From NCBI GenBank assembly GCA_038870975.1, contig JAVZJD010000001.1, positions 736,001 through 800,000 of the forward strand: 64,000 nucleotides of DNA, written 5' to 3'. Made by a program: the position numbers and the translations under genes. The DNA comes from Candidatus Bathyarchaeia archaeon. Lineage in GTDB: Archaea; Thermoproteota; CALKCG01; B24. This document shows positions 1-64,000 of the stretch, one piece after another (within the stretch, counting starts at the first letter, position 1; every line of letters begins with the position of its first letter). The notes beneath the pieces are model-generated. The model saw only the letters and a list, made by a program, of their open reading frames with translations, had not been told where the DNA came from and did not search any database.

Positions 1-693
1 AGCGTAGTCATTCTTAGACATTTTCAACTCGTATAGACTTGTTCTCTTCTTTATTGCACCGTAGGCTCTAGACTCCATGGCTTCAGCAAGCTCTAGGCTC
101 CTCTGGAAGCTTCTTATGAATAATGGTACAAGTATTGGCAAAGTATTGCGGATCCTCTGTATAATCTTCCCCTTCTCAAGCTCCAATCCTCTAGACTTCT
201 GCGCATCCATTATGGACTGTGCTTCCAATGCTATGTCTGGTACAAACCTCATAGCGGCTGTGAAAGCAAAGCATATATCGTATGGGATTTTAAGCTTTTC
301 CAAGGCTAGGCTTAAGTCCTCCGGTGTTGTTGTGAGGAAGAATAGGGAGAATGCTCCTATGAGTGTTACAAATCTAATAGTCATGGCAGCTGCCATAGTT
401 AAACCTTCCAATGTGAAACCTCCCACGTAGAAATAGCTTGTTAAAAAGTTTACACCGAATATGAACACCATTAAAACGGCTGACCCCCTGAGAGAGTTCA
501 GCCAAAACTTGACCACTCTTGCTATGCAGACTAAAGGTATCTGTATGATTAGTAAAACGGTGAGTGTTAAAGGGTCTGAGTATAAGATCGATAGAGCACT
601 TAAAACCAGTAGAAACACAGCTTTAGACCTAGGGTCTAAGCTATGTATAGGACTTTCAATCCTTCTAAATCTTAATCCTTCAAATACACGCAT
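1..693 (-). CDS. ecfT: ECF transporter transmembrane component T (3' end outside window)
   Basis: Translated by hand from ATG at 693: MRVFEGLRFRRIESPIHSLDPRSK...; hydrophobic; AEAMESRAYG motif near the window edge; follows two ECF ATPases. Confidence 0.9.
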   Translation of the reverse strand, partial: MRVFEGLRFRRIESPIHSLDPRSKAVFLLVLSALSILYSDPLTLTVLLIIQIPLVCIARVVKFWLNSLRGSAVLMVFIFGVNFLTSYFYVGGFTLEGLTMAAAMTIRFVTLIGAFSLFFLTTTPEDLSLALEKLKIPYDICFAFTAAMRFVPDIALEAQSIMDAQKSRGLELEKGKIIQRIRNTLPILVPLFIRSFQRSLELAEAMESRAYGAIKKRTSLYELKMSKNDYA

Positions 694-695
694 CA

Positions 696-1523
696 CTACT
701 GTTTCATCCTCCTTATAATCAATGGTTTAACGATCTCCATAAGGTCCTTTTCATCTAAAATCCCCTCTAAACTTGGAGAATTGAAAAGCCTATAGGCGAG
801 CTCAGTTATCTGCGGAGGAAGTAGTGAAGCCTCATCTAGAAGCTTTAAATTCGACAGAGCTTTGTCGGCGGTGTCGTCCAGTATGATCCTTCCCTGACTC
901 ATCAGTATGGTTCTTGGCCTTAAATCTACGACGAACTCTAAATCGTGTGTAACGATCACAACGGTCTTCCCCTCTTTGAGGAAGGACCTTATGATATCGA
1001 TGATTTCAAGCTTCTGCAGGTAGTCTTGACCTATGGTTGGTTCGTCGAGGATTAGATAGTCCGGGTTGAATACGACTACCGATGCTATTGCAAGCCTCTT
1101 CTTCTCCCCTCCGCTTAAGTTGAATGGTGAATTTTGCCTATACTGTGTAAGCCCCATCCTCTCAAGGGCTTGATCAACCCTCCGTTTGATTTCATCTTCT
1201 TGAAAGCCGAAGTTTTTAAGCGCAAAGGCAACTTCTTCTTCAACTGTTTCACTGAAAAACTGATGGTCTGGGTTTTGAAAAACCAGTCCGACTTTTCTAG
1301 AGAGTTGAGCTACAGATAGATCCTTCGTGTTGTTTCCGTCTACTATTACGGTTCCCTTGGTGGGTTTAAGTAGTCCGTTGAAGTGTTTAATCAATGTTGT
1401 TTTTCCAGCGCCGTTTTCACCCATTATGGCTACGCACTCGCCTCTATCGATAGTTAGGTTTACGTCTTTAAGCGCTGTAAATCCGTTTGGATATGTGTAA
1501 TAGACGTCTAAAACCTCTATCAA
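696..1523 (-). CDS. ecfA2: ECF transporter ATPase
   Basis: Walker A GENGAGKT, FQNPDHQ, LSGGEKKR, LDEPT. Confidence 0.92.
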   Translation of the reverse strand: MIEVLDVYYTYPNGFTALKDVNLTIDRGECVAIMGENGAGKTTLIKHFNGLLKPTKGTVIVDGNNTKDLSVAQLSRKVGLVFQNPDHQFFSETVEEEVAFALKNFGFQEDEIKRRVDQALERMGLTQYRQNSPFNLSGGEKKRLAIASVVVFNPDYLILDEPTIGQDYLQKLEIIDIIRSFLKEGKTVVIVTHDLEFVVDLRPRTILMSQGRIILDDTADKALSNLKLLDEASLLPPQITELAYRLFNSPSLEGILDEKDLMEIVKPLIIRRMKQ

Positions 1524-2362
1524 GAAATAATCCTCCTGAGAACAGCCGACGCGTCTTCAGTAGTTAATGGAAGCCTTTCGAAGCTATATCCCTCCCCTTC
1601 AAGTTGTCTGAAAAACCGTATGAGTCTTGGTGTGCTTACGCCATATTCTTCAAGCCTATGATGGAATAACGTAGCTGGGTCGCCGTCAAGCACTATACGT
1701 CCCTGATTCATAACTATGAGTCTAGAAGCATATCTTGAAGCCAAATCCAGCCTATGCTCAACCAGGACGACTGTTAAGCCTAGCTTCCGATTGAGCTCGT
1801 CTAAAAGTTGGAAGATCCTTAAAGCCGTTTTGGGGTCTAAGTATGCAGTCGGCTCATCGAGGACTATTAACTCAGGGTTCATAGCTAATACTGAGGCTAT
1901 TGCAATCCTCTGCTTCTGTCCCCCTGAAAGCTCGTAGGGCGCTGAATACCTGTACTCCCTCATCCCGACGACTTCCAGAGCCCAATCTACTCTACGCTTA
2001 ATCTCCTCTCTATCTATACCTAAGTTCTCTAAACCAAACGCTACATCCCTCTCAACCGTAAGTGAGAATAGCTGGCTATCGGGGTTTTGAAATATGAAGC
2101 CGACTTTAAGCGCCATTCTATGGATAGGGGTCTCCCTAACATCAAACCCCGCTACGCGTATATCCCCCCTCAAATCTCCACCGTAGAAATGAGGTATTAA
2201 ACCGTTGAAACACCTACACAGAGTGGTTTTCCCACATCCACTAGCCCCAGTGAGTAGGACAAACTCACCCTTTTCAACCTCCAGATTAACATCTAGCAGA
2301 ACGTCTCTATCCATCCCCTCATACCTATAGCGTAACTCTTTAACTTCAATAGCCTTAGGCAT
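1520..2362 (-). CDS. ecfA1: ECF transporter ATPase
   Basis: GASGCGKT, FQNPDSQ, LSGGQKQR, LDEPT. Confidence 0.92.
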   Translation of the reverse strand: MPKAIEVKELRYRYEGMDRDVLLDVNLEVEKGEFVLLTGASGCGKTTLCRCFNGLIPHFYGGDLRGDIRVAGFDVRETPIHRMALKVGFIFQNPDSQLFSLTVERDVAFGLENLGIDREEIKRRVDWALEVVGMREYRYSAPYELSGGQKQRIAIASVLAMNPELIVLDEPTAYLDPKTALRIFQLLDELNRKLGLTVVLVEHRLDLASRYASRLIVMNQGRIVLDGDPATLFHHRLEEYGVSTPRLIRFFRQLEGEGYSFERLPLTTEDASAVLRRIIS

Positions 2363-2439
2363 CCCTCATCCGCTATAGTAAGCCTCCTATTAAACCTAGC
2401 CTCTAATATTTTTAAGGGTTTAATTTTTAATATTAGCGG

Positions 2440-2750
2440 TTATCTTCTCTTTCTGAATAGCCATCCAGTTTCTAGCTTACAGACGTATTCGAAACCAGTC
2501 TCTACGAGTTTAACAGCCTCTTCATCTGTTTTCGCTATTTTAGCGTAGAATTCATCGTGAGGTTGTTGGAATAGTGCATTTTCAATCGCTATGTAGCGCA
2601 TTATATTTTCTATGTTTTTACGACCGAGGGGCTCCTCACATGGATTACGTCTTTAGTCTTATGATACTCCAGCATTCCTTCTAATATCTGAAACCGTGGA
2701 ATGTGATCTTTAAAAACCTCAGACTTCCAAGCTTTTTCGCCAAATTCCGA
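2440..2750 (-). pseudogene. Tyrosine recombinase/integrase C-terminal remnant with a nonsense codon and frameshifts
   Basis: Manual translation across frames gives RNLAKKLGSLRFLKITFHGFRY* / MLEYHKTKDVIHV / LGRKNIENIMRYIAIE...VETGFEYVC...LFRKRR*; these correspond to the HxxR, LGH and catalytic Tyr boxes. Confidence 0.8.
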
Positions 2751-2763
2751 GGCTTTTAAAGAT

Positions 2764-3447
2764 CTAGCTTATGAGTGGAATTATTTCGCTGTTCACCATG
2801 TTTATGAAGTCTGTCTTCTCCATTTTGCCGAACACCACTACGACTCCATCTCTAGTAAGTCCAACGGTAGCTCCATAGCTGTTGGAAACTGTGACTAAAT
2901 ACCAAATACTCCCCATTTTAAGATAGCTACTATAAAGATCTGTCTGCGTCAAATCAGGACCGTAAAGAGAAAGTTTATCTATATTCGGTATTGGTAGACT
3001 GTCGAAGAATATGACCTTCGTATTCTCAGGATTCCTCTCATGATACTCTCTCATCTTCTCAGGACTTATTGAGACGTTTAAAATATACCCCCTCGAGATG
3101 AACAGAAGCTGACTAAAGAGGTTTGCAGCCCTGTTAGCCATATTCTTCCTCTCAATAACCAGTAGGAACGTTGCACTAGGTCTCTTGAAGAAGGCAAAAG
3201 TCAAGTATAACGTCTTAGGTACAGGTATTCTCTTCCCACGGTGGTACGTAAAACGTAGGGTATCCCACGCTAAAACACCCCTCAAACTGTTAAAACCCAT
3301 AGCTAAATCCATAACCTCATTGACCAACTTAATCTTGTAATCTTCCTCTTCAAAGTCTTCTTCAACTCTATAGCCTTTAAGCTTCTCAGCTATCTTATCC
3401 AACGGAGTATCTTCTACCAGCCTGAAGATCTTACCAGCTAAGACCAA
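2764..3447 (-). CDS. Conserved hypothetical archaeal protein
   Basis: 227-aa ORF with TTG start behind AGGTG; globular-looking composition; no motif recognised. Confidence 0.75.
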   Translation of the reverse strand: MVLAGKIFRLVEDTPLDKIAEKLKGYRVEEDFEEEDYKIKLVNEVMDLAMGFNSLRGVLAWDTLRFTYHRGKRIPVPKTLYLTFAFFKRPSATFLLVIERKNMANRAANLFSQLLFISRGYILNVSISPEKMREYHERNPENTKVIFFDSLPIPNIDKLSLYGPDLTQTDLYSSYLKMGSIWYLVTVSNSYGATVGLTRDGVVVVFGKMEKTDFINMVNSEIIPLIS

Positions 3448-3580
3448 TTAAAACACCTAAGTTAAAGATACCTAACTACAACGTAATATTTCACAGAAAT
3501 ATACTGTTAAAATTTTCTCCTAATTTTAAACAAAACGTCGGTGAAAATAGAACAAAATAACCATTCACCACAGGCTTAAA

Positions 3581-3601
3581 TTCAATCCGAGTCGGAGTGA
3601 A
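3581..3601. promoter_or_regulatory. Palindrome upstream of hypD, possible operator
   Basis: TTCAaTCCGAgTCGGAgTGAA directly after an AT-rich TATA-like run. Confidence 0.3.
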
Positions 3602-3613
3602 GATAACTATTAT

Positions 3614-4858
3614 ATGGCAGATTTCTACTTAAAATCTAGGCTAACAATGGGAACTAATAAGCCTCCAGATAACTCCAATGTTCAAAAAAAGTTTGACATG
3701 AGTATTGAAAACCTCTACAGACGCAATAGAAGATTCGCCGGAGAAATCAGAACACTAATACACAAATACGTAGAAAGACTCGTAAAAATCCACGGAAAGG
3801 ACTTCAAATTCAAGTTCATGAACTTCTGTGGCACTCACGAGTGGACAACCGTCCACTATGGCATTAGAAGTCTTCTACCAGAAAACATCGAACTCGTAGC
3901 TGGCCCAGGATGCCCGGTGTGTATAACCCCATCCTTCCTAGTAGAACATGCGATTAAACTATCGTTTGAAGACGTTAGAGTTTATACTTTTGGAGATGCT
4001 TTTAGGCTTCCGTCGGTTAAACCTGTGGAGGGGGCTAAGAGTCTAGCAGAAGCTAAAGCATCCGGGGGAAACGTCGCGGTCGTCTATAGCTTCCTAGACG
4101 CCTTAAAGGAATCCAACGATTACCTAAAGGATTCAGTCTTCCTAGCTATAGGTTTTGAAACAACAGCCCCAGGCTATGCCATACCTATGATCAACAGCCT
4201 CATCCCTAGGAACATGTATCTCCTACCAGCATTGAGACTTACCCCTCCGGCTGCGGAGTATGCTATAATGGAGGCTAAGAAGAGGTCGATGTCTTCAATT
4301 AATGGTATAATCGCTCCAGGGCACGTATCTGCTATAACAGGAGCCAAACCTTGGGATGAACTTTCTAGAAAACTTGAAATACCGACTGTGATCTCTGGGT
4401 TTGAACCATTGGATCTACTCCTCTCAATATTAGAGCTTCTAAAGATGATCTTGAAGAACGAGGTCGGTGTAAAAGTTGAATATCGCAGAGTAGTCTCTTG
4501 GAATGGAAACGTCGAATCTTTAAACGCTATTAACACTTGCTTTGAAGTTGTAGACTCTCCATGGAGGGGAATAGGGTTTATAGATAAAAGCGGTTTAGAG
4601 GTTAAAGATACATATTCTAATTACGATGCATTCAAAGCCTTCAGTCTAGACAAGCCTAACAGAACCTCTTGGAGCGATGATAGCCTCAGCGGATGCAAGT
4701 GTACTGAAGTCATTCTAGGGCTAGCTAAACCTATAGAATGCAGGTTCTTCTTAAAGGTATGCAATCCATCTAAGCCATTGGGTCCATGTATGGTATCATC
4801 CGAGGGAACCTGCTCCATATGGGCTAGATTTGGAGGATATCTCAGTTTAAAAAGTTAG
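3614..4858 (+). CDS. hypD: [NiFe]-hydrogenase maturation protein HypD
   Basis: MNFCGTHE, GPGCPVC, GFETT, PGHVS, GPCMVSSEGTC. Confidence 0.97.
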   Translation: MADFYLKSRLTMGTNKPPDNSNVQKKFDMSIENLYRRNRRFAGEIRTLIHKYVERLVKIHGKDFKFKFMNFCGTHEWTTVHYGIRSLLPENIELVAGPGCPVCITPSFLVEHAIKLSFEDVRVYTFGDAFRLPSVKPVEGAKSLAEAKASGGNVAVVYSFLDALKESNDYLKDSVFLAIGFETTAPGYAIPMINSLIPRNMYLLPALRLTPPAAEYAIMEAKKRSMSSINGIIAPGHVSAITGAKPWDELSRKLEIPTVISGFEPLDLLLSILELLKMILKNEVGVKVEYRRVVSWNGNVESLNAINTCFEVVDSPWRGIGFIDKSGLEVKDTYSNYDAFKAFSLDKPNRTSWSDDSLSGCKCTEVILGLAKPIECRFFLKVCNPSKPLGPCMVSSEGTCSIWARFGGYLSLKS

Positions 4859-4868
4859 GTGGTTGAAT

Positions 4869-5174
4869 ATGTGTTGGGGTGTTCCAGCTAAAGTTTTAAA
4901 AGTAGAAGGTTTTAAAGCATACGTAGATTTCGGAGGAGGCGTCAAAAGAGAAGTTTTAGTCGCTGTGAGCGATTTGAAAGACGGCGATTATGTAATTGTA
5001 CACGCCGGAATAGTGATTTCCAAGGTTGACCGAGAGGAAGCATTAAAGGTTTTAGAAGCATATATGGATATGGCGGTTCAACAGGCTAGAGAAGATGGTT
5101 TAAACGAGGAAGAAGTCAAACAGTACTACAAAGCGTTAAAGTCCGAGGTGTTTGGTGATATTGGCTATGAGTAA
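4869..5174 (+). CDS. hypC: Hydrogenase chaperone HypC
   Basis: N-terminal MCWGVPAKV, GDYVIVHAG. Confidence 0.95.
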   Translation: MCWGVPAKVLKVEGFKAYVDFGGGVKREVLVAVSDLKDGDYVIVHAGIVISKVDREEALKVLEAYMDMAVQQAREDGLNEEEVKQYYKALKSEVFGDIGYE

Positions 5175-6195
5175 GATTACCCTAGCTCATGGAGCTGGTG
5201 GAAAAGAGACTGCTGACCTTCTAGAAAGTATAATTTTCAGTAGGGTTGAGGATAGGCTTAAAAAAGTCAAAGGAGGCCTTGGAATAGATCATCCAGATGA
5301 TAGCGCTTTAATCCCTATTGGAGATGGAAAATTCCTAGTTGTTTCAACAGATTCATACACGGTTTCGCCCATATTCTTCCCAGGGGGGGACATAGGTAAG
5401 CTTGCGATATGCGGCTCTATAAACGACGTACTAGTTATGGGCGGGCTTCCAATAGCGATGCTAGATACTATAATCGTCGAAGAAGGCTTCCCCATAGACA
5501 TGTTAAAACGTATAATCAACTCTATGGTTGAAACGCTTACTGCTGAAAACGTTGCACTAATAGGTGGAGATTTTAAAGTCATGCCTAGAGGTCACATAGA
5601 TAAAATAGTCATATCGACAACTGGAATAGGAATATCTGAAAATCCCATAGTTGATTTAAACATTCAACCTGGCAATCGAATAATCGTATCTGGTTGTCTA
5701 GGGGAACACGGTGCAACGATAATGGCTCTACAGCATGGATTAAATGTAGATGTGCTTCGAAGCGACGTTAAACCGCTCACAGGTCTCTTTAAACCTCTAA
5801 TGAGACGCTTCGCAAATGTTGTGAAGGCTGCTGGCGACCCTACGAGAGGTGGATTATCTATGCTTCTTAACAACTGGGCTAAATCTAGTGGCAATTTGAT
5901 ATACGTCGATGAATCTAAAATTCCAATATGCGACTCTGTTAGGAAGTACTCTGAAATGCTCGGAGTTGACCCATTGCATCTGGCTTCTGAGGGCGTGGCT
6001 GTTTTAGCTGTGGATGGAGAAGTCGCTGAAGAAGTCTTGGAATTTGTGAGAAGCCTAGGCTTTAACGATGCCGCCATCATAGGAGAGGTTAAAAAGGATG
6101 AAAAGTTTCAAGGTTTAGTCCTAATCCAGAGCGAAATAGGTGGGTTGAGAGTGCTAGAACCACCCACTGGTGAAATAGTTCCAAGGATATGTTAA
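5167..6195 (+). CDS. hypE: Carbamoyl dehydratase HypE
   Basis: ITLAHGAGG, DPTRGG, C-terminal PRIC. Confidence 0.97.
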   Translation: MSKITLAHGAGGKETADLLESIIFSRVEDRLKKVKGGLGIDHPDDSALIPIGDGKFLVVSTDSYTVSPIFFPGGDIGKLAICGSINDVLVMGGLPIAMLDTIIVEEGFPIDMLKRIINSMVETLTAENVALIGGDFKVMPRGHIDKIVISTTGIGISENPIVDLNIQPGNRIIVSGCLGEHGATIMALQHGLNVDVLRSDVKPLTGLFKPLMRRFANVVKAAGDPTRGGLSMLLNNWAKSSGNLIYVDESKIPICDSVRKYSEMLGVDPLHLASEGVAVLAVDGEVAEEVLEFVRSLGFNDAAIIGEVKKDEKFQGLVLIQSEIGGLRVLEPPTGEIVPRIC

Positions 6196-8501
6196 ACATG
6201 AGAAGCGTTAGAATAACAGTCACGGGAATTGTTCAAGGTGTTGGCTTTAGACCATTTATCTACAGATTAGCCAAACAACTCAACCTAAAAGGATACGTTA
6301 GAAACCTTGGTGGAAGCGAAGTTGAAATACTCCTCGAAGGTCCACCTAATTTAATTGAAGAGTTCATCGGAAGACTTAAAACCGATAAGCCTCCTCCGGC
6401 GGACATCTACGATTTAAAAATAGATGAAGCTAAACCTAGAGGTTTCAAAGACTTCTCCATAGAGAAGAGCGGAAGACAATGTGAAGAATATTCGATGATC
6501 CCGCCAGACATAGGAATATGCTCCGCCTGTTTATCTGAAGTTTTAAGCTTAGGAAATAGGAGATTTATGTACCCCTTTAACAGCTGCGCCTGGTGTGGAC
6601 CTAGATTCTCAATGATCGAGAAAATACCCTACGATAGGGAGAATACTACCATGCGAGACTTCCCAATGTGCTCAGAGTGTTTGGAGGAGTATGAAAACCC
6701 TGAAGTTGTAAGACGTTTCCATGCTCAGGGGAACTGTTGCCCAGTTTGTGGTCCAAAGGTTTGGCTTGAAGATAAAAACAAACCTATAAATGTTAAAAAC
6801 CCTATTCTTGAAGCCTCCAAACTCATAGATGAAGGCTTTATAGTGGCGGTTAAAGGATTGGGTGGCTTTCACATAGCATGCTTAGCTTCAAACGATGAAG
6901 TGGTTCTAAAGCTTAGAAGGAGGAAGCGTAGATACGAAAAGCCACTGGCTATCATGGCTTTAAACCTAGACATAGCATCGAAAATAGTCGATTTTTCAGA
7001 TGAAGATGCGTTGCTCTTAGAATCACTTAGAAGACCAATCCTCCTCCTACCTGAGAAGGAAAATAGCCCCGTGTCAAAATACGTAGCACCTGGTTTATCC
7101 ATGCAAGGCGTGATGCTTCCATACACTGCTCTACACTATCTGTTGTTATCTAACGTTAAAGACGGATTCCTAATAATGACAAGCGGTAATGAAAGCGGAG
7201 AACCCATGTGCACAGAAAACGATGAAGCAAAATCTAGACTTAACGGTATTGTAGACTACTTTCTAATGCATAATCGAAGGATAGTCAATAGAGTCGACGA
7301 CAGCGTTGTAAGGAAAACAGGAAAATTCTACACAATCATACGTAGAAGCAGGGGTTACGCACCAATGTGGGTTAAACTACCATTCAGCACTTCAAGGCCT
7401 GTAATTGCCCTCGGGGCTCACTACCAGAACACAGGCTGTTTAGCGTTTAAAAATATAGCCATACCTACTCAATTCGTCGGAGACATGGAAAATATCTCAT
7501 CATTACTTGAATTGGAGAAAGCACTAACTTTTCTCATTAAAACGTATGGTATAGATCCCTCTAAGGCTCTGCTGGCTGTAGATATGCACCCCAGATACTT
7601 GAATAGAATACTGGCTGAAAAATGGATTAAAAAATATGGTTGTGAGCTCTTGGAAGTACAACATCATCACGCTCACGCGGCATCATTAATGGCTGAACTT
7701 AAAGCCGATCTTGACTCTGAAGAAATTGCTGTAACTATTGATGGTGTCGGGTATGGAAATGATGGGACATTATGGGGTGGCGAAGTTCTAACAGTTAAAT
7801 ATGGCTCTTTCACTAGATTTGGCCACTTAGAGCAGATACCGATGCCTGGTGGAGATAAAGCCGTAGAATACCCCGTTAGAATGCTAATATCCATCCTATC
7901 GAGGTTTATGAATGACGACGAAATTAACCAATTCATCATCTGTAGAGGCTTACATAATGGTCTCCCCTATGGAGTTGAAGAAGTTGAAGCAACCCTGTTA
8001 CTCTTGGAGAAGAGTAACCCTCCCATAACATCAAGCATAGGAAGAGTTTTAGACGCCGCCTCATCATTACTAGGTATTTGCCTTAAAAGGACATATGAAG
8101 GTGAACCCGCTATGAAGCTTGAAGCGTTTTCAAAATTGCAAGCCCCCGTAGAACTACTTACACCTAAAACCTCCCATTCTAAGCCAGTGGTAGAAACACA
8201 TAAGATTTTCGAAGAACTCATTTCTAAGATTGACAGACCTCGTGAACAACTAGCCTACAGCATTCAAAGAGCATTAGGCTTATCCCTCGGCGAATTAGCA
8301 GTTGCAGCTTCAAAGGGTAGGAATACGTATAGAGTCTTAGTTTCCGGGGGGGCAGCGGTCAACACAATAATATTTGAATCCATAAGGGAAGTCGTTGAAA
8401 ACGAGGGGCTTAAAGCCTATGTTAATGTTCAAGTACCACCCGGCGATGGAGGGATATCCCTAGGTCAAGCCATTATAGCTGGCTTTAAAACTTTAATCTA
8501 A
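6189..8501 (+). CDS. hypF: Carbamoyltransferase HypF
   Basis: Acylphosphatase GIVQGVGFRPF, two Zn fingers, QHHHAH, DGVGYG, PPGDGGISLGQ. Confidence 0.97.
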   Translation: MLNMRSVRITVTGIVQGVGFRPFIYRLAKQLNLKGYVRNLGGSEVEILLEGPPNLIEEFIGRLKTDKPPPADIYDLKIDEAKPRGFKDFSIEKSGRQCEEYSMIPPDIGICSACLSEVLSLGNRRFMYPFNSCAWCGPRFSMIEKIPYDRENTTMRDFPMCSECLEEYENPEVVRRFHAQGNCCPVCGPKVWLEDKNKPINVKNPILEASKLIDEGFIVAVKGLGGFHIACLASNDEVVLKLRRRKRRYEKPLAIMALNLDIASKIVDFSDEDALLLESLRRPILLLPEKENSPVSKYVAPGLSMQGVMLPYTALHYLLLSNVKDGFLIMTSGNESGEPMCTENDEAKSRLNGIVDYFLMHNRRIVNRVDDSVVRKTGKFYTIIRRSRGYAPMWVKLPFSTSRPVIALGAHYQNTGCLAFKNIAIPTQFVGDMENISSLLELEKALTFLIKTYGIDPSKALLAVDMHPRYLNRILAEKWIKKYGCELLEVQHHHAHAASLMAELKADLDSEEIAVTIDGVGYGNDGTLWGGEVLTVKYGSFTRFGHLEQIPMPGGDKAVEYPVRMLISILSRFMNDDEINQFIICRGLHNGLPYGVEEVEATLLLLEKSNPPITSSIGRVLDAASSLLGICLKRTYEGEPAMKLEAFSKLQAPVELLTPKTSHSKPVVETHKIFEELISKIDRPREQLAYSIQRALGLSLGELAVAASKGRNTYRVLVSGGAAVNTIIFESIREVVENEGLKAYVNVQVPPGDGGISLGQAIIAGFKTLI

Positions 8502-9209
8502 AACTTTCAAAACAGCCTCTTTAATCTTTCCTGCAAACCCTGTCTCCATAAGCTTGTCAACATTCCCTATATACTCTTCAAGATCGTCGTAGCGGGGTAT
8601 TTCCACTAAAACTTTAAAACCCATCCCTTCAACCGATGAACGTATTGACTTATATGACATGTTTACAATTACGCCTAAAATCCTCCTCTTCATATAGGTT
8701 CCAGCAAGCCTCCTTAAAGCCTCTAAACTTAAAAGGTTTGGAGTAGTCACGGCTATGAACTCAGCCCTAGGTAGGTAACTAGCGATATTCAAGATGACAT
8801 CTCCGAAACCCGGCGGTGTGTCTACAACAAGTGCCTTTAATCTACCCCATTTCGTGATCATTAAAAGCTCTCTAAACACGCTATCGACCTCTATTCCCCT
8901 AAGTGGTAACGCCTCTCCGCGTGAGTAGAAAGCCACGCTCATAAACTCTACACCGTGAACTTTTACCGGATGGATCCCCATATCTTCTACAGGCTTCTCC
9001 TTTAGAACATCTACTCCTAATATGAGGTGGCATGATGAATTCGTGAAATCCATATCTAATAATCCAGATGGAAAACCGATTTTAGTCATGGTTAAAGCCA
9101 TGGTCGACGCTATGAGTGTCTTACCAACACCTCCCTTCCCACTCACTATGGCTATTATTCTCTCGATATCTTCAAGCCTTTTTATTATTGCCGAATTCTT
9201 TAGATTCAT
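8493..9209 (-). CDS. Mrp/NBP35-family P-loop ATPase, probably the ATPase-type HypB partner of HypA
   Basis: SGKGGVGKT, DTPPG; overlaps the end of hypA as in the Thermococcales hypA-hypB(Mrp) pair. Confidence 0.85.
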   Translation of the reverse strand: MNLKNSAIIKRLEDIERIIAIVSGKGGVGKTLIASTMALTMTKIGFPSGLLDMDFTNSSCHLILGVDVLKEKPVEDMGIHPVKVHGVEFMSVAFYSRGEALPLRGIEVDSVFRELLMITKWGRLKALVVDTPPGFGDVILNIASYLPRAEFIAVTTPNLLSLEALRRLAGTYMKRRILGVIVNMSYKSIRSSVEGMGFKVLVEIPRYDDLEEYIGNVDKLMETGFAGKIKEAVLKVLD

Positions 9210-9607
9210 GATCGTAGCTCCATTGATGCGATATAAATTCCCCTCCCGCTGACTATCTCTAAGTCTTGAGAGCTACAGTTTGGGCACTTCACATACACAT
9301 GAATAACCTCTGGAATAAAATGAATAGCTTCTTTCACATCATCAGATAAATCTAAATCTCTAAGTCTCCAAGTTTTCGAACACGACCTACATCTAAGAAG
9401 AGCCTCCTCCTCATCTAATCTAAGTTCTCCAACTTCAATACCCCTGCTCTTAAAAAGTTCGGTTAATGCGAATCTTAAAATCTCTCTATCAGCAGACTGA
9501 AGTTTTCCAATGACAACGTTTAAAGAAACTATCTTCCTGGTCTTTCTCTCGGAAAGAAAACTGTATACTGTTTCCACTATAGCCTCAGCTAAAGCCCACT
9601 CATGCAT
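9206..9607 (-). CDS. hypA: Nickel metallochaperone HypA
   Basis: MHEWALA, CRSC...IHFIPE...CPNC, GRGIYI. Confidence 0.95.
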   Translation of the reverse strand: MHEWALAEAIVETVYSFLSERKTRKIVSLNVVIGKLQSADREILRFALTELFKSRGIEVGELRLDEEEALLRCRSCSKTWRLRDLDLSDDVKEAIHFIPEVIHVYVKCPNCSSQDLEIVSGRGIYIASMELRS

Positions 9608-9666
9608 ACTATCCTTAAACTTATTAAAACCTGAAGCTTATAACAGTATAGCTATAATTGCCCTAT

Positions 9667-9852
9667 CTAATGTATAGACGCCGAATACTGTCTCTCTCCA
9701 ACTTGAAATTCATATCCACATTTTGGACATTTTACATAACCGCATTCTCCTAAAACACTATATCGGCATCCTGAACATGCAGTCACCCGTGCGTACGATA
9801 GACTAAATCTATAGCCACATTGTGGACATTTGAAAACTCTAGCCATAGGCAC
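9667..9852 (-). CDS. Small cysteine-rich (Zn-ribbon/FeS) protein
   Basis: CPQC, CSGC, C, CPKC in 61 aa; co-oriented upstream of hypA. Confidence 0.75.
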   Translation of the reverse strand: MPMARVFKCPQCGYRFSLSYARVTACSGCRYSVLGECGYVKCPKCGYEFQVGERQYSASIH

Positions 9853-9937
9853 TATCCCAATATGAATCCTAAAGGGATAAGTTAAACTTTACTTATCTAA
9901 ATTTGCCTTAACTTACTGATAATCGCGTGAAAGCTTT

Positions 9938-9986
9938 TGTACAAATAATTGCTATAATGTACATATTCATTCAGCAATATTTAAAA
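9938..9986 (+). promoter_or_regulatory. TRP-box-like (TGTACA) operator plus TATA box of the serA-like gene
   Basis: TGTACA at 9938 and 9958; TGTACA-N16-TTTAAA spacing identical to the two trp promoters. Confidence 0.6.
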
Positions 9987-10046
9987 CGTCTTCATTAGTA
10001 TAGATTTCCCTAGCTTGTCTTCCAAGCCCCGTGGAGGAATTCGACG

Positions 10047-10985
10047 ATGACCAACGACATCAAAATACTCGTAATAGATCCTTTAGACGATGAATTTTTC
10101 AATATTCTAAACGATAAGGCTGTAATAATCAAAGCATACAACTGTCATCAAAATCTAATAGAACTCGTAAGGGATGTCTCTGTCATAGTTACACGTAGTA
10201 GCCATAAGATAGATAAAGCAGTAATCGACAACGCTAAAAACCTTAAGATAATAGCCAGAGCCGGCGTCGGATTGGACAACATAGATGTAGATTACGCAAT
10301 TAGACAAGGTATAACAGTCATATCTACACCTGATGCTTCTACCAGAGCTGTAGCTGAACTTACTATGGGCTTTATAATAGCATTGGCGAGGCGGATGACC
10401 GCATTTAACAGATTTATGCAGGATGGAGAATGGTGTAAAAACTCTACATTTGGAGTTGAACTTGCAGGTAAAACCTTAGGAATAATTGGGCTCGGAAGAA
10501 TAGGTAGTCAAGTAGCTAAGCTTGCCAGAGCGTTTAGAATGCGCGTAATAGCGTATGACCCATATATTTCTCCAGTGAAAGCCAAGAAACTTAAAGTCGA
10601 ACTTAAGAAAAACTTGGACGATCTTCTCGTGGAGTCTGATTTTGTTTCTATTCATGCTTCTTTGACTTCTGAGACTAGGGGTTTGATTGGTGAGCGTGAG
10701 CTTAGGCTTATGAAGCCTACTGCCTTCCTCGTGAATACTGCTAGAGGTGCTATTGTAGATGAGAATGCCTTGGTGAAGGCTTTAAGGGAGAATTGGATTG
10801 CAGGTGCAGCATTAGACGTATACTCTGAGGAGCCACTACCGAGGGAACACCCACTAAGAAAAATGGAAAACACAATACTAACACCACACATAGGTGGTTC
10901 AACAGTAGAGGCGCAGAAGAAAATAGCTAGGATTCTTGCCATGAAAATAGTAAAGACTTTAGAAAAATTGGGGAAAACGGGTTGA
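10047..10985 (+). CDS. serA: D-3-phosphoglycerate dehydrogenase / D-2-hydroxyacid dehydrogenase (short form)
   Basis: RAGVGLDNID, GLGRIG, NTARG, DVYSEEP, TPHIGGST. Confidence 0.75.
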   Translation: MTNDIKILVIDPLDDEFFNILNDKAVIIKAYNCHQNLIELVRDVSVIVTRSSHKIDKAVIDNAKNLKIIARAGVGLDNIDVDYAIRQGITVISTPDASTRAVAELTMGFIIALARRMTAFNRFMQDGEWCKNSTFGVELAGKTLGIIGLGRIGSQVAKLARAFRMRVIAYDPYISPVKAKKLKVELKKNLDDLLVESDFVSIHASLTSETRGLIGERELRLMKPTAFLVNTARGAIVDENALVKALRENWIAGAALDVYSEEPLPREHPLRKMENTILTPHIGGSTVEAQKKIARILAMKIVKTLEKLGKTG

Positions 10986-10998
10986 AAAAATAGGTTAT

Positions 10999-12408
10999 CT
11001 AGTTTCCTCCAATTGCTCTATCTAATTCCCCATTAATCCATGGATACAGTGCTTTAAGTTCTCTTAAAGCCTCTACGACTTTCTCTCTTGGATAATAGTA
11101 TGGGCTAAGTTTACCCCTTAGATAGTCGTCGAAGGCTTTCAGGTCCAAAAGGCCATGACCGCACAATAGGAACAGTATGGTTTTCTCCTCACCAGTTTCT
11201 CTGCATTTCAATGCTTCATCTACTACCGCTCTAATAGCATGACTAGGCTCAGGTGCTGGTATGATTCCTTCAGACCTTGTAAACATAGTAGCTGCTTCGA
11301 ATACTTTCACTTGGTCGTAGGCTTTGGTTTTCACTAAGCCATTTTTTGCTAATAAGCATAATGTGGGGGCTTTACCGTGGTATCTTAATCCTCCTGCGTG
11401 TATTGGTGGAGGTATAAAACTATGACCCAATGTGTACATTTTTATTAGAGGTGTAAGTCTTGCCGTATCTCCGTGATCGTATGTATAGTATCCTTGAGTT
11501 ATAGAAGGACATGCCGTAGGTTCAACTGCTATGTACTCCGTATCTTTTGGAGCTTTCCCTGAAACCTTATCGTAGTAAAACGGCCATAGTAGCCCTGAAA
11601 AGCTACTTCCACCGCCTATACATCCTATTATAACATCTGGATAGTCGTCGATTAGTTCAAGTTGTTTCTTTGCCTCTAAGCCTATTACCGTTTGATGTAT
11701 TAAAACATGTGTTAGAACGCTTCCAAGAGTATACTTGGTTCTTGGGTTTTTCACAGCATCCTCTATAGCCTCACTTATAGCTATACCTAAACTACCTGGA
11801 TTATCCGGGTTCTCCTCAAGTAGCTTCCTACCGAATTCTGTTCGACTGCTTGGGCTCGGTAAAACCTCAGCACCCCACACCTCCATCAAAATTCTCCTAT
11901 ACGGTTTCTGATCGTAGCTAACTCTAACCATGTATACAGTCGACTTCATTCCAAACGTCATACATGCGAATGCTAAAGCCGAACCCCATTGTCCAGCTCC
12001 AGTTTCCGTTGTAAGTCTCTCAATGCCCTCCTTGAGGTTGTAGTATGCCTGAGCTACAGCCGTATTGGGTTTATGGCTTCCCGGGGGACTTACACCCTCG
12101 TATTTAAAATAGATTTTAGCAGGCGTTTTAAGCAGTTTTTCAAGCCTATAGGCTCTATATAGCGGCGTCGGCCTCCAGAGCCTATAAACGTCTCTAACTT
12201 CTTCAGGTATCGGTATCCAACGGTCTTGGGATATCTCCTGCCTTATAAGTTCCTTAGCAAATATCACTTCAAGCTCTTCAGGTTTAACTGGTTCTCTAGT
12301 CGCCGGATTTATAGGCGGAGGCAGTGGCTCAGGTAGATCTGGTAGTATGTTATACCATTCTCTGGGTATATCTTCTTCGTTTAAATAGACCTTATACTCT
12401 TGATTCAT
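10999..12408 (-). CDS. trpB2: Tryptophan synthase beta chain type 2, stand-alone copy
   Basis: [42 protein letters not shown]; start moved to ATG 12408. Confidence 0.95.
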
Positions 12409-12433
12409 GAGAGAAATGAAGCTTAAAAGGTTT

Positions 12434-12463
12434 CTTTTAAACTTTGTTGAACAAAAATGTACA
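12434..12463 (-). promoter_or_regulatory. TRP-box pair plus TATA box of trpB2
   Basis: Minus strand TGTACA-TTTT-TGTTCA-ACAAAG-TTTAAAA. Confidence 0.7.
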
Positions 12464-12467
12464 TTAA

Positions 12468-13703
12468 TCATCGTTTAAGGCTAAGTCTCCTAGAAAGCGC
12501 TAAAATACCTGAGGATACTAATCCAAGCGCTCCCATGAATAATAGTGCTGGTGTGAAAGAAGCGAAATAATCTAAAAGAAAACCCATAATACTCGTCCAT
12601 ATGGAGGCAAATATGAAGTTCGTAGTAAAGTAGACACCTACTGCTAGGTCTTTTGCATATCCTTTAGTTATACTCAACAAGTACGACTGTGTAAGTGTGG
12701 CTATAGAAAAGCTCATGAAAAATAGAATGAAAAGGTGGATTCCTATTGTAAAGTCTGGGCTCTTGTAGATTGTTAAGAAACACGTTAAGATGGCTGAAGT
12801 AGATGTCGATATAACAGCCCCCTTAAGATAACCAATTTTAGCTGAATATTTCCCGAGTAGTACTGGGCCAATCACACCCCCCAATAGTCCCATCGTATAG
12901 ATAATCCCCCTTTCATATACATCTGCGCCAACACCATTTGCTAGGAAAATAGGTATATACGTCGTCATAATCGTTAAATCTGTTCCCCCAGAGTTTATGG
13001 CTAAAGCAACTAGTACAAGGATTATAGACTTTTCGTTAAGCAATGTTCTTACATCTGATTTTATAGACGATTTTACACCGCTACTAACAACAGGCTTTCT
13101 TCCTCTCAAACACAGCAGTAGTAGAATCCCTATCGCAAGCGGTGGAAGAGAGAAAATAAGAAAAGTCCCCCTCCATCCTAGGTACTGGGAAAGTAGAGTC
13201 GCTACGACAGGTCCGACTATATTGCCTATGTAGGCAAATCCGAAGAAGAATCCTATAGCTCTTCCAAGAGTCTTCTCGTCATATTCCTCGGCCAGTATTG
13301 CGGCACCCATTGGATGTTGCGGTGCAACTCCAATTGAGAAAATATTTCTAGCTATGAGAAAGTCTATAAAACCCTTGGCTAGACTGGTTAAAGCACCACC
13401 TAAAAATATGAGGAAATCGCCTATCCCCAGTAGAATATGTCTCGCAACAGCCCTACTCGACATACTGAAAGCCACCTGCAATATACCCCCAATAAAGGAT
13501 GCCATACCTATGATAAGTCCGAAAGAGGAATAGCTCAGATTGAGATCGACTATCATTATAGGGAATAGTATGGATAAACCTACGAATAGATGTTGCATGG
13601 CATGGGATGATGTAACAATTGCTAAAACCATTTTGGAAGTTATAGCCTCTCTTCTGTATTCTTCTACTGTCAAGTAAGACCTATTGGAATTTTCCGTATA
13701 CAT
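12468..13703 (-). CDS. MFS transporter
   Basis: About 12 hydrophobic segments; HPMGAAIL...GRAIG, LGWRGTF. Confidence 0.85.
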
Positions 13704-13905
13704 ATATTAACTTTACTAGACTGAACTGCCTTCAATCCATTTGTTTTCACAGGTAACATCAATAATATTGATGCTACGCTTCGCTGTAGATTATTATCTT
13801 ATTTACCCGGAATTTTTAAAAAGATGTCTAATGTTCCTAATACTATTTAATGGTCATTCAACTCCTGAGTTTCCTTAGTGCCATGGGATTAGCTATGCTA
13901 TATCT

Positions 13906-13961
13906 ATAAAATTTTCCTTATCTAAATTTTAGACAAATTTTCTTGTCTAAAACTTTAAAAA
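13906..13961 (+). promoter_or_regulatory. Palindromic operator TTTTAGACAA-ATTTTC-TTGTCTAAAA abutting a TATA box, with a degenerate second copy upstream
   Basis: Perfect 10-6-10 palindrome at 13927-13952; TTTAAAAA at 13954; 25 bp identical to 24684-24708. Confidence 0.75.
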
Positions 13962-13986
13962 TATTGAGGAAAAGAATTATTTGAAC

Positions 13987-14526
13987 ATGATTGAAAAATG
14001 GAGAAAACATGATATTTATTATGGCTATGAGTATTACTACAAGTTAAATGACCTTATTAAATCTGGTAAATGTAACCACGATGTAAGAAGCACTCCAGAG
14101 TATAAATTGCTATCAACTATAAACCCTCATCTCGCTGAGGCTCTGGCTATTGAAAATGAAATTATTAATTTAAGGAATTCGCTTAAGAATAATCGTTCAG
14201 AGAAAGGGAAAAACAACTATCTAAAAAATTTAAAGCTTCAAAATCAGATAAGAAAACTTGAGCTTAAGAGAGATCTTGAATTGAATAAAGCTAAAACAAG
14301 ATTAGGTTATATAGATACAATGAATGCTTGGAAAAGAAGGAGAGCTAAGGAAAAAATCGCAAAAATTAGAAAAATACCAGGCAAAGTTAAAACCAAGATC
14401 AATGATTTCATAACAAGTCTTATAGCCAAAGGGATTGAAAAAACTACTATTCCTTATAAAATAGAGGAAATTGTTAAAAACGGAATGAATCAGACGCTAA
14501 AAGATCTGGTGGAGGAAAAAAGTTAA
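13987..14526 (+). CDS. Hypothetical basic, coiled-coil-rich protein
   Basis: Open AT-rich ORF rich in Lys/Asn, preceded by a TATA box and the palindrome. Confidence 0.65.
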   Translation: MIEKWRKHDIYYGYEYYYKLNDLIKSGKCNHDVRSTPEYKLLSTINPHLAEALAIENEIINLRNSLKNNRSEKGKNNYLKNLKLQNQIRKLELKRDLELNKAKTRLGYIDTMNAWKRRRAKEKIAKIRKIPGKVKTKINDFITSLIAKGIEKTTIPYKIEEIVKNGMNQTLKDLVEEKS

Positions 14527-14574
14527 TTTTAAACCCCTCAGCGCTCCATCTTACGTAGGAAGCATATTATCTAG

Positions 14575-15804
14575 TTAATCTTCATTAACTACTGTTATGT
14601 GAGTTGCACAGGATATACAGGGGTCGAATGCCCTTATAGCGGTTTTAAGATTTTCCACAGCCTCTTTTACTGGTAGACCTTTTTCAAGAGCCCTTTCAAC
14701 GATATTTCTAGAAAACGCCTTAAGAAAGGGTAGATTTAACTCCGTTGGAGTTATTATTTTAATGCTCTTTACTACTTCTTCTTCAACTTCACACTCGTAA
14801 ATCAATGTACCCCTAGGAGCTTCAACGAAACATCTTCCGAAGCCGCTCTTCTTCTGTGGAGTTTTCCTGTACAATCCTTCTAAGTCCTTTAAAGTTCTCA
14901 ATAAATTCATAGAATACGATAGAGCATTTATAATCTCTAAAATCCTAAGCATGTAAAGATTAAGTAGATTATAAATTGGGAGACCCTCTTCTAGACTATA
15001 ATGTAAGCTAATGAGAGTTTGTCGAGCCAAAGGCCCTGTAAGAATGTCTCTAGTTAACAGGTCTTTAAGTTCTTCCAGAACTTCTAACTCTCTCCAGCTT
15101 GTGCCCTCGTATACCTTAAGCGTACCGTTTATCGGATCCATATCTCTACCGAAGCTTGTAATAAGAGCAGGTGTTCTCTCCAAATTAAACATCTCATAGT
15201 ATTTAGACTTACTAAGATTCTTGGAAATGTTCAGAGCCCAGTTCATGTCTTCCAAGACCTTTTTAACCTCTCTCTCAAGATCGTTTATTGAAGACCCTAC
15301 GATCGGCATATTTAGAAGACCTCCTACTGTCGATATCCCAGGTGATATGGGTCCTCCCGCTATTGATGATAGTAGTCGATCGGCAAACCTTATAACGTTT
15401 AAACCACTACGGAGTAGTCTATAATCCAATAGCTTTTCATCCATTCCAAGAAGTCTAGTGGCATCTTGAAGTCCCATTAAAAAAAGATTATAGGAATGAC
15501 TTCTAATATGTTCTAAGCTCAGAATCAGCCGTCTAACACTTGATGCTAATGGAGGTGCTTCTACATTCAAAGCCTTCTCTAATGCTATAGAGGCGGCTAT
15601 TTGGTGAGAAAACGGGCAGACGCCACATACTTTTGTCACTAACGATGGAATAATGTGGGCTCTTTTTCCGCGTAGAAGGGTTTCAAACTTCCTTAAAACC
15701 GGAAGATTAAGCTCCAATTCTTGAACCTTCCGTTTATGTATTTTAACGATGACTTCTGAAGCGCCTTCAACTCTCGTAAGCGGATGTACTTGTTTAAAAG
15801 ACAT
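14575..15804 (-). CDS. Group 3 (MvhA-like) [NiFe]-hydrogenase large subunit, divergent
   Basis: PLTRVEG, L1 KVCGVCPFSH, EAPRGTL, L2 FDPCISCATH plus a short C-terminal extension. Confidence 0.9.
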   Translation of the reverse strand: MSFKQVHPLTRVEGASEVIVKIHKRKVQELELNLPVLRKFETLLRGKRAHIIPSLVTKVCGVCPFSHQIAASIALEKALNVEAPPLASSVRRLILSLEHIRSHSYNLFLMGLQDATRLLGMDEKLLDYRLLRSGLNVIRFADRLLSSIAGGPISPGISTVGGLLNMPIVGSSINDLEREVKKVLEDMNWALNISKNLSKSKYYEMFNLERTPALITSFGRDMDPINGTLKVYEGTSWRELEVLEELKDLLTRDILTGPLARQTLISLHYSLEEGLPIYNLLNLYMLRILEIINALSYSMNLLRTLKDLEGLYRKTPQKKSGFGRCFVEAPRGTLIYECEVEEEVVKSIKIITPTELNLPFLKAFSRNIVERALEKGLPVKEAVENLKTAIRAFDPCISCATHITVVNED

Positions 15805-16537
15805 ACTCCCTCTTCCCATATAGGTTTAGGATATCTATAACATCATACTTCAACTCCTTAGGAATGGTAAGTAAAGCTAAGAAATCAATTAGAGATGTTA
15901 ACGAATTATCCTTAAGTGTACCCATACATCCATAGCAACTCCCACCTTGAACAATACATTTTGCCTCACATCCAGCTCTAGTTATAGGTCCAAGGCATAG
16001 AATCCCCTCCTCTAATAGGCACTGCTCGGTTTTCCGCTTTGGAAAAATTTCTCTAATGATTATTGGATATTTTGCCCTACAAGGATGGAATGGGCACTCT
16101 GAGCATACGTTAACTGTCTTATGTTTGAATTCTCTACCACCGATTAAGGCGTAAAGTAGCATCGACATCAGGTTTTCAGGAGGGGGGCAACCTGGGAGCT
16201 CCAGGTCCACTTTTATTATACTATGTATGGGTTTAAGCTCTAGCTCTTTAACATTGCTCGAGATACCTCCAAAGCATGCACAAGACCCTATGGAAATTAC
16301 TCTTCTAGCCTTTGCACGTACTTTTTTAAGCAATTTTTCATCTTCTTTCAAAGCTGAGCCCTCTATAAGTAGCACATCACAATCATCTACATCTCCCCCA
16401 TCCTTTATCATTGGGAAAAAAGCCACGTAACCCTTATTCCATAGTTCTCTAAAGACACTTGAATCTATTACTGATGTTAAACAGCCGCTGCATCCAATAA
16501 ATTGGAGGAAACCTATTTTAGAGGCTTTTAGCCCCAT
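15794..16537 (-). CDS. Group 3 (MvhG-like) [NiFe]-hydrogenase small subunit
   Basis: CSGC, GSCACFGG, PGCPP, CSEC...CLGPITRAGCEAKC...CYGC. Confidence 0.9.
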   Translation of the reverse strand: MGLKASKIGFLQFIGCSGCLTSVIDSSVFRELWNKGYVAFFPMIKDGGDVDDCDVLLIEGSALKEDEKLLKKVRAKARRVISIGSCACFGGISSNVKELELKPIHSIIKVDLELPGCPPPENLMSMLLYALIGGREFKHKTVNVCSECPFHPCRAKYPIIIREIFPKRKTEQCLLEEGILCLGPITRAGCEAKCIVQGGSCYGCMGTLKDNSLTSLIDFLALLTIPKELKYDVIDILNLYGKREYVF

Positions 16538-16539
16538 TG

Positions 16540-19017
16540 CTAAGAACCTCCTAGGTTGCGCATAAAATCGTCCAAAGCTTTTGCGAAAACCCTCCCCTCA
16601 ACGGCAGACAACTGAAGGATTTTAACTTTATTTTTAAACATATTTTCAAATAACTGGATGTTTTCTATTCTTTTCTCAGCAAGTTCAGCTCCTAAACCAT
16701 AGCGGCATGACTCTTTCCTACATCCAACTACTAATACGCCATCGAACCCCTTCTCTAAAGCGTGGGCTATAAGCTCTGAATCTATTAGTCCAGCACACGT
16801 AACTTTCAATGTAAACGCTTTAGCGGTATATTCCAGACTTTTAACACCAGCATCTATGAATGCAGGATAGCCGCAGTTAGCACAGGCTAGCACTAAAACC
16901 TTCGGTTTAAAGTATGCCTTTGAAAATTCATCCATAAATGCTAATAACTCCTCTTCATTAATTGAGGATAAGCGTAGCGCATCTGTAGGACATACCGCCG
17001 TACAAAGACCACAAGCCTTGCACTTGAACTGATCTACGGTCATTTTGTCCGCAGAAAATTTTATTGCGTTAAATGGACACACTGTAGCACAAAGACCGCA
17101 GGTTCCACAGCTTTTTTCGTCTAATAAAATCCCCTCTTCCTCCACTGTAACTTCACCTTTCGTGAGAAGGGAAGCCACTTTTAATGCTGTAGATTGAGCA
17201 TCGTAGACAAGTTCTCTGTACGTTTTAGGACCAGTTATGGAACCGCATGCGAAAATACCAAAGGGTAACGTATCAGGGTTTAAAAACCCCCTATCTGTTG
17301 TAGAGATATCTAAAAGTTTTTTAAGCTCCATTATACGCTTTCTGGGGTCTTCTCCCAAGTTTAAGATGACTAAATCGCAGTCCCATTCAAATTCATCCCC
17401 TAAAACCTTAGGGCCTTCCTCAATACGTAAGTTCTTAACAATATGAATGGGTAGGTCTTTCAAATTACCCAAAGGCGCATTTGCAGGAATCCTATCCTCT
17501 TCAAAAATTATTCTTATATCCATACTAGAGTCCATCTTCTTCAAAGTTTCAAAATACTTGCGAGCAAGAATGCAACAGTATTTTGAGCAACCTACTTCAT
17601 TTATACATTGAATGATAGCTACCTTTTTGGGATGGGATTTACCAAATCTTAGTAAAACTTCTTCGATTGGAGCTTCTGGGGTGAGTAAGCTCTCTAATTC
17701 GACGTTCGTTATGACGCCAGTAGTCAATCTATGTTTAAACTTTTTCAATAGTTCGCCATTGTAGTTATCGCAACCCGTTGCGATAACTATGGCTCCCACT
17801 CTGTATATATTCTCCATGCCTTTTGAATCGAAATTTATAGCTCTTGATGGACAGTTCTCTTCGCATTTGCGACATGAAAAGCAACGTTGGTTGTCATTTT
17901 TATCCACGATTGCTGCTTTAGGATAAACCGTCGATAATGGGAGGAAGATCTGTTTTCTGACAGTAAAGCCTAGATAACGTTCGTCTGGCTTTTCTACGGG
18001 GCAAACTTCAATACAGCGGCCACAGAGAGAACACCGTTCAGCATCCACATACGTAGGATTAGTCTTAACTATAAGTTGGAAATCCCCAATCTTCCCAGAA
18101 ATTTGGATAACTTCGGAGTTTGTGAGTATTTTAAGATTTTTAAACTCCAGAACGCTTGAGATTATTTCAGACATCATACAGCTAGCACAGTCACTTTCGC
18201 CATACACACTACTCCAATTCATTACCCTACCGCCTAATGTATGCTCCCTCTCTATCAAGTATGTTTCAAACCCCATTAAAGTCATGTATCTGGCAACAAT
18301 TAAACCGCTTATTCCTCCTCCTATAATCGCTACAGACTTAGGAATACGGACAGTCCTCTTGAAGGGCTTAGGTTTAAAATTTATCGCTCGAACAGCTCCA
18401 TTAATTGTACACATAATCTTCTCGAAAGCTTCCTTTGGAGAACTTCGGTTAACCCTTATGCATCCTTCAAGGATATTTACAGCTTCGTAAGGAATATCTA
18501 TGGTTGAAAGAAGTTCACGTAATCCATTATGAATCTCCGGAGAGCAACCTACTATAACAATTCCATCTAAAAGGTTTCTCTCTATCCACTTTTTTATCCT
18601 CTGAAAATTCCCAGGGCTACATACGTTTTTAAATACGTCAACGGCTACAATATTTTCCATTTCAGATAGCTTTGATGATAACTCTTCTAAATTTATAACC
18701 TTAGAAACTTCACCATGACATTCACAAAATATTATACCAATTCTAGAAACACGTATAGGCTCAGCAACACCAGTACGCCTAACTCCCAACCCCTCTTTAA
18801 GTCTTAAGAAATTGTAAAGTTCGTAACCTTCTTCATTTAAAGAATAAAGTTTTCCCCTCTTCTCTATAAAGGGTGAAATCTTACTCAAATGATAATTAAA
18901 TTTACCAGTTTCTTTAACCCCCACCTTTTCCATAAGCTCAGAATAGGTTAGGGGACCCAGTTCTCCTAAAACCCTGATTATGCTTTCTCTTATAGGATGG
19001 GTTAAAACATCGAACAT
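16540..19017 (-). CDS. Winged-helix + HdrA-like flavoprotein + MvhD-like fusion
   Basis: aa 1-75 ArsR-like wHTH (LTHPIRESII...LTYSELM...TGKFNYHL...YSLNEEG); HdrA: CECHG, GCSP, IIGGGISG, CASC, ferredoxin insert, GAIVIATG; two further 4Fe-4S motifs; MvhD: ACANCGY, VTCAG, GFDGVLVVGC...SCRY. Confidence 0.88.
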   Translation of the reverse strand: MFDVLTHPIRESIIRVLGELGPLTYSELMEKVGVKETGKFNYHLSKISPFIEKRGKLYSLNEEGYELYNFLRLKEGLGVRRTGVAEPIRVSRIGIIFCECHGEVSKVINLEELSSKLSEMENIVAVDVFKNVCSPGNFQRIKKWIERNLLDGIVIVGCSPEIHNGLRELLSTIDIPYEAVNILEGCIRVNRSSPKEAFEKIMCTINGAVRAINFKPKPFKRTVRIPKSVAIIGGGISGLIVARYMTLMGFETYLIEREHTLGGRVMNWSSVYGESDCASCMMSEIISSVLEFKNLKILTNSEVIQISGKIGDFQLIVKTNPTYVDAERCSLCGRCIEVCPVEKPDERYLGFTVRKQIFLPLSTVYPKAAIVDKNDNQRCFSCRKCEENCPSRAINFDSKGMENIYRVGAIVIATGCDNYNGELLKKFKHRLTTGVITNVELESLLTPEAPIEEVLLRFGKSHPKKVAIIQCINEVGCSKYCCILARKYFETLKKMDSSMDIRIIFEEDRIPANAPLGNLKDLPIHIVKNLRIEEGPKVLGDEFEWDCDLVILNLGEDPRKRIMELKKLLDISTTDRGFLNPDTLPFGIFACGSITGPKTYRELVYDAQSTALKVASLLTKGEVTVEEEGILLDEKSCGTCGLCATVCPFNAIKFSADKMTVDQFKCKACGLCTAVCPTDALRLSSINEEELLAFMDEFSKAYFKPKVLVLACANCGYPAFIDAGVKSLEYTAKAFTLKVTCAGLIDSELIAHALEKGFDGVLVVGCRKESCRYGLGAELAEKRIENIQLFENMFKNKVKILQLSAVEGRVFAKALDDFMRNLGGS

Positions 19018-19388
19018 AATCTAGCAAGTACTAAAAAAGACGGTGCAATTATACTTTTCGCATATAAAGAACTCGTCTAAAACCATCCACTAGTGTGAGT
19101 TTTGCATACCATATTTTTACGAGTCTAATGAGCCTCCACTTCTTATCTGAAGGTTCATAATTTATTAGCGATTGGTCAATTAACTTATAAACGTGCTCTT
19201 ATAGTTCAACAATTCTTGCCGACTGTTTTTAGAAGCTTTTTAAATGATTCATCACTTTTCAATCCTCTATCTTTATTCAAAAATACAATCCTGTTATTAA
19301 CCGACTAATTCAAAAGATAAGTGAAGATCAAGTTAAGAGATATGCAAATTAAGTGGTATTTATATTGATATCCCAATATTACGTGGGT

Positions 19389-20822
19389 TTAAAATAATGC
19401 TTCCATAATACCCAACGAGCCTCGTTTTTCTTCTTCAGTACTACTTAAAATTTGCGCTAGAAGTCCTTCTCTCTTCATAGTTATTTCTGGTCTCAAATAT
19501 GGTTGACCCCCTCCATAAAGACATCCTCTATTACATATGTAGAGTTCTATCGCTCCTTCTCGTAATCTTCCATCATTTACGCTCATTAATATTCTCTCCA
19601 TCTCTTGAATTCCTACAGCTTTATTTGTTTTAAAGTTTAACTCATTTAATTTAACCTCATCAAATGACTTTTCAGTCAATATACCGAAGTCTAAAGTACT
19701 TAGTAATCTGATAAGTTCTCTCGTAGTAAGAATAAGCCCTCTACTAAGTTTCCTAGCTAAACACGAAGTAATCCATACAACAGAAGAGCTATCGATTTTA
19801 GGAGGCTCAATCATATACTTAGAAAGTTCTGGATGAAATCGCTGTATATAGATTGCTTCAGCCTCACTGCTTGGAATTATCGTTAGATTATCTTGCACTC
19901 TCACTGCAACCTGAGGCCTCCAGAGGATAACTTTTTCAAATCCTAATTTTTTAAGTGCTGCTACTGCGATTCCGCTAATTCGTTTATCAAAATTCAGTTC
20001 TTCACCAAGAGCTGCTAAAACCTCTGGTTCAACATAGGCTGTTAAGCGAGTTCCAGATTTAAGAAGCCTCTGAACCTCACTTACGGAGCTTCTCTCCTTT
20101 AAAGCACCTACCGGGCAGTATAACGTACATTGACCGCAACTTATGCAAGATGACTCATCTAGCTTAACTTTAAATGGTGTGGATACTGTTGTCTCAATGC
20201 TTCTGTTTATATAGTCTATCGCAGAAACAATTTCTTGACATACTTTAACGCATCGGCCACATGTAATACATTTCTCCCCGTCTAATGATAATGCAGTTCC
20301 CTCGATATCCAGTGTTTTCTCACGAATAAATGGAAATCTTCGCTCCTCTTGTTTAAACCACACGTTTTGGAGAATCTTCTCTAAAAGACTTAACAATTCA
20401 TATCTATTCATCGGGCATCCTCTAACGTAATAATCGACATTGACGAATCTGCTAACTGGCATCGCCTCGCTAAAGTATTTATGTTCAGAGTAATCTTCAA
20501 CATACACACTTTTTACTTCATCTTCATTTGTAAATCTTCTTAAGCCTGGCACACCGCCTAAAACTGCACATGATCCCATTGCTATTAATATCTTAGATCT
20601 TCTTCTGATGTCTTTAATCGTCGCAACATCTCCCTCCGAGACTATAGCACCCTCAATTAGAGAAATGTCATAGTTTTCACATTTTTCATCTGCTCCCAAA
20701 AGCGTGGAGAATACAACCTCAACTTCTTTATTGTAGACCATTTTCAGCAAGTCTTCACTTAAATTTAACATCTCAATAGTACAACCCGAACAACTTCCAA
20801 ACTTGTATATGGCGATTTTCAT
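19389..20822 (-). CDS. Hybrid subunit: [NiFe] small-subunit N-domain fused to 2x[4Fe-4S] and a degenerate [FeFe]-hydrogenase H-domain
   Basis: CSGC, EG, GSCAVLGG, RGCP; CITCGRC, CISCGQC...CPVGAL; ALKKLGFEKV, TSCLARK, LTTREL, ELYICNRGCLYGGGQP. Confidence 0.88.
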   Translation of the reverse strand: MKIAIYKFGSCSGCTIEMLNLSEDLLKMVYNKEVEVVFSTLLGADEKCENYDISLIEGAIVSEGDVATIKDIRRRSKILIAMGSCAVLGGVPGLRRFTNEDEVKSVYVEDYSEHKYFSEAMPVSRFVNVDYYVRGCPMNRYELLSLLEKILQNVWFKQEERRFPFIREKTLDIEGTALSLDGEKCITCGRCVKVCQEIVSAIDYINRSIETTVSTPFKVKLDESSCISCGQCTLYCPVGALKERSSVSEVQRLLKSGTRLTAYVEPEVLAALGEELNFDKRISGIAVAALKKLGFEKVILWRPQVAVRVQDNLTIIPSSEAEAIYIQRFHPELSKYMIEPPKIDSSSVVWITSCLARKLSRGLILTTRELIRLLSTLDFGILTEKSFDEVKLNELNFKTNKAVGIQEMERILMSVNDGRLREGAIELYICNRGCLYGGGQPYLRPEITMKREGLLAQILSSTEEEKRGSLGIMEALF

Positions 20823-21527
20823 CTACTCATCACCTTCATCAAACCATTCATTTTTATTATTCTTATTGAAGAACTGTGCTATCACTTTAACAACGCTATC
20901 ATAGTATGGACTGCTAGAATAATATCTACCCAGTTTCACAAGGATATTCTCCAGAGTTATTCCATGACTGCTATAGAGCTTCACAGCCTCTTTAATTACA
21001 TCAGTACGCATTATCGGTCCACGGCATCCTTCACAGCTTCTATTACTGTGCATACATATGCCATCACATCCAGCGACTGTTAGAGGTCCAAGGCATACTT
21101 CACCGTTAGCCAATAGACAGTCTTCTTCATGCAAGGGGCACTCTGCGCACACAGGTATACCTTCAACACCATATTCCTTACATAAAACTAGTAATTCACA
21201 TTTACCTCCCTTTCTTGGGCATGATTGACACTTAATCTTATGAATAGCTAAAATAACCTCCAAAGCCAATTTACGGTCGCTTCTAACTCTTTCATTATTT
21301 GTTTCCACGTTTAATCCTTCAGATACGGGGAATGCACATGAAGGAATCATCTTACCAGTTTTCTTATCCTCTACCACACATATTCTACATGTAGCTTCTT
21401 CAAACACATTGGGGAAATAACAAAGGGTAGGTATTTCTATACCGAGTTTTTTCGCAGCCTCAAGTACTGTAGTACCATCTTCAACAGTAGCCTCTTTCCC
21501 ATCTATGATTACCCTTACCATGCTCAT
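20823..21527 (-). CDS. Hybrid FeS subunit: HydA/NuoG-type N-terminus (2Fe-2S, His-ligated 4Fe-4S) fused to the [NiFe] small-subunit C-domain
   Basis: IPTLC...CRIC...PSC; HKIKCQSC...C; then VCAECP...CL...CLGPLTVAGCDGIC...CEGCRGP. Confidence 0.88.
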   Translation of the reverse strand: MSMVRVIIDGKEATVEDGTTVLEAAKKLGIEIPTLCYFPNVFEEATCRICVVEDKKTGKMIPSCAFPVSEGLNVETNNERVRSDRKLALEVILAIHKIKCQSCPRKGGKCELLVLCKEYGVEGIPVCAECPLHEEDCLLANGEVCLGPLTVAGCDGICMHSNRSCEGCRGPIMRTDVIKEAVKLYSSHGITLENILVKLGRYYSSSPYYDSVVKVIAQFFNKNNKNEWFDEGDE

Positions 21528-21528
21528 A

Positions 21529-23508
21529 TCACCTCTTTACTACGGCCCCTCTTGGGCATACCATGGAGCATTGTCCGCATCTTATGCACCTTTCAGCATC
21601 TATATAGTATTTGCCATCAATATCCTTAAATATTGCTTCAACGGGACAATTCTTCGCACAGAGTCCACATCCTATACAAACATCCTTATCGATTGTATAG
21701 TTTAACAGCTTTTTACATACTTTTGCGGGGCACCTCTTCTCGTTAATATGGGCCTCATATTCCTCCCTAAAGTATTTGAGTGTTGTTAAAACTGGATTTG
21801 GAGCCGTTTGGCCTAACGCACATAAGCTTGCATCTTTCATGAATTTACTTACGTTTTCTAAGACTTCCAAGTCTTCTTCCAAACCACCTCCATCTATTAT
21901 TCTGCTAAGGGTATCATAAAGTATCTTTGACCCTGCTCTACATGGTAGACATTTACCACAGGCCTCAGCCATAGTAAATGTTGTGAAAAACCTCGCTACG
22001 TCTACTATACAGTTGCTATCATCAATAACGACTAATCCACCAGACCCCATTATAGCACCTGCAGAGGTTAAACTTTCATAGTCTATCGGTAAATCAAGTG
22101 CACTTTCAGGTAAGCATCCTCCAGAGGGTCCACCAATCTGAACGGCTTTAAATTTTCTCCCTTCTCTAATGCCTCCTGCTATCTTAAATATGAGTTCTCT
22201 TATTGTTGTTCCTATTGGGACTTCAGCAGCCCCTGTCCTCTTAGCACATCCAGTAATACAGAAGACCTTTGTCCCTTTACTTCTCTCAGTTCCATACCTG
22301 GCAAACTTTTCCCACCCTTCGGCCATTATTGTAGCTACATGAGCTAGCGTTTCAACGTTATTGATGGTCGTCGGTTTACCAAATAAGCCATGTGTAGCTG
22401 GATATGGTGGACGCTGTCTTGGCATAGCTCGCCTCCCCTCTATGGCTGCTAACATCGCTGTTTCCTCTCCACAGACAAATGCTCCTGCGCTCCGTACAAC
22501 TTCTACGTTGAAGTTAAACCCTGAATTGAATATGTTTTTTCCTAAGAAACCGTATCGCCTAGCTTCATCAACTGCCTTTTCCAACCTTTCAGCCATCAGG
22601 GCTTTCTCCGCTCTAACAAAAATATATCCATATGTAGCACCTATGGCGTATGCAGCTATTATTAAGCCTTCTAAAACTCTATGAGGATCTGCTTCAGCAA
22701 GCATCCTATTCATGAAAGCTCCAGGATCTCCTTCATCAGCATTGCATATAACGTATTTAGGTTCCCCCTGAGCCTTTCTACATATATCCCATTTTAACCA
22801 TGTTGGAAAACCAGCTCCTCCTCTTCCTCTTAGACCAGACCTCTTAACTTCTTCTATAACCTCTCCAGGTGATAATTTTAATGTTCTATTGAGGCCAAGG
22901 TAGCCACCGTGAGCAATGTACTCTTCAATTGACTCGGGGTTTATGATGCCACAATTTCTGGTAACCCACTTCACTTGATACTTGTAGAAGTCTATCTCCT
23001 CTAAGAGAGGAACCTTATTTTCACCTCTAGCATTACCCGTTCTACTTCTGAGAGCAAAGGCGTTGCTAACATCACCATTATTTAAATATTCATCTAGAAT
23101 TTTTCCGACATTTTCAGGAGTCACTTTACTATAAATGGCATGAGGTAATCCATCCTTACGTATTTCGACTAAAGGTTCAGCATAACATAAACCCATACAG
23201 CCAACGGGGACGATAGAAACTTCTAATCCTCTTTGCTTAACTTCTTTCTTGATAGCGTGATAAACTTCCCCAGCTCCAACAGCTAAACCGCAGCTTCCCA
23301 TGCCCACAGTTATTTTTACTCCACCCTTACCATTTCTTATCTCTGAAATTCTCCGTAACCTTCTTTCTTTACATTCCACGTCTTTATGGCATAATGGGCC
23401 ATTAACTCTACATGTTATATAGTCCTTGCAGGGTCTCTCAATCTTATGGTTGCATTGACTACAACAGGCATCCATTAAACTCAATCCATTATGGACATCC
23501 AATGGCAT
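21529..23508 (-). CDS. NuoF/HydB-like NADH-binding flavoprotein with a C-terminal 2x[4Fe-4S] domain
   Basis: SGLRGRGGAGFPT, NADEGDPGAF, CGEET, CGKCLPCR, SLCALG; thioredoxin-like N-domain. Confidence 0.93.
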   Translation of the reverse strand: MPLDVHNGLSLMDACCSQCNHKIERPCKDYITCRVNGPLCHKDVECKERRLRRISEIRNGKGGVKITVGMGSCGLAVGAGEVYHAIKKEVKQRGLEVSIVPVGCMGLCYAEPLVEIRKDGLPHAIYSKVTPENVGKILDEYLNNGDVSNAFALRSRTGNARGENKVPLLEEIDFYKYQVKWVTRNCGIINPESIEEYIAHGGYLGLNRTLKLSPGEVIEEVKRSGLRGRGGAGFPTWLKWDICRKAQGEPKYVICNADEGDPGAFMNRMLAEADPHRVLEGLIIAAYAIGATYGYIFVRAEKALMAERLEKAVDEARRYGFLGKNIFNSGFNFNVEVVRSAGAFVCGEETAMLAAIEGRRAMPRQRPPYPATHGLFGKPTTINNVETLAHVATIMAEGWEKFARYGTERSKGTKVFCITGCAKRTGAAEVPIGTTIRELIFKIAGGIREGRKFKAVQIGGPSGGCLPESALDLPIDYESLTSAGAIMGSGGLVVIDDSNCIVDVARFFTTFTMAEACGKCLPCRAGSKILYDTLSRIIDGGGLEEDLEVLENVSKFMKDASLCALGQTAPNPVLTTLKYFREEYEAHINEKRCPAKVCKKLLNYTIDKDVCIGCGLCAKNCPVEAIFKDIDGKYYIDAERCIRCGQCSMVCPRGAVVKR

Positions 23509-23626
23509 TCACCTCTATGGGAAGTTGAAGGAATTATAAGAGTACTTTAATTAAAACATAAGTATACTACCTATATATGGGAATAATTCCTTTCGCCGTA
23601 GATTTATAATTCAAAAATGTTCACCT

Positions 23627-24190
23627 CTATATTTCGCCATATGATTCTCCTTTAGTTTTAGTTCGATACTTGGAAATTATCCTACGGAGCTTCTTAAAAT
23701 CAACTTCACCATATATTTCATCATTCACTTTGATAACTGGGGCTAGACTGCAGCATCCTAGGCATCTAACTTTAAATACAGTGAAGAGCCTATCCTTAGA
23801 AGTATTTTCGCCAGGATTAATATTAAGTAAATTCAGTAGGAAGTTGTAGTTTTCAGAGTTGCCTTTAATATGGCACGCTGTGCCCATACATATTTGTATT
23901 ATATTCTCACCGGGCGGCTCCATATTGAATTGATGGTAAAACGTGGCGACTCCATAGATGCTACTTAGTGGTACTTTTAAATTGTTTGAAACAAGTTCTA
24001 AGCTCCACTTTGGAAGATAACCTAATCTATTCTGAATTTTCTGGAGGATCAGAATGAGGGTTTTTCTAGATCTACCATTACTTTCAATAACATTGTTTAT
24101 AACTTCCTCAATAAATGCTACATCAACATCTCTAGATACTTGCTGTTGCAAATCCTCGCCTCCATTGCTCTGTTGTTCTCTGGGGCTCAC
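23627..24190 (-). CDS. NuoE/HydC-like [2Fe-2S] subunit
   Basis: GVATFY, CMGTAC, CLGCCSLAP. Confidence 0.93.
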   Translation of the reverse strand: MSPREQQSNGGEDLQQQVSRDVDVAFIEEVINNVIESNGRSRKTLILILQKIQNRLGYLPKWSLELVSNNLKVPLSSIYGVATFYHQFNMEPPGENIIQICMGTACHIKGNSENYNFLLNLLNINPGENTSKDRLFTVFKVRCLGCCSLAPVIKVNDEIYGEVDFKKLRRIISKYRTKTKGESYGEI

Positions 24191-24199
24191 CTACTACGC

Positions 24200-24640
24200 T
24201 TATAGTTGCGCTCTTAAGAAGTACCATAGATGCTTGCAGAACTCTTCATACTGTTGTGGAGTAAATAGATATTGGATGTCTTCTTCAAGATTTGTTGGCT
24301 CAACTTCAGCAACCCACTCTTTTTCTGGGTCGTTATTTAAAGCTGATATGTTGTTTAAAGCTTCATCATTAATCTTTTTAATTCTGCCAGAAACTGGTGA
24401 AGTTAATTCAAAAGTGACCCCCTTCATTTTCACTGCCCCTAAGGGCTCCATCCGTTTAACCTCAGCTCCAATCGGCTTCAGCTCACAACAAACATCATAT
24501 GCTCCATTTTTGCTCAATTCTTTAAAACAATCACATATTTGTTGAGTTAATCCAATTCTAACAGTTTGTTCATCAGTAATCGTTACCCACATGAGGGAGG
24601 ATGTGTAGAGGAAACCTGAAGGGTAAATTTTCTTACTCAT
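24200..24640 (-). CDS. GcvH-like protein lacking the lipoylated lysine
   Basis: VRIGLT, ELTSPVSGRIKKIN, LNNDPEKEWVAEV; the E-S-V-K-A hairpin reads K-M-K-G-V. Confidence 0.8.
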   Translation of the reverse strand: MSKKIYPSGFLYTSSLMWVTITDEQTVRIGLTQQICDCFKELSKNGAYDVCCELKPIGAEVKRMEPLGAVKMKGVTFELTSPVSGRIKKINDEALNNISALNNDPEKEWVAEVEPTNLEEDIQYLFTPQQYEEFCKHLWYFLRAQL

Positions 24641-24673
24641 GAGTCATCACCCACTTGTGGTGTTCCATACCTA

Positions 24674-24730
24674 TTTTTTAAACTTTTAGACAAATTTTCT
24701 TGTCTAAATTTTAGATAAGAAAATTTTTAT
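24674..24730 (-). promoter_or_regulatory. Palindromic operator plus TATA box of the gcvH-hydC-hydB-hybrid operon
   Basis: 24684-24708 identical to 13927-13951; minus-strand TTTAAAAA 1 bp away; degenerate second copy upstream. Confidence 0.75.
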
Positions 24731-25178
24731 AATCATATCAACTACTAAGAACCTATTTGAGAACCTTGAATTTTAGACTTCCAACTCTACACTTCTTCTG
24801 AGTATTTATCTAAAAATGTTTTCCAGTCTTTACTACATCGTTTTCTATCTTATTTCTGGCAGAATATAGGATACTTATTGACAAAGAAAATTGCTATTTG
24901 TCTCTTTTGAGCATTAGCTTAAGTAATACAGTATAATCTTTAACCAAAAACATAATTCAGTTTTCCCCTCCATGTCCATCTTTACTCATCGTAAGAGCGA
25001 TAAACAATATCAATACAGAATTTATTAGCAGAAGAGTGCTCCGAGCGGGCACTGTCACTTCGGGTCCAAATCTCTTCTCCCCGCCTAACCCCTCAATGGT
25101 CGTTCTCACTGATAGTTGTACTTGAAGATGCCGGAAACAGTCTGAAGATATGGGTTAGAAAGTCCATTAGAAATTTGA

Positions 25179-25478
25179 TTGTTACTGTGGCCGATGATAA
25201 ACCTTATATTTGCAGTGGCAATAAGCCTTACATTAATTGGCATTGAAAAGTTCTATCAACATGCTGGACTCGGTGCAAGAATTATAGTGCTAAGTCTTAT
25301 CTGTACTCTTCTAGATGTGCCATTAGTTTATGTTGTGGTCGTCATAGTACTAGGCTTATCCATCATAGCATACTTAGTATCCTTGCCAATCTACGCCACA
25401 TTACAACTCATTCCAATAACACTCCTCTCGTATGAAATCACTAGAAGGCTCATACGATTAAGAATCTTTCAATTCTAG
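25179..25478 (+). CDS. Small membrane protein, possibly a 5'-truncated transporter component
   Basis: Three hydrophobic segments; weak TTG start. Confidence 0.45.
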   Translation: MLLWPMINLIFAVAISLTLIGIEKFYQHAGLGARIIVLSLICTLLDVPLVYVVVVIVLGLSIIAYLVSLPIYATLQLIPITLLSYEITRRLIRLRIFQF

Positions 25479-25591
25479 TCGTCAAGGTAGCGGGTCATAC
25501 GCTAAACGATTAGGGAGCGTGGTTACAGCGCGCTTAATGGGAGATCAGTGAAGCGAAGCTTTTTATTGCTAGCAACTCAGCCCTAGCAATA

Positions 25592-26863
25592 CTATTCAGG
25601 ACTGTATGCCGACAAATCCAAGAGGCCGTGTCCACTGAAACAGAAGACGATTGTTTTTTGTTGGTTTCTCCGTTTACATTTTAATGCCTCAACCATTACT
25701 TGTTTGATTGCGTGCGCTGTCTCGGGAGCTGGAACTATCCCCTCTGTTTTTGCGAAAATTTTTGCACTCTCTAAAACTTCTTCTTGAGTGTATGCTGCCT
25801 TCTCTACAATGCCCTCCTTGATGAGGATAGATAGGGTTGGTGCGGCGGCATGATATCTCAATCCGGCTGCGTGTATTGGCGACGGGATGTAATTTCTTCC
25901 AACAGTGAACATTTTAAGCATTGGGAGATACCCAGCCGTATCCGCATGTTCGTAAACATAGTTTCCCTCTGTGATTTTTGGCGAGGCTTTAGACTCCACC
26001 GCGATAAATCTTGTGTTTTTCAGTTCCCCCTTTGTTAGCTTGTCTCCTATGAAGGGGAAGCTTAAACCTGCAAAGTTGCTGCCCCCACCAACACATCCTA
26101 TAATAACGTCTGGAGTTTCTTGCAGTTCCTCAAGCTGCTCTTTCGTCTCTAAGCCTATGACTGTTTGGTGTAGAAGCACAAAATTCATTACGCTGCCGAC
26201 CGAGTACTTGACGTTCTCATTTTTTATTGCTGTTTCTACGGCTTCAGATATGGCTATACCAAGCGATCCTGGATGTTCGGGATTTTCTCTTAAAAGTTTC
26301 CGCCCAACCTCTGTACGATTGCTCGGGCTTGGAACAACCTCTGCGCCGTAGAGGTTCATTAACGTCTTTCTGTAGGGTTTTTGAAGGTAGCTGCTTCTAG
26401 TCATGAAAACTAAACATTTAATGTTGAACATTGCGCATGCAAACGCTAAAGCTGAACCCCATTGTCCGGCGCTAGTTTCGGTGACAAGTGTGTCAACGTT
26501 CTCCATTTTAGAATAGTAGGCTTGAGCTAGAGCAGTGTTAACCTTGTGGCTTCCCGTGGGACTCAAGTCTTCACGCTTAAAATAGATTTTCGCGGGCGTG
26601 TCCAAAACCTTTTCGAGGTTTCTGGCTCTAACTATGGGGGTTGGCCGACCAACTTTCCTGTAAGCCTCTAAAACCTCGGAAGGTATTGGAATACTATTTT
26701 CAGCGGAAAACTCTTGATCCAGCAGAGCTGATGGGAAAAGTTTCGGAAGTAGCTCAATTCTAGAAAAACGGTCATCATCCTCTGGGTCTCTTGGAGGAGG
26801 TAACGGTCGAGGCAGATCCGGAACAATGTTATACCAGAAGTTCGGAACGCTACCTAAACTCAT
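25592..26863 (-). CDS. trpB2: Tryptophan synthase beta chain type 2, operon copy
   Basis: WYNIVPDLPRPLPPP, GSHKVNTA, ETSAGQWG, IHAAGLRYH. Confidence 0.95.
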   Translation of the reverse strand: MSLGSVPNFWYNIVPDLPRPLPPPRDPEDDDRFSRIELLPKLFPSALLDQEFSAENSIPIPSEVLEAYRKVGRPTPIVRARNLEKVLDTPAKIYFKREDLSPTGSHKVNTALAQAYYSKMENVDTLVTETSAGQWGSALAFACAMFNIKCLVFMTRSSYLQKPYRKTLMNLYGAEVVPSPSNRTEVGRKLLRENPEHPGSLGIAISEAVETAIKNENVKYSVGSVMNFVLLHQTVIGLETKEQLEELQETPDVIIGCVGGGSNFAGLSFPFIGDKLTKGELKNTRFIAVESKASPKITEGNYVYEHADTAGYLPMLKMFTVGRNYIPSPIHAAGLRYHAAAPTLSILIKEGIVEKAAYTQEEVLESAKIFAKTEGIVPAPETAHAIKQVMVEALKCKRRNQQKTIVFCFSGHGLLDLSAYSPE

Positions 26864-27633
26864 GCTTCTAACGCCTCCTTCAAACTTCGAACAAATTTTG
26901 CCAGTTTCTCCTTTTTCAGTCGCATATTCTGCCCGTTATTTATTAACTTAAGTATCGCGCTTCCTACGACGACACCGTCGGCTCCAGCTTTTACGTAATC
27001 TGAAACTTGAGACGGTTCATTAATGGCGAAACCCACAAGCAAAGGTGTATCGCCGGCAAGTCCCTTCATTATCTTGATGGCTTTAGTCACAGTGATCGGC
27101 AAGAAAGTTCCTGTGGACGCCATCAACCCCAAATAGATGAAGGCGGGGTTTAGTTGAGCTAGTTTTGAAACCATCTTGTGTGGGAAAGTGCTGGTGATAA
27201 AAAACATAGGGTCAAAATCATGTTTCATGCAAAGCCTGAGATACGTCTCTAACTCCTCCATGTACTCTATTAATAAGTCTGGAAAGAGTATGCCTTCAGC
27301 GCCAGCGTTCGAAACATACTCCATAAAATTTTCCAAGCCCACGGCTTTTGCGAGTTCAAAATATGTAAAGACGACTTTATGCACCAGTTGGAAATTTTTT
27401 ATTAGTGAGAAGCTTTTCTCAACCGTTGCTCCATTCCTTAAGGCTCTTTTATAACTCGCTCTTATGGTTAGGCCATCATATTTCGGCTTAACAGTTGGGA
27501 TGCCAAACTCGAAAATGTCGACTCCGCATTCGGATAGAACATCCACAATTTCACTGTTTACGTAGGGGTCTCCAGCCGTTAAATAGGCTACAAGCACTTT
27601 ACTTTTTAGCGCTTCTCTGAGGTTGCCCTGCAT
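26860..27633 (-). CDS. trpA: Tryptophan synthase alpha chain
   Basis: YLTAGDP, EFGIP..PKYDG, VGFAI, ADGVVVGSA. Confidence 0.93.
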   Translation of the reverse strand: MQGNLREALKSKVLVAYLTAGDPYVNSEIVDVLSECGVDIFEFGIPTVKPKYDGLTIRASYKRALRNGATVEKSFSLIKNFQLVHKVVFTYFELAKAVGLENFMEYVSNAGAEGILFPDLLIEYMEELETYLRLCMKHDFDPMFFITSTFPHKMVSKLAQLNPAFIYLGLMASTGTFLPITVTKAIKIMKGLAGDTPLLVGFAINEPSQVSDYVKAGADGVVVGSAILKLINNGQNMRLKKEKLAKFVRSLKEALEA

Positions 27634-28403
27634 AACTCCTCAACCTTAGCCCTAATATCCTTAGCCTCGCTTATGGCCGTTCCAACAAGAATTCCATGAG
27701 CGTACTGCATTACGAATTTAACATCCTCTGCGTTTCTTATACCAGTCTCGCTGACAAGGAAGTCCGCGCTAACTTCCACGGATAAATCCTTTGTTTTTCT
27801 AAGGTTCCTTTCCACGCCTTCACCATTATTGATTCCCACAAATTTCGCCGAAGTTTTTCCCACAACCCTCGCATCTTCAACGCTGTTTACTTCAACCAAG
27901 GGTTCAAGGCCAAAGCTTCTTCCAATTTGAATCAAGTCTTCAAGCCTTTTCGCATCCTTAAACTGGTCAGCTATCAGTAGATATGAGCTGGCGCCCGCGG
28001 CTACAGCCTCATAGATCTGGAATTCTTCAAGTATGAGATCCTTCCTCAATGTTGGAACATTAAATGTTTTTGAAACCTTGAAAAGGTAATAGAGACTTCC
28101 TCTATAATAAATGGGTTCCGTCAAAACAGAGATTGCCGCAGCTCCACCCTCAAGCATCTTGGAAACGGCCTCAACCGGCTCGTAATAGTAATGGTAAATC
28201 CTCGTAGGCGAGGAGGGCTTAAACTCGGCGATTAGAGGAACTCTATCTCTAACTGATTTGAGGGTTTTCAAAATATTTGGTGGCTTCCTATTTCTCACAG
28301 TTTCTTCTGCTAGCTTTTCAAGCCGTTTAACGTCAACTCTTTGCTTATCGTAGGCTATGTGCTTACGCATATCCTCAAAGATTTTAGATCTAAGACTGCC
28401 CAT
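27606..28403 (-). CDS. trpC: Indole-3-glycerol-phosphate synthase
   Basis: IAEFKPSSP, ISVLTEP, LRKD, LVEV, GINN, SETGI. Confidence 0.93.
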   Translation of the reverse strand: MGSLRSKIFEDMRKHIAYDKQRVDVKRLEKLAEETVRNRKPPNILKTLKSVRDRVPLIAEFKPSSPTRIYHYYYEPVEAVSKMLEGGAAAISVLTEPIYYRGSLYYLFKVSKTFNVPTLRKDLILEEFQIYEAVAAGASSYLLIADQFKDAKRLEDLIQIGRSFGLEPLVEVNSVEDARVVGKTSAKFVGINNGEGVERNLRKTKDLSVEVSADFLVSETGIRNAEDVKFVMQYAHGILVGTAISEAKDIRAKVEELCRATSEKR

Positions 28404-28408
28404 ACACG

Positions 28409-29458
28409 TTACACCATGTGAGAGGCTTTAGCGATCTCCTCAAGTTTTCTGTAAGCTTGCCTTTCATCTAAAATATTTCTGGCCACCTCAACGCCTTCTT
28501 TAAGTTCTCTTACAGCACCGCCAACATATAGAGCCCCGGCAGCGTTTATGAGCAGGAAATCCCGTTTGCCCTCAAGTTTTTCTCCTTTAAACAACCTCTT
28601 AATAATTTCGGCATTGCACTTTGGATCGTCAACCTCGGGTTGAAGCCTCTCTACTTTTGTTTTCTGAACACCAAGTTCTTCGGGCGAAATGTTGTAAATG
28701 TCTGAAATTCGTTCGTCTCGAACTTCTGCCACCAAGGTTAGACCTACGTTTGAGATCTCGTCTAAACCATCTAAGCCATGAACAACTAAGGCTCTGATGT
28801 ATCCTAGTTTTGCAAGAACCTGAGCTACGGGTTCAACGAGCTCCTTTCTGTATACGCCTAAAAGGTGCGCTTTGACATGGGCTGGATTTATTAATGGACC
28901 CACAACGGTGTAGAAAACCGTTTTTATTCCAAGCTCACTTTCAGGTCCCAAGACCTTGCCCATAACGGGGTGAAAGTGCGGCGCATAAAGAAATGCGAAA
29001 CCCACTTTTTCAATGAGGCTTTCAGCCAGTTCTTTTGTTAAGTTAATGTTTATCCCTAACGCTTCAAGCACGTCTGCACTTCCGGATTTATGGGAAATTG
29101 AGCGGCTTCCATGTTTAGCTACAGGGATCCCAGCGGCAGCGGCTATAATGGCATTGGCTGTACTTACATTAAATGTCAAAACTCCACCACCAGTTCCACA
29201 AGTATCAATGATTTGTCCTTTGACTTTTGGTCTAACTATGACAGCGTTTTGTCTCATCCATTCTGCTATAGCAGAAAGTTCATCCACACTCACACCCTTC
29301 ATGACCAAACCAACAAGAAAACCGCCGATCTGCGCGCTCGTCGCATTTCCAGCCTTTATTTCCTCCAAAACTTTAAAAATTTCCTCACGCTCTAGGTTCT
29401 CTCTTACCGTCAATTTTTCAATAACTTTCTGTAAGACTTGTTTTTCGGCTAACACCAT
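28409..29458 (-). CDS. trpD: Anthranilate phosphoribosyltransferase
   Basis: DTCGTGG, FNVST, KHGSRS, GSADVLEALG, GLDEIS. Confidence 0.96.
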   Translation of the reverse strand: MVLAEKQVLQKVIEKLTVRENLEREEIFKVLEEIKAGNATSAQIGGFLVGLVMKGVSVDELSAIAEWMRQNAVIVRPKVKGQIIDTCGTGGGVLTFNVSTANAIIAAAAGIPVAKHGSRSISHKSGSADVLEALGININLTKELAESLIEKVGFAFLYAPHFHPVMGKVLGPESELGIKTVFYTVVGPLINPAHVKAHLLGVYRKELVEPVAQVLAKLGYIRALVVHGLDGLDEISNVGLTLVAEVRDERISDIYNISPEELGVQKTKVERLQPEVDDPKCNAEIIKRLFKGEKLEGKRDFLLINAAGALYVGGAVRELKEGVEVARNILDERQAYRKLEEIAKASHMV

Positions 29459-29466
29459 TGGCGCAT
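29449..29466 (-). other. Putative Trp-containing leader uORF (MRQWC*) overlapping the trpD start
   Basis: GGAGGGGG-TCTCAAT-ATG CGC CAA TGG TGT TAG; the trpD ATG lies inside it, out of frame. Confidence 0.4.
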
Positions 29467-29510
29467 ATTGAGACCCCCTCCACGGGACAAAAAAGAACGT
29501 GTTAGTGCAT

Positions 29511-29539
29511 ATTTAAACTTTTTTGTATAAAAATGTACA
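29511..29539 (-). promoter_or_regulatory. TRP-box pair plus TATA box of trpDCAB2
   Basis: Minus strand TGTACA-TTTT-TATACA-AAAAAG-TTTAAAT. Confidence 0.72.
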
Positions 29540-29801
29540 TAAAAAATAAAAAAATTAATACTGATTTTATTAAATGGCTTGAAAGCGTGCATATTTGGCC
29601 AAGGATGCCTTGGAGGGGCTGAAAGACACTATATGGTCGAGGAAGGACAACGCCAATGCGCCATGTTTCAGCCCCGCAATTACCCTTCTATAACGTCCTA
29701 TCGCAACGTCAAAGTTGTATATTTCATCCATTTCTCCATCGGAAATGGATTGTCGCGTAGGCTTAAAAGTGGAGGGAAGAGAATTGAACCCGAGTTGTAG
29801 G

Positions 29802-29876
29802 TGCTCCGGGCGGGATTTGAACCCGCGTCGGGAGGGTGAGAGCCTCCTATGCTTGACCTGGCTACACCACCGGAGC
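29802..29876 (-). tRNA. tRNA-Glu(CTC), no intron
   Basis: Acceptor GCTCCGG/CCGGAGC; anticodon arm GGAGG-CTCTCAC-CCTCC; T arm GCGGG-TTCAAAT-CCCGC. Confidence 0.95.
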
Positions 29877-30057
29877 GTTAAAGAAGGGAAATCTACAATT
29901 CAAAGCATAAGCTAATAGATAAATAAATTTTACCCCTATTTCTATTAATAAACACCCGAATTAAATCGTATGGCAAAAGGCATACATCAATAACTCATAA
30001 AAATATAGAAGGGTGGAGATTAAAATGGTCAAAAATAAAAATTTCGGATTAAAGGCA

Positions 30058-31686
30058 CTAGTACTCTTCGCCGTAGCCTTTTTCTTCCTTCTTAGAGGGC
30101 GGAGGTTTAGCTGCAACTACAACGTCATCTATTCTGAGTATTGTGATAGCTGCTTCAACAGCCGATGCTATGCAGTGCCTCTTAACTAGAATTGGCTCAA
30201 AAACCCTGTGGATCTTCATGTCATCTATCTTACCTGTGAAAACGTTAACACCATATGATAGACCATCAGGCTTATCGTGGGCAGCTCTCAAAGAGACGAG
30301 TAGATCCACTGGGTCATGCCCTCCATTTTCCGCTAGCGTTTGTGGAATCACTTCCAGCGCCTCAGCGAAAGCTTCTATAGCCAGTTGCTCTCTACCACCA
30401 ATTTGAGCAGCATACCTACGTACTTCTTTAGCTACTTCCGCCTCAATAGCACCGCCACCGTAGACTATCTTCGGCTCTCTAATGACATCTGCTACAACGC
30501 ATAGTGCATCATGAAGACCTCTCTCAACTTCATCGACGACTCTCTCCAGTCCACCTCTGATCAGGATAGCTACGCTTCTTGGATTCTTGCAGCCTTCGAC
30601 GAAAACCATTCTATCTTCACCTATCTTCCTCTCTTCAACAAGCTCCGCATATCCAATATCCTCAGGTCTTATATCTTCAAGATTTGTAACTATTCTAGCA
30701 CCAGTGGCCCTTTCAAGCTTCTCCATATCTGACTTCTTAACTCTTCTTACAGCAAGCATACCTTCTTTCGCTAAGAAGAACTGAGCAGTGTCATCTATGC
30801 CCTTTTGGCAGAATACAACATTGGCTCCAGCGTCTTTGACCTTCTTAACCATGTCTCTAAGCATGTTTGTCTCTTCTTCCATAAACGCCTTCATCTGCTC
30901 AGGGTCTCTTATCCTAATTTCGGCGCTTATCTCAGTCTTCTCTATTTCAAGTGGGCATGCAAGTAGAGCTATTCTAGCGTCTTTCACTCTCTTAGGCATG
31001 CCTGGATGTACGACTTCCTTGTCTATTATGAGTCCTTTTATGAGTTGAGTTTCACCTATGCTTTTTCCAGGCTTCTTTATAACTTGGATATTGTCAACGT
31101 CTGCTATAAGTTTTCCATCCCTTTCTTCGACTATGCTTTTTACGGCCTTAACTGCTAAATCTGACAGGTAATCTCTGAAGAATTTAATGGTTTTGCTCCG
31201 CATAGATGTTGAAGCTACATCTCTTAGAAACGCCTCATCCTCTATATCTACTGGAACAGCCACTTTATCTAACACTTCTATAGCCTTTTCCAAAGCCTTC
31301 TTATAACCTGATGTTATGGTGGCTGGGTGAATGTTTTTAGCCATAAGTTCTTCAGCCTTTTTAAGCAATGTACCTGCTAAGACAACTACAGATGTTGTGC
31401 CATCGCCAACCTCTTTATCCTGAGTTTTAGCTACGTTTACTAGAACCTTCCCAGCAGGATGTTGAATATCTATTTCATCTAGTATCTTAGCACCGTCATT
31501 AGTTATCGTTATATCTCCTATGGTGTCCACAAGCATCTTATCCATACCCCTAGGCCCTAGCGTTGCTTTAACTACCTCTGCTATTATCTTAGCTGCGGCT
31601 ATATTTTGTCTCTGTGCTTCTCTACCCCTCTGTCTAGTCGTTCCTTCTTTGAGAATTAAAACTGGCATAGTTGTTACCTTACTCAT
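30058..31686 (-). CDS. ths: Thermosome (group II chaperonin) subunit
   Basis: LGPRGMDKML, TNDGA, GDGTTS, GGGA. Confidence 0.97.
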   Translation of the reverse strand: MSKVTTMPVLILKEGTTRQRGREAQRQNIAAAKIIAEVVKATLGPRGMDKMLVDTIGDITITNDGAKILDEIDIQHPAGKVLVNVAKTQDKEVGDGTTSVVVLAGTLLKKAEELMAKNIHPATITSGYKKALEKAIEVLDKVAVPVDIEDEAFLRDVASTSMRSKTIKFFRDYLSDLAVKAVKSIVEERDGKLIADVDNIQVIKKPGKSIGETQLIKGLIIDKEVVHPGMPKRVKDARIALLACPLEIEKTEISAEIRIRDPEQMKAFMEEETNMLRDMVKKVKDAGANVVFCQKGIDDTAQFFLAKEGMLAVRRVKKSDMEKLERATGARIVTNLEDIRPEDIGYAELVEERKIGEDRMVFVEGCKNPRSVAILIRGGLERVVDEVERGLHDALCVVADVIREPKIVYGGGAIEAEVAKEVRRYAAQIGGREQLAIEAFAEALEVIPQTLAENGGHDPVDLLVSLRAAHDKPDGLSYGVNVFTGKIDDMKIHRVFEPILVKRHCIASAVEAAITILRIDDVVVAAKPPPSKKEEKGYGEEY

Positions 31687-31815
31687 AATGTCTTCACCTC
31701 TCGATAGACGAATTTTCTAAGCGTTTTTTCAAATAGAAAAAGTGTCTCAAAAACTTTTCTCTCATAGAGAAGCGTTTAAGCCTTCTTTAACTAAAATCTT
31801 CAAGATAATCTCTCT

Positions 31816-32037
31816 CTAACTTGTCACCACTCTCTTCGTAGCCAATCTGATATCTTCAGCTCTTACAGTCTTACGGCCAGCATGTCCGGCTAAAATACAA
31901 GCCTCTCTACCGATCCTCAATGCAACTTCTTCTAGTGTTCTTCTAAGCTCTTCAGCTGCTGTTTCGCTAACTCTTTCTGCACCCGCCTTCTTAAGTAAAC
32001 GATGCATAGGAGCGAGTTGTAAATCGGAATCAGTCGT
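31816..32037 (-). CDS. Archaeal histone, probable ACG start
   Basis: DLQLAPMHRLLKKAGAERVS...HAGRKTVRAEDI histone fold; helix 1 extends upstream of ATG 32007 to ACG 32037 behind GGTGA. Confidence 0.9.
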   Translation of the reverse strand, partial: TTDSDLQLAPMHRLLKKAGAERVSETAAEELRRTLEEVALRIGREACILAGHAGRKTVRAEDIRLATKRVVTS

Positions 32038-32180
32038 CTAGATCACCCAGATTTTAAAATAAATCGTTGCTATTTAACTTTTTTGGCTTTTAAACTCTAA
32101 AAACGTCGAAATTAATACACTTGACTTTCTTGGGAAAGTAAAATATTTTAAGAGGCTTTAACTTATATTCTGCCCATTGC

Positions 32181-32396
32181 ATGGGCAAAATTAGACACGC
32201 CAGTATAAAGAGAACTGCGAAAATTCTATTGGAAAAGTACGGTGGAAAATTTACCTCCGACTACGAGACAAATAAGAAGCTAGTGGAGGAACTTGTAAAC
32301 GTCTCTTCGAAAAAACTTAGAAATCTATTGGCAGGATACATTACAAGCCTTATTAAAATGAAGTCTGAAGTCTCTAGTGTTGAGAGTAGTCAGTAA
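32181..32396 (+). CDS. rps17e: 30S ribosomal protein S17e
   Basis: MGKIR...IKRTA...FTSDYETNK...SKKLRNLLAGYIT. Confidence 0.95.
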   Translation: MGKIRHASIKRTAKILLEKYGGKFTSDYETNKKLVEELVNVSSKKLRNLLAGYITSLIKMKSEVSSVESSQ

Positions 32397-34617
32397 GCAT
32401 CTTCTGAGAGCCTGCTTCTTCGGTAGCTCTCAAAGACTTTTCCGATATTAAACCTCCAACCTGTTCTTTAATCTTCTTAGAGATTTTCCCACCTATGGTT
32501 GGAATGTGTTTAAGCTCCTCTATTGAAGCCCTCTTAAGGTCTTCAATTGTTTTATAGCCTGCGTTATAGAGGGCTCTAGCTCTAACTCTACCAATGCCCT
32601 CAAGAGATATCAATGGTAGTAGCTCCTCTTTAACACCGAATTTAACTCTCTCCCTCAAGACACGTATTCTTGAAGATAATTTTTCAAGCTTCATGAGTTT
32701 TGAAAGCTCTTGCGCCGCGTAGAGAAGCCATTCTGCACTTGAAACAATCCTGTAAAGATCACCCGGCTCGACATCATACTTTTCAAGTATAGTATTTTCA
32801 GGTTGTTCATTTATCCAGTCGTATAAAACAATAGCCATTTTGACTTCCCCTAGCAATGCTTCAAATTCAATAGCATCTGAATACATATCTGCTACATCTA
32901 TCAGAAGCTCATCCCTATGGAGTTCTAATGCCGCTGTAAGTCTCTCCATCTCTCCCCGTCTCGGGTAAAGTCTCGGCGTAGCGTCGGGGGTATGAACCAC
33001 GAGCTGTAAAAGGGCGAAATCCGTTATTTCATCTGACTTTCTGCTTTCAAAGCCGTCTACCATTATCGCAGCCGAAATAGGGTCTATGTAGAGTTCTGAC
33101 ACTCTCTTACCCAAAGAAGTGGCTTCGATTCTATCCCTTATAGTTCTTATAAATCCGTTCTCTTCGAGGATATTTAACACTTCGCTTATAGGCTTCACCA
33201 TCGGCTCTATACCCATTTGATGTGCATACAGGGTCTTGGAGAAAAATTCCAAGATCCTTCTCTTGTTGCATGCTGCATCAGTAGCAATAACGGATAAAAC
33301 ATGAGACCTAAGATATGGCTCGGCTCCTAAATTTGACCATATGCGTTCTGGTCTAGCATATATGTAGTGTTCCATTATGAAATCTGCCTCATCCCTATTT
33401 CTAGCTATCAGTATCGACTCTCCTATTGGGTCATAGTTGGGTCTACCAGCTCTTCCAACCATTTGCTTATACTCCATAACGCTTATTGGACTTCTCCCGT
33501 ATCCAGGTTCATATCTTTCATAGCTAGTTAAAGTAACCCGTCTAGCTGGTAAGTTGACGCCAGCTGCGAGTGTAGGTGTAGCTGTTAGAGCTTTAATGTA
33601 TCCTTTTCTAAAGGCGTCTTCAATTACCGTTCTTCGGTCGTGTTTTAAACCAGCATGATGAAATGCAACACCGTTTTCGATAGATAAAGCTAAAGACTCA
33701 TCAAGATTTGTCACAGCCTCACTACTCAGTATACTATTTGCTATCCTTTTCAGACTTCTCTCGGTTTGTTTGTTTAAAAACAGTTTAACGGTTTTAGTAA
33801 GTCTCTTAGCGAGTGTCACCGCATTTCTTCTAGTATCTGTGAATATCAAAATTTGTCCGCCATTTTTAATAGTATCGTAGGTTATACTTTCAATCGGACT
33901 GCCATGCTCCTCTATCTCTAGAACCGTTCCGTCATTAAATTCAACTCTACCATCAACGTACACCCCCTCCCTCAGCTTTACTGGCCTCCAATCTGTAGTA
34001 ATGTACTCCGCATTAAGCCATTCAGCGATCTCTTCAACGTTTCTAACCGTTGCACTTAAAGCCAATATTTGACCCTTATGGTTAAGCTTTCTAAACCTTG
34101 TTAAAACCACCTCCAACGTTGGCCCCCTATCACCCTGCCCAATGTAATGGATTTCGTCGACGATAAGGAGACTTAGTTCTTTAACCCACTGTGCTCCATG
34201 CCGTAGAAGGCTGTCAAATTTTTCATATGTTGTAACTATGAAGTCGTATTTGCCGAGCCAAGGGTCACTACTGTCATAGTCTCCCGTAGAAACGGCGACT
34301 CGAACATGTTCTCCATTAAATTTCGATAGTTTCTCATATTGTTTGAATCTTTCATACTTCTCTGACGCTAAAGCCTTTAAAGGTGTTGTATACAGAACCT
34401 TTCCATTTAGTTCGAGAATATGTTTAAGAGCACATAATTCTGCTACGAGGGTTTTACCGCTAGCCGTAGGGCTAGCTAATAAAAGATTTCCACCGTTTAA
34501 AACCTTGGTTTTCCTAAAAGCCTCCTCCTGCGGAGGATATAGTTCACAGATACCGTCCTCGAGAAGAATCTTCTTAACAGATTCATGTATTGGTAGTTCG
34601 TCTATCCTCATGGGCAT
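32374..34617 (-). CDS. hel308: Ski2-like DNA helicase Hel308/Hjm
   Basis: PTASGKT, DEIH, LSAT, TPTLAAGVNLPA, QMVGRAGRP, C-terminal HhH. Confidence 0.95.
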   Translation of the reverse strand: MPMRIDELPIHESVKKILLEDGICELYPPQEEAFRKTKVLNGGNLLLASPTASGKTLVAELCALKHILELNGKVLYTTPLKALASEKYERFKQYEKLSKFNGEHVRVAVSTGDYDSSDPWLGKYDFIVTTYEKFDSLLRHGAQWVKELSLLIVDEIHYIGQGDRGPTLEVVLTRFRKLNHKGQILALSATVRNVEEIAEWLNAEYITTDWRPVKLREGVYVDGRVEFNDGTVLEIEEHGSPIESITYDTIKNGGQILIFTDTRRNAVTLAKRLTKTVKLFLNKQTERSLKRIANSILSSEAVTNLDESLALSIENGVAFHHAGLKHDRRTVIEDAFRKGYIKALTATPTLAAGVNLPARRVTLTSYERYEPGYGRSPISVMEYKQMVGRAGRPNYDPIGESILIARNRDEADFIMEHYIYARPERIWSNLGAEPYLRSHVLSVIATDAACNKRRILEFFSKTLYAHQMGIEPMVKPISEVLNILEENGFIRTIRDRIEATSLGKRVSELYIDPISAAIMVDGFESRKSDEITDFALLQLVVHTPDATPRLYPRRGEMERLTAALELHRDELLIDVADMYSDAIEFEALLGEVKMAIVLYDWINEQPENTILEKYDVEPGDLYRIVSSAEWLLYAAQELSKLMKLEKLSSRIRVLRERVKFGVKEELLPLISLEGIGRVRARALYNAGYKTIEDLKRASIEELKHIPTIGGKISKKIKEQVGGLISEKSLRATEEAGSQKMLTDYSQH

Positions 34618-34630
34618 CCCTAGATTAGAA

Positions 34631-36658
34631 TTATGTCTTCTTTAGAAAACCATCCTTAGGTGCATATATGGTTCCGTCTTTTCTGAGTTGCTGTATGAGG
34701 TTCGCCGTCTCGCTTCGACTTATACCGTATTCTTCCTCTAAAATCTTATACACAGCCTCCTCTTCAGCCATGCCTGTCTGCTTAGATAGGTTTGTGACGA
34801 CACTTATAACTGCTTGAAGTTTGTCTCGAAGGCTCTTGGGCTTACCCGTCATAATTATATCTATGTCTATTTTACCAGTCGATATATCCATGCCTACCTG
34901 CTCGAGACTCTTACTCATAAGAGCTATAGCTCTCTTAGCATCATCTACCGTAACATCTTCTCTTAGAGCTACTCTAGCTCTAGCCTCAGCAAGTCTAACT
35001 ATCGATTCAAGTTGTCTAGCTGTTATAGCTATTGGAGATTCAGTGAGTTCACTAGCACTACGCATCTTAAGGTAGAAGTCCTTTATGGCCTCCATAGCTT
35101 CTTGAGTAATCCTAGGTTTAATACGCTTACTATAGCTTATGTACTTCCTTAGAAAGTTTGGATCTATCAATGCTCTATCGACATCTCTCAACCCACTATG
35201 AAGTTTAAGTATATGCTCTGTCAGTTTACTATCGTGCTCTCTACTGGGTTGATCCTTCAAAATGAATATAAGGTCGAATCTTGAGAGAAGGGTAATCGGC
35301 AGGTTTATGTTTTCAGCTACAGTTCTATTCGGATCGTAGCGTCCAAGTGCTGGGTTTGCGGCGGCCAGTATTGAGGTTCTAGCGTTTAAAGTGGCCACTA
35401 TACCCCCCTTTGCTACAGATATCGACTGTTGCTCCATAGCTTCATGCATAGCCACGCGATCTTCGTTCCTCATCTTATCTATTTCATCAATAGCGCAGAC
35501 TCCTCTGTCTGCTAAAACGAGTGCGCCCGCCTCTAAAACCATGCCTCCACTCCTCTCTCTAACAACGGCAGCCGTTAAACCCGCTGCTGTTGTTCCCCTA
35601 CCGTGTGTATAAAGCCCTCTAGGAGCTATTCTTTGCACATAACGTAGAAGCTGACTTTTACCAGTACCTGGGTCTCCTACTAACAGGAGGTTTATATCGC
35701 CTCTAATTCTAGTCCCATCCTGTAAAACCTTAGTAACACCTCCGAATAGAAGATACATTATAGCTTCTTTAATTTCATCATATCCGTAGATAGATGGAGC
35801 TATAGACTGTTTGATCTTCTCATGTACATCCTTCTGTTTAGCAAGCTCGAGAATAAGCTTCTCCTCTTCAGGAGAGATCTCAACAGTTTCAGGGTCTTTA
35901 CCGTAAATTTCAAGGTTATTAACTTCGAGCGTTATATTGAAAACTCTCATCCTTCCAGATGTTGGAAGAACTTCTTGAATCGCTCTAACAACTCCCGTTA
36001 TAATGACGGCATCGCCGGGTCTAGCTGTATCTACAAGCTCTTCGTACACCCGTATATCTATCCATCTCGGCAATTGACCGGGTGGTAAATCTTCAGGTTT
36101 TTCTTGAACTCTAAGCTCCTGATAGTCTATGAATGAAGACTCTGATTGTAGAAATTCAAACGGTCCTTTTCTCTTACATGCTTCACAAATGGTGGGTGTT
36201 TTCATGGTCATGCCCGTTTGAAGAATGTATTGAACATGTTCGCAGCTTTTACATTTAAAGGCGGCCTTTACAACCAACGGTTTTACAGGGCTAGCCCTGA
36301 CAATTATGCCTTCAACTCTGACGAGCTTGTTGATATGTTTAGCTCCAAGCTTTCTAAGTGAAACTGTAAGGTCTTCAGGTAGCTTTTGAAGTCTAACCCT
36401 AACCCCCTCTCCTTCTAATTCTTCCGCGTAATGAGGGTCTTCTATTTTCAGTTGTGCTAAAGCCGCCCTTTCTAAAGCTGGTAGATAATCATCAGGGTTT
36501 GTAACAAGCTTTTTCGCAAGTTCAGAATCATACGTTATGACATCCGTAAAATCTACAGTCAAAGACTTACCGCCAGATATAGACATTTGGTTGAGTCTAG
36601 CCCTATATTTTTCACTTGAAAGTACTTCTTGAAACCTCTCTTCAACGCTAACTTCCAG
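34631..36658 (-). CDS. mcm: Replicative helicase MCM, probable CTG/ATA start
   Basis: Zn finger, GDPGTGKSQ, IDEIDKM, LLSRFD, TARQLE; frame open upstream of ATG 36586 to CTG 36658 behind GGAGG. Confidence 0.96.
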   Translation of the reverse strand: MEVSVEERFQEVLSSEKYRARLNQMSISGGKSLTVDFTDVITYDSELAKKLVTNPDDYLPALERAALAQLKIEDPHYAEELEGEGVRVRLQKLPEDLTVSLRKLGAKHINKLVRVEGIIVRASPVKPLVVKAAFKCKSCEHVQYILQTGMTMKTPTICEACKRKGPFEFLQSESSFIDYQELRVQEKPEDLPPGQLPRWIDIRVYEELVDTARPGDAVIITGVVRAIQEVLPTSGRMRVFNITLEVNNLEIYGKDPETVEISPEEEKLILELAKQKDVHEKIKQSIAPSIYGYDEIKEAIMYLLFGGVTKVLQDGTRIRGDINLLLVGDPGTGKSQLLRYVQRIAPRGLYTHGRGTTAAGLTAAVVRERSGGMVLEAGALVLADRGVCAIDEIDKMRNEDRVAMHEAMEQQSISVAKGGIVATLNARTSILAAANPALGRYDPNRTVAENINLPITLLSRFDLIFILKDQPSREHDSKLTEHILKLHSGLRDVDRALIDPNFLRKYISYSKRIKPRITQEAMEAIKDFYLKMRSASELTESPIAITARQLESIVRLAEARARVALREDVTVDDAKRAIALMSKSLEQVGMDISTGKIDIDIIMTGKPKSLRDKLQAVISVVTNLSKQTGMAEEEAVYKILEEEYGISRSETANLIQQLRKDGTIYAPKDGFLKKT

Positions 36659-36670
36659 TATTATCCCTCC

Positions 36671-37216
36671 TCAAGAGTCTAAAATGTAGCTACGCCAAAA
36701 TTCTATGATCTGCTTAATCTCCTCATACAGTGCTTTTTCCTCGACTGTTAGAAGTTGAAGAAGCTCTTGTGGGACATTTAAACTAGCCGCCATGTTAACT
36801 ATTTTCCTAGTTCGGCTATCTACAATATCTCTTGCTAGTCTTTTATACTTCTCTAAGAGTTGACTGTTACCGCGGAATTCAGCTTCATGTTTAACTTTTC
36901 TAAGGTATAATCTAAGCTTCTGGTAGAAATCCCCTGGGATTTCGCTTAGACGCGTGCTCGGCTGAAGCCCCTCCCTCCAATGGATATTTGTGAGCTCTTC
37001 GCTCGTTAATTCTTCACCCTGTTTAAACGTAGCAACCCCCTTTTCAACAAGTTTAAGAGCTATCCAACGTTTCAGTTTAACTTCAGAGTCTGGCTCATAT
37101 GGCTTTATGCCTCCTCCTAAAACCGTAGCACCCTCTAGGCTTTTTAAAATCTTAATTTTTACATCTCTATTAAGAAATTCAACTTCTAGCTCTTCTAAAG
37201 TGTTCTTTAGACTCAT
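36671..37216 (-). CDS. GINS complex subunit (Gins23-like)
   Basis: Directly upstream of mcm; B-domain with KRWIALKLVEKG, then DFYQK...RTRKI...LTVEEKALY. Confidence 0.85.
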   Translation of the reverse strand: MSLKNTLEELEVEFLNRDVKIKILKSLEGATVLGGGIKPYEPDSEVKLKRWIALKLVEKGVATFKQGEELTSEELTNIHWREGLQPSTRLSEIPGDFYQKLRLYLRKVKHEAEFRGNSQLLEKYKRLARDIVDSRTRKIVNMAASLNVPQELLQLLTVEEKALYEEIKQIIEFWRSYILDS

Positions 37217-37401
37217 TCTTTCCTCCACTATGTTAAGTAGATTCAATAGAGAAATAAAGATGTCTATCTTAAAGCTGAAAAACCAGCCCCCCTCTACTCC
37301 TTCTATGCAAACGCAATGTTAAAAATATCTTCAAGGTTCTACCGATTTTAAGGTTAAAACTTAAAGTTCACCGTTTACCTTCATTTCCTGAGGGAAATCT
37401 A

Positions 37402-38733
37402 TTGCCTCATGGTTTAGAGGGATATAAAGGTTTAGCATTAAAGGCTTTAATGGAGGTAGGTGCTGAAATCGGAGACATTATAAGGATTAAGAAGAGTAAT
37501 GGTGTAGTTTACGATGGAATATTGGTTCCAAGATTTGAATATGGAGACCCAGAATGCATAGTTCTAAAACTTAAAAACGGATACAACATCGGGTTGAAGA
37601 TAAGCAATACCGATGTCGTGGAGAAATTAGGAGAGGGAAGCAAACCTACATATAAGGCTCAGCCTATACCTAGGACCATTTCAAGTCTTCCAAGAGTATC
37701 AATAATAGGGACAGGTGGAACAATAGCTAGTAGGGTTGACTATCGTACTGGAGCTGTTACGCCAGTATTCACTGTCAGTGATCTTTACAGTATGGTTCCA
37801 GAGCTCGGGGAAATCGCCAACATAGAGACTAAAGTCCTATTCAACGTATTCAGCGAGGATATGACTCCAAAACATTGGACTAGAATAGCTGAGGAAATAG
37901 CCTTTCAGTTCGACAATGGTATTCAGGGGATTGTAGTAGCCCACGGTACAGATACAATGGGTTATACGGCTGCGGCTTTGAGTTTTGCATTACAAGATCT
38001 TCCAGCTCCCATAATATTGGTGGGAGCTCAAAGGTCTTCAGATAGACCGAGTAGCGACGCGGCTTTAAACTTGATTAGTGCTGTGATCGCAACGCTACAT
38101 GCGCCATTTGGAGAAGTCGCCGTGGCTATGCATAAAGACCTCTCAGACGATGAAGTTTTAATCCATAGAGGTACACGCGTTAGAAAGTGTCACACAAGCC
38201 GTAGAGACGCGTTTAAATCGGTTAATACAAATCCATTAGGCGTAGTTAAAGATAGAACCTACTACCAAATTTCAAGCCACTTTAAACCTAAAAGTCCATC
38301 TAAAAGTCTTAAGGTTAAACCAGTATTTGAAGAGAAAGTCGTGCTCTTAAAATACCATCCTGGTTTCAACCCAGAGATCATAGAAAAGCTTCTAGACATG
38401 GGCTATCGCGGGATCATATTAGAAGGTACTGGTTTAGGCCATGTGGGCTCTATGTGTATTAAGGCGATTGAGCGTGCACGGGATATGGGCGTTTTCGTAG
38501 GGATGACTTCGCAGTGCATATGGGGACGTGTAAATATGAACGTCTATTATACCGGTAGAGACCTGCAGAGGGCTGGCGTTACACCGCTTGAAGATATGTT
38601 GGCTGAAACAGCTGTAGTAAAATTGATGTGGGTTTTAGCTCAAACGGATAACCTTGAAGAGGTTAAAAGACTTATGCTTACAAACATAGCAGGTGAATTT
38701 TCCTACAGGACATCCTACAGGTGGTCGGCTTGA
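37402..38733 (+). CDS. gatD: Glu-tRNA(Gln) amidotransferase subunit D
   Basis: KLKNGYNIG, TGGTIASRVDY, HGTDT, GAQRSSDRPSSD. Confidence 0.97.
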   Translation: MPHGLEGYKGLALKALMEVGAEIGDIIRIKKSNGVVYDGILVPRFEYGDPECIVLKLKNGYNIGLKISNTDVVEKLGEGSKPTYKAQPIPRTISSLPRVSIIGTGGTIASRVDYRTGAVTPVFTVSDLYSMVPELGEIANIETKVLFNVFSEDMTPKHWTRIAEEIAFQFDNGIQGIVVAHGTDTMGYTAAALSFALQDLPAPIILVGAQRSSDRPSSDAALNLISAVIATLHAPFGEVAVAMHKDLSDDEVLIHRGTRVRKCHTSRRDAFKSVNTNPLGVVKDRTYYQISSHFKPKSPSKSLKVKPVFEEKVVLLKYHPGFNPEIIEKLLDMGYRGIILEGTGLGHVGSMCIKAIERARDMGVFVGMTSQCIWGRVNMNVYYTGRDLQRAGVTPLEDMLAETAVVKLMWVLAQTDNLEEVKRLMLTNIAGEFSYRTSYRWSA

Positions 38734-40625
38734 AAGTGAAAGTTGGCTTAGAACTTCATCAACAATTGGCTACAAACTACAAGCTTTTCTGCGGCTGTCA
38801 AGCATCTCTAGGTGTTACAGAAACCGAGTACAAGTTCATACGTAGGCTTAGGCCAACTCAGAGTGAGCTTGGCGAAGTAGATCCGGCTGCTCTTTTCGAG
38901 TTTAAAAAGGGAAGATATATCGTATACGAGGTTGACGATGCATCTTCGTGCCTCGTAGAGATGGACGAAGAACCCCCGCATCCTCTCAATGAGGAGGCCG
39001 TTGAAATAGCTTTAACAGTTGCCCTAATGCTTAATGCTTCACCAGTAGACGAAATCCATGTTATGCGTAAAATAGTAATAGATGGTTCAAATACTGCTGG
39101 TTTTCAGAGAACAGCCTTAATAGCATCTGGAGGCTACGTAGATGTTGAGAATAAACGAGTTCCAATACAAACAATATGTATTGAAGAAGATGCTGCTAGG
39201 CTTATTAAACAAGAAGGTGAAGCCATTTACTATCGACTTGACAGGCTTGGGATTCCTCTGATAGAAATTGCAACAGCCCCAGTCATAGAGTCTCCTAAGG
39301 AAGCATTGACAGTTGCCTACTCTATAGGTCGTATACTCAGGGCTACTGGTCGTGTCAGAAGAGGCTTGGGCTCCATAAGACAAGATGTAAACATATCTGT
39401 AGAGGGAGGCGGTTTGATAGAGGTTAAAGGTGTTCAAAAACTCGACCTTATTGAGAAGGTTGTTGAGTATGAAGTTATGCGTCAGAAAAACCTATTAGCG
39501 ATTCGAGATGAGCTTCAAGCCAGAGGCTGTAAGCCCATCGACATTATGAATAGTCCTATTGTAGACCTGACAGAAGTCTTCAGTAGCACGTCAAGCCGTA
39601 TCATACGTAATGCTATTAAGTCTGGAGGTAGGGTTTTAGGGATTGTTCTCAAAGGATTTGGGGGTCTCCTAGCCCGTGAACTTCAACCAGGCTTAAGATT
39701 CGGAGGAGAGTTCGCGACAAGAGCCAGCTTCTGGGGCGGTGTAGGTGGAATCTTCCATACAGATGAACTTCCAGCTTACGGTATAACTGCTGAAGAAGTT
39801 GCTAAAGTTAAAAGCCTATCTGGGGCGGACGACCTAGATGCTGTCGTATTCGTAGCCGATAAATACTCTAAAGCTGAAATGGCTTTAAAGGCGATCCAAG
39901 AGAGAGCTTTAGAGGCTTTAAAGGGTGTTCCAGATGAAACAAGAGGTCCGAATCCAGATGGTACGACTAGATACATGAGGCCTAGACCTGGAGCGGCTAG
40001 AATGTACCCTGAAACCGACATCCCGCCTTTAAGAATAACTGAAGATCTACTTTTGAAAGTTAAACGAAGTCTTCCAGAGCATCCGAGTATAGTGTTAAAC
40101 AATCTTGTAGAGGTATATGGGTTGAATAGAAAGCTGGCTGAGCAGCTTATTGATTCAGAGTATTTGAACGTCTTTAAATCTATAATGTCCGTGGTAAAGA
40201 TTCCAGCTAAGTTTGTAGCGGCAACCCTTACAGAAACTCTTAAGAGTCTCGAAAGAGAAGGCTTTGATGTAAGTGTTCTACCGGACTTAACGTTAATGGA
40301 TGTTTTCAAATGTGTTGATAGGGGGTTTATGGTTAAAGAAAACGTACCCGATGTTTTAAAATGGCTCTGCTTGAATGTAAATATGGGTGTTGAAGACGCA
40401 TTAAAAGCTCTAAACATACGTCTACTAACAAGAGAAGAGTTGGAAGAAGTAGTCGACGATGCCATAGAAGCAAAATCCGACCTTGTTGAAAAGATGGGCG
40501 TTAAAGCTTTAGATTCTATTATGGGCTTTCTAATGGGTAAGTTAAGAGGTAGAGTAGACCCACAACTTCTAATGGAAGTTATCCGTAGAAAGATTGAAGA
40601 GAAAACTGGAGGTGGTCAAAGTTAG
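38721..40625 (+). CDS. gatE: Glu-tRNA(Gln) amidotransferase subunit E
   Basis: GLELHQQL, MRKIVIDGSNTAGFQRT, RPRPGAARMYPETD. Confidence 0.97.
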   Translation: MVGLKVKVGLELHQQLATNYKLFCGCQASLGVTETEYKFIRRLRPTQSELGEVDPAALFEFKKGRYIVYEVDDASSCLVEMDEEPPHPLNEEAVEIALTVALMLNASPVDEIHVMRKIVIDGSNTAGFQRTALIASGGYVDVENKRVPIQTICIEEDAARLIKQEGEAIYYRLDRLGIPLIEIATAPVIESPKEALTVAYSIGRILRATGRVRRGLGSIRQDVNISVEGGGLIEVKGVQKLDLIEKVVEYEVMRQKNLLAIRDELQARGCKPIDIMNSPIVDLTEVFSSTSSRIIRNAIKSGGRVLGIVLKGFGGLLARELQPGLRFGGEFATRASFWGGVGGIFHTDELPAYGITAEEVAKVKSLSGADDLDAVVFVADKYSKAEMALKAIQERALEALKGVPDETRGPNPDGTTRYMRPRPGAARMYPETDIPPLRITEDLLLKVKRSLPEHPSIVLNNLVEVYGLNRKLAEQLIDSEYLNVFKSIMSVVKIPAKFVAATLTETLKSLEREGFDVSVLPDLTLMDVFKCVDRGFMVKENVPDVLKWLCLNVNMGVEDALKALNIRLLTREELEEVVDDAIEAKSDLVEKMGVKALDSIMGFLMGKLRGRVDPQLLMEVIRRKIEEKTGGGQS

Positions 40626-40639
40626 CTTATCTTAAGAGG

Positions 40640-42040
40640 ATGGAACTTGTATGTGTAAAATGTGGCTCTCTACATTTTCCAAACAAGCCTTGGACTGGTT
40701 GTCTGAAATGTGGAGGTACGCTTGAATTTACCTTATTCGATGATTTAAACGTCGGAGAAATCAGCTTCAAGAACATCAATTCAATGTGGAGATATAGGTC
40801 TATTCTTCCAATACCTGACGATTGGGACCCAATATCATTAATGGAGGGACATACACCTTTAATCAAAGCGGAAAACCTTGGAAACAACTTTAAATTGAGA
40901 AAACTATATCTCAAAGATGAATCGAGAAATCCAACTGGCTCTTTTAGAGATAGGGCGGCTTCTCTAATGGTTACATGGGCGTATAAGACTGATTTTAAAA
41001 CACTCATAGCGGCTTCAGATGGCAATATGGGTGTTAGTCTGGCTGCATACGCCGCTAAAACCCGTTTAAACTGTAAAGTCATCATTCCTAAAAACGTTGA
41101 TGAGGGTAAAATTCTTCAGCTTCTAATCTATGGGTCTGAGCTTAGTGAATACGGCAAGTACTTAGATGAAGCAATAGATAGAACTATTAAGCTCGCTGAA
41201 GAACAGAACGCCTATCAGGCAACTCCAGAATTAAACCCGTTGAGTATAGAGGCTCAGAAGACAATCAGCTATGAGATTTGGGAACAATTGGGTGAAACGC
41301 CGGATGTTGTAGTTGTTCCAGTTGGAAGTGGTGGCCTTCTCTTCTCAATCTGGAAGGGTTTTATGGAGCTTAAGAAGTTGGGCTTTACAAATAAAGTTCC
41401 CAGGTTTTTAGCCGTTCAATCTGAGGGCTGTGCTCCCATTGTTGAAGCTTTTAGAAAGAATTCTGAAATCATAGAGCCGCTCAATCCTAAAACCAGAGCC
41501 AGCGCAATATTGGTTAGAAGACCAACTTATGGCGCTAAAGTCCTTGAGATTCTAAGGCAGAGTGGTATGGCGATCTCTGTCAGAGACGATGAAATATTTA
41601 AAGCAGAGAGAATGCTGGCTAGACTTGAGGGGTTATTTGTTGAACCGTCAAGCTCCTCGACCGTCGCGGCTTTAATGAGGCTTTCGAAAGAGGGGATTTT
41701 AAACCCAGATGAGATAACCGTGTGTATTCTAACAGGGAGTGGCTTAAAAGTACCTAGCATATTTGAATCCATGGGCTATAGAAAGCGAATGTTTGAGGTT
41801 GGCTTTGAAACAAGTATGAAATTCCGCATCCTTTCCTCTCTCTCTAAAGGCGAGAGGCATGGATATTCTATTTGGAAATCTCTAGGTGGTATAATCAGTC
41901 CACAAGCCGTTTATCAACATCTTCAAGATTTAGAGAAAAGAGGTTATGTTGAAAGTTTTAACATAAATGGTAAACGTCTTTACAAGCTGACAGAGGATGG
42001 GAAGCAGCTTTTAAAGGTCCTCAGAATCGTAGGATTTTAG
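40640..42040 (+). CDS. Threonine-synthase-like PLP-fold protein (Lys to Arg) fused to a C-terminal PadR-type wHTH
   Basis: Zn ribbon, EGHTPL, NPTGSFRDR, PVGSGG, EPSS, ILTGSGLK; C-terminal RHGYSIWK...AVYQHLQDLEKRG...LYKLTEDG. Confidence 0.85.
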   Translation: MELVCVKCGSLHFPNKPWTGCLKCGGTLEFTLFDDLNVGEISFKNINSMWRYRSILPIPDDWDPISLMEGHTPLIKAENLGNNFKLRKLYLKDESRNPTGSFRDRAASLMVTWAYKTDFKTLIAASDGNMGVSLAAYAAKTRLNCKVIIPKNVDEGKILQLLIYGSELSEYGKYLDEAIDRTIKLAEEQNAYQATPELNPLSIEAQKTISYEIWEQLGETPDVVVVPVGSGGLLFSIWKGFMELKKLGFTNKVPRFLAVQSEGCAPIVEAFRKNSEIIEPLNPKTRASAILVRRPTYGAKVLEILRQSGMAISVRDDEIFKAERMLARLEGLFVEPSSSSTVAALMRLSKEGILNPDEITVCILTGSGLKVPSIFESMGYRKRMFEVGFETSMKFRILSSLSKGERHGYSIWKSLGGIISPQAVYQHLQDLEKRGYVESFNINGKRLYKLTEDGKQLLKVLRIVGF

Positions 42041-42914
42041 CTTCAATGAAGCAAATAATTTCGGTGGCAATTTTAGCCGCTTGAATAGCTGTTATTCCAT
42101 TATCATAGGGAGGTGTAAATTCAACTATGTCAACAGCAACCACTTTGGTGCTACAGCTTTTCCATAGAATGTCAAGCAGTTGGGTCACAGTTAATCCCTC
42201 CGGTTCTGGGTTTGCAACTCCAGGTGCTTGAGATGGATCTAGAACATCTAAATCTATGGATATGTAGAGTCTTCTAGCGTTTCGAGTCCATTTTTCAATT
42301 TCTTCTAAAACGTCGTTTAATCTTCTATGCACATCCAAACTTGTTAAAAATACGAGTCCCGATTGTTTAGCATAATTCAATTCTTCTTCTGAAAATGCTC
42401 TAACTCCTATCTCCATAACTCTATCTACTCCCAATCTCTCGGAAATCCTCCGCATGACTGTTGCATGATTTACTTTCGAGCCTAAATATTCATCTCTAAA
42501 ATCCATATGTGCGTCAAAGCATAATACAGCTAAGTCTCCACTTCTACTTGCTGCTTCCACTGCTCCTAGAGTCAACGTATGTTCTCCTCCAAATATTATG
42601 GTTTTTAAGTCTTTAGACAACTGTTCTTCTACTACGAGGCTTAGCCTTCTAAGAGTTTCAGATAAGTCTTGAGCTATGTTGAGATTTCCCATGTCTTTAA
42701 TCGCGAGTTTTGAAGCATCTAGTTCAGCCCTCAAACTATAAGTCTCAATATTCACCGATGCTTCTCTAATGGCATTGGGTGCAAATCTTGACCCAGGTCT
42801 GAAGGTAGAGGTGCCATCGTATGGTGCTCCCAAAATAGCATACTTTGGCCTGCATACATTTTCAACTTCTAGAAACTTCAATGTCTTAGAAGTGTAGAGT
42901 TCTTCATAGCTCAT
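42021..42914 (-). CDS. speB: Agmatinase (ureohydrolase family)
   Basis: STFRPGSRFAP, GGEHT, DAHMD, SIDLDVLDP, PEPEG. Confidence 0.93.
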   Translation of the reverse strand: MSYEELYTSKTLKFLEVENVCRPKYAILGAPYDGTSTFRPGSRFAPNAIREASVNIETYSLRAELDASKLAIKDMGNLNIAQDLSETLRRLSLVVEEQLSKDLKTIIFGGEHTLTLGAVEAASRSGDLAVLCFDAHMDFRDEYLGSKVNHATVMRRISERLGVDRVMEIGVRAFSEEELNYAKQSGLVFLTSLDVHRRLNDVLEEIEKWTRNARRLYISIDLDVLDPSQAPGVANPEPEGLTVTQLLDILWKSCSTKVVAVDIVEFTPPYDNGITAIQAAKIATEIICFIEAKILRF

Positions 42915-43054
42915 AGACTCGGTCCTCCGTACATCTAACAATATCACTTGTTCATAGAGTGTAGATTTGCAATAAAAACTTACATTCTCTGCCCATTGAG
43001 CTTAGAAAGCTATTTCTTTGGTTAGAATATAAATTCTACTTATTAGGTGGTAGC

Positions 43055-43936
43055 ATGAAATATGGAATTTGGACAGACTTATACGGAGACTTAGATGTAG
43101 AAACAGCATTGTCGAAATTAAGTGAACATGGTTTTAAATACGTAGAATACAGTTTCGAACACATTTTAGCAATTGAGAGAGATTACTATGAAGGATCTAT
43201 TTTTAAAAAACTCAAGGAAGTTGCTAATAGCCTAGGTATCAAAGCTCTTCAAATGCACGGTCCGAGTTTAGATTGGACTGAAACATACAGCATAGTTTGT
43301 AAAGATGAGACTATTAGAAAAATATGCGTTGAGAGAACCTGTAAATGGATAGAGTACTGCTATAAGCTAGATGTACCAGTTCTTGTTGAGCATCCAGGTT
43401 CAATGCAGGTGAAAACATTTGATGAGTTAAAAACTCTGGAGAAACTTAATATTGAAAGCTTCAGATCCATTGCTAAATTTGCGGAAGATAGGTGTATAAA
43501 AATAGCTGTTGAAAACATTTTTGACTCTAAACCTGAAAAACTCAAAGACATCCGTTTCCTAAAGTATCCAGTTAACTACGGCTCTACGATTGATGAAATC
43601 AGAACTCTATGTGAAGCCACGGATCCAGATGTGGTGGGCATCTGCCTTGATACTGGTCATGCTAATTATCAAGGGTTGAATGTAGCTGATGCTGTAAGGA
43701 AGTGTGGGGTCCTCCTATACGCTACACATATAAATGACAACGATGGATCTGGAGATCAGCATCTAGCCCCTTTGAGAGGTAGCATAGATTGGAAAAGCGT
43801 AATTGATAGCTTTAGAGGCATCGGCTACGATGGGTTGCTAAGCTTAGAAGTTCCTGGAGAAAAACACCCTAGCATTAATGTTAGAGACAACAGACTAAAA
43901 ATGTTATTAGTCATAATGGAGAATCTCCTACGATAG
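43055..43936 (+). CDS. Sugar phosphate isomerase/epimerase (xylose isomerase-like TIM barrel)
   Basis: AVEN, LDTGH, HINDNDG..DQH, SLE. Confidence 0.85.
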   Translation: MKYGIWTDLYGDLDVETALSKLSEHGFKYVEYSFEHILAIERDYYEGSIFKKLKEVANSLGIKALQMHGPSLDWTETYSIVCKDETIRKICVERTCKWIEYCYKLDVPVLVEHPGSMQVKTFDELKTLEKLNIESFRSIAKFAEDRCIKIAVENIFDSKPEKLKDIRFLKYPVNYGSTIDEIRTLCEATDPDVVGICLDTGHANYQGLNVADAVRKCGVLLYATHINDNDGSGDQHLAPLRGSIDWKSVIDSFRGIGYDGLLSLEVPGEKHPSINVRDNRLKMLLVIMENLLR

Positions 43937-44064
43937 CTGTTTGCGTAAAATGGTAACGTTGTTGCACTCAAACAATTAGAGGAGGCATGCAATGAATGAT
44001 CCTGCTTGGATAATTCAACTAAGATAAGCTTTATATGCTCTACGCGACTAGAGCATAGCCTGTT

Positions 44065-44382
44065 ATGATTGCTATGCTCTATAAGAGGCTTCTCACTATA
44101 CCTTTATGTCTAGGTCTAATCATGGTGATTTTAGGAGCATATCCAAGTATAATCCCTCACGTACTAATATTGGGAATTGTGGGTGTTTCTTCATCGATTC
44201 TACATATGAAATTTGATAAATTCTTCAAGCCTCTAATTCTCGCGACTTCTACGCTTTACTCAGTTATCTTTCTTTGGATTTCCACAATCCCGGGAAATAT
44301 CGTGGTCACAGTTTTATCATATATAGCTCTAGTGTTAACTGTGTTATCCATTATAGCCCTGCTCTTATTCAAGGAGGGCTGA
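44065..44382 (+). CDS. Small membrane protein
   Basis: Four hydrophobic segments; directly upstream of lysS. Confidence 0.6.
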   Translation: MIAMLYKRLLTIPLCLGLIMVILGAYPSIIPHVLILGIVGVSSSILHMKFDKFFKPLILATSTLYSVIFLWISTIPGNIVVTVLSYIALVLTVLSIIALLLFKEG

Positions 44383-44387
44383 AAATT

Positions 44388-46025
44388 TTGACTTCACCTA
44401 TTCATTGGATAGATAAAGTGGCAGCTGACATTGAGAGGTACTGGGAGTCTAGCAGAGAAATCATATGTAATGGTGGTTTATCTGTTTCAGGACTGCAACA
44501 CGTAGGCCGTTTAAGAGGAGAGATAGTCCTCATAGATGCTGTTAGAAGAATACTTGAAGAAAATGGTAGAATAGTCCGTCACCTCCTAGTCTTATACACG
44601 CAAGATAATTGGAAAGGTAAAGATGCTCAACTTAAAGCATTTAAAAACGCAGAAGAAGCGTCAAAGTATAAAGGTTGGCGTTTAATAGACGTTCCAGACC
44701 CGAAGGACTGCCATAGAAATTGGGTTGAGCACTATTGGGAAAGCTTCGGAGATCATCTTCACGAATTCGCTAAATCCGTGGAAGTTTACACAACGACTCA
44801 ACTTTATAAGATGGACTCTATGAAGGAAGTCGTACGTGAAATCCTCTTAAAGAAGGAGGATGTTAGGGCTATCATAAACAAATACAGGGGTAGGAAACCA
44901 TACCCTGAAAATTGGATACCCTATGACCCACTTTGTGGAAACTGCCGTAGGATAGACTCAGCTGAACCGTTAGAAGTAGACTTAGAATCGTACAAAGTTA
45001 AGTATGTCTGTAGAAATTGTGGCTACGGCGACTGGTGTAGTATGGAAGATGGTAAGCTTAATTGGAGGCTTGAATGGACTGCGATTTGGAAAGCCTTAAA
45101 AGTTATGTTTGAACCATACGGTAAAGATCACGCTACACCTGGCGGGTCCAGGGATAGTTGTGTGGACCTTGCAATTAACGCGTTGAATTTTAAGCCGCCT
45201 ATTGGTGTAGCATATGAATGGGTTGGATATGTAGTTGGTGGAAAAGACCTTGGTGACATGGGGAGTAGTGATTTTATAGGTTTTACTCCTGAAGATTGGG
45301 TTAAAGTAGCTGAGCCTGAGGTTCTCAGATACTACTACATTATTAGCGATAATATGAAGAGGCTGACTTTGAGTTTAGACCAAGTATACCACTATGTTGA
45401 ATTATACGACTTTGCTGAGCGCGTATACTATGGTATTGAAAAACCTGATAAAGAGGCTTGGGAAGCGGCTCTTATGAAGAGGAGTTTTGAGCTTTCTCAG
45501 TTGAAACCCATCCCTAGGGAAATGCCTTTTCAATTGAAGTACCTTCACGCAGTTATACTTGTGCAGACTCTTCCAGAAGAAGGTTTACTTGAAAACGCTA
45601 TAAGACGGTTAAAGTCTACGGGGGTTCTACTGAAAGACCCAGATCCACTGTCTGTTTCAAGAATAGACTCTAGGTTAAAGAAGGCGTTTAATTGGCTTAA
45701 ACTCTATGCTCCCGATGAATTTCATGTTAGACTTCTGGAAAGTCTGCCCCCTCAACTTAAATCTTCTCTAAGTAGTAGAGACAAGGATTTACTTAAAAAC
45801 CTCATGGAGCTTTTTAAGCCGATTGAATGGAATGAAGAATCCATTAAAAAGACTATGATGCGTTTTACCTCTACTGTTTCAAAAAGTGAATCTCAAATGC
45901 TATTTAAAGCTCTCTATACGGTATTCTTCGGTAGGACTAGTGGCCCTAGAATTGCTCCGTATCTTGCAATGTTGGATAAGAATTGGGTTCTCAATAGACT
46001 TAAAGAAGTCACTTCTGAAGGTTAA
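44388..46025 (+). CDS. lysS: Class I lysyl-tRNA synthetase
   Basis: SGLQHVGRLRGE, GKLNWRLEW, EPYGKDH, SGPRI; TTG start 44388 behind GGAGG. Confidence 0.96.
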   Translation: MTSPIHWIDKVAADIERYWESSREIICNGGLSVSGLQHVGRLRGEIVLIDAVRRILEENGRIVRHLLVLYTQDNWKGKDAQLKAFKNAEEASKYKGWRLIDVPDPKDCHRNWVEHYWESFGDHLHEFAKSVEVYTTTQLYKMDSMKEVVREILLKKEDVRAIINKYRGRKPYPENWIPYDPLCGNCRRIDSAEPLEVDLESYKVKYVCRNCGYGDWCSMEDGKLNWRLEWTAIWKALKVMFEPYGKDHATPGGSRDSCVDLAINALNFKPPIGVAYEWVGYVVGGKDLGDMGSSDFIGFTPEDWVKVAEPEVLRYYYIISDNMKRLTLSLDQVYHYVELYDFAERVYYGIEKPDKEAWEAALMKRSFELSQLKPIPREMPFQLKYLHAVILVQTLPEEGLLENAIRRLKSTGVLLKDPDPLSVSRIDSRLKKAFNWLKLYAPDEFHVRLLESLPPQLKSSLSSRDKDLLKNLMELFKPIEWNEESIKKTMMRFTSTVSKSESQMLFKALYTVFFGRTSGPRIAPYLAMLDKNWVLNRLKEVTSEG

Positions 46026-46116
46026 AAACGCTTCTTTTTCAACGGATTTGTAAAAGAATATTAATAAATGCATATATACAAAGAACAACTGTATACATCT
46101 GTACTCAGGTGGTATT

Positions 46117-46689
46117 TTGCCTAGGAAACTTCTGGCCGCTAGGGCTGATTTGGTTGATGAATTATCTAGGATGGCCAAAGCCAGAAATCAGACTGTCTAC
46201 GGGTTTTTAAACAACATTCTTGAACAGGCTTTGAGACTCCACAAAATGGACATTAAGATTGAAGACGTTGCGAACTCCTACATGGTTATAAAGAACCTTA
46301 AAAACTTGGGTTTCATCCCCCTTCCTGAAGACTTCGCCTATAGGGCTCTAGATGGTATTATTAAAAGTAAGAGTATAGCTGACTCATTTTTTAAACTCGG
46401 TGAGTGGTATGGTAGAGTTTTAGCCGCGCAACTTCCAGATTTTAAACCGATGGAGCTCTTGAGGACTGTTATCAGTGAAATTGCTTGGACAGCTTCGGAA
46501 GTCTCGATTGTTGAAAACGGTGGTGAAATCACTGTTAGATGTATAGGTCCGAGGTTTTCAGAGTCTTATACGTTGGTTTTAGCCAGTATGATTGAGGGCT
46601 TCGCGTTCTCAATAGGCTTTAAAACGACTAAACGCTATGTGACTAGAGGTGTGATCTTTCTAAACCTTAAGAGTGAGATTAATCAATAG
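46117..46689 (+). CDS. Hypothetical protein with an RHH-like N-terminus and a V4R-like C-domain
   Basis: RKLLAARADLVDELSRMAK...; GEWYG; paralog of the next gene. Confidence 0.65.
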   Translation: MPRKLLAARADLVDELSRMAKARNQTVYGFLNNILEQALRLHKMDIKIEDVANSYMVIKNLKNLGFIPLPEDFAYRALDGIIKSKSIADSFFKLGEWYGRVLAAQLPDFKPMELLRTVISEIAWTASEVSIVENGGEITVRCIGPRFSESYTLVLASMIEGFAFSIGFKTTKRYVTRGVIFLNLKSEINQ

Positions 46690-46713
46690 TTTAGTGGGGA
46701 AAAGTGAGATATA

Positions 46714-47307
46714 ATGGTTTTACCTAAACAGTCGAAGGATAAAAAGCTTGTTTGGGTTAGAGCAGATATACTCTCCCATATAAGCCGAATAGCAAATAGA
46801 GAAGGTAAAACCATAACAACATATGTTAACGAGGTTTTAGAACAGTCGATTCGAGTTTACGATATGAAGCTCACGTTAACTGAGGTTATAGATTTATACA
46901 TGCTCACTAGGATCAGCAGGGAAGGTGGAAATCTAACAATACCTAGGGATGTAGTCAAGTACTTAATATCCAAAGTCTATAATTCGAATAGAGAAGAGCT
47001 GATGCAGATATTCTACGACACTGGCGCATGGTTTGGCAAATACATACTGGCGAGAATAGGCAGTGAAAACCTGGTAGAAAGGCTTCGGCAGATTCTATAC
47101 GTGAATATATGGGATTTAAATGAAGTTTACGTTGATAAGAATGGTAATACTATTTCGATTAGGTGTGTAGCCCCACAGCTTTCCATGGAAGAGACTGAAC
47201 TCTTAGCCTCTTATGTAGATGGTATGTTGGGTTCTATTGGTTTTAAACCAGTTGAACGTGAGGTGATAAGGGGAATAATAATGGTTAAAGTTGAGGGTGG
47301 GGTGTGA
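46714..47307 (+). CDS. Hypothetical protein, tandem paralog of the previous gene
   Basis: KLVWVRADILSHISRIANREGKT...LEQSIR; GAWFG; RGII C-terminus shared with the previous gene. Confidence 0.65.
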   Translation: MVLPKQSKDKKLVWVRADILSHISRIANREGKTITTYVNEVLEQSIRVYDMKLTLTEVIDLYMLTRISREGGNLTIPRDVVKYLISKVYNSNREELMQIFYDTGAWFGKYILARIGSENLVERLRQILYVNIWDLNEVYVDKNGNTISIRCVAPQLSMEETELLASYVDGMLGSIGFKPVEREVIRGIIMVKVEGGV

Positions 47308-48372
47308 GTGGATAATCCCACTGTACGTAAAGCACTGTTGTATGAAAGTGTCAGAGGGGGTCTTGTTAGATGCCTTCTATGCGAAAGACGCTGTTTAATA
47401 TCTGAAGGGGCTACGGGCTTCTGTGGTACGAGAATCAACATGGGTGGGTTTCTCTACACAATTGTCTACGGAGATATAAACGCGATATCTGTAAACCCCA
47501 TAGAGAAAGGTTACCCAACCGTTGGGTAGCCCTCTAGAAAGCCGCTATATCACTTCTATCCAGGGACCAAAGCCCTTACTTTCTCCACTTGGAGTTGTAA
47601 TTTTACATGTCCATGGTGTCAAAACTGGGTACTCTCAAAGTCTAAACCAGACCCATCTAAGGCGAATTACATAAGTCCTAGAGAGATGATCGATTTAGCC
47701 ATTAAAAGTGGATGTCAGGGTCTTTCAGTATCTTTTACAGAGCCTACTCTACTATTCGAGTATTCGCTTGACGTCTTTCCTCTGGCGCTAAACGCAGGAC
47801 TGTACACGAATTTTGTGAGTAATGGCTATATGACAGTTGAAGCTTTAAAAATGCTCCGCGACTCGGGTCTCCAGTCAATAAAAATAGATGTTAAAGGGGG
47901 TTTAGAAACGGTTAAAAGATTTTGCGGGGCCGACGTCTCCATAGTGTGGAGGAACGCCGAACTCGCGAAAAAGATGGGTGTACATGTTGAAATAGTTAAC
48001 CTAATAATTCCAGGTGTTAATGACGATGAAGCTACGTTGCGAGAGATTATTGAAAATCACGTTAAACGCTTAGGCGTAGAAGTTCCAATACATTTCACAG
48101 CGTATTATCCGGCGTATGAGTTTAAAGCACCACCCACGCCTGTTGAAAAGCTTGAAGAAGCCTATAGAGTTGCCAAAAGCTTCGGCGTTAAATACCCATA
48201 TATAGGTAATGTCCCAGGACATAAGTATGAGAATACTTACTGTCCGAATTGCAACCGTATCTTGATAAGGAGGTTTGGCCTGTTCAGAGTTGAAGTTAAA
48301 CTTAGGGCTGATGGTAGATGTCCAGGCTGCGGTGAACTAATCCCCATAAAACTTTGGAAAAGCAGTACTTAG
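47308..48372 (+). CDS. amrS: AmmeMemoRadiSam-type (PFL-activase-like) radical SAM enzyme; exons 47308-47507 and 47538-48372, 344 aa spliced
   Basis: CLLCERRC...GFCGTR; PIEK|KPLYHFYPG; CNFTCPWCQNW; YIGNVPG...TYCPNC; both parts in one frame, separated only by a TAG inside a 30-nt insert. Confidence 0.9.
47508..47537 (+). other. Bulge-helix-bulge mRNA intron (30 nt)
   Basis: AGAG-AA^A-GGTTACCCAA-CCG-TTGGGTAGCC-CTCT-AG^A; excision gives ATA GAG AAA AAG CCG. Confidence 0.85.
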
Positions 48373-49370
48373 ACTCCTGCTATACGCTGGTAGACTTCAG
48401 GCGGGTTGAAAGCGGATGCTATAGCTCCATAGAGGACTATTTCATCTTTAAGTATTGTGAGTTTCATCTCTGGAATGCGGTTTATCGAATACTCCCCCAC
48501 ATGTTGTAAGATGAAGGGTAGAATTAACTCACTATTATGTAACATAACGGAGCCTCCGACTGTTATAAGCTCTGGGTCGTAAACGTTGATTACTGAAGCA
48601 AAACCTATGGCATTTAAAACACCTATTCTCCTAACAACTTCTAAGCTGAATCGGTCGGCTTGTTTAGCAGATTCATAGATCATTCTGGCCGAGATTCTAG
48701 AGAGTTCTCCTCTAGTAAGCTTATATAGAAGGCTTTTTTCAAATCCAAATATCAAATTGTTCTCAACTAGATATTTAACATAGTTTGGTATGTTTCTACC
48801 GGAGCAATAGGCCTCCCAGTGTCCACGTCTACCACATCCACAGACAAGCCTTCCATCAAAGTCTATGACTATGTGTCCGATTTCGTGGGCATTCCCATCT
48901 TTACCTAGAAGCAGATTACCGTTAACGTAAACTCCAGCGCCTATACCCGTGCTTATCGTTATGTAGACAAGGTTTTCTACGCTTCCCCCATCCCCGTAAA
49001 ACTTTTCACCCATCACCGCGGCTACACAGTCGTTAAGTAGAACAACAGGTAATTTGAATTCTTCCTTAAGAGGCTCAACTATTGGTACGAAACCGACTCC
49101 GGGAATATTGGCGGGTTGTTCAATGCCGCCACGTTTAAGGTTGAGAGGACCTATGGATCCTATGCCTATGCCCACTACTTCTTCAAAGTTTAAATTTAGG
49201 CTCTTGCATAGGCTCTTAATCATACGAGCTATCTGACGGCTTATAGCAGTAGGATCTTGACTTCTATCCGTTTCCTCTATCAGCTTTGATAATATTCTCC
49301 CCGTTTCATCTCCAATAGCAACCCTTAGGTTTGTAGCTCCAATATCTACGCCTAAACCGTACTTCTTCAT
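48369..49370 (-). CDS. ROK-family sugar kinase (glucokinase-like)
   Basis: GVDIGAT, LLND, ISTGIGAG, EIGH, CGCGRRGHWEAY. Confidence 0.92.
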   Translation of the reverse strand: MKKYGLGVDIGATNLRVAIGDETGRILSKLIEETDRSQDPTAISRQIARMIKSLCKSLNLNFEEVVGIGIGSIGPLNLKRGGIEQPANIPGVGFVPIVEPLKEEFKLPVVLLNDCVAAVMGEKFYGDGGSVENLVYITISTGIGAGVYVNGNLLLGKDGNAHEIGHIVIDFDGRLVCGCGRRGHWEAYCSGRNIPNYVKYLVENNLIFGFEKSLLYKLTRGELSRISARMIYESAKQADRFSLEVVRRIGVLNAIGFASVINVYDPELITVGGSVMLHNSELILPFILQHVGEYSINRIPEMKLTILKDEIVLYGAIASAFNPPEVYQRIAGV

Positions 49371-49528
49371 ATGGACACCAATAGTAGAAGTATTTCTTCC
49401 TAGTATTTTTCAATTGCGTCTTTTAAATATCTCCCATTGTAAGTTCAATGAAACCTCAGTAACGGCTTTAATTCATTTACTTATTATAGTTAAACTTATA
49501 TTCTATATATTATCTCAGTATTAACTGG

Positions 49529-50224
49529 ATGAGCCTAAAAGTATTTTCAACAGGGCTTCCAGCCATACCTCTCAGAGGAGCCATTAGCATTTACGAGAAA
49601 AGACATGGAGTCAGTTTTGAAGTAGTTGCAGGACCAGTCGAGCAGTGGCTTCCTGATGTTTTAGCTGGAGAAGGCGATATTGTTTCCGTGGGTGCTGAAT
49701 ATATGATGGATGATCTGCAGGAGGAACATGGCTTGATAATACCCGATACTAGAACATCAGTCGGTTATAGACGATCTGTAATAATTGTAAGGAAGGGCAA
49801 TCCTAAAAACATAAAGAAAATTGAAGATTTAGCCGAAAGAGAAGACGTTAAGATTCTAGTTTGCCGTGGGGCCTGTCAACGAGGTCTTTGGGATGATGTA
49901 TCCAGTAAAGCTATGTTGGCGGATGAAATTCGTAGGAAGATAGTTGAGTACGGAACAGGCTGTCTGGATACGTACCAAAGGTGGCGTAGAAGTGAGGGAC
50001 GTATAGATGCGGCTATAGTATGGAACGTATATGGAGTTATTTGGCCGAACGATTGTGACGTCATAGAGCTTCCTAGAGATCTTCAAGTCTATAGAAGTAC
50101 AAATGTTGCTATATTGAAATCGACCAAGGATGAAAAGTTGGCACGTATGTTCATAGATTTTCTGAGAACTAAGGACGCTAGAAGCACTTATGAGAAATGG
50201 GGCTGGGTCATACCGAAGCGCTAA
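49529..50224 (+). CDS. ModA/AcfC-like oxyanion-binding protein without a signal peptide
   Basis: IVRKGNPKNIKKIEDLA, DAAIVW, FIDFL...YEKWGW. Confidence 0.75.
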   Translation: MSLKVFSTGLPAIPLRGAISIYEKRHGVSFEVVAGPVEQWLPDVLAGEGDIVSVGAEYMMDDLQEEHGLIIPDTRTSVGYRRSVIIVRKGNPKNIKKIEDLAEREDVKILVCRGACQRGLWDDVSSKAMLADEIRRKIVEYGTGCLDTYQRWRRSEGRIDAAIVWNVYGVIWPNDCDVIELPRDLQVYRSTNVAILKSTKDEKLARMFIDFLRTKDARSTYEKWGWVIPKR

Positions 50225-50549
50225 GTGGGCATCCGCAGAAGGGTCTTCTCAAGCATACTACTACATTTGGTTTAAAGCTTATATAGATAGTCTTACCTAC
50301 ATTAACCTCTCTTTCAGAGGCTACATCTCTCGGTATATCTACTATGAAATAGTATTCTCCCACGGAGACTTTTGCACGGATAAAACTTCCAGTTAAAAAT
50401 AGGTCTTCAATTAGACCTTTAAACACGTTGACTCCCTCAAGTTTTTCAAAGTGAACTGTTATGTCATCAGGTCTTAAGAAGACACATACATGCTCATCTA
50501 CTTTAAAATGATCTTCAAGTGGTACAACCACTTCTAAACTTGATATAAC
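50208..50549 (-). pseudogene. C-terminal TOBE fragment of a Mo/W ABC ATPase
   Basis: FLRPDDI, NVFKGLIEDL, YISFKP; no Walker motifs, 5' part missing. Confidence 0.7.
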
Positions 50550-51264
50550 GATACCTGAGCAAGAGATTGTGGAGCTTTTTCAGAGGAAATATCCCCACAT
50601 AACCGTAATAGCCACCTTTGGAGGCTCTGGCTCTCTTCTTTCATCGATAGAAATAGCCAAAGCTGGAGACTTGTATGTTCCAGGTTCACAGGATTACATG
50701 GAAAAAGCAATAAGAAAAGGAATTATTAAAAAAGATACGATCACGATAATAACTTATATGATCCCGGCAATTATAGTTCCAAAAGGAAACCCTAAAAATA
50801 TAACGTGTTTAGAGGATTTGGCAAAACCTGGAGTACGTATTGGGCTTGCAGATCCTGAAACAGTATGTGTCGGAGAGTACGCTGTAGATTTACTGAAATA
50901 CAATGGTTTGTGGGAGAAGGTTAAACCTAATGTAATTGTCTATGTTGAAAGCTGCTCAGCATGTGCTAACTTGCCTGTTACAAAGTCTGTAGATGCCGTA
51001 ATAGGTTGGCACGTCTTCCACTACTGGAATCCTAACGCAACAGATATAATCTGGATCAAGCCAGAGAAAGTACCTAAAATAGCCTTTATTGCTGCGGCTT
51101 TAACCGTATACGTTGAAGATGAGTATGCGGCAAGGAAGTTTTTAGAGTTTCTGGCGTCAGAAGAATCTAAAGAAATATTCCGAATGTATCATTATTTTGC
51201 AACGGTTGAAGAGGCTAAAAACTACGCCCCTAATGCTACAGTGCCACCTATAAAAGATCCATAG
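50548..51264 (+). pseudogene. modA: Molybdate/tungstate-binding protein ModA/WtpA, 5'-truncated
   Basis: FGGSGSL, GDLYVPGS, VPKGNPKNI, ADPETVCVG; signal/anchor and first ligand loop absent. Confidence 0.7.
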
Positions 51265-51272
51265 GTGATAAC

Positions 51273-52082
51273 ATGAGTATGCTGAAGCCTAAGTTTATAG
51301 ATAGAAGCTTCACATTACTAGCAGTAGGCTCGCTAGCAGTGCTTACGCTCTTCCTCCTTACAACCTTAGTGTCTATGAGCTGGTACACGAAGCCGGAGAC
51401 TTTTCTGAAAACCCTTTTATCGGAAGAAATCTCATTCTCGGTAAGACTCAGTATTGTGACAGCGACGGTATCCACAGGCTTTGCACTTGCTGTAGCAATT
51501 CCATCGGCGTACATGCTATCACGTACAGACTTTCCAGGCAAATCCCTAATAGATGCATTATTAGATATACCGATGATAATGCCTCCTATATCCCTAGGTG
51601 CCGCACTCTTAATATTCTTCTCAACTCCTCTTGGAAGAATTATACAAACCCACTTCGTTAGATTCGTTTTTGAACCTGCTGGCTTAATATTAGCACAATT
51701 CACAGTTGTAGTTGCTGTGTGTATAAGGATGTTGAAAGCTGCTTTTGATAGTGTAAACCCTAGGTATGAATTAGTTGCTAGAACATTAGGTTGCACGAAG
51801 GCTGAAGCCTTCCTAAAAGTCACACTTCCACTTGCTAAGAAAAACATATTAGCTGCGACGGTCATATCCTGGGCTAGAGCTGTAGGCGAATTTGGAGCTT
51901 CCGTTACCCTTGCTGGTGCTACAAGAATGAGAACTGAAACAATGCCTATTGCAATATTCCTAAGCTTGGCTTCTGCGGATGTGGAGAGAACCGTAGCCAT
52001 AATATTCATCCTACTCGGGATAGCTATAAGCGTTTTAGTCTTTCTTAGAAAGATTATAGGGGTTACACCCGTCTGGAGGTGA
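51273..52082 (+). CDS. modB: Molybdate/tungstate ABC permease
   Basis: DIPMIMPP, ARTLG EAA loop, WARAVGEFGA. Confidence 0.88.
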   Translation: MSMLKPKFIDRSFTLLAVGSLAVLTLFLLTTLVSMSWYTKPETFLKTLLSEEISFSVRLSIVTATVSTGFALAVAIPSAYMLSRTDFPGKSLIDALLDIPMIMPPISLGAALLIFFSTPLGRIIQTHFVRFVFEPAGLILAQFTVVVAVCIRMLKAAFDSVNPRYELVARTLGCTKAEAFLKVTLPLAKKNILAATVISWARAVGEFGASVTLAGATRMRTETMPIAIFLSLASADVERTVAIIFILLGIAISVLVFLRKIIGVTPVWR

Positions 52083-52435
52083 TACCCTTCATAAGCGAAG
52101 ACGATCGTGAGAGACAAGCTTTACCAACTAGTGCACCTCAGAAGGGGATAACGATTAACGTGGAATTTAGAGGGGAGGCTAAGAGACGGCTTGGAATAGG
52201 TAAACTTGTAGTTACCCTTCCAGAGGATGCTGGCCTACTGGAGCTTCTTGAAGAACTTGAAAAGAAGTTTGGTTGGCCGTTTAAAAGAGAGTTCGTAGAT
52301 GAATCTACGGGGGACTTAAGTCCTAGGGTTGTAGTCTTAGTGAATAAGGTCCCCTTACGTAGAAACTTTAGGTTTTTAAAGTTTAAGGGCGGAGAATCTG
52401 TTGTGCTTTTTCCACACACAGTTTGTGGAGGATAA
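52079..52435 (+). CDS. MoaD/ThiS-family ubiquitin-like protein (start uncertain)
   Basis: Beta-grasp pattern, VVVLVN, C-terminal CGG; precedes aor. Confidence 0.8.
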   Translation: MIPFISEDDRERQALPTSAPQKGITINVEFRGEAKRRLGIGKLVVTLPEDAGLLELLEELEKKFGWPFKREFVDESTGDLSPRVVVLVNKVPLRRNFRFLKFKGGESVVLFPHTVCGG

Positions 52436-52441
52436 TTTCAC

Positions 52442-54253
52442 ATGTTAGGTTACGCTGGTAAGATCTTACGAGTAGATCTTAGTAGTGGTTCTTTTAAAAT
52501 TGAGCCTTTATCCGATCAAATGGTCAAGTCTTACATAGGTGGAAATGGATTCGGTGTAAGAATACTCTATGATGAAGTTCCTCCAAAAATAGACCCGTTA
52601 GGCATTGAGAATAAACTTATATTCGCTACAGGCCCCCTCTGTGGAACACCAATACCAATAGCCGTTAAATTTGGAGTATTTGCTAAATCACCTTTGACTG
52701 GGATTCTAGGTGAATCCTACTCTAGCGGCTTCTTTAGCGAGTATCTTAAAAAAGCCGGATACGACGTCTTAATAATCGAAGGAAAATCTGAAAAACCGGT
52801 TTTTCTCAAAATATTTGATGATGACATTAAACTTTGTGATGCAAGTAGCATTTGGGGAGCTACGTGCTGGGATGCTGAAAACATTCTGCGAAGCGATTTA
52901 GGTGAGAAGAGACTAGGCATTCTAAGCATAGGACCTGCTGGAGAAAACCTTGTTAAATTCGCCTGCATAACGAGTGACCGTTATAGACAGGCTGGTAGAT
53001 GTGGACTTGGAGCTGTTATGGGTGCGAAGAAGCTGAAAGCCATAGCTGTTCACGGTTCAAGCAGAATTGAAGTTGCTAACCCAGACGGTGTCTTAGAAGT
53101 CGCTAAAGGGATCGTTGAAAAATCTAAAAGTGCTAGAATTGAACACCATAGAGTTTACGGCACATTGGGAACCCTTGAAATAGCTAATGCGCAGGAAGCA
53201 CTTCCAACTAGGAACTGGACATATGGCTTCTTCGAAAAAGCTGAAGACGTAGATGCTGAGTACATGCTTAGAAATACGTTCGTCAGAGATGTTGGTTGCT
53301 TAAACAGATGTCCTATAAAATGTGGAAAATACAACGTTGTTAGAGATGGACCGTTCAAAGGAACAGCCATAGTGGGGCCCGAATACCAGAGTACCTATGC
53401 CTTAGGCCCCAACTGCTTTATAGATGATTTAAAGGCCGTGATTAAGGCTAACGAACTCTGCGATAAGTTGGGCATAGATACAATTACTGGAGGTTGTACA
53501 GTGGCTTTTGCTATGGAATGTTTCGAAAGAGGGATACTATCGGAGGAAGATTTAGGGTTTAAACTTAGATTTGGAGACCCAGAGGCTCTCATGAGGCTTT
53601 TAGAGCTTATAGCCTATAGGAAGGGTATAGGTAACCTTTTAGCTGAAGGTTCTAAAAGGGCCTCTGAAAAGCTAGGAGCTGAAGCTTTAGCCGTTCATGT
53701 TAAGGGATTAGAGTGCCCAGGATATGATGCTCGTGTACTTAAAGGAACAGCCCTTCAGTACGCTGTTTCAAGTAGAGGAGCCTGCCACTTGAGAGCTAGA
53801 GCGCAAGTGCCAGAGCTCACAGGGGCTATTGACCGTTTAGAAATTGAGGGGAAGGGTAAGCTTGTCAAAGAGAGAGAAGACCTATTCACGCTTTTCGACT
53901 CGCTCATAGTTTGTAAGTTTGCTCTACCGATATTCGAACTACTCGATATAGCCAAAGCCTATAACTGTGTTACTGGCATCGCTCTGACTGAGAAAGAACT
54001 ATTGACGATAGGTGAGCGTATAACGAACCTTGAAAGACTTTTCAATATACGTGAAGGTGTAACCCGCAAATGGGACACATTACCTGAGAAAATACTTTCA
54101 CATCCAAATCAAGGCATGGTAACATCTAGAGGAGAACTCAACACTATGCTCGACGAATACTATCGGCTCAGAGGATGGGATTTAGAAACAGGTAAGCCCA
54201 CAGTTGAAAAGCTTGAAGAGCTCAACCTGTTCCAACGGAAACCTATAGCATAG
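52442..54253 (+). CDS. aor: Tungsten-dependent aldehyde:ferredoxin oxidoreductase
   Basis: GKILRVDLS, KSPLTG, SIGPAGENLV, GRCGLGAVMG, GPEY, RGACH, YYRLRGWD. Confidence 0.93.
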   Translation: MLGYAGKILRVDLSSGSFKIEPLSDQMVKSYIGGNGFGVRILYDEVPPKIDPLGIENKLIFATGPLCGTPIPIAVKFGVFAKSPLTGILGESYSSGFFSEYLKKAGYDVLIIEGKSEKPVFLKIFDDDIKLCDASSIWGATCWDAENILRSDLGEKRLGILSIGPAGENLVKFACITSDRYRQAGRCGLGAVMGAKKLKAIAVHGSSRIEVANPDGVLEVAKGIVEKSKSARIEHHRVYGTLGTLEIANAQEALPTRNWTYGFFEKAEDVDAEYMLRNTFVRDVGCLNRCPIKCGKYNVVRDGPFKGTAIVGPEYQSTYALGPNCFIDDLKAVIKANELCDKLGIDTITGGCTVAFAMECFERGILSEEDLGFKLRFGDPEALMRLLELIAYRKGIGNLLAEGSKRASEKLGAEALAVHVKGLECPGYDARVLKGTALQYAVSSRGACHLRARAQVPELTGAIDRLEIEGKGKLVKEREDLFTLFDSLIVCKFALPIFELLDIAKAYNCVTGIALTEKELLTIGERITNLERLFNIREGVTRKWDTLPEKILSHPNQGMVTSRGELNTMLDEYYRLRGWDLETGKPTVEKLEELNLFQRKPIA

Positions 54254-54874
54254 TTTAAACTCATAAGATAAACAGTTGCACGCTTAACAGGCTTAACCAT
54301 AAATAAAAGACGTGGTGTAATAGGCCATTTATGAGGCGTGGGTAAGTGTATGATGAATTGTACTAAAAGTTTTCTAGGATCGTAAGAGTTAACAGTCTTC
54401 TAATTGTAAGGGGGTAAAATGCATAGTTTTAACACCAATCGAATGAAGTTCTGGCAACATTTCCTTCACCACCTTGCAAATTTCCTCAGATAAACTCATG
54501 TATCTTTCAACATCATCTTTTAAGACGTTAAAAACCATATCCAAAGCTTTCTTTCTTCTCGCATACCTTTATCCAAGTTTTGAGTCGATCAACCACATCG
54601 ATGCATGTACTGACAACCTCAACTATATCCATCTTAAATATATCCATCATCGATGAGATTATTTAACTGCTACAATCTTTTAAGAGTCTATACTATGAAT
54701 ACCTACACAGTCTTCATCAACGATGACCATTTTTCGTTAATATGAATAGGGCTTTTTTAAAGGAAATGATAGGAGCGATTAATGGAAAAGCCTCCTCTTT
54801 TAGGAGATTGCAGAATAACAGATTATAAAAATGAAGTTACTCGACTTTTATGGAAAATATCCTCTCCATAGCTT

Positions 54875-55108
54875 CTATTTAATGAGTTTTTCAAACGCCC
54901 TACGTATCTCGCTTATCTGTCTCTTTATCTCGTTCAACTCACTTCTGAGGGCTTTAACTACTTCCTCTAGATCTGCTTCGCTTTCTACCGTTACTTTGAA
55001 GCATGGAGTACCGTACCAGTCTTGAACACCTTGAGATAGTTTTATGAGAGGATGCTTTTTGATTAGTCCAGCTCCACCATCATATGGAAGCATTATTACG
55101 ATGCGCAT
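54875..55108 (-). CDS. Small hypothetical protein with a C-terminal coiled coil
   Basis: 77-aa ORF only. Confidence 0.45.
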   Translation of the reverse strand: MRIVIMLPYDGGAGLIKKHPLIKLSQGVQDWYGTPCFKVTVESEADLEEVVKALRSELNEIKRQISEIRRAFEKLIK

Positions 55109-55361
55109 TCGTGATGTATGTTCATCATTTTAGCAAGTTAGAAAATCTACATAATCCTTAGTTCTAGCGAGTCTTGTAACTCCAACATATCAATAATGCA
55201 GGTGCTCTGCTATTCTAGAGATACTTCATGTGTATACCAATAAGCCGAGTAGTTTACAAGGTTTTATCACGCGTCCTATGCCTCTCACCATTTTTAAGAT
55301 TGTTTGGAGATTACGCAGTAAAATTTAAATCTTTTTCATGTTTATCTCTTAAGAGATAAAC

Positions 55362-56366
55362 ATGAAAAAGTTAATAATTGCAATGGTATTAATTTCGCTG
55401 GTCATCTGTTTTACCTTTTCTTGGTTTTATTTAATACCTCGGCTACGGCGTAGGCAGTTATTTAATATAGGTGTGGCAGTCGAATTTAACAACCATGCTA
55501 CCTGTGCATGGATTGCGCACCACTATGGTTGGTTTGAAGATGAAGGGCTTAACCTCACATGCTTTGAAGCCTACGTAACTGGTACGGCATTAGCATCTGC
55601 TGTAGCGAGAGGAGATATTCAAGCGGCTTATATGTGTCTCGGACCTGCTCTATTGTTGTACTCACGTGGTGTCCCTATAAAGATCGTTGCTGGTTTGCAT
55701 CTCTACGGTTTCGCTATTGTGGCAAAACCCGAGATAGTAAGTATAACAGACTTAGATGGTAAAGTAGTAGGTGTTGTCGCTGAAGGCTCGCAGGCAGATT
55801 TACTCCTGCGTTTTACAGTTGACAAGTATAATCTTAAAAACGTAGATATACGGCGTATGAATCCTCCAATGGCTTTAACTGCTTTAATCGCTGGAAAAAT
55901 TGACGCCGCTTGTATTCCTGAATTTTTCGCTACATTAGCTGAGGTTCAAGGCTTCCATATGGTTGCACGCAGTCAAGACCTATGGCCAAACATGCAAGGT
56001 AGTGTTTTAGTGGTTAAAGAGGATTTAATAAAGGAGCACCCAGAAGTTGTGAAAAAGCTTGTGTCGCTTGTAGTAAGGGGGACAAACTTTATACACGATC
56101 AGCCGGATTTAGCAGCATCAGTCCTCACAGATGAGTTGAAAGGGGCAAAAGTCTTAGGCGTATCGCAGGAGGTCCTCGATATTCTAGGTAGTCAAATGGA
56201 ACTTGTGACAGCTGACCTCTTAAAGAGGTCTATGAACAACCTTGAGTATAGCTATGAAATAGATATCAATGTTGTTCAAAATTGTATAGATTTTATGGCT
56301 AAGTTGGAATATGTAGAACAATTTAACGCCAGTGATATTTTAGACCTAAGCTTCCTCTGGGGATGA
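55362..56366 (+). CDS. ABC transporter substrate-binding protein (SsuA/TauA/NMT1-like)
   Basis: N-terminal TM anchor; GWFEDEGL, DLDGKVVG, GKIDAA..PE. Confidence 0.85.
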   Translation: MKKLIIAMVLISLVICFTFSWFYLIPRLRRRQLFNIGVAVEFNNHATCAWIAHHYGWFEDEGLNLTCFEAYVTGTALASAVARGDIQAAYMCLGPALLLYSRGVPIKIVAGLHLYGFAIVAKPEIVSITDLDGKVVGVVAEGSQADLLLRFTVDKYNLKNVDIRRMNPPMALTALIAGKIDAACIPEFFATLAEVQGFHMVARSQDLWPNMQGSVLVVKEDLIKEHPEVVKKLVSLVVRGTNFIHDQPDLAASVLTDELKGAKVLGVSQEVLDILGSQMELVTADLLKRSMNNLEYSYEIDINVVQNCIDFMAKLEYVEQFNASDILDLSFLWG

Positions 56367-56370
56367 GGTC

Positions 56371-57117
56371 ATGAAGAAACTTGAAAAATTGTTCTGGCTT
56401 ACACCCATATTGATACTCTTAGCAATCTGGGAGGTGGTGGCAAGATCCGGAATCATGCCTCAATACCTTTTTCCATCCTTTTCACAAGTAGTCGTCAGAA
56501 CCTATCTCTTAATAATCAGAGGCACTCTTACGACTCACTTTTTCAGTAGCTTGATTAGGGTTTTAGTAGGTTTTCTCTTAGGATCTTTAGCAGGTCTTGG
56601 AGTAGGTATTCTCATGGGCTGTTCTGACGTTTTAAACAGGACTTTGCAGCCAGTTCTTAGCCTTTTAATGCCCATTCCAGCCCTAGGTTGGCTTCCACTT
56701 CTCATATTATGGATTGGCATAGGCGAAGCCTTGCCAATAACCGTAATATTCTTATGCTCTTTTTTCCCTGTAACATACAATACTGCAACAGGTATCCGAG
56801 GAGTACCTAGAGAATACGTTAGAGTCGCGAGGACTTTAGGAGCATCTAGAATAGAGGTTTTGAAGACAATACTGATTCCTCTTGCTCTGCCAAGTATCTT
56901 CACAGGGTTGAGATTAGAAGCTGGGATGGCTTGGAGAGTGATAATAGCCGCAGAGATGATAGCAATTCCCAGTGGAATAGGTGCTCTAATGATCGCCTCT
57001 GAAAACCTCCTGATGGTTGACGTCATTATGGTGTGTTTAATGGTTTTAGCTATAATGTGTCTCTTATTTGAAAGAATTTTCCTCTTCTTAGAGCAAAGAT
57101 TTACCAAGTGGAGGTGA
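56371..57117 (+). CDS. ABC transporter permease (SsuC/TauC-like)
   Basis: SLIRV, PIPALGWLPL, ARTLGAS, LPSIFTGLR, AAEM. Confidence 0.9.
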   Translation: MKKLEKLFWLTPILILLAIWEVVARSGIMPQYLFPSFSQVVVRTYLLIIRGTLTTHFFSSLIRVLVGFLLGSLAGLGVGILMGCSDVLNRTLQPVLSLLMPIPALGWLPLLILWIGIGEALPITVIFLCSFFPVTYNTATGIRGVPREYVRVARTLGASRIEVLKTILIPLALPSIFTGLRLEAGMAWRVIIAAEMIAIPSGIGALMIASENLLMVDVIMVCLMVLAIMCLLFERIFLFLEQRFTKWR

Positions 57118-58181
57118 CCATTATACCGAATATTAAACTTAAGAATGTGTCAAACTTCATTCTGCGGAATATAAACTTGGAGATAATGGAAGGTGAATTG
57201 TTCACACTCTTAGGGCCATCAGGTTCTGGAAAAACAACTTTGTTAAATGTAATAGCCGGGCTTGTTGAATATGAAGGAAGCGTCTTCTTTGATGATAAAC
57301 CTATAGATATGGTTCCTCCAGAAGATAGAGGAATAGGATATGTACCGCAAGACCAACTTTTATTCCCCCATCTAAAAGTAGCAGATAATGTCGGTTATAG
57401 TTTAAAAGTATTGAAAAAACCTAAAACATTTATTGAGAAAAGAGTAGATGAGCTTTTAAGAATGATGGGTATAACGCATTTAAAGTATCGTTATATCAAG
57501 GACTTAAGTGGAGGAGAAAAGCAACGTGTAGCACTTGCTCGTGCGCTTGCAAACGAACCTAAGGTTTTACTACTAGATGAACCGTTCAATAACCTAGATC
57601 CAAATACTGCAAGTTACCTTAGACTTGAGATTAAACGTCTTCAAAGAAGGCTAGGTATAACGACAATCTTCGTCACACATGATATAAATGAAGCTGAAGA
57701 AATGAGCGATAGAGTTGGAATACTGTATCAAGGTGAGCTTCAACAAGTTTCAACATTCGATGAAATCATTTTCTCGCCAAGAAATGTAAAGGTATCAGAC
57801 TTTATTGGAGATTTAAACATTTTAACTTGCGAATGTAGAGGTAATTCAGGTGGTCTAGCCATATGCTATTGCCAAGGCATTCCAATCTTTGTGCTCACCG
57901 ATAGTAACTCAATAAGAAAGATAGCAATAGACCCTAAAGATGTATTTGTTACAACTGAACTAACCGATATTTTAGGCTCTCGTATTAACGTTTTCAAAGG
58001 TATTGTTATAGACATGTTAGAGATGCCAAGCCAGATGGTGAAAGTTAGGGTAAAACTTGAAAACGGTGTAGTGATCTCTTCGGTTATGCCTAAAGAAGCT
58101 TCCCACGAACTAACGAATGGAAAAGAAGTCTTTATAAAACTACCGCTTAAAGCTATGAGAATGATAGACCACAGCACTTAA
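57108..58181 (+). CDS. ABC transporter ATPase with a TOBE domain
   Basis: GPSGSGKT, LSGGEKQR, LLDEP; C-terminal TOBE. Confidence 0.92.
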   Translation: MEVTIIPNIKLKNVSNFILRNINLEIMEGELFTLLGPSGSGKTTLLNVIAGLVEYEGSVFFDDKPIDMVPPEDRGIGYVPQDQLLFPHLKVADNVGYSLKVLKKPKTFIEKRVDELLRMMGITHLKYRYIKDLSGGEKQRVALARALANEPKVLLLDEPFNNLDPNTASYLRLEIKRLQRRLGITTIFVTHDINEAEEMSDRVGILYQGELQQVSTFDEIIFSPRNVKVSDFIGDLNILTCECRGNSGGLAICYCQGIPIFVLTDSNSIRKIAIDPKDVFVTTELTDILGSRINVFKGIVIDMLEMPSQMVKVRVKLENGVVISSVMPKEASHELTNGKEVFIKLPLKAMRMIDHST

Positions 58182-58197
58182 GAGGTGTAAAAACAAC

Positions 58198-58965
58198 ATG
58201 TACGAGGAGTTATACGAGAAGTTTTCCAAAATTGTGGAAGTTAACAATCTTCTATCGGCTAGGGTAAAGTGTGTGATTTTAGGAGGTGATGCTTTAAGAC
58301 TTCCTTCAGGAGAATACCTTGCTGCGCGTGGTAAAGAGGTTGTAGTACACTGTGAAGTTGAAGGAGGCTTTGGACAGGCCTTCACAAGCTTCCCCAGAGA
58401 GTTTGATGGAACTGTCAGAGACGTGCTAGAGTTTATTCATGGAGATGATTGGAAGAGGGCGGTCTTTTTCGCTACGCTCAATGCTGTCCTCCATAAGTTA
58501 GGCATGGTTAAGGGAACGATTCACTGTAGAGAGTCTGAACCTGAAATCTGTGGTAGAGAATTGGTTTCCTACATCCTGTCGAAATTCGGTCGAGTTAAAA
58601 TAGCTCATATCGGCTACCAGCCTGGGCATGTCAAAGCCTTAGCCAGGCTCCTAGGCTCCGAAGGAGTCTACGTTACAGATTTAGATCCAGCGAACATAGG
58701 TCAGGTTAAATTTGGGATTGAAATATTGGATGGAAGATTAAACCAGGATATACTGCGTAAAGTAGATGTAGCATATATTACGGGTAGTGCAGCAGTCAAT
58801 GGGACCCTCCCAGAGCTACTCGACTTATGCAAAGTCTACGGTGTTAAACCAGTAGTCTATGGAGTTACAGGGAAAGGCTTAGCGAATCTGTTGAAACTGG
58901 AGGTCTTCTGCCCCTACGGTCACGATTCGCTAAATTCTCCATTGAGATTAAATGTAAAACTATAG
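58198..58965 (+). CDS. DUF364-like Rossmann-fold protein (putative metal/pterin chelation)
   Basis: GQAFT, RAVFFATLNA, IGYQP, ITGSAAVNGT, YGVT. Confidence 0.7.
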   Translation: MYEELYEKFSKIVEVNNLLSARVKCVILGGDALRLPSGEYLAARGKEVVVHCEVEGGFGQAFTSFPREFDGTVRDVLEFIHGDDWKRAVFFATLNAVLHKLGMVKGTIHCRESEPEICGRELVSYILSKFGRVKIAHIGYQPGHVKALARLLGSEGVYVTDLDPANIGQVKFGIEILDGRLNQDILRKVDVAYITGSAAVNGTLPELLDLCKVYGVKPVVYGVTGKGLANLLKLEVFCPYGHDSLNSPLRLNVKL

Positions 58966-59022
58966 TTTTCCCCTAGTTGAGAAAGGCTAATATTTGAGGA
59001 GTACAAACTATCTAGACGATGT

Positions 59023-59138
59023 GGGCCCGTGGCGCAGAACTCCGCCTATAGTAAGTGAGACATAAGCGGGGTGTGCAAGCAGGACAGCGCATCGGCCCTC
59101 TAAGCCGGGGGTCGTGGGTTCAAATCCCACCGGGCCCG
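59023..59138 (+). tRNA. tRNA-Arg(TCT) with a 41-nt non-canonical intron (59038-59078) at position 15/16
   Basis: Acceptor GGGCCCG/CGGGCCC; D stem GCGC/GCGC; anticodon loop CC-TCT-AA; T arm GTGGG-TTCAAAT-CCCAC; BHB GCGC-AG^A ... GTGC-AA^G. Confidence 0.9.
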
Positions 59139-59396
59139 CTTCTAAGACCTTGTCGGAAGAATTAAACCCGTAATTTTGAATCCATGCCTACTCCATCTTC
59201 TCTATCTGATACAGAATAGTAGACGTTAGTCTCTTATTCCTGCGATAAACTTCAAAGGATATTAAACAGCGTCTTACACATATAAAGACCCATTTTCCAA
59301 ATGTTGGGGAATAGGAAGGTTCATATCGGCAGTCATGTAAAGATGCGTGGGTGATCAACTTTTAATAGAAGCTTAGACCCAAGTCTAAGCGATAAA

Positions 59397-60167
59397 ATGG
59401 GTGAGTTCTTCCTACAGTTTTCTCTTGAAGATGCTCGTAGGTCTGTATTTTCTCCATACTTTGGAAGGCTTATCATAACGAGGGAGGATATGCGTAGAGT
59501 TCTTGACTTGGAATATTACGATAGAAGGCTTTTCGAAGTATGGCACGCCGTCTACGGGATAGCGGAGTTTAAGGATTTCCAAATGAAGATAAACCTAGTT
59601 AAGAGAAGAGAGGAAGCTAAAAGGCTGTATGAGGAATTTCTACAGCGTTTAAAGACTGAGGATAGAAGGCTTATGCTGGAGGCTTCTGAAGCGCAGGATA
59701 GGCTAGAGCAGGAAGTGGTTAACACAGTTAAGCCTTGGGATTTATGGCTTATAGGCCCTGAACTCTCGCTTAGAGTTTCTTGGCAGAATAGGCTATTCAT
59801 ATGTAGATGTATGAAGGAGGAGGTTACAGAGGAAAAGTCTACTTGGAGCCCTGAGAAATGGCGGGTCACCTATAGAGTAGGAAGGAAAGAGTATAGGAAG
59901 GATTCAGATAAATACGGCTTCCTCACAATCTGGTATAAGTGGATAGAAGCACCCATTGAAATAGTAGAATTTCAGGTGTTTGGATTAAGCGCCCCTAAGT
60001 CTCAAACAGCTCTATCTAAGGAAGCGGTTTTCAAAAACGAACTATCCAACCTAGGATACACCATAATATACAATGGTAACGTACACTACGGCAACTGCAA
60101 CTACCATGTCGAAGTAGTAGGAAGATGCGGGGAACAGACAGAAAGTAGAAACTACTGGGGACCATAA
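59397..60167 (+). CDS. Hypothetical protein
   Basis: 256-aa ORF downstream of tRNA-Arg; no motif recognised. Confidence 0.65.
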   Translation: MGEFFLQFSLEDARRSVFSPYFGRLIITREDMRRVLDLEYYDRRLFEVWHAVYGIAEFKDFQMKINLVKRREEAKRLYEEFLQRLKTEDRRLMLEASEAQDRLEQEVVNTVKPWDLWLIGPELSLRVSWQNRLFICRCMKEEVTEEKSTWSPEKWRVTYRVGRKEYRKDSDKYGFLTIWYKWIEAPIEIVEFQVFGLSAPKSQTALSKEAVFKNELSNLGYTIIYNGNVHYGNCNYHVEVVGRCGEQTESRNYWGP

Positions 60168-60221
60168 AATGCGTGTTAAAGATGCGGTAAATTCATTCTA
60201 CTTCTAGAAAAAAATATGCCT

Positions 60222-60252
60222 CCTTTGATAAAAGGCAAATTTTTATCAAAGG
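60222..60252. repeat. Perfect 12-7-12 inverted repeat between convergent genes
   Basis: CCTTTGATAAAA-GGCAAAT-TTTTATCAAAGG. Confidence 0.6.
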
Positions 60253-60341
60253 CTGTTCAATAGCCGGCTCAACAATTTCCGCAGTATTCTCATAAAATAA
60301 GGCGTCACAGTACCTCATATCGTATGCCATCTACGTAGAAG

Positions 60342-61130
60342 TCACCAATAGTATATCTCTTTAGCGTTTTTAATAATCTTACGTACGGTTCTCGCATCTA
60401 AGCGTTCTACCCCTGGCCTCATAGCGTACTCATCAGCGTAATCGCTTCTACAAAGCTCCAATCTAACTTCAATCGGCGGTTCGAGAATAAAGGGTTTAAA
60501 CACCTCAGTTTTAATACGTTGAACAGCCCTCATAGCAACGTCATGTATCATCTTATTGGCGAGCTTGGGGGAAATACACTTAGCTCTATTTCTGCCAAGT
60601 CCCTCTTTAACAGCAACTAATTCGATATTTCCGAAGAAGCTACAGGCCTCTTCACATGCGGCTTTATCTCCTGTAACCATGATGACTGGTACGCCGAAAG
60701 CACCAGCATAAGCTCCCGCTTGACCAATTTCACCGAATTTCCTCCCGTTAATGTAGAGGTTTAACCATGAAGTCGACGATTGAGTGCGGTCTAGAAATCC
60801 ATTTAGAGTTCCAGCCATTGCATGACATCCAACTTGCATCAACCCATCGAAGGTTTCATCGAGGCTTGGCATAACTTCCAATGGATTTTTCACAGTTTCA
60901 TACATTGCTCGTTCATCCAACATCTCAAGTATGAAATTATCACCACCACCATGTCCATCTAATACAACAACATCTGTAGCTCCACCATCGAAGGCTCCTG
61001 CAATAGCTGAGTTAACGTCTTCGCAAAGTAACCTGCGGGCTTTCTCATATTCTGAATGCCCCTTCTGAACCTGCTCAGGACGCCAAATACCGCTAACCCC
61101 CTCCATATCCGTTATAATGTAAATCTTCAT
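60342..61130 (-). CDS. dppA: M55-family D-aminopeptidase (DppA-like)
   Basis: DMEGVSG, DGHG, VGCHA, GE, VTGD, VAVKEG. Confidence 0.9.
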   Translation of the reverse strand: MKIYIITDMEGVSGIWRPEQVQKGHSEYEKARRLLCEDVNSAIAGAFDGGATDVVVLDGHGGGDNFILEMLDERAMYETVKNPLEVMPSLDETFDGLMQVGCHAMAGTLNGFLDRTQSSTSWLNLYINGRKFGEIGQAGAYAGAFGVPVIMVTGDKAACEEACSFFGNIELVAVKEGLGRNRAKCISPKLANKMIHDVAMRAVQRIKTEVFKPFILEPPIEVRLELCRSDYADEYAMRPGVERLDARTVRKIIKNAKEIYYW

Positions 61131-61274
61131 CAGTTACCACGATACTTCTATTAAGAGATTGTTTGTCTTCAGATTTATGGTCTAATTTAAATAAACTTAG
61201 ATATTCGTCGCTGATTTAGTTCTCTAAACTCTTACCCTCCCTAGGCATCTTCAGGGCTATCGTCGTTTAGAGGT

Positions 61275-62213
61275 ATGGTTCTCCTGGGGATTAAACTATT
61301 TAACTCTAATCTTCTTCCAGTATATATTTGGAAGATATTGCTTCGGTCTTTCAAAAGATTTAACTACTATTTTAAGAATGTTCCAGTTTTAACACCTTGG
61401 ATAGTCAAAGAAATCTTAGACTCCACCCCAGCAGGGGAAATCAATACATCCCTAGATATGGGGCTTTCCAAAGAGAAGGTTTACGTAGGCAAAGACTACG
61501 TTACAATACGCAACTCGAAAATCACCATTGAAGAGTTTAGAAGAGCGTTGGAGGATGAAGCTGTCTACGCCGTTTTGAATAATTCCCTCGTTAAAGTTGC
61601 TAAAACTTGTGGAGTACACTACTATAAGCTTAAGCCAGTGGCTCCAAATACGGCTCCTACGATAGAAATAGACGGTATTCATATGCATCGTATTTTAAGT
61701 ACCACTCCTTGGGAAGACTCAAAGGTCAAAGTTAAACTACTATCTGTTAGAAGAGGTTGCAGGGTCTTAGATACTTGCACCGGATTGGGCTATACTGCTA
61801 TATGGGCTTTAAAAATGGGGGCTGGTGAAGTATTAACTGTAGAGAAGGACGTTAATGTACTTGAGATTGCCTGCTTCAACCCGTGGAGTAGATGGCTCGA
61901 AGACCATAGAATCACCATAATAGTTGAAGATGCTTTAAAAGTTGTTGAAAATCTAGAGGATGAATACTTTGATAGGATTATGCATGATCCACCTAGACTG
62001 TCGTTGGCTGGAGACCTATATGGGTTGGATTTCTACCGTGAGCTCTACAGAGTTCTTAAAACTAAAGGCATACTTGTACACTATACCGGGCAGCCAGGTC
62101 ACAGGAGAGGGAAGGATATAATGGCTGGTGTTAAAAGTAGACTTGGGAAAGTCGGCTTTATCGTTAAAAAGGCTCCAGAGGCATCAGCTGTAATAGCCTA
62201 CAAGACTGGTTAA
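61275..62213 (+). CDS. SAM-dependent methyltransferase (true start probably ~61339)
   Basis: PTIEIDGIHMHR, LDTCTGLGYTA, HDPPR, HYTG. Confidence 0.85.
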   Translation: MVLLGIKLFNSNLLPVYIWKILLRSFKRFNYYFKNVPVLTPWIVKEILDSTPAGEINTSLDMGLSKEKVYVGKDYVTIRNSKITIEEFRRALEDEAVYAVLNNSLVKVAKTCGVHYYKLKPVAPNTAPTIEIDGIHMHRILSTTPWEDSKVKVKLLSVRRGCRVLDTCTGLGYTAIWALKMGAGEVLTVEKDVNVLEIACFNPWSRWLEDHRITIIVEDALKVVENLEDEYFDRIMHDPPRLSLAGDLYGLDFYRELYRVLKTKGILVHYTGQPGHRRGKDIMAGVKSRLGKVGFIVKKAPEASAVIAYKTG

Positions 62214-62259
62214 ACTTAAACATTATCAGAGGATTATTCTCGATCGGGAGGTCGGGTTT

Positions 62260-63195
62260 TTGAAGCTATCTCTACATAGTGTAAGTCTATCCGGATTCTT
62301 CTACAGAGGAAATCCAATTCCTCTTGAAGAACTTGTAACGAAGGTTAAACAATATGGTTTCGATGGGGTTGAATTAATGGGTAAGAGACCACATGCAAAC
62401 CCCTGCGATCTATCTGCAGAGTCTAGGAGAAACTTTAAAGAATTAGCCTCATCAAACGGGCTTGAAATAGCCGCTATAGCTGGCTATAATGACTTCTCAG
62501 GTCCTGATGCATTTAAAAGGGAGCTTAACATCCTATACGTGAAGGAGTTGGTGAAACTAGCGAGAGACCTTGAGACAGATATTGTACGTGTTTTTGCAGC
62601 TGGTATGGAGGATGTAAACCCTTCCATACCGTACCATGAACACTGGCGTCTATGTGTTGAAGCCTTTAAAGAAGTCTCAAAATTTGCTGAAGATTATGGT
62701 GTAATTTTGGCTTTACAAAACCACCCGCCGATAATGGAGAGCTATGAAGACGTACTGGATATGATTGAGGAAGTGGGTTCAGACGCGTTGAAGGCGTGTA
62801 TAGACCCTGAGCTTCTAATATGGGTTAGGGATGTAAACCCCTACGATGAAAATTTTTCAGAGAAGCTTAAAACAATCTACGGGAGGGTTGGACGGTTGCT
62901 TGTCCATGTACACGTTGGTGACTCCGTAGAAAGGACTGGTAAATTCATAGTAGTCCCAGCTGGAGGGGGCTCTGTGTTAAGAGCGTCGAGGATTGAGAGA
63001 GTCGCAATGGGGACTGGTGTGTTTAAAAACATAGTTAAGCCGTTCGTAGAGGCTTTGAAAAGTATAGGATACAATAGGTATGTTTCATATGAAGTTTGTT
63101 CGCCAAGGTATGTAAAGCATAAGCTTATAGACTTCCTCACACTAGAATATGAAATAGCGAACGGTGTTCGTTTCTTGAGGGAGTTTTTATGTTGA
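62260..63195 (+). CDS. Sugar phosphate isomerase/epimerase
   Basis: GFDGVEL, ALQNH, HVHVGD, VSYEVC. Confidence 0.85.
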   Translation: MKLSLHSVSLSGFFYRGNPIPLEELVTKVKQYGFDGVELMGKRPHANPCDLSAESRRNFKELASSNGLEIAAIAGYNDFSGPDAFKRELNILYVKELVKLARDLETDIVRVFAAGMEDVNPSIPYHEHWRLCVEAFKEVSKFAEDYGVILALQNHPPIMESYEDVLDMIEEVGSDALKACIDPELLIWVRDVNPYDENFSEKLKTIYGRVGRLLVHVHVGDSVERTGKFIVVPAGGGSVLRASRIERVAMGTGVFKNIVKPFVEALKSIGYNRYVSYEVCSPRYVKHKLIDFLTLEYEIANGVRFLREFLC

Positions 63196-63210
63196 GATGG
63201 AGGTGATTCA

Positions 63211-64000
63211 TTGAGGAAGGTTAAATTAGGCTTCGTCCCGTTGCATAGAGAACCTTTTGATGAAGACTGGGCAGTAGAGCTTAGAAAGCGATTCATAAAG
63301 GCTCTTTCCGAAGTCGAGAATATAACGCTCATATATCCGTCTGAGAATTTAACTAAAAATGGACTCGTTAGAAACGATGAAGATGCAGATAAAGTCACAC
63401 GGCTTTTTAAAGCCGAAAATGTTGAAGGCCTGCTTTTAGGTACTATGACTTTTGGAGACGAAGTAGCAGGCGCTAGAATAGCTGACAGTCTGAGGGTTCC
63501 AGTGATGGTTTTTGCAACTAAGGAGCCTGCTATAAGCCCCGAAGGTTTTAGGAAATCCGACAGTTTCTGCGGCACGTTGTCTCTAACGTCGGCCCTGTAC
63601 CGTAGAGAATTGCCGTTTAATTTTCTAGGAGTGGTGTTTCCAGAGGATGAATTATTCGTTAAGGGCGTCGAAGTATTTGCAAGAACATGCGCTATTGTAA
63701 GTGGGTTTAAGTGGGCGAATATAGGACTTATCGGTCCTAGACCTGAACGGTTTGAAACCTGTACGTTCAACGAAGCTGAAATGTTGAGACACTTCAGTCA
63801 GAAGGTTGTACCGATAGACTTGTCTCAAATAGTTTTAGCCGTTAACTCTCTCGGTGACGAAGACCCCGATGTTGTGAAAACCGTGAGAGAAATCGAGAAG
63901 TATATTGCTACATCAGAAGTCCCGCCTGAAAAACTCAAAGTCATAGCTAAAGTTGAAGTAGTCTTAAGAAGACTATTCCGAGATAAGCAGCTTTCAGCGG
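63211..64000 (+). CDS. L-fucose/L-arabinose isomerase-family protein (runs off window)
   Basis: Manual translation from TTG behind GGAGGTGA: MRKVKLGFVPLHREPFD...TFGDE...SDSFCG...IGLIGPRPERFETC. Confidence 0.8.
   Translation, partial: MRKVKLGFVPLHREPFDEDWAVELRKRFIKALSEVENITLIYPSENLTKNGLVRNDEDADKVTRLFKAENVEGLLLGTMTFGDEVAGARIADSLRVPVMVFATKEPAISPEGFRKSDSFCGTLSLTSALYRRELPFNFLGVVFPEDELFVKGVEVFARTCAIVSGFKWANIGLIGPRPERFETCTFNEAEMLRHFSQKVVPIDLSQIVLAVNSLGDEDPDVVKTVREIEKYIATSEVPPEKLKVIAKVEVVLRRLFRDKQLSA

Follow-up and report, generated by a model that had tools for sequence, protein, structure and literature searches.

The three-gene module and its neighbourhood

The stretch of DNA analysed here (64,000 nucleotides, referred to as the window) comes from an uncultured hot-spring archaeon, the genome of which is available as a 1.85-Mb, two-contig, 92.9%-complete assembly. 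An intact open reading frame (ORF) on the minus strand encodes an 825-aa protein in which an ArsR/HxlR-type winged helix (Pfam DUF7347) is joined to a complete HdrA flavoprotein and an MvhD domain, and it is followed by genes for an MvhG-like small subunit and a [NiFe] large subunit (Table 1). This arrangement, recognized in the initial annotation, is borne out by both Pfam and NCBIfam: in the 825-aa protein, DUF7347 matches residues 2–69 (53 bits, against a cut-off of 27.6), with HTH_20 as a weak second match, two ferredoxin domains are detected, and FlpD/MvhD matches residues 707–822 (88 bits). The intergenic region ahead of the fusion gene contains TATA-like boxes about 35–55 bp from the ATG, and blocks of this region are kept in the two closest relatives.

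Table 1. Features of the locus, in window coordinates.
Feature	Position	Strand	Remarks
Operator copy A	13928-13951	.	same 24-mer as copy B
181-aa basic protein gene	13981-14526	plus	function unassigned; likely ATG 13987
[NiFe] large subunit ORF	14575-15819	minus	414 aa; group-3
MvhG-like small subunit ORF	15794-16537	minus	247 aa; Pfam Oxidored_q6
Fusion ORF	16540-19017	minus	825 aa; intact
MvhD/FlpD [2Fe-2S] domain	16540-16923	minus	residues 699-825 and stop codon
HdrA module	16924-18744	minus	residues 92-698; complete
Flexible linker	18745-18789	minus	residues 77-91; AF2 pLDDT ~40 for 78-88
Winged helix-turn-helix domain	18790-19017	minus	residues 1-76; Pfam DUF7347
Upstream region of fusion gene	19018-19388	minus	intergenic; no operator copy
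[NiFe] small-subunit-like, 2x[4Fe-4S], degenerate [FeFe] H-domain fusion	19389-20822	minus	Pfam Oxidored_q6, Fer4, Fe_hyd_lg_C tail
HydD/NuoG-N-terminal-like Fe-S conduit	20823-21527	minus	Pfam Fer2_4, NADH-G_4Fe-4S_3
NuoF/HydB-like FMN and NAD(P)H subunit, extra ferredoxin domains	21529-23508	minus	Pfam Complex1_51K, NADH_4Fe-4S, Fer4
NuoE/HydC-like thioredoxin-like [2Fe-2S] subunit	23627-24190	minus	Pfam 2Fe-2S_thioredx 4e-43
GcvH-fold gene	24200-24640	minus	Pfam GCV_H 4e-16; first gene of operon behind operator copy B
Operator copy B	24685-24708	.	TTTAGACAA-ATTTTC-TTGTCTAAA

The module is flanked on one side by a NuoEF-type operon, the first product of which has a GcvH fold with, by eye, a Gly at the usual lipoyl-Lys position. 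The gene on the other side, which converges on the hydrogenase genes, encodes a 181-aa protein confined to the source clade (79% identity to a 175-aa gene in locus L009). The gene order HydC (NuoE), HydB (NuoF), HydD and HyhS-HydA in the operon matches that of the group F hybrid hydrogenases of archaea as presented in the main text of Greening et al. (2024; PMC11216029). Another comparison is provided by the bifurcating [NiFe] HydABCSL of Acetomicrobium mobile (PDB 7T2R). The initial annotation took this operon for a hybrid hydrogenase, but a functional [FeFe]/[NiFe] hybrid is contradicted by the sequence: unlike the group F enzymes described in that text, it has no large subunit (HyhL) of its own, its H-domain has lost the P1 cysteines (TSCCP is replaced by IPSSEA, with the P2 and P3 cysteines retained), and neither HydF nor HydG was found in the source genome. 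Small-subunit-like genes number five in this genome, versus four large subunits.

Distribution of the fusion

The three-gene module recurs, at 34–91% identity, in metagenome-assembled genomes (MAGs) labelled Bathyarchaeia, Thermoproteota, Lokiarchaeia/Promethearchaeota and Thorarchaeota, so that both TACK and Asgard archaea are represented. Nine clusters of full-length homologues were obtained (34–90% identity), all with DUF7347 and FlpD, and about six clusters (50% identity; 1.84 billion representatives) span the winged helix and the HdrA N-domain; judging from these sequences, the winged-helix HdrA family is rare but discrete. The order fusion, small subunit, large subunit is identical in every genomic context retrieved. 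An assembly artefact is ruled out by three independent assemblies, as contigs from three separate hot-spring metagenome studies bridge the fusion gene with no internal indel, and by the recurrence of the fusion in distant MAGs. The initial annotation knew of no described system with this architecture, and no paper describing a winged-helix-HdrA-MvhD protein with a hydrogenase was found in the literature; the main text of Greening et al. (2024; PMC11216029) makes no mention of a winged-helix HdrA.

Cofactor sites and the hydrogenase subunits

The module has the subunit set of the methanogen H2:heterodisulfide/ferredoxin bifurcating complex MvhAGD-HdrABC (PDB 5ODC, 8RVU, 9SFI), and its cofactors follow one another in the same order, from the [NiFe] large subunit through the MvhG-like small subunit and the MvhD [2Fe-2S] cluster to HdrA with FAD and six [4Fe-4S] sites. 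The HdrA part aligns end to end with solved chains (9sfi_A, 8rvu_a and 5odc_A) and comprises an N-terminal [4Fe-4S] domain, an FAD domain (GGGISG, DCASC) with an inserted 2x[4Fe-4S] ferredoxin domain, a QC...CSKYCC cluster and a C-terminal 2x[4Fe-4S] ferredoxin domain. The alignment and the invariant Cys and Gly columns show that all the FAD and Fe-S sites are kept, including both electron exit branches. The CVGSR region does read QCINEVGCSKYCC, as had been reported, due to a seven-residue loop deletion that leaves all four Cys in place. The subunits had also been described as shortened, and the HdrA part is indeed about 40 aa below solved HdrA, but it is complete and the effect is modest. NCBIfam HdrA2 and HdrA models match the fusion from residue 92 on, with an HdrA2 score (459 bits) far below the equivalog cut-off of 1100. 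Methanosarcina HdrA2 (NCBIfam NF040770) is a natural HdrA-MvhD fusion, so this part of the architecture is already known as such; an N-terminal winged helix, by contrast, is present in no described HdrA.

The MvhD domain matches solved MvhD chains (5odc_D, 8rvu_F), and the small subunit has VhuG as its best NCBIfam match and 9sfi_I and 5odc_E (MvhG/VhuG) as its best solved matches. In the large subunit, the four Ni-binding Cys (C65, C68, C401 and C404) are present, as first noted, and invariant across the family, and seven residues follow the C-terminal His (0–7 across the family). The replacement of the L1 Arg by Lys is genuine and limited to the source clade, the other family members keeping RxCGxC. 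Unlike the MvhAGD-HdrABC complex, the module has no HdrB/HdrC to work with: the absence of hdrB and hdrC from the window, reported earlier, extends to the whole 92.9%-complete genome, in which neither a CCG (HdrB) domain nor a DUF2096_N domain was found and the FlpD domain of the fusion is the only copy. The carriers of winged-helix HdrA also differ from the hosts of that complex in being non-methanogenic TACK and Asgard archaea.

Known H2 sensors are regulatory hydrogenases, either group 2b [NiFe] enzymes (HoxBC/HupUV, with the HoxJ/HupT kinase) or group C [FeFe] sensors, and they belong to bacterial multi-component phosphorelays or carry PAS/phosphatase domains. The complex studied here shares with them a hydrogenase as the proposed input to transcription and a large subunit with little or no C-terminal extension; it differs in that its locus has no kinase and its DNA-binding domain is fused directly to the electron-accepting flavoprotein. 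In this lineage it could be a dedicated H2 or redox sensor that has lost its metabolic turnover and only supplies the signal to a one-component regulator, in the manner of HoxBC/HupUV, although we consider this unlikely. With no CCG or DUF2096_N domain and a single FlpD, the usual high-potential branch has no partner in the source genome, where the regulon consists of two promoters only; regulatory hydrogenases have no cleaved extension, and the few residues beyond the C-terminal His are reminiscent of this; the L1 substitution points the same way. However, the hydrogenase is group-3-like rather than group 2b. The FAD site and the inserted and C-terminal ferredoxin exit routes, which would be superfluous for a sensor, are fully kept, HdrB/HdrC-like, HdrD-like and FrhB-like genes adjoin the module at loci L003 and L015, and the neighbouring NuoEF-type module could supply the missing acceptor branch. 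The retention of all HdrA cofactor sites, together with such neighbours elsewhere, makes a working enzyme likelier than a pure sensor; the complex probably still works as an enzyme, which would make it a PutA-style "trigger enzyme", and the initial suggestion of an electron wire repurposed purely for sensing is not sustained.

The winged helix and the palindromic operator

The winged-helix domain consists of helices at residues 8–20, 25–32 and 37–46 (the last being the recognition helix, ETGKFNYHL), a wing at 51–60 and a C-terminal helix at 62–76, with an AF2 pLDDT of 95–98 throughout. Foldseek matched the model to BigR, HxlR, YodB, a QsrR-DNA complex, NolR, CadC, MarR proteins and Sso10a, with TM values of up to 0.76, and all the top neighbours are dimeric DNA-binding regulators, supporting a predicted fold like that of the dimeric DNA-binding ArsR/HxlR/MarR regulators. 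The recognition helix and wing are the best-conserved parts of the domain, and T37, G38, N41, H43, K53, Y58 and G64 do not vary in an alignment of the first ten family members. The linker to HdrA varies in sequence and length within the family.

The palindromes that the initial annotation had placed on either side of the locus are real and identical. The 24-mer TTTAGACAA-N6-TTGTCTAAA is present in exactly two copies in the 1.85-Mb genome, both at the fusion locus and both abutting a TATA box; 11 bp, or roughly one turn of the helix, separate the centres of its half-sites. Copy A, in the promoter of the 181-aa protein gene, has a third half-site (CTTATCTAAA) at 13915–13924; it abuts the TATA-like box TTTAAAAATA and precedes the ATG at 13987 by 36–59 bp. 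Copy B, in the promoter of the NuoEF-type operon, has a third half-site (TTTAGATAAG) at 24709–24720; it abuts a TATA-like box on the minus strand (TTTAAAAAA) and precedes the gcvH-like start codon by 44–67 bp. Among close relatives, L009 keeps copy A upstream of the homologous gene, and both L006 and L009 keep copy B at the corresponding promoter, with half-sites retained and different spacers. The other 14 one-mismatch matches to the core in the genome lie outside recognizable promoters, 13 of them inside ORFs.

The operator role proposed earlier for these palindromes is supported: they are specific to the locus and recur beside the three-gene module in distant TACK and Asgard archaea, and of 13 lineages about 10 have the core GACAA-N6-TTGTC next to it. 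In the first ten lineages, 18 core sites were counted in 8.5 kb of flanking intergenic DNA, versus 0.32 expected from dinucleotide shuffles, and four in the remaining locus DNA (about 179 kb). The core motif was refined after inspection of L001 and L008, so the later loci alone constitute a clean test; L012–L015, fetched once the motif was fixed, contain nine sites, versus about 0.2 expected. In the Asgard loci L024–L026 the module lies between perfect sites, and in L021 one is present downstream of it. No site was found at L007 (= L020, a single lineage), upstream of the module in L022 and L023, where the upstream side was sampled, or at L016, the closest HdrA-MvhD lacking a winged helix, which has a pyruvate-oxidoreductase context. 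In the window, L012 and L008 alike, the site directly precedes a TATA box. The module is patchy in its own class (present in four of the six genomes of one genus and in none of 11 others), which suggests that module and operator move as a unit.

The fusion is the sole gene bearing a helix-turn-helix common to all the operator-bearing loci, and we infer that its winged helix is the domain that binds the operator, and likewise the direction in which it would regulate. It might instead be a structural or docking domain, for DUF2096-type proteins or the NuoEF module, for example, with an unlinked factor acting on the palindromes. Such a role has a precedent in class II benzoyl-CoA reductase, a bifurcating complex with an HdrA-like subunit (BamE), in which the MvhD-type adaptor BamF has a winged helix that forms an internal protein-protein interface with BamI and is not a DNA binder (bioRxiv 10.64898/2026.04.10.717634). 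Divergent DUF2096_N genes also lie beside the module in L001, L003 and L008, L003 encoding a DUF2096_N-HdrC-like fusion, and the upstream region of the fusion gene itself contains no operator in the source window. We nevertheless regard docking as quite improbable: the operator accompanies the module in TACK and Asgard lineages that share no other helix-turn-helix gene, conservation is strongest in the recognition helix and wing, all the structural neighbours bind DNA, and the source genome has no DUF2096_N domain. In addition, the AF2 model shows the domain hanging from a disordered linker and not packed against the core. The winged helix further differs from that of BamF in its N-terminal position on HdrA and in its association with a conserved palindrome in the DNA.

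A possible redox-gated regulator

PutA (proline utilization A) is a bacterial flavoenzyme with an N-terminal ribbon-helix-helix DNA-binding domain, in which the redox state of FAD decides operator occupancy: proline is sensed via FAD reduction, and the switch involves membrane binding. BirA and NadR are other trigger enzymes. PutA is the closest functional analogy for the mechanism proposed here, which differs in its winged-helix fold and in its input, H2 via a hydrogenase and an Fe-S chain. The explanation that we favour, with about an even chance of being correct, takes the protein for a PutA-like trigger enzyme or a one-component regulator, with operator binding gated by the redox state of a hydrogenase-fed HdrA. 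The MvhA-like and MvhG-like subunits would form a cytoplasmic group-3 [NiFe] hydrogenase, passing electrons through the fused MvhD [2Fe-2S] domain to HdrA, which carries the winged helix on its N-terminus via a flexible linker of about 15 residues. As HdrA is dimeric in solved complexes, the protein would present two winged helices; their target would be the inverted repeat T(A)GACAA-N6-TTGTC(T)A, which lies directly upstream of the TATA/BRE elements in promoters of the module or next to it. We propose that operator occupancy would then change with the redox or conformational state of HdrA, on which H2 (via the hydrogenase) and the acceptor pools would both act.

In ArsR/HxlR/MarR relatives, the winged helix itself is usually the sensor, for metals, electrophiles or small molecules, and the flexibility of the linker makes allosteric coupling to HdrA non-obvious. 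An ordinary Mvh-Hdr-type enzyme with a simple fused auto-regulator, whose operator binding is constitutive or governed by a small ligand and uncoupled from the redox state of the flavin or Fe-S clusters, is accordingly conceivable, but it seems very improbable, because the family alignment shows neither a conserved Cys nor a metal site in the 76 residues of the domain, the conservation of the fusion from 34% to 91% identity over two archaeal supergroups would be hard to explain if its parts were uncoupled, and the putative target genes are redox-related, encoding redox partners.

With redox gating of the operator, transcription of redox partner genes would track H2 availability or redox state. 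In the source genome, these partners would be the NuoE/NuoF/HydD/HyhS-type NAD(P)H module and the 181-aa protein; in other lineages, they would be the module itself and DUF2096/HdrBC-like, MtdB-like (a putative target in L012, L014 and L015) and antiporter genes. Given the matching putative operator in promoters beside the module, a hydrogenase-coupled HdrA with a DNA-binding domain may, in these archaea, switch genes on or off according to H2 or redox state.

Architecture of the module

The module consists of three tightly packed genes on the minus strand of the window, encoding a fusion protein, a small subunit and a [NiFe] large subunit (see the table below). An 825-aa frame joining a winged helix to HdrA and MvhD, followed by MvhG-like and large subunits, had been read from the sequence in the initial annotation, and this reading was confirmed by open reading frames, Pfam, NCBIfam and alignment with solved chains. 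In Pfam, the 825-aa protein carries a DUF7347 winged helix (residues 2–69; 53 bits, cut-off 27.6) with a weak match to HTH_20, two ferredoxin domains, and an FlpD/MvhD domain (residues 707–822; 88.4 bits, cut-off 22.3), which also matches solved MvhD chains and in which the [2Fe-2S] cysteines C712, C715, C741, C766 and C771 are invariant in the family alignment. The NCBIfam HdrA2/HdrA models match from residue 92, with a best score of 459 bits against equivalog cut-offs of 1100–1400; this part of the protein represents a divergent HdrA subfamily rather than an equivalog. Residues 92–698 align end to end with the solved HdrA chains 9sfi_A, 8rvu_a and 5odc_A (E = 6e-83 against residues 5–649 of 9sfi_A). 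This stretch still has the N-terminal cluster domain, the FAD domain with its GxGxxG, the DCxxC motif, both 2x[4Fe-4S] ferredoxin domains (one inserted, one C-terminal) and the C...CSxxCC cluster; across the first ten family members aligned, the Cys and Gly positions of these features show little or no variation. The loop reported earlier as QCINEVGCSKYCC had been read correctly, and corresponds to a 7-residue deletion that retains all four cysteines. The description of these proteins as shortened and divergent is only mildly true. A predicted catalytic redox domain and a DNA-binding-type domain thus share one polypeptide, as in trigger enzymes.

Features of the locus and of related loci (positions in the window unless prefixed; L numbers denote fetched loci, G000 the genome containing the window)
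Feature	Position	Strand	Basis or remark
Whole locus	13700-24900		
Promoter cassette A	13905-13966		
Interval with operator copy A	13906-13955		
Operator copy A	13928-13951		24-mer
[NiFe] large-subunit gene, 414 aa	14575-15819	minus	ORF read
MvhG/VhuG-like small-subunit gene, 247 aa	15794-16537	minus	ORF read
Fusion gene, 825 aa	16540-19017	minus	ORF read
Spacer upstream of the fusion gene	19018-19388		370 bp
HyhS-2x[4Fe-4S]-HydA-like fusion gene, 477 aa	19389-20822	minus	
GcvH-fold protein gene	24200-24640	minus	
Promoter cassette B	24674-24735		
Interval with operator copy B	24674-24730		
Operator copy B	24685-24708		24-mer
Winged helix-NrdD fusion, 760-aa frame	G000:C1:452250-454532 (L011:251-2533)		Outside the window
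Mpt_N gene	L012:5822-6610; L014:9511-10845; L015:1-1800		
Small-protein pairs with DUF2096_N	L001:8634-9428; L008:2481-3321; L003:8380-9707		Divergent from module

The small subunit is closest to MvhG/VhuG; the large subunit shows no clear preference among the references of subgroups 3b, 3a, 3d and 3c. Both CxxC nickel motifs (C65/C68 and C401/C404) are invariant in the nine large subunits aligned. The best matches of the subunits are group 3 enzymes rather than the H2-sensing enzymes of group 2b, and there is no kinase gene among the loci listed (the window and the fetched family loci). Only 0–7 residues follow the C-terminal CxxH histidine of the large subunit across the family (alignment A5); the protein of L015 ends at this histidine, and that of L014 has an asparagine in its place. 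Maturation may proceed without the usual endopeptidase cleavage.

The winged helix

Sequence comparison of the winged helix with solved structures yielded no significant match, and a fold search was required. The AlphaFold model of the full-length fusion (pLDDT 89.6, pTM 0.78) places a confidently predicted winged helix (pLDDT 95–98) before a disordered linker (residues 78–88, pLDDT about 40), and the domain folded alone with AF2 (pLDDT of at least 95) has the order helix, helix, recognition helix, wing, C-terminal helix. In Foldseek, every PDB neighbour of the domain is a regulator that binds DNA as a dimer (probability 1.0, TM up to 0.76): BigR, NolR, CadC and RexT of the ArsR/SmtB family, together with HxlR, YodB, a QsrR-DNA complex, MarR proteins, Sso10a and AspA. 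The TM range for BigR, HxlR, YodB and the QsrR-DNA complex is 0.57–0.76. Sequence and predicted fold place this DUF7347 domain among ArsR/HxlR-type winged helices; its most conserved parts within the family are the recognition helix (ETGKFNYHL) and the wing, and in the models it looks like a flexibly tethered DNA binder. A winged helix may also have another role: in BamF, a related adaptor, an internal one is a protein interface (bioRxiv 10.64898/2026.04.10.717634).

Elsewhere in the genome, a DUF7347 winged helix is present just once more, joined to an ATP-cone and an anaerobic ribonucleotide reductase (NrdD); in other genera of the class, frames of about 750 aa match this winged helix. As a second fusion of a winged helix with an enzyme, the protein could be another trigger enzyme. 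The palindrome GACAA-N6-TTGTC described below is absent upstream of its gene.

A discrete and rare family

A word-indexed search recovered nine clusters of full-length fusions (90% to 34% identity), all with DUF7347 and FlpD, the next matches having 29% identity and no winged helix. In an exhaustive phmmer search with residues 1–225, covering 1.84 billion representatives, no more than about six clusters (50% identity) spanned both the winged helix and the HdrA N-domain. The family is discrete and rare. The gene order (fusion, small subunit, large subunit) is identical in every genomic context fetched. Protein P0010, at first sight a truncated member, reflects a gene-call error, as the open frame at its locus, L003, holds a full winged helix. 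Named records, some of them from a genome-collection scan with a 7-sequence N-terminal alignment, come from 'Candidatus Bathyarchaeia' MAGs (including the closest relatives, at 76–91% identity), Thermoproteota, Promethearchaeota/Lokiarchaeia and Thorarchaeota. Among the 17 species genomes of the window's class, the full fusion was found only in the window's own genus (4/6 genomes); this patchiness suggests that the module is probably mobile.

The initial annotation had allowed for a fusion that was unique to this assembly or artefactual. The architecture recurs in the nine clusters, and in each of three independent hot-spring studies there are contigs running across the fusion gene at about 99.7% identity, with indels confined to intergenic DNA. 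An assembly artefact or a gene-call fusion was rejected on these grounds, the frame being intact in more than ten independent assemblies as well as in the three metagenome studies. Copies of the whole locus, also about 99.7% identical, are present in hot-spring metagenomes of several separate studies. Short contigs of X16, a sediment metatranscriptome run, match the inside of the fusion, small-subunit, HyhS-fusion, NuoF-like and GcvH-like genes at an identity of at least 99%; these contigs, which lack transcript ends and may reflect DNA carry-over, give no more than a weak hint of expression of the locus, and the lack of contigs over the large-subunit gene carries no weight.

An operator that accompanies the module

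Two copies of an identical 24-mer, TTTAGACAA-ATTTTC-TTGTCTAAA, flank the locus, each with a third half-site, abutting a TATA-like box and lying 36–67 bp from a start codon. Copy A faces a gene for a 181-aa protein converging on the hydrogenase genes, and copy B faces an operon of gcvH-like, NuoE-like, NuoF-like, HydD-like and HyhS/HydA-like genes. The position of the operator just upstream of the TATA/BRE elements fits either activation or BRE occlusion. Each copy is part of a cassette of about 60 bp made up of a TATA-like box, the third half-site, the palindrome and a TATA box. The two cassettes are near-identical and point towards each other across 10.8 kb, resembling a duplicated promoter.

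The exact 24-mer occurs twice in the 1.85-Mb genome, both times at this locus. A genome-wide repeat or the site of a global regulator was considered and rejected, there being only two perfect sites; a further 14 one-mismatch matches to the core (GACAA-N6-TTGTC) all fall outside anything recognisable as a promoter, 13 being internal to ORFs. The homologous promoters of the close relatives L006 (73% protein identity) and L009 (90%) have conserved half-sites around a different 6-nt spacer. In distant lineages, the core (at most one mismatch) is found in the module's own upstream region and often also after the large-subunit gene, before the next gene: one site in L001, two each in L003, L013, L014 and L015 (a Promethearchaeota MAG), and three each in L008 and L012, one of those in L012 lying 5 bp upstream of a TTTATAAA box. 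In total, 18 core sites were counted in 8.5 kb of flanking intergenic DNA from ten lineages, versus 0.32 expected from dinucleotide shuffles, with only four in the remaining 179 kb or so of locus DNA. The core motif was partly tuned on two test loci; L012–L015, fetched after it had been fixed, alone contain nine sites versus about 0.2 expected. Perfect sites are also present on both sides of the module in the Asgard loci L024–L026, and on its downstream side in L021. No core site was found in L007 (= L020), on the upstream side of L022 and L023 (the side sampled), or at the locus of the nearest HdrA-MvhD without a winged helix (L016), whose genomic context is that of a pyruvate oxidoreductase.

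These palindromes, which had been noticed at the outset as flanking elements, thus appear to be a genuine locus-specific operator travelling with the module. The fusion is the sole HTH-bearing gene common to all these loci, which makes it the parsimonious candidate for the operator-binding protein; co-occurrence of palindrome and gene likewise makes its winged helix the candidate for specific recognition. Directly upstream of the fusion gene there is only a weak AT-rich 12-mer, with no palindrome shared with distant loci, and a site at this position was rejected. The spacer there, to which no ORF or RNA was assigned, is well conserved in the two closest relatives, and its invariant blocks comprise, among others, TATA-like boxes and a short palindrome, ATGAATCAT, but the three sequences of this alignment (A2) are too similar to be informative.

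Neighbouring genes and candidate targets

The neighbouring operon, which the initial annotation took for a hybrid hydrogenase under the module's control, has the gene order of group F hybrids (Greening et al. 2024, PMC11216029). The H-domain of its 477-aa fusion keeps P2 and P3 and has lost both P1 cysteines (TSCCP reads IPSSEA), neither HydF nor HydG was found in the genome, and the operon has no dedicated large-subunit gene (HyhL). The genome has five small-subunit-like genes versus four large subunits, the HyhS-fusion being the unpaired one. With the P1 ligands, HyhL and these maturases missing, a group F [FeFe]/[NiFe] identity was rejected, and the operon, which is not a second catalytic hydrogenase, is better described as a NuoEF-type diaphorase/Fe-S module. 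Either the adjacent hydrogenase or HdrA may be its docking partner.

The operator-controlled targets are redox partners: here an NAD(P)H/FMN module, in L008 antiporter-type genes, and in L012, L014 and L015 an MtdB-like (Mpt_N) gene homologous across the three. This methylene-tetrahydromethanopterin dehydrogenase-like gene lies behind an operator copy beside the module, accompanied in L015 by a paralogous 213-aa gene; it is a conserved candidate member of the regulon and would link the switch to C1 metabolism. The 181-aa protein belongs to no Pfam family and is restricted to its own clade. The GcvH-fold protein leads the operator-controlled operon with no glycine-cleavage genes nearby; by eye, it has a glycine at the usual lipoyl-lysine position, a lysine one residue earlier, and extra cysteine pairs (CDC, CC). 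Pairs of small proteins (125–137 aa), one or both with DUF2096_N, diverge from the module in three distant lineages (L001, L008 and L003). One DUF2096_N of L003 forms a fusion with an HdrC-like protein, and the next gene is HdrB-like. An adaptor role in Hdr-type complexes is possible for DUF2096_N.

Enzyme, sensor or both

The reported lack of hdrB/hdrC in the window extends to the whole genome (92.9% complete, two contigs), in which no CCG (HdrB/HdrD) domain was found. DUF2096_N is also absent from the genome, and FlpD occurs once only, in the fusion. These absences, with the short large-subunit C-terminus, which recalls regulatory hydrogenases, are consistent with the main rival explanation, that in this genome the module is a dedicated H2/redox sensor. 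Against such a role, every cofactor site of HdrA is conserved, both electron exit branches included, and possible partners adjoin the module elsewhere: in L003, its divergent neighbours are a DUF2096_N protein, a DUF2096_N-HdrC-like fusion and an HdrB-like gene, and in L015 it lies between an FrhB-like gene, which comes first, and an HdrD-like gene. HdrB/HdrC or HdrD partners for HdrA were found beside the module in these two loci and not in the window's own genome. A PutA-like trigger enzyme is favoured over the dedicated sensor on this evidence. In such an enzyme, the redox or conformational state of an H2-fed HdrA would gate operator binding. The likeness to PutA lies in a flavoenzyme and a DNA-binding domain on one chain; for the fusion, the redox gating of PutA serves only as an analogy. 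In a tentative proposal, plausible though short of probable, the [NiFe] hydrogenase/MvhD/HdrA chain would act as the sensor for a one-component transcription factor, H2-driven reduction moving the winged helices on or off the operator.

HdrA-MvhD fusions are known from the HdrA2 of Methanosarcina, PutA is a known flavoenzyme with a DNA-binding domain, and the known hydrogenase-based H2 sensors are bacterial, comprising kinase-coupled [NiFe] enzymes of group 2b and [FeFe] enzymes of group C. In line with the initial annotation, which knew of no described system of this architecture, no paper mentioning DUF7347 or a winged-helix HdrA was found. The DNA-binding domain is not reflected in the database names of these proteins (HdrA, hydrogenase iron-sulfur subunit, FAD-dependent oxidoreductase, DUF7347 protein). 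What appears to be new is the input module, unprecedented for a trigger enzyme or one-component regulator and attached to a testable operator.

If the proposal is correct, it would give a function to DUF7347, carry the trigger-enzyme principle over to complexes with flavin-based electron bifurcation, and provide the first hydrogenase-fed regulator needing no kinase. A domain of about 76 residues and a defined operator of 22–24 bp are tools at hand, and an H2-responsive switch, if as compact as proposed, could serve as a biosensor part. Archaea would thereby gain their first described H2-sensing transcription factor, and TACK and Asgard lineages, the latter including Lokiarchaeia and Thorarchaeota, a portable, self-contained H2-responsive switch. 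Models of Asgard syntrophy and eukaryogenesis give H2 exchange a central place, and with a regulator of this kind in MAGs of Lokiarchaeia and Thorarchaeota, direct tests of H2-dependent gene control would come within reach for these uncultured groups.

What the first reader, a model, noticed from the sequence alone, without database searches (positions are those of the whole stretch)
47502..47541. Bulge-helix-bulge intron inside a protein-coding radical SAM gene
Seen: a 30-nt insert splits the conserved PIEKKPLYHF motif and carries an in-frame TAG. It folds as a 4-bp helix AGAG/CTCT with two 3-nt bulges (AAA and AGA) and a 10-bp inner stem; the outer exon helix is weak (relaxed BHB). Cutting after the second base of each bulge, the EndA rule, restores ATA GAG AAA AAG CCG exactly and gives a 344-aa protein with CxxxCxxC. 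Established: the classic archaeal mRNA intron is in crenarchaeal cbf5, and few others are documented. Inference: tRNA splicing endonuclease controls expression of this enzyme, pipelines will miscall it as a pseudogene, and more such introns may exist in this genome.
Basis: partly seen in the sequence, partly recalled or inferred. Interest (0 to 1): 0.88.

Follow-up and report, generated by a model that had tools for sequence, protein, structure and literature searches.

The report
tRNA-type intron in radical SAM gene
A 30-base insert that breaks a radical SAM enzyme gene of a hot-spring Bathyarchaeia archaeon is very probably a real intron cut out of the messenger RNA by the tRNA-splicing enzymes, a kind of splicing that the papers I could search describe inside only one archaeal protein gene (cbf5).

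Summary
Window 47308-48372 (+) encodes an AmmeMemoRadiSam radical SAM enzyme. It is interrupted at 47508-47537 by 30 nt carrying an in-frame TAG.

The insert folds as a relaxed bulge-helix-bulge (HBh') motif. Cutting after the second base of each bulge restores NPIEKKPLYHF and a 344-aa protein.

Thirteen of the 14 orthologues whose junction is assembled in this archaeal order carry an insert at the same site. Lengths are 20, 21, 23, 29, 30 and 33 nt, so most shift the frame and read-through cannot rescue them. The helices covary: 99% of cells are paired against about 50% in slid controls. Both exons are under purifying selection (dN/dS 0.05-0.31).

The genome encodes a crenarchaeal-type alpha/beta EndA with the specificity loop, and RtcB, but no PylS. 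A 98%-identical metagenome contig carries the same insert.

I confirmed six more such introns in this genome: aEF-2, SAM synthetase, pcm, cbf5, EndoQ and Lrp/AsnC.

A regulatory role is not shown.

The searched literature knows only cbf5 (coding) and HVO_1309 (5' UTR). This scan has noted similar introns before, in this genome and in other Bathyarchaeia and Asgard DNA.

Verdict: a real intron (about 0.9), a new member of a known kind.

The parts
47308..47507 (+). Exon 1 of the AmmeMemoRadiSam radical SAM gene. It runs from the GTG start, which abuts the TGA of the upstream ORF, to the second base of the split Lys codon.
   Evidence: Orthologues align from residue 1-3. dN/dS within the genus is 0.08-0.31.
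47502..47505 (+). 5' strand (AGAG) of the central 4-bp helix; exonic.
   Evidence: Pairs with 47532-47535. The first pair switches from A-U to C-G in 5 of 13 orthologues through a synonymous ATA>ATC change in the exon.
47506..47508 (+). 5' bulge AAA. The predicted cut is after 47507.
   Evidence: AAA is invariant in all 13 orthologues. A cut here restores the Lys codon.
47508..47537 (+). The 30-nt intron, with in-frame TAG at 47527-47529.
   Evidence: The identical intron is present in metagenome contig L138.
47509..47531 (+). Intron hairpin h': 10-bp stem 47509-47518/47522-47531 with loop CCG.
   Evidence: Four of six aligned stem pairs show compensatory changes.
47532..47535 (+). 3' strand (CUCU) of the central helix; intronic.
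47536..47538 (+). 3' bulge AGA. The predicted cut is after 47537. The exon-side closing helix is a single U47501-A47539 pair.
   Evidence: Orthologues have AGA, AUA or AAA here.
47538..48372 (+). Exon 2: KPLYHF..., CNFTCPWC, the radical SAM core, the C-terminal Cys motifs and the TAG stop.
   Evidence: PF04055 and TIGR04337. dN/dS is 0.05-0.12.

Best explanation
The 30 nt at 47508-47537 are an archaeal bulge-helix-bulge intron of the relaxed HBh' type inside the coding sequence of an AmmeMemoRadiSam radical SAM enzyme. In the pre-mRNA, exon bases AGAG pair with intron bases CUCU to form the 4-bp central helix. A 10-bp intron hairpin closes the 5' bulge (AAA). The 3' bulge (AGA) is closed on the exon side by a single pair. 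The alpha/beta splicing endonuclease cuts after the second base of each bulge. RtcB then joins the exons into ...GAG AAA AAG CCG..., which encodes a 344-aa enzyme. Without splicing, translation ends at TAG 47527 before the CxxxCxxC cluster motif. Shown here: the motif, its conservation and covariation, the frame logic, selection on both exons, and the presence of the enzymes. Inferred: that cutting and ligation actually occur. Any regulatory use of the intron is speculation.
For: (1) The motif and the exact restoration of the conserved NPIEKKPLYHF are confirmed. (2) The same site is interrupted in 13 of the 14 orthologues whose junction is assembled in the order. Insert lengths are 20, 21, 23, 29 (x7), 30 and 33 (x2) nt, so 10 of the 13 shift the frame, and all three in-frame inserts (30 nt and 33 nt x2) carry an in-frame stop. 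(3) Covariation: 99.2% of cells are paired against 45-54% when partners are slid, and 5 of 10 pairs have changes on both sides. These include A-U to C-G in the central helix. 0 of 500 shuffles reach the observed covariation score. (4) Spliced CDSs are full length, with dN/dS 0.05-0.31 in both exons among five species of the genus. In four of those species the exons lie in different frames. (5) About 140 orthologues from other lineages have no insert and read GAG AAR AAR CC or GAG ATH AAR CC at this point. (6) Enzymes: two EndA paralogues are present. The alpha subunit matches crenarchaeal catalytic subunits at E 6e-45 (2cv8, 3p1z_B) and has the Crenarchaea-specific loop. Its K40 and K42 align with A. 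pernix K44 and R46. The beta subunit lacks the catalytic His. That loop confers cleavage of relaxed motifs (PMC3241643, PMC6379350). RtcB is present. (7) The same cut rule restores universally conserved motifs in six other genes of this genome, among them aEF-2 and cbf5. (8) TAG also ends this same gene, and no PylS was found: 18.6 bits against a cut-off of 178.
Against: No full-length, high-identity protein that could derive from a spliced transcript was found in the protein collection. The exon-side helix is a single base pair, so the motif is not a canonical hBHBh'. A competing U47501-A47536 pair appears in the MFE fold. The EndA of this lineage has never been assayed.
Confidence: 0.9

Rival explanations
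1. The gene is a pseudogene. The insert is debris, for example a small palindromic insertion, that inactivated the gene.
For: There is an in-frame stop here and frameshifts in relatives. Public gene calls are truncated or labelled partial. An intact paralogue at 42% identity exists at C2:153379-154377.
Against: The interruption has been kept at one site across four families of an order, while both exons stay open and full length with dN/dS 0.05-0.31. The insert keeps a precise BHB with compensatory changes. Essential genes of the same genome (aEF-2, cbf5) carry the same kind of insert.
Confidence: 0.04
2. The insert is translated. TAG is read through or recoded (pyrrolysine or a suppressor tRNA), giving a protein with 10 extra residues.
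For: In this genome the insert is 30 nt and in frame, with a single TAG.
Against: Ten of 13 orthologous inserts are not multiples of 3. The 33-nt inserts carry TAA. No PylS was found. TAG also terminates this same gene. The insert splits an invariant motif that intronless orthologues keep contiguous.
Confidence: 0.02
3. Translational bypassing, with the ribosome hopping over the hairpin as in phage T4 gene 60, or expression as two separate polypeptides.
For: A stable hairpin follows a Lys codon.
Against: To yield IEKKP, the landing codon would have to be AGA or AUA, which does not match the take-off codon AAA. Only L010 and L011 have AAA there. There is no stop directly after the take-off codon. 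In the exon-2 frame the first listed start is ATG 47686, downstream of CxxxCxxC. The conserved 3-nt bulges and 4-bp helix have no role in bypassing, but they are what EndA measures.
Confidence: 0.02

Closest known systems
BHB intron in the cbf5 pre-mRNA of Desulfurococcales and Sulfolobales (Watanabe 2002; Yoshinari 2006; Yokobori 2009, PMC2738675)
   Same: A short BHB-type intron lies inside a protein-coding sequence. The motif is relaxed. The host has a hetero-oligomeric (alpha-beta)2 EndA. The intron sits in a highly conserved motif. This genome's own cbf5 also carries a 17-nt intron in the catalytic Asp codon.
   Different: The host gene is different (an AmmeMemoRadiSam radical SAM enzyme). 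The lineage is different (Bathyarchaeia). The relaxed form is HBh', with a strong intron hairpin and almost no exon helix. The cbf5 intron of this genome is hBH-loop, with an 8-bp exon helix and no intron hairpin. Splicing of cbf5 was shown experimentally; here it is inferred.
BHB intron in the 5' UTR of HVO_1309, Haloferax volcanii (Schwarz 2020, PMC7714728; discussed in PMC10485636)
   Same: An mRNA substrate of the tRNA splicing endonuclease other than cbf5.
   Different: That intron is in the untranslated leader and is cut by an alpha2 enzyme at a canonical BHB. It does not interrupt a reading frame.
Non-canonical tRNA introns with relaxed hBH/HBh' motifs in Crenarchaeota (Marck and Grosjean 2003; PMC3241643; PMC6379350)
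   Same: Same motif class, same size range, and the same need for an EndA with the specificity loop. The window holds a tRNA with an insert at a non-standard position.
   Different: The host RNA is a messenger, so the cut sites must also keep a reading frame. Here one strand of the central helix is coding sequence.

Membership tests
Archaeal BHB (splicing-endonuclease) intron | Two 3-nt bulges on opposite strands separated by a 4-bp helix | tested here: met
   AGAG/CUCU with bulges AAA and AGA. The geometry is kept in all 13 orthologues.
Archaeal BHB (splicing-endonuclease) intron | Canonical hBHBh': at least 2 Watson-Crick pairs in both flanking helices (definition in PMC7714728) | tested here: not met
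   The intron-side helix has 10 bp. The exon-side helix has 1 bp in every orthologue. The motif is therefore the relaxed HBh' class, not the canonical one.
Archaeal BHB (splicing-endonuclease) intron | Cuts at symmetric bulge positions give a functional mature RNA | tested here: met
   Cutting after bulge base 2 gives IEKKPLYHF and a 344-aa ORF, identical in register to intronless orthologues.
Archaeal BHB (splicing-endonuclease) intron | Structure conserved with covariation | tested here: met
   99.2% of cells are paired, 5 of 10 pairs are compensatory, and slid controls give 45-54%.
Archaeal BHB (splicing-endonuclease) intron | Host has an EndA able to cut relaxed motifs ((alpha-beta)2 with CSL, or epsilon2), plus the RtcB ligase | tested here: met
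   The alpha subunit has the Tyr/His/Lys triad and the specificity loop, and the beta subunit lacks His. RtcB scores 494 bits.
Archaeal BHB (splicing-endonuclease) intron | Spliced RNA, excised or circular intron, or in vitro cleavage observed | not testable with these tools
No spliced-type protein was found in the collection.
AmmeMemoRadiSam system radical SAM enzyme (TIGR04337) | Score over the curated cut-off, and the CxxxCxxC motif | tested here: met
   234.3 bits against a cut-off of 220, even with the insert. CNFTCPWC is present.
AmmeMemoRadiSam system radical SAM enzyme (TIGR04337) | Partner genes AMMECR1-like and Memo-like | tested here: inconclusive
   Both are present once in the genome (C1:485017-485556 and C2:365375-366208). 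Neither is adjacent to this gene or to its paralogue.

The most novel reading that the evidence does not exclude
This Bathyarchaeia lineage carries a proliferating population of 17-33-nt BHB micro-introns in protein-coding genes; I confirmed at least seven in this 1.85-Mb genome. They settle in the most conserved motifs of essential and non-essential genes. The same radical SAM family has been invaded repeatedly and independently. This order has the site described here. A Nezhaarchaeales MAG has a site 2 nt upstream. One genus of the order has a site inside CxxxCxxC. By this scan's earlier, unchecked notes, several Asgard lineages do too. That pattern would imply an active mechanism of intron gain, such as reverse splicing or homing-like spread, and would make mRNA splicing by the tRNA machinery a routine part of gene expression in some archaea.
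Probability: 0.35. Interest if true: 0.88.

Novelty: new member of a known kind. Interest (0 to 1): 0.72.

Why it matters
The papers I could search name only two archaeal mRNAs as substrates of the tRNA splicing endonuclease. These are cbf5 (coding) and HVO_1309 (leader). One review says that more probably remain to be found (PMC7714728, PMC10485636).

This gene, together with six others confirmed in the same genome (one of them the essential aEF-2), indicates that some Bathyarchaeia must splice several messengers to make their proteins.

There are practical consequences. Annotation pipelines truncate these genes or call them partial, so metabolic reconstructions of these MAGs undercount functional genes. 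Biologically, the case offers comparative material on how tRNA-type introns are gained, shrink (33 to 20 nt) and are lost in coding sequence.

Tried and rejected
- **Spliced-type protein.** I searched the 5.8-billion-protein collection for a high-identity, full-length product that might come from a transcript assembly. Only truncated calls turned up, of 289, 265, 228 and 220 aa.
- **Genome-wide scan.** My own scan required a 4-bp helix, 3-nt bulges, a flanking stem of at least 4 bp, and an ORF join. It was very noisy: 23,230 raw candidates and 5,430 after a codon-usage filter. Only candidates with strong hairpins could be picked out by eye. The coding filter even dropped the radical SAM intron itself. 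Introns with weak stems (EndoQ, Lrp) were missed and were checked only after earlier notes pointed to them. The count of seven is therefore a minimum, not a census.
- **Pyrrolysine or read-through.** Rejected.
- **Ribosomal bypassing and a split gene.** Rejected on codon logic and the lack of a start codon.
- **Assembly artefact.** Rejected, because an independent contig carries the same insert.
- **cbf5 splice register.** My first guesses gave GTLEP. The register fixed by the catalytic Asp (GTLDP) fits the cut rule.
- **Literature.** Searches for Bathyarchaeia mRNA introns found nothing.

Full report
**What is there.** The frame that opens at GTG 47308 reads a typical N-terminus of an AmmeMemoRadiSam radical SAM enzyme up to NPIEK. 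It then runs through ten foreign codons, one of them TAG (47527-47529). It resumes in the same frame with KPLYHF, CNFTCPWC and the rest of the enzyme, ending at TAG 48370-48372. Even unspliced, the reading matches TIGR04337 as one stretch (234 bits, cut-off 220) and Pfam Radical_SAM.

- AGAG 47502-47505.
- AAA 47506-47508.
- A 10-bp stem 47509-47518/47522-47531 with loop CCG.
- CUCU 47532-47535.
- AGA 47536-47538.

The MFE fold finds the helix, the 3-nt bulge and the stem at -18.6 kcal/mol, z = -2.98. Removing 47508-47537 gives GAG AAA AAG CCG and a 344-aa protein.

**Comparative test.** I searched the 17 genomes of the same order and 24 further genomes of the phylum. I then read the junction in each orthologue.
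- Fourteen orthologues in the order have this junction assembled, and 13 carry an insert at exactly this position.
- Insert lengths are 30 nt (this genome), 29 nt (seven genomes), 33 nt (two), and 21, 20 and 23 nt (one each).
- Ten of the 13 inserts are not multiples of three, so exon 2 lies in another frame. All three in-frame inserts carry a stop: TAG in the 30-nt one, TAA in the two 33-nt ones.
- The fourteenth orthologue (G008) reads GAG AAG AAG CC with no insert. So do about 140 orthologues from other orders and phyla in the species-genome and metagenome collections.
- A metagenome contig 98% identical over exon 2 carries the identical 30 nt (L138), which excludes an assembly error.

**Structure conservation.** The alignment holds 13 intron regions (A1).
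- RNAalifold recovers the central helix, the AAA bulge and the inner stem. Five of its 11 predicted pairs show changes on both sides.
- Counting on the named BHB structure gives 99.2% of cells paired, against 45-54% when the partners are slid by 1-3 columns. None of 500 shuffles reaches the observed covariation score.
- The first pair of the central helix switches from A-U to C-G in five genomes. The exon side of that switch is a synonymous ATA to ATC change, matched by U to G in the intron.
- The 5' bulge is AAA in every orthologue. The 3' bulge is AGA, AUA or AAA.
- The exon-side closing helix is one U-A pair in every case. The motif is therefore the relaxed HBh' class, not a canonical hBHBh'.

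**Selection.** Spliced by the cut rule, all ten orthologues that I spliced give full-length ORFs. Among five species of the genus, dN/dS is 0.08-0.31 for exon 1 and 0.05-0.12 for exon 2, with dS of 0.3-1.9. Decay of a pseudogene over that divergence would not leave both exons open and constrained.

**Machinery.** The genome has two EndA paralogues.
- The first (186 aa) has the Tyr, His and Lys catalytic residues. It matches the catalytic subunits of S. tokodaii and A. pernix at E of about 1e-45, without gaps through the Crenarchaea-specific loop. Its K40 and K42 align with A. pernix K44 and R46.
- That loop, and its Lys in particular, were shown to confer cleavage of relaxed motifs (PMC3241643). 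Only (alpha-beta)2 and epsilon2 enzymes cut hBH/HBh' efficiently (PMC6379350).
- The second paralogue (185 aa) has Pro in place of the catalytic His, as expected for a structural beta subunit.
- RtcB is present.
- PylS is not found: 18.6 bits against a cut-off of 178. TAG also ends this same gene.

**Other introns in the genome.** I ran a scan of my own for the same geometry joined to an ORF-continuity test. I also made two checks prompted by earlier notes. In each gene below, the same cut rule restores a universally conserved motif:

| Gene | Position | Length | Motif restored |
|---|---|---|---|
| aEF-2 | C1:642258-642288 | 31 nt | LIR-N-IGIIAHVDHGKTT |
| Archaeal SAM synthetase | C1:18967-18999 | 33 nt | VER-K-GLGHPD |
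| pcm | C2:34531-34559 | 29 nt | GQTISAP-H-MV |
| cbf5 | C2:281640-281656 | 17 nt | GHGGTL-D-PPATGVLP |
| EndoQ | C1:609048-609066 | 19 nt | AYG-K-YHWSGHR |
| Lrp/AsnC | C2:705064-705085 | 22 nt | not a named motif; the join continues the family's typical C-terminal domain |

The cbf5 split lies in the catalytic Asp codon. An essential gene such as aEF-2 cannot be a pseudogene, so this organism must process such inserts. The scan is noisy, so seven is a minimum.

**Rivals.**
- Pseudogene: contradicted by conservation, covariation and dN/dS.
- Read-through or pyrrolysine: contradicted by the frameshifting orthologues and the lack of PylS.
- Ribosomal bypassing: the landing codon (AGA or AUA) does not match the take-off codon AAA, and bypassing gives no role to the 3-nt bulges.
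- Two polypeptides: in the exon-2 frame the first listed start is ATG 47686, beyond the cluster motif.

**What is not shown.** The protein collection holds only truncated gene calls for close relatives: 289, 265, 228 and 220 aa, the last labelled 'radical SAM protein, partial'. That confirms the mis-annotation but is not evidence of splicing. Nothing here shows that the intron regulates expression.

**Comparison with the literature.**
- A 2020 paper states that the cbf5 intron of Crenarchaeota is the only additional BHB intron reported besides the HVO_1309 leader intron it describes (PMC7714728).
- A 2023 review counts two archaeal genes and expects more (PMC10485636).
- cbf5 introns were reported only in Desulfurococcales and Sulfolobales (PMC2738675).
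- My searches found no paper on BHB introns in Bathyarchaeia protein genes.

The mechanism is therefore of a known kind, while the gene, the lineage and the multiplicity are new to the searched literature.

This scan has noted the same phenomenon before. It appears in this genome (pcm, aEF-2, SAM synthetase, EndoQ, Lrp) and on other DNA: Bathyarchaeia pcm, aEF-2, aIF5A, glyA and mtnA, and Asgard radical SAM genes. I treated those notes as leads and tested only the ones for this genome.

**Evolution of the site.**
- The simplest history is one gain at the base of the order, followed by shrinkage to 20-23 nt in one family and loss in the G008 lineage.
- G008 instead has a 30-nt BHB intron inside CNFTCP-W-C (GCCC, AUA, stem, GGGU, AAG). 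Excising it restores TGG TGT.
- A Nezhaarchaeales MAG has a 29-nt BHB intron 2 nt upstream of the Bathyarchaeia site. It uses AUAG/CUAU as its central helix, and excision gives PIEIKP and a 359-aa open frame, counted back to the nearest upstream stop.
- Two genomes of the sister genus carry the 33-nt intron together with a 313-aa in-frame insert that has a LAGLIDADG domain, that is, an intein.

Noticed in passing
G000 C1:642258-642288 (+), C1:18967-18999 (-), C2:34531-34559 (-), C2:281640-281656 (-), C1:609048-609066 (+), C2:705064-705085 (+): Six further BHB introns lie in protein-coding genes of the same genome: aEF-2 (31 nt), archaeal SAM synthetase (33 nt), pcm (29 nt), cbf5 (17 nt, in the catalytic Asp codon), EndoQ (19 nt) and Lrp/AsnC (22 nt). 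Five of the seven 5' sites read G-AA|A.
   Followed up: partly
L062:1256-1285 (G008, same order): This orthologue lacks the PIEKKP-site intron. It has a 30-nt BHB intron inside the CxxxCxxC motif instead, and excision restores CNFTCPWC and an open frame of 378 aa, counted back to the nearest upstream stop.
   Followed up: partly
L081:1148-1176 (Candidatus Nezhaarchaeales MAG): A 29-nt BHB intron lies 2 nt upstream of the Bathyarchaeia site in the orthologous gene, with central helix AUAG/CUAU. This is either an independent gain or intron sliding.
   Followed up: partly
L010:2269-3207 (-) and L011 (G006/G007); possibly G022:C24: These orthologues of the sister genus carry the 33-nt intron together with a 313-aa in-frame insert near the cluster motif. 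The insert has a LAGLIDADG_3 domain (E 1e-12), so it looks like an intein. One gene therefore holds both an RNA-level and a protein-level intervening sequence.
   Followed up: partly
window 59024-59138 (+): A tRNA gene with a matching 7-bp acceptor stem carries an insert of about 42 nt in the D-arm region, a non-standard intron position. Rfam sees only the 3' part (30.8 bits) and ARAGORN mistypes it. It fits an EndA of broad specificity.
   Followed up: partly
window 46117-46689 and 46714-47307 (+): Two tandem ORFs of similar size (190 and 197 aa), which look alike by eye, have no Pfam match. They lie directly upstream. The TGA of the second abuts the GTG start of the radical SAM gene, which suggests co-transcription and translational coupling.
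   Followed up: no
G000 C1:62226-65000 (-): The RtcB ligase gene is one 986-aa open frame. About 1.4 kb of in-frame insert lies between profile positions 50 and 49, so it probably holds an intein.
   Followed up: no
P0004, P0009, P0002, P0003 (public gene calls): Public gene calls for this gene and its close relatives are truncated to 220-289 aa, and one is named 'radical SAM protein, partial'. The 228-aa call starts after the Fe-S cluster motif.
   Followed up: yes
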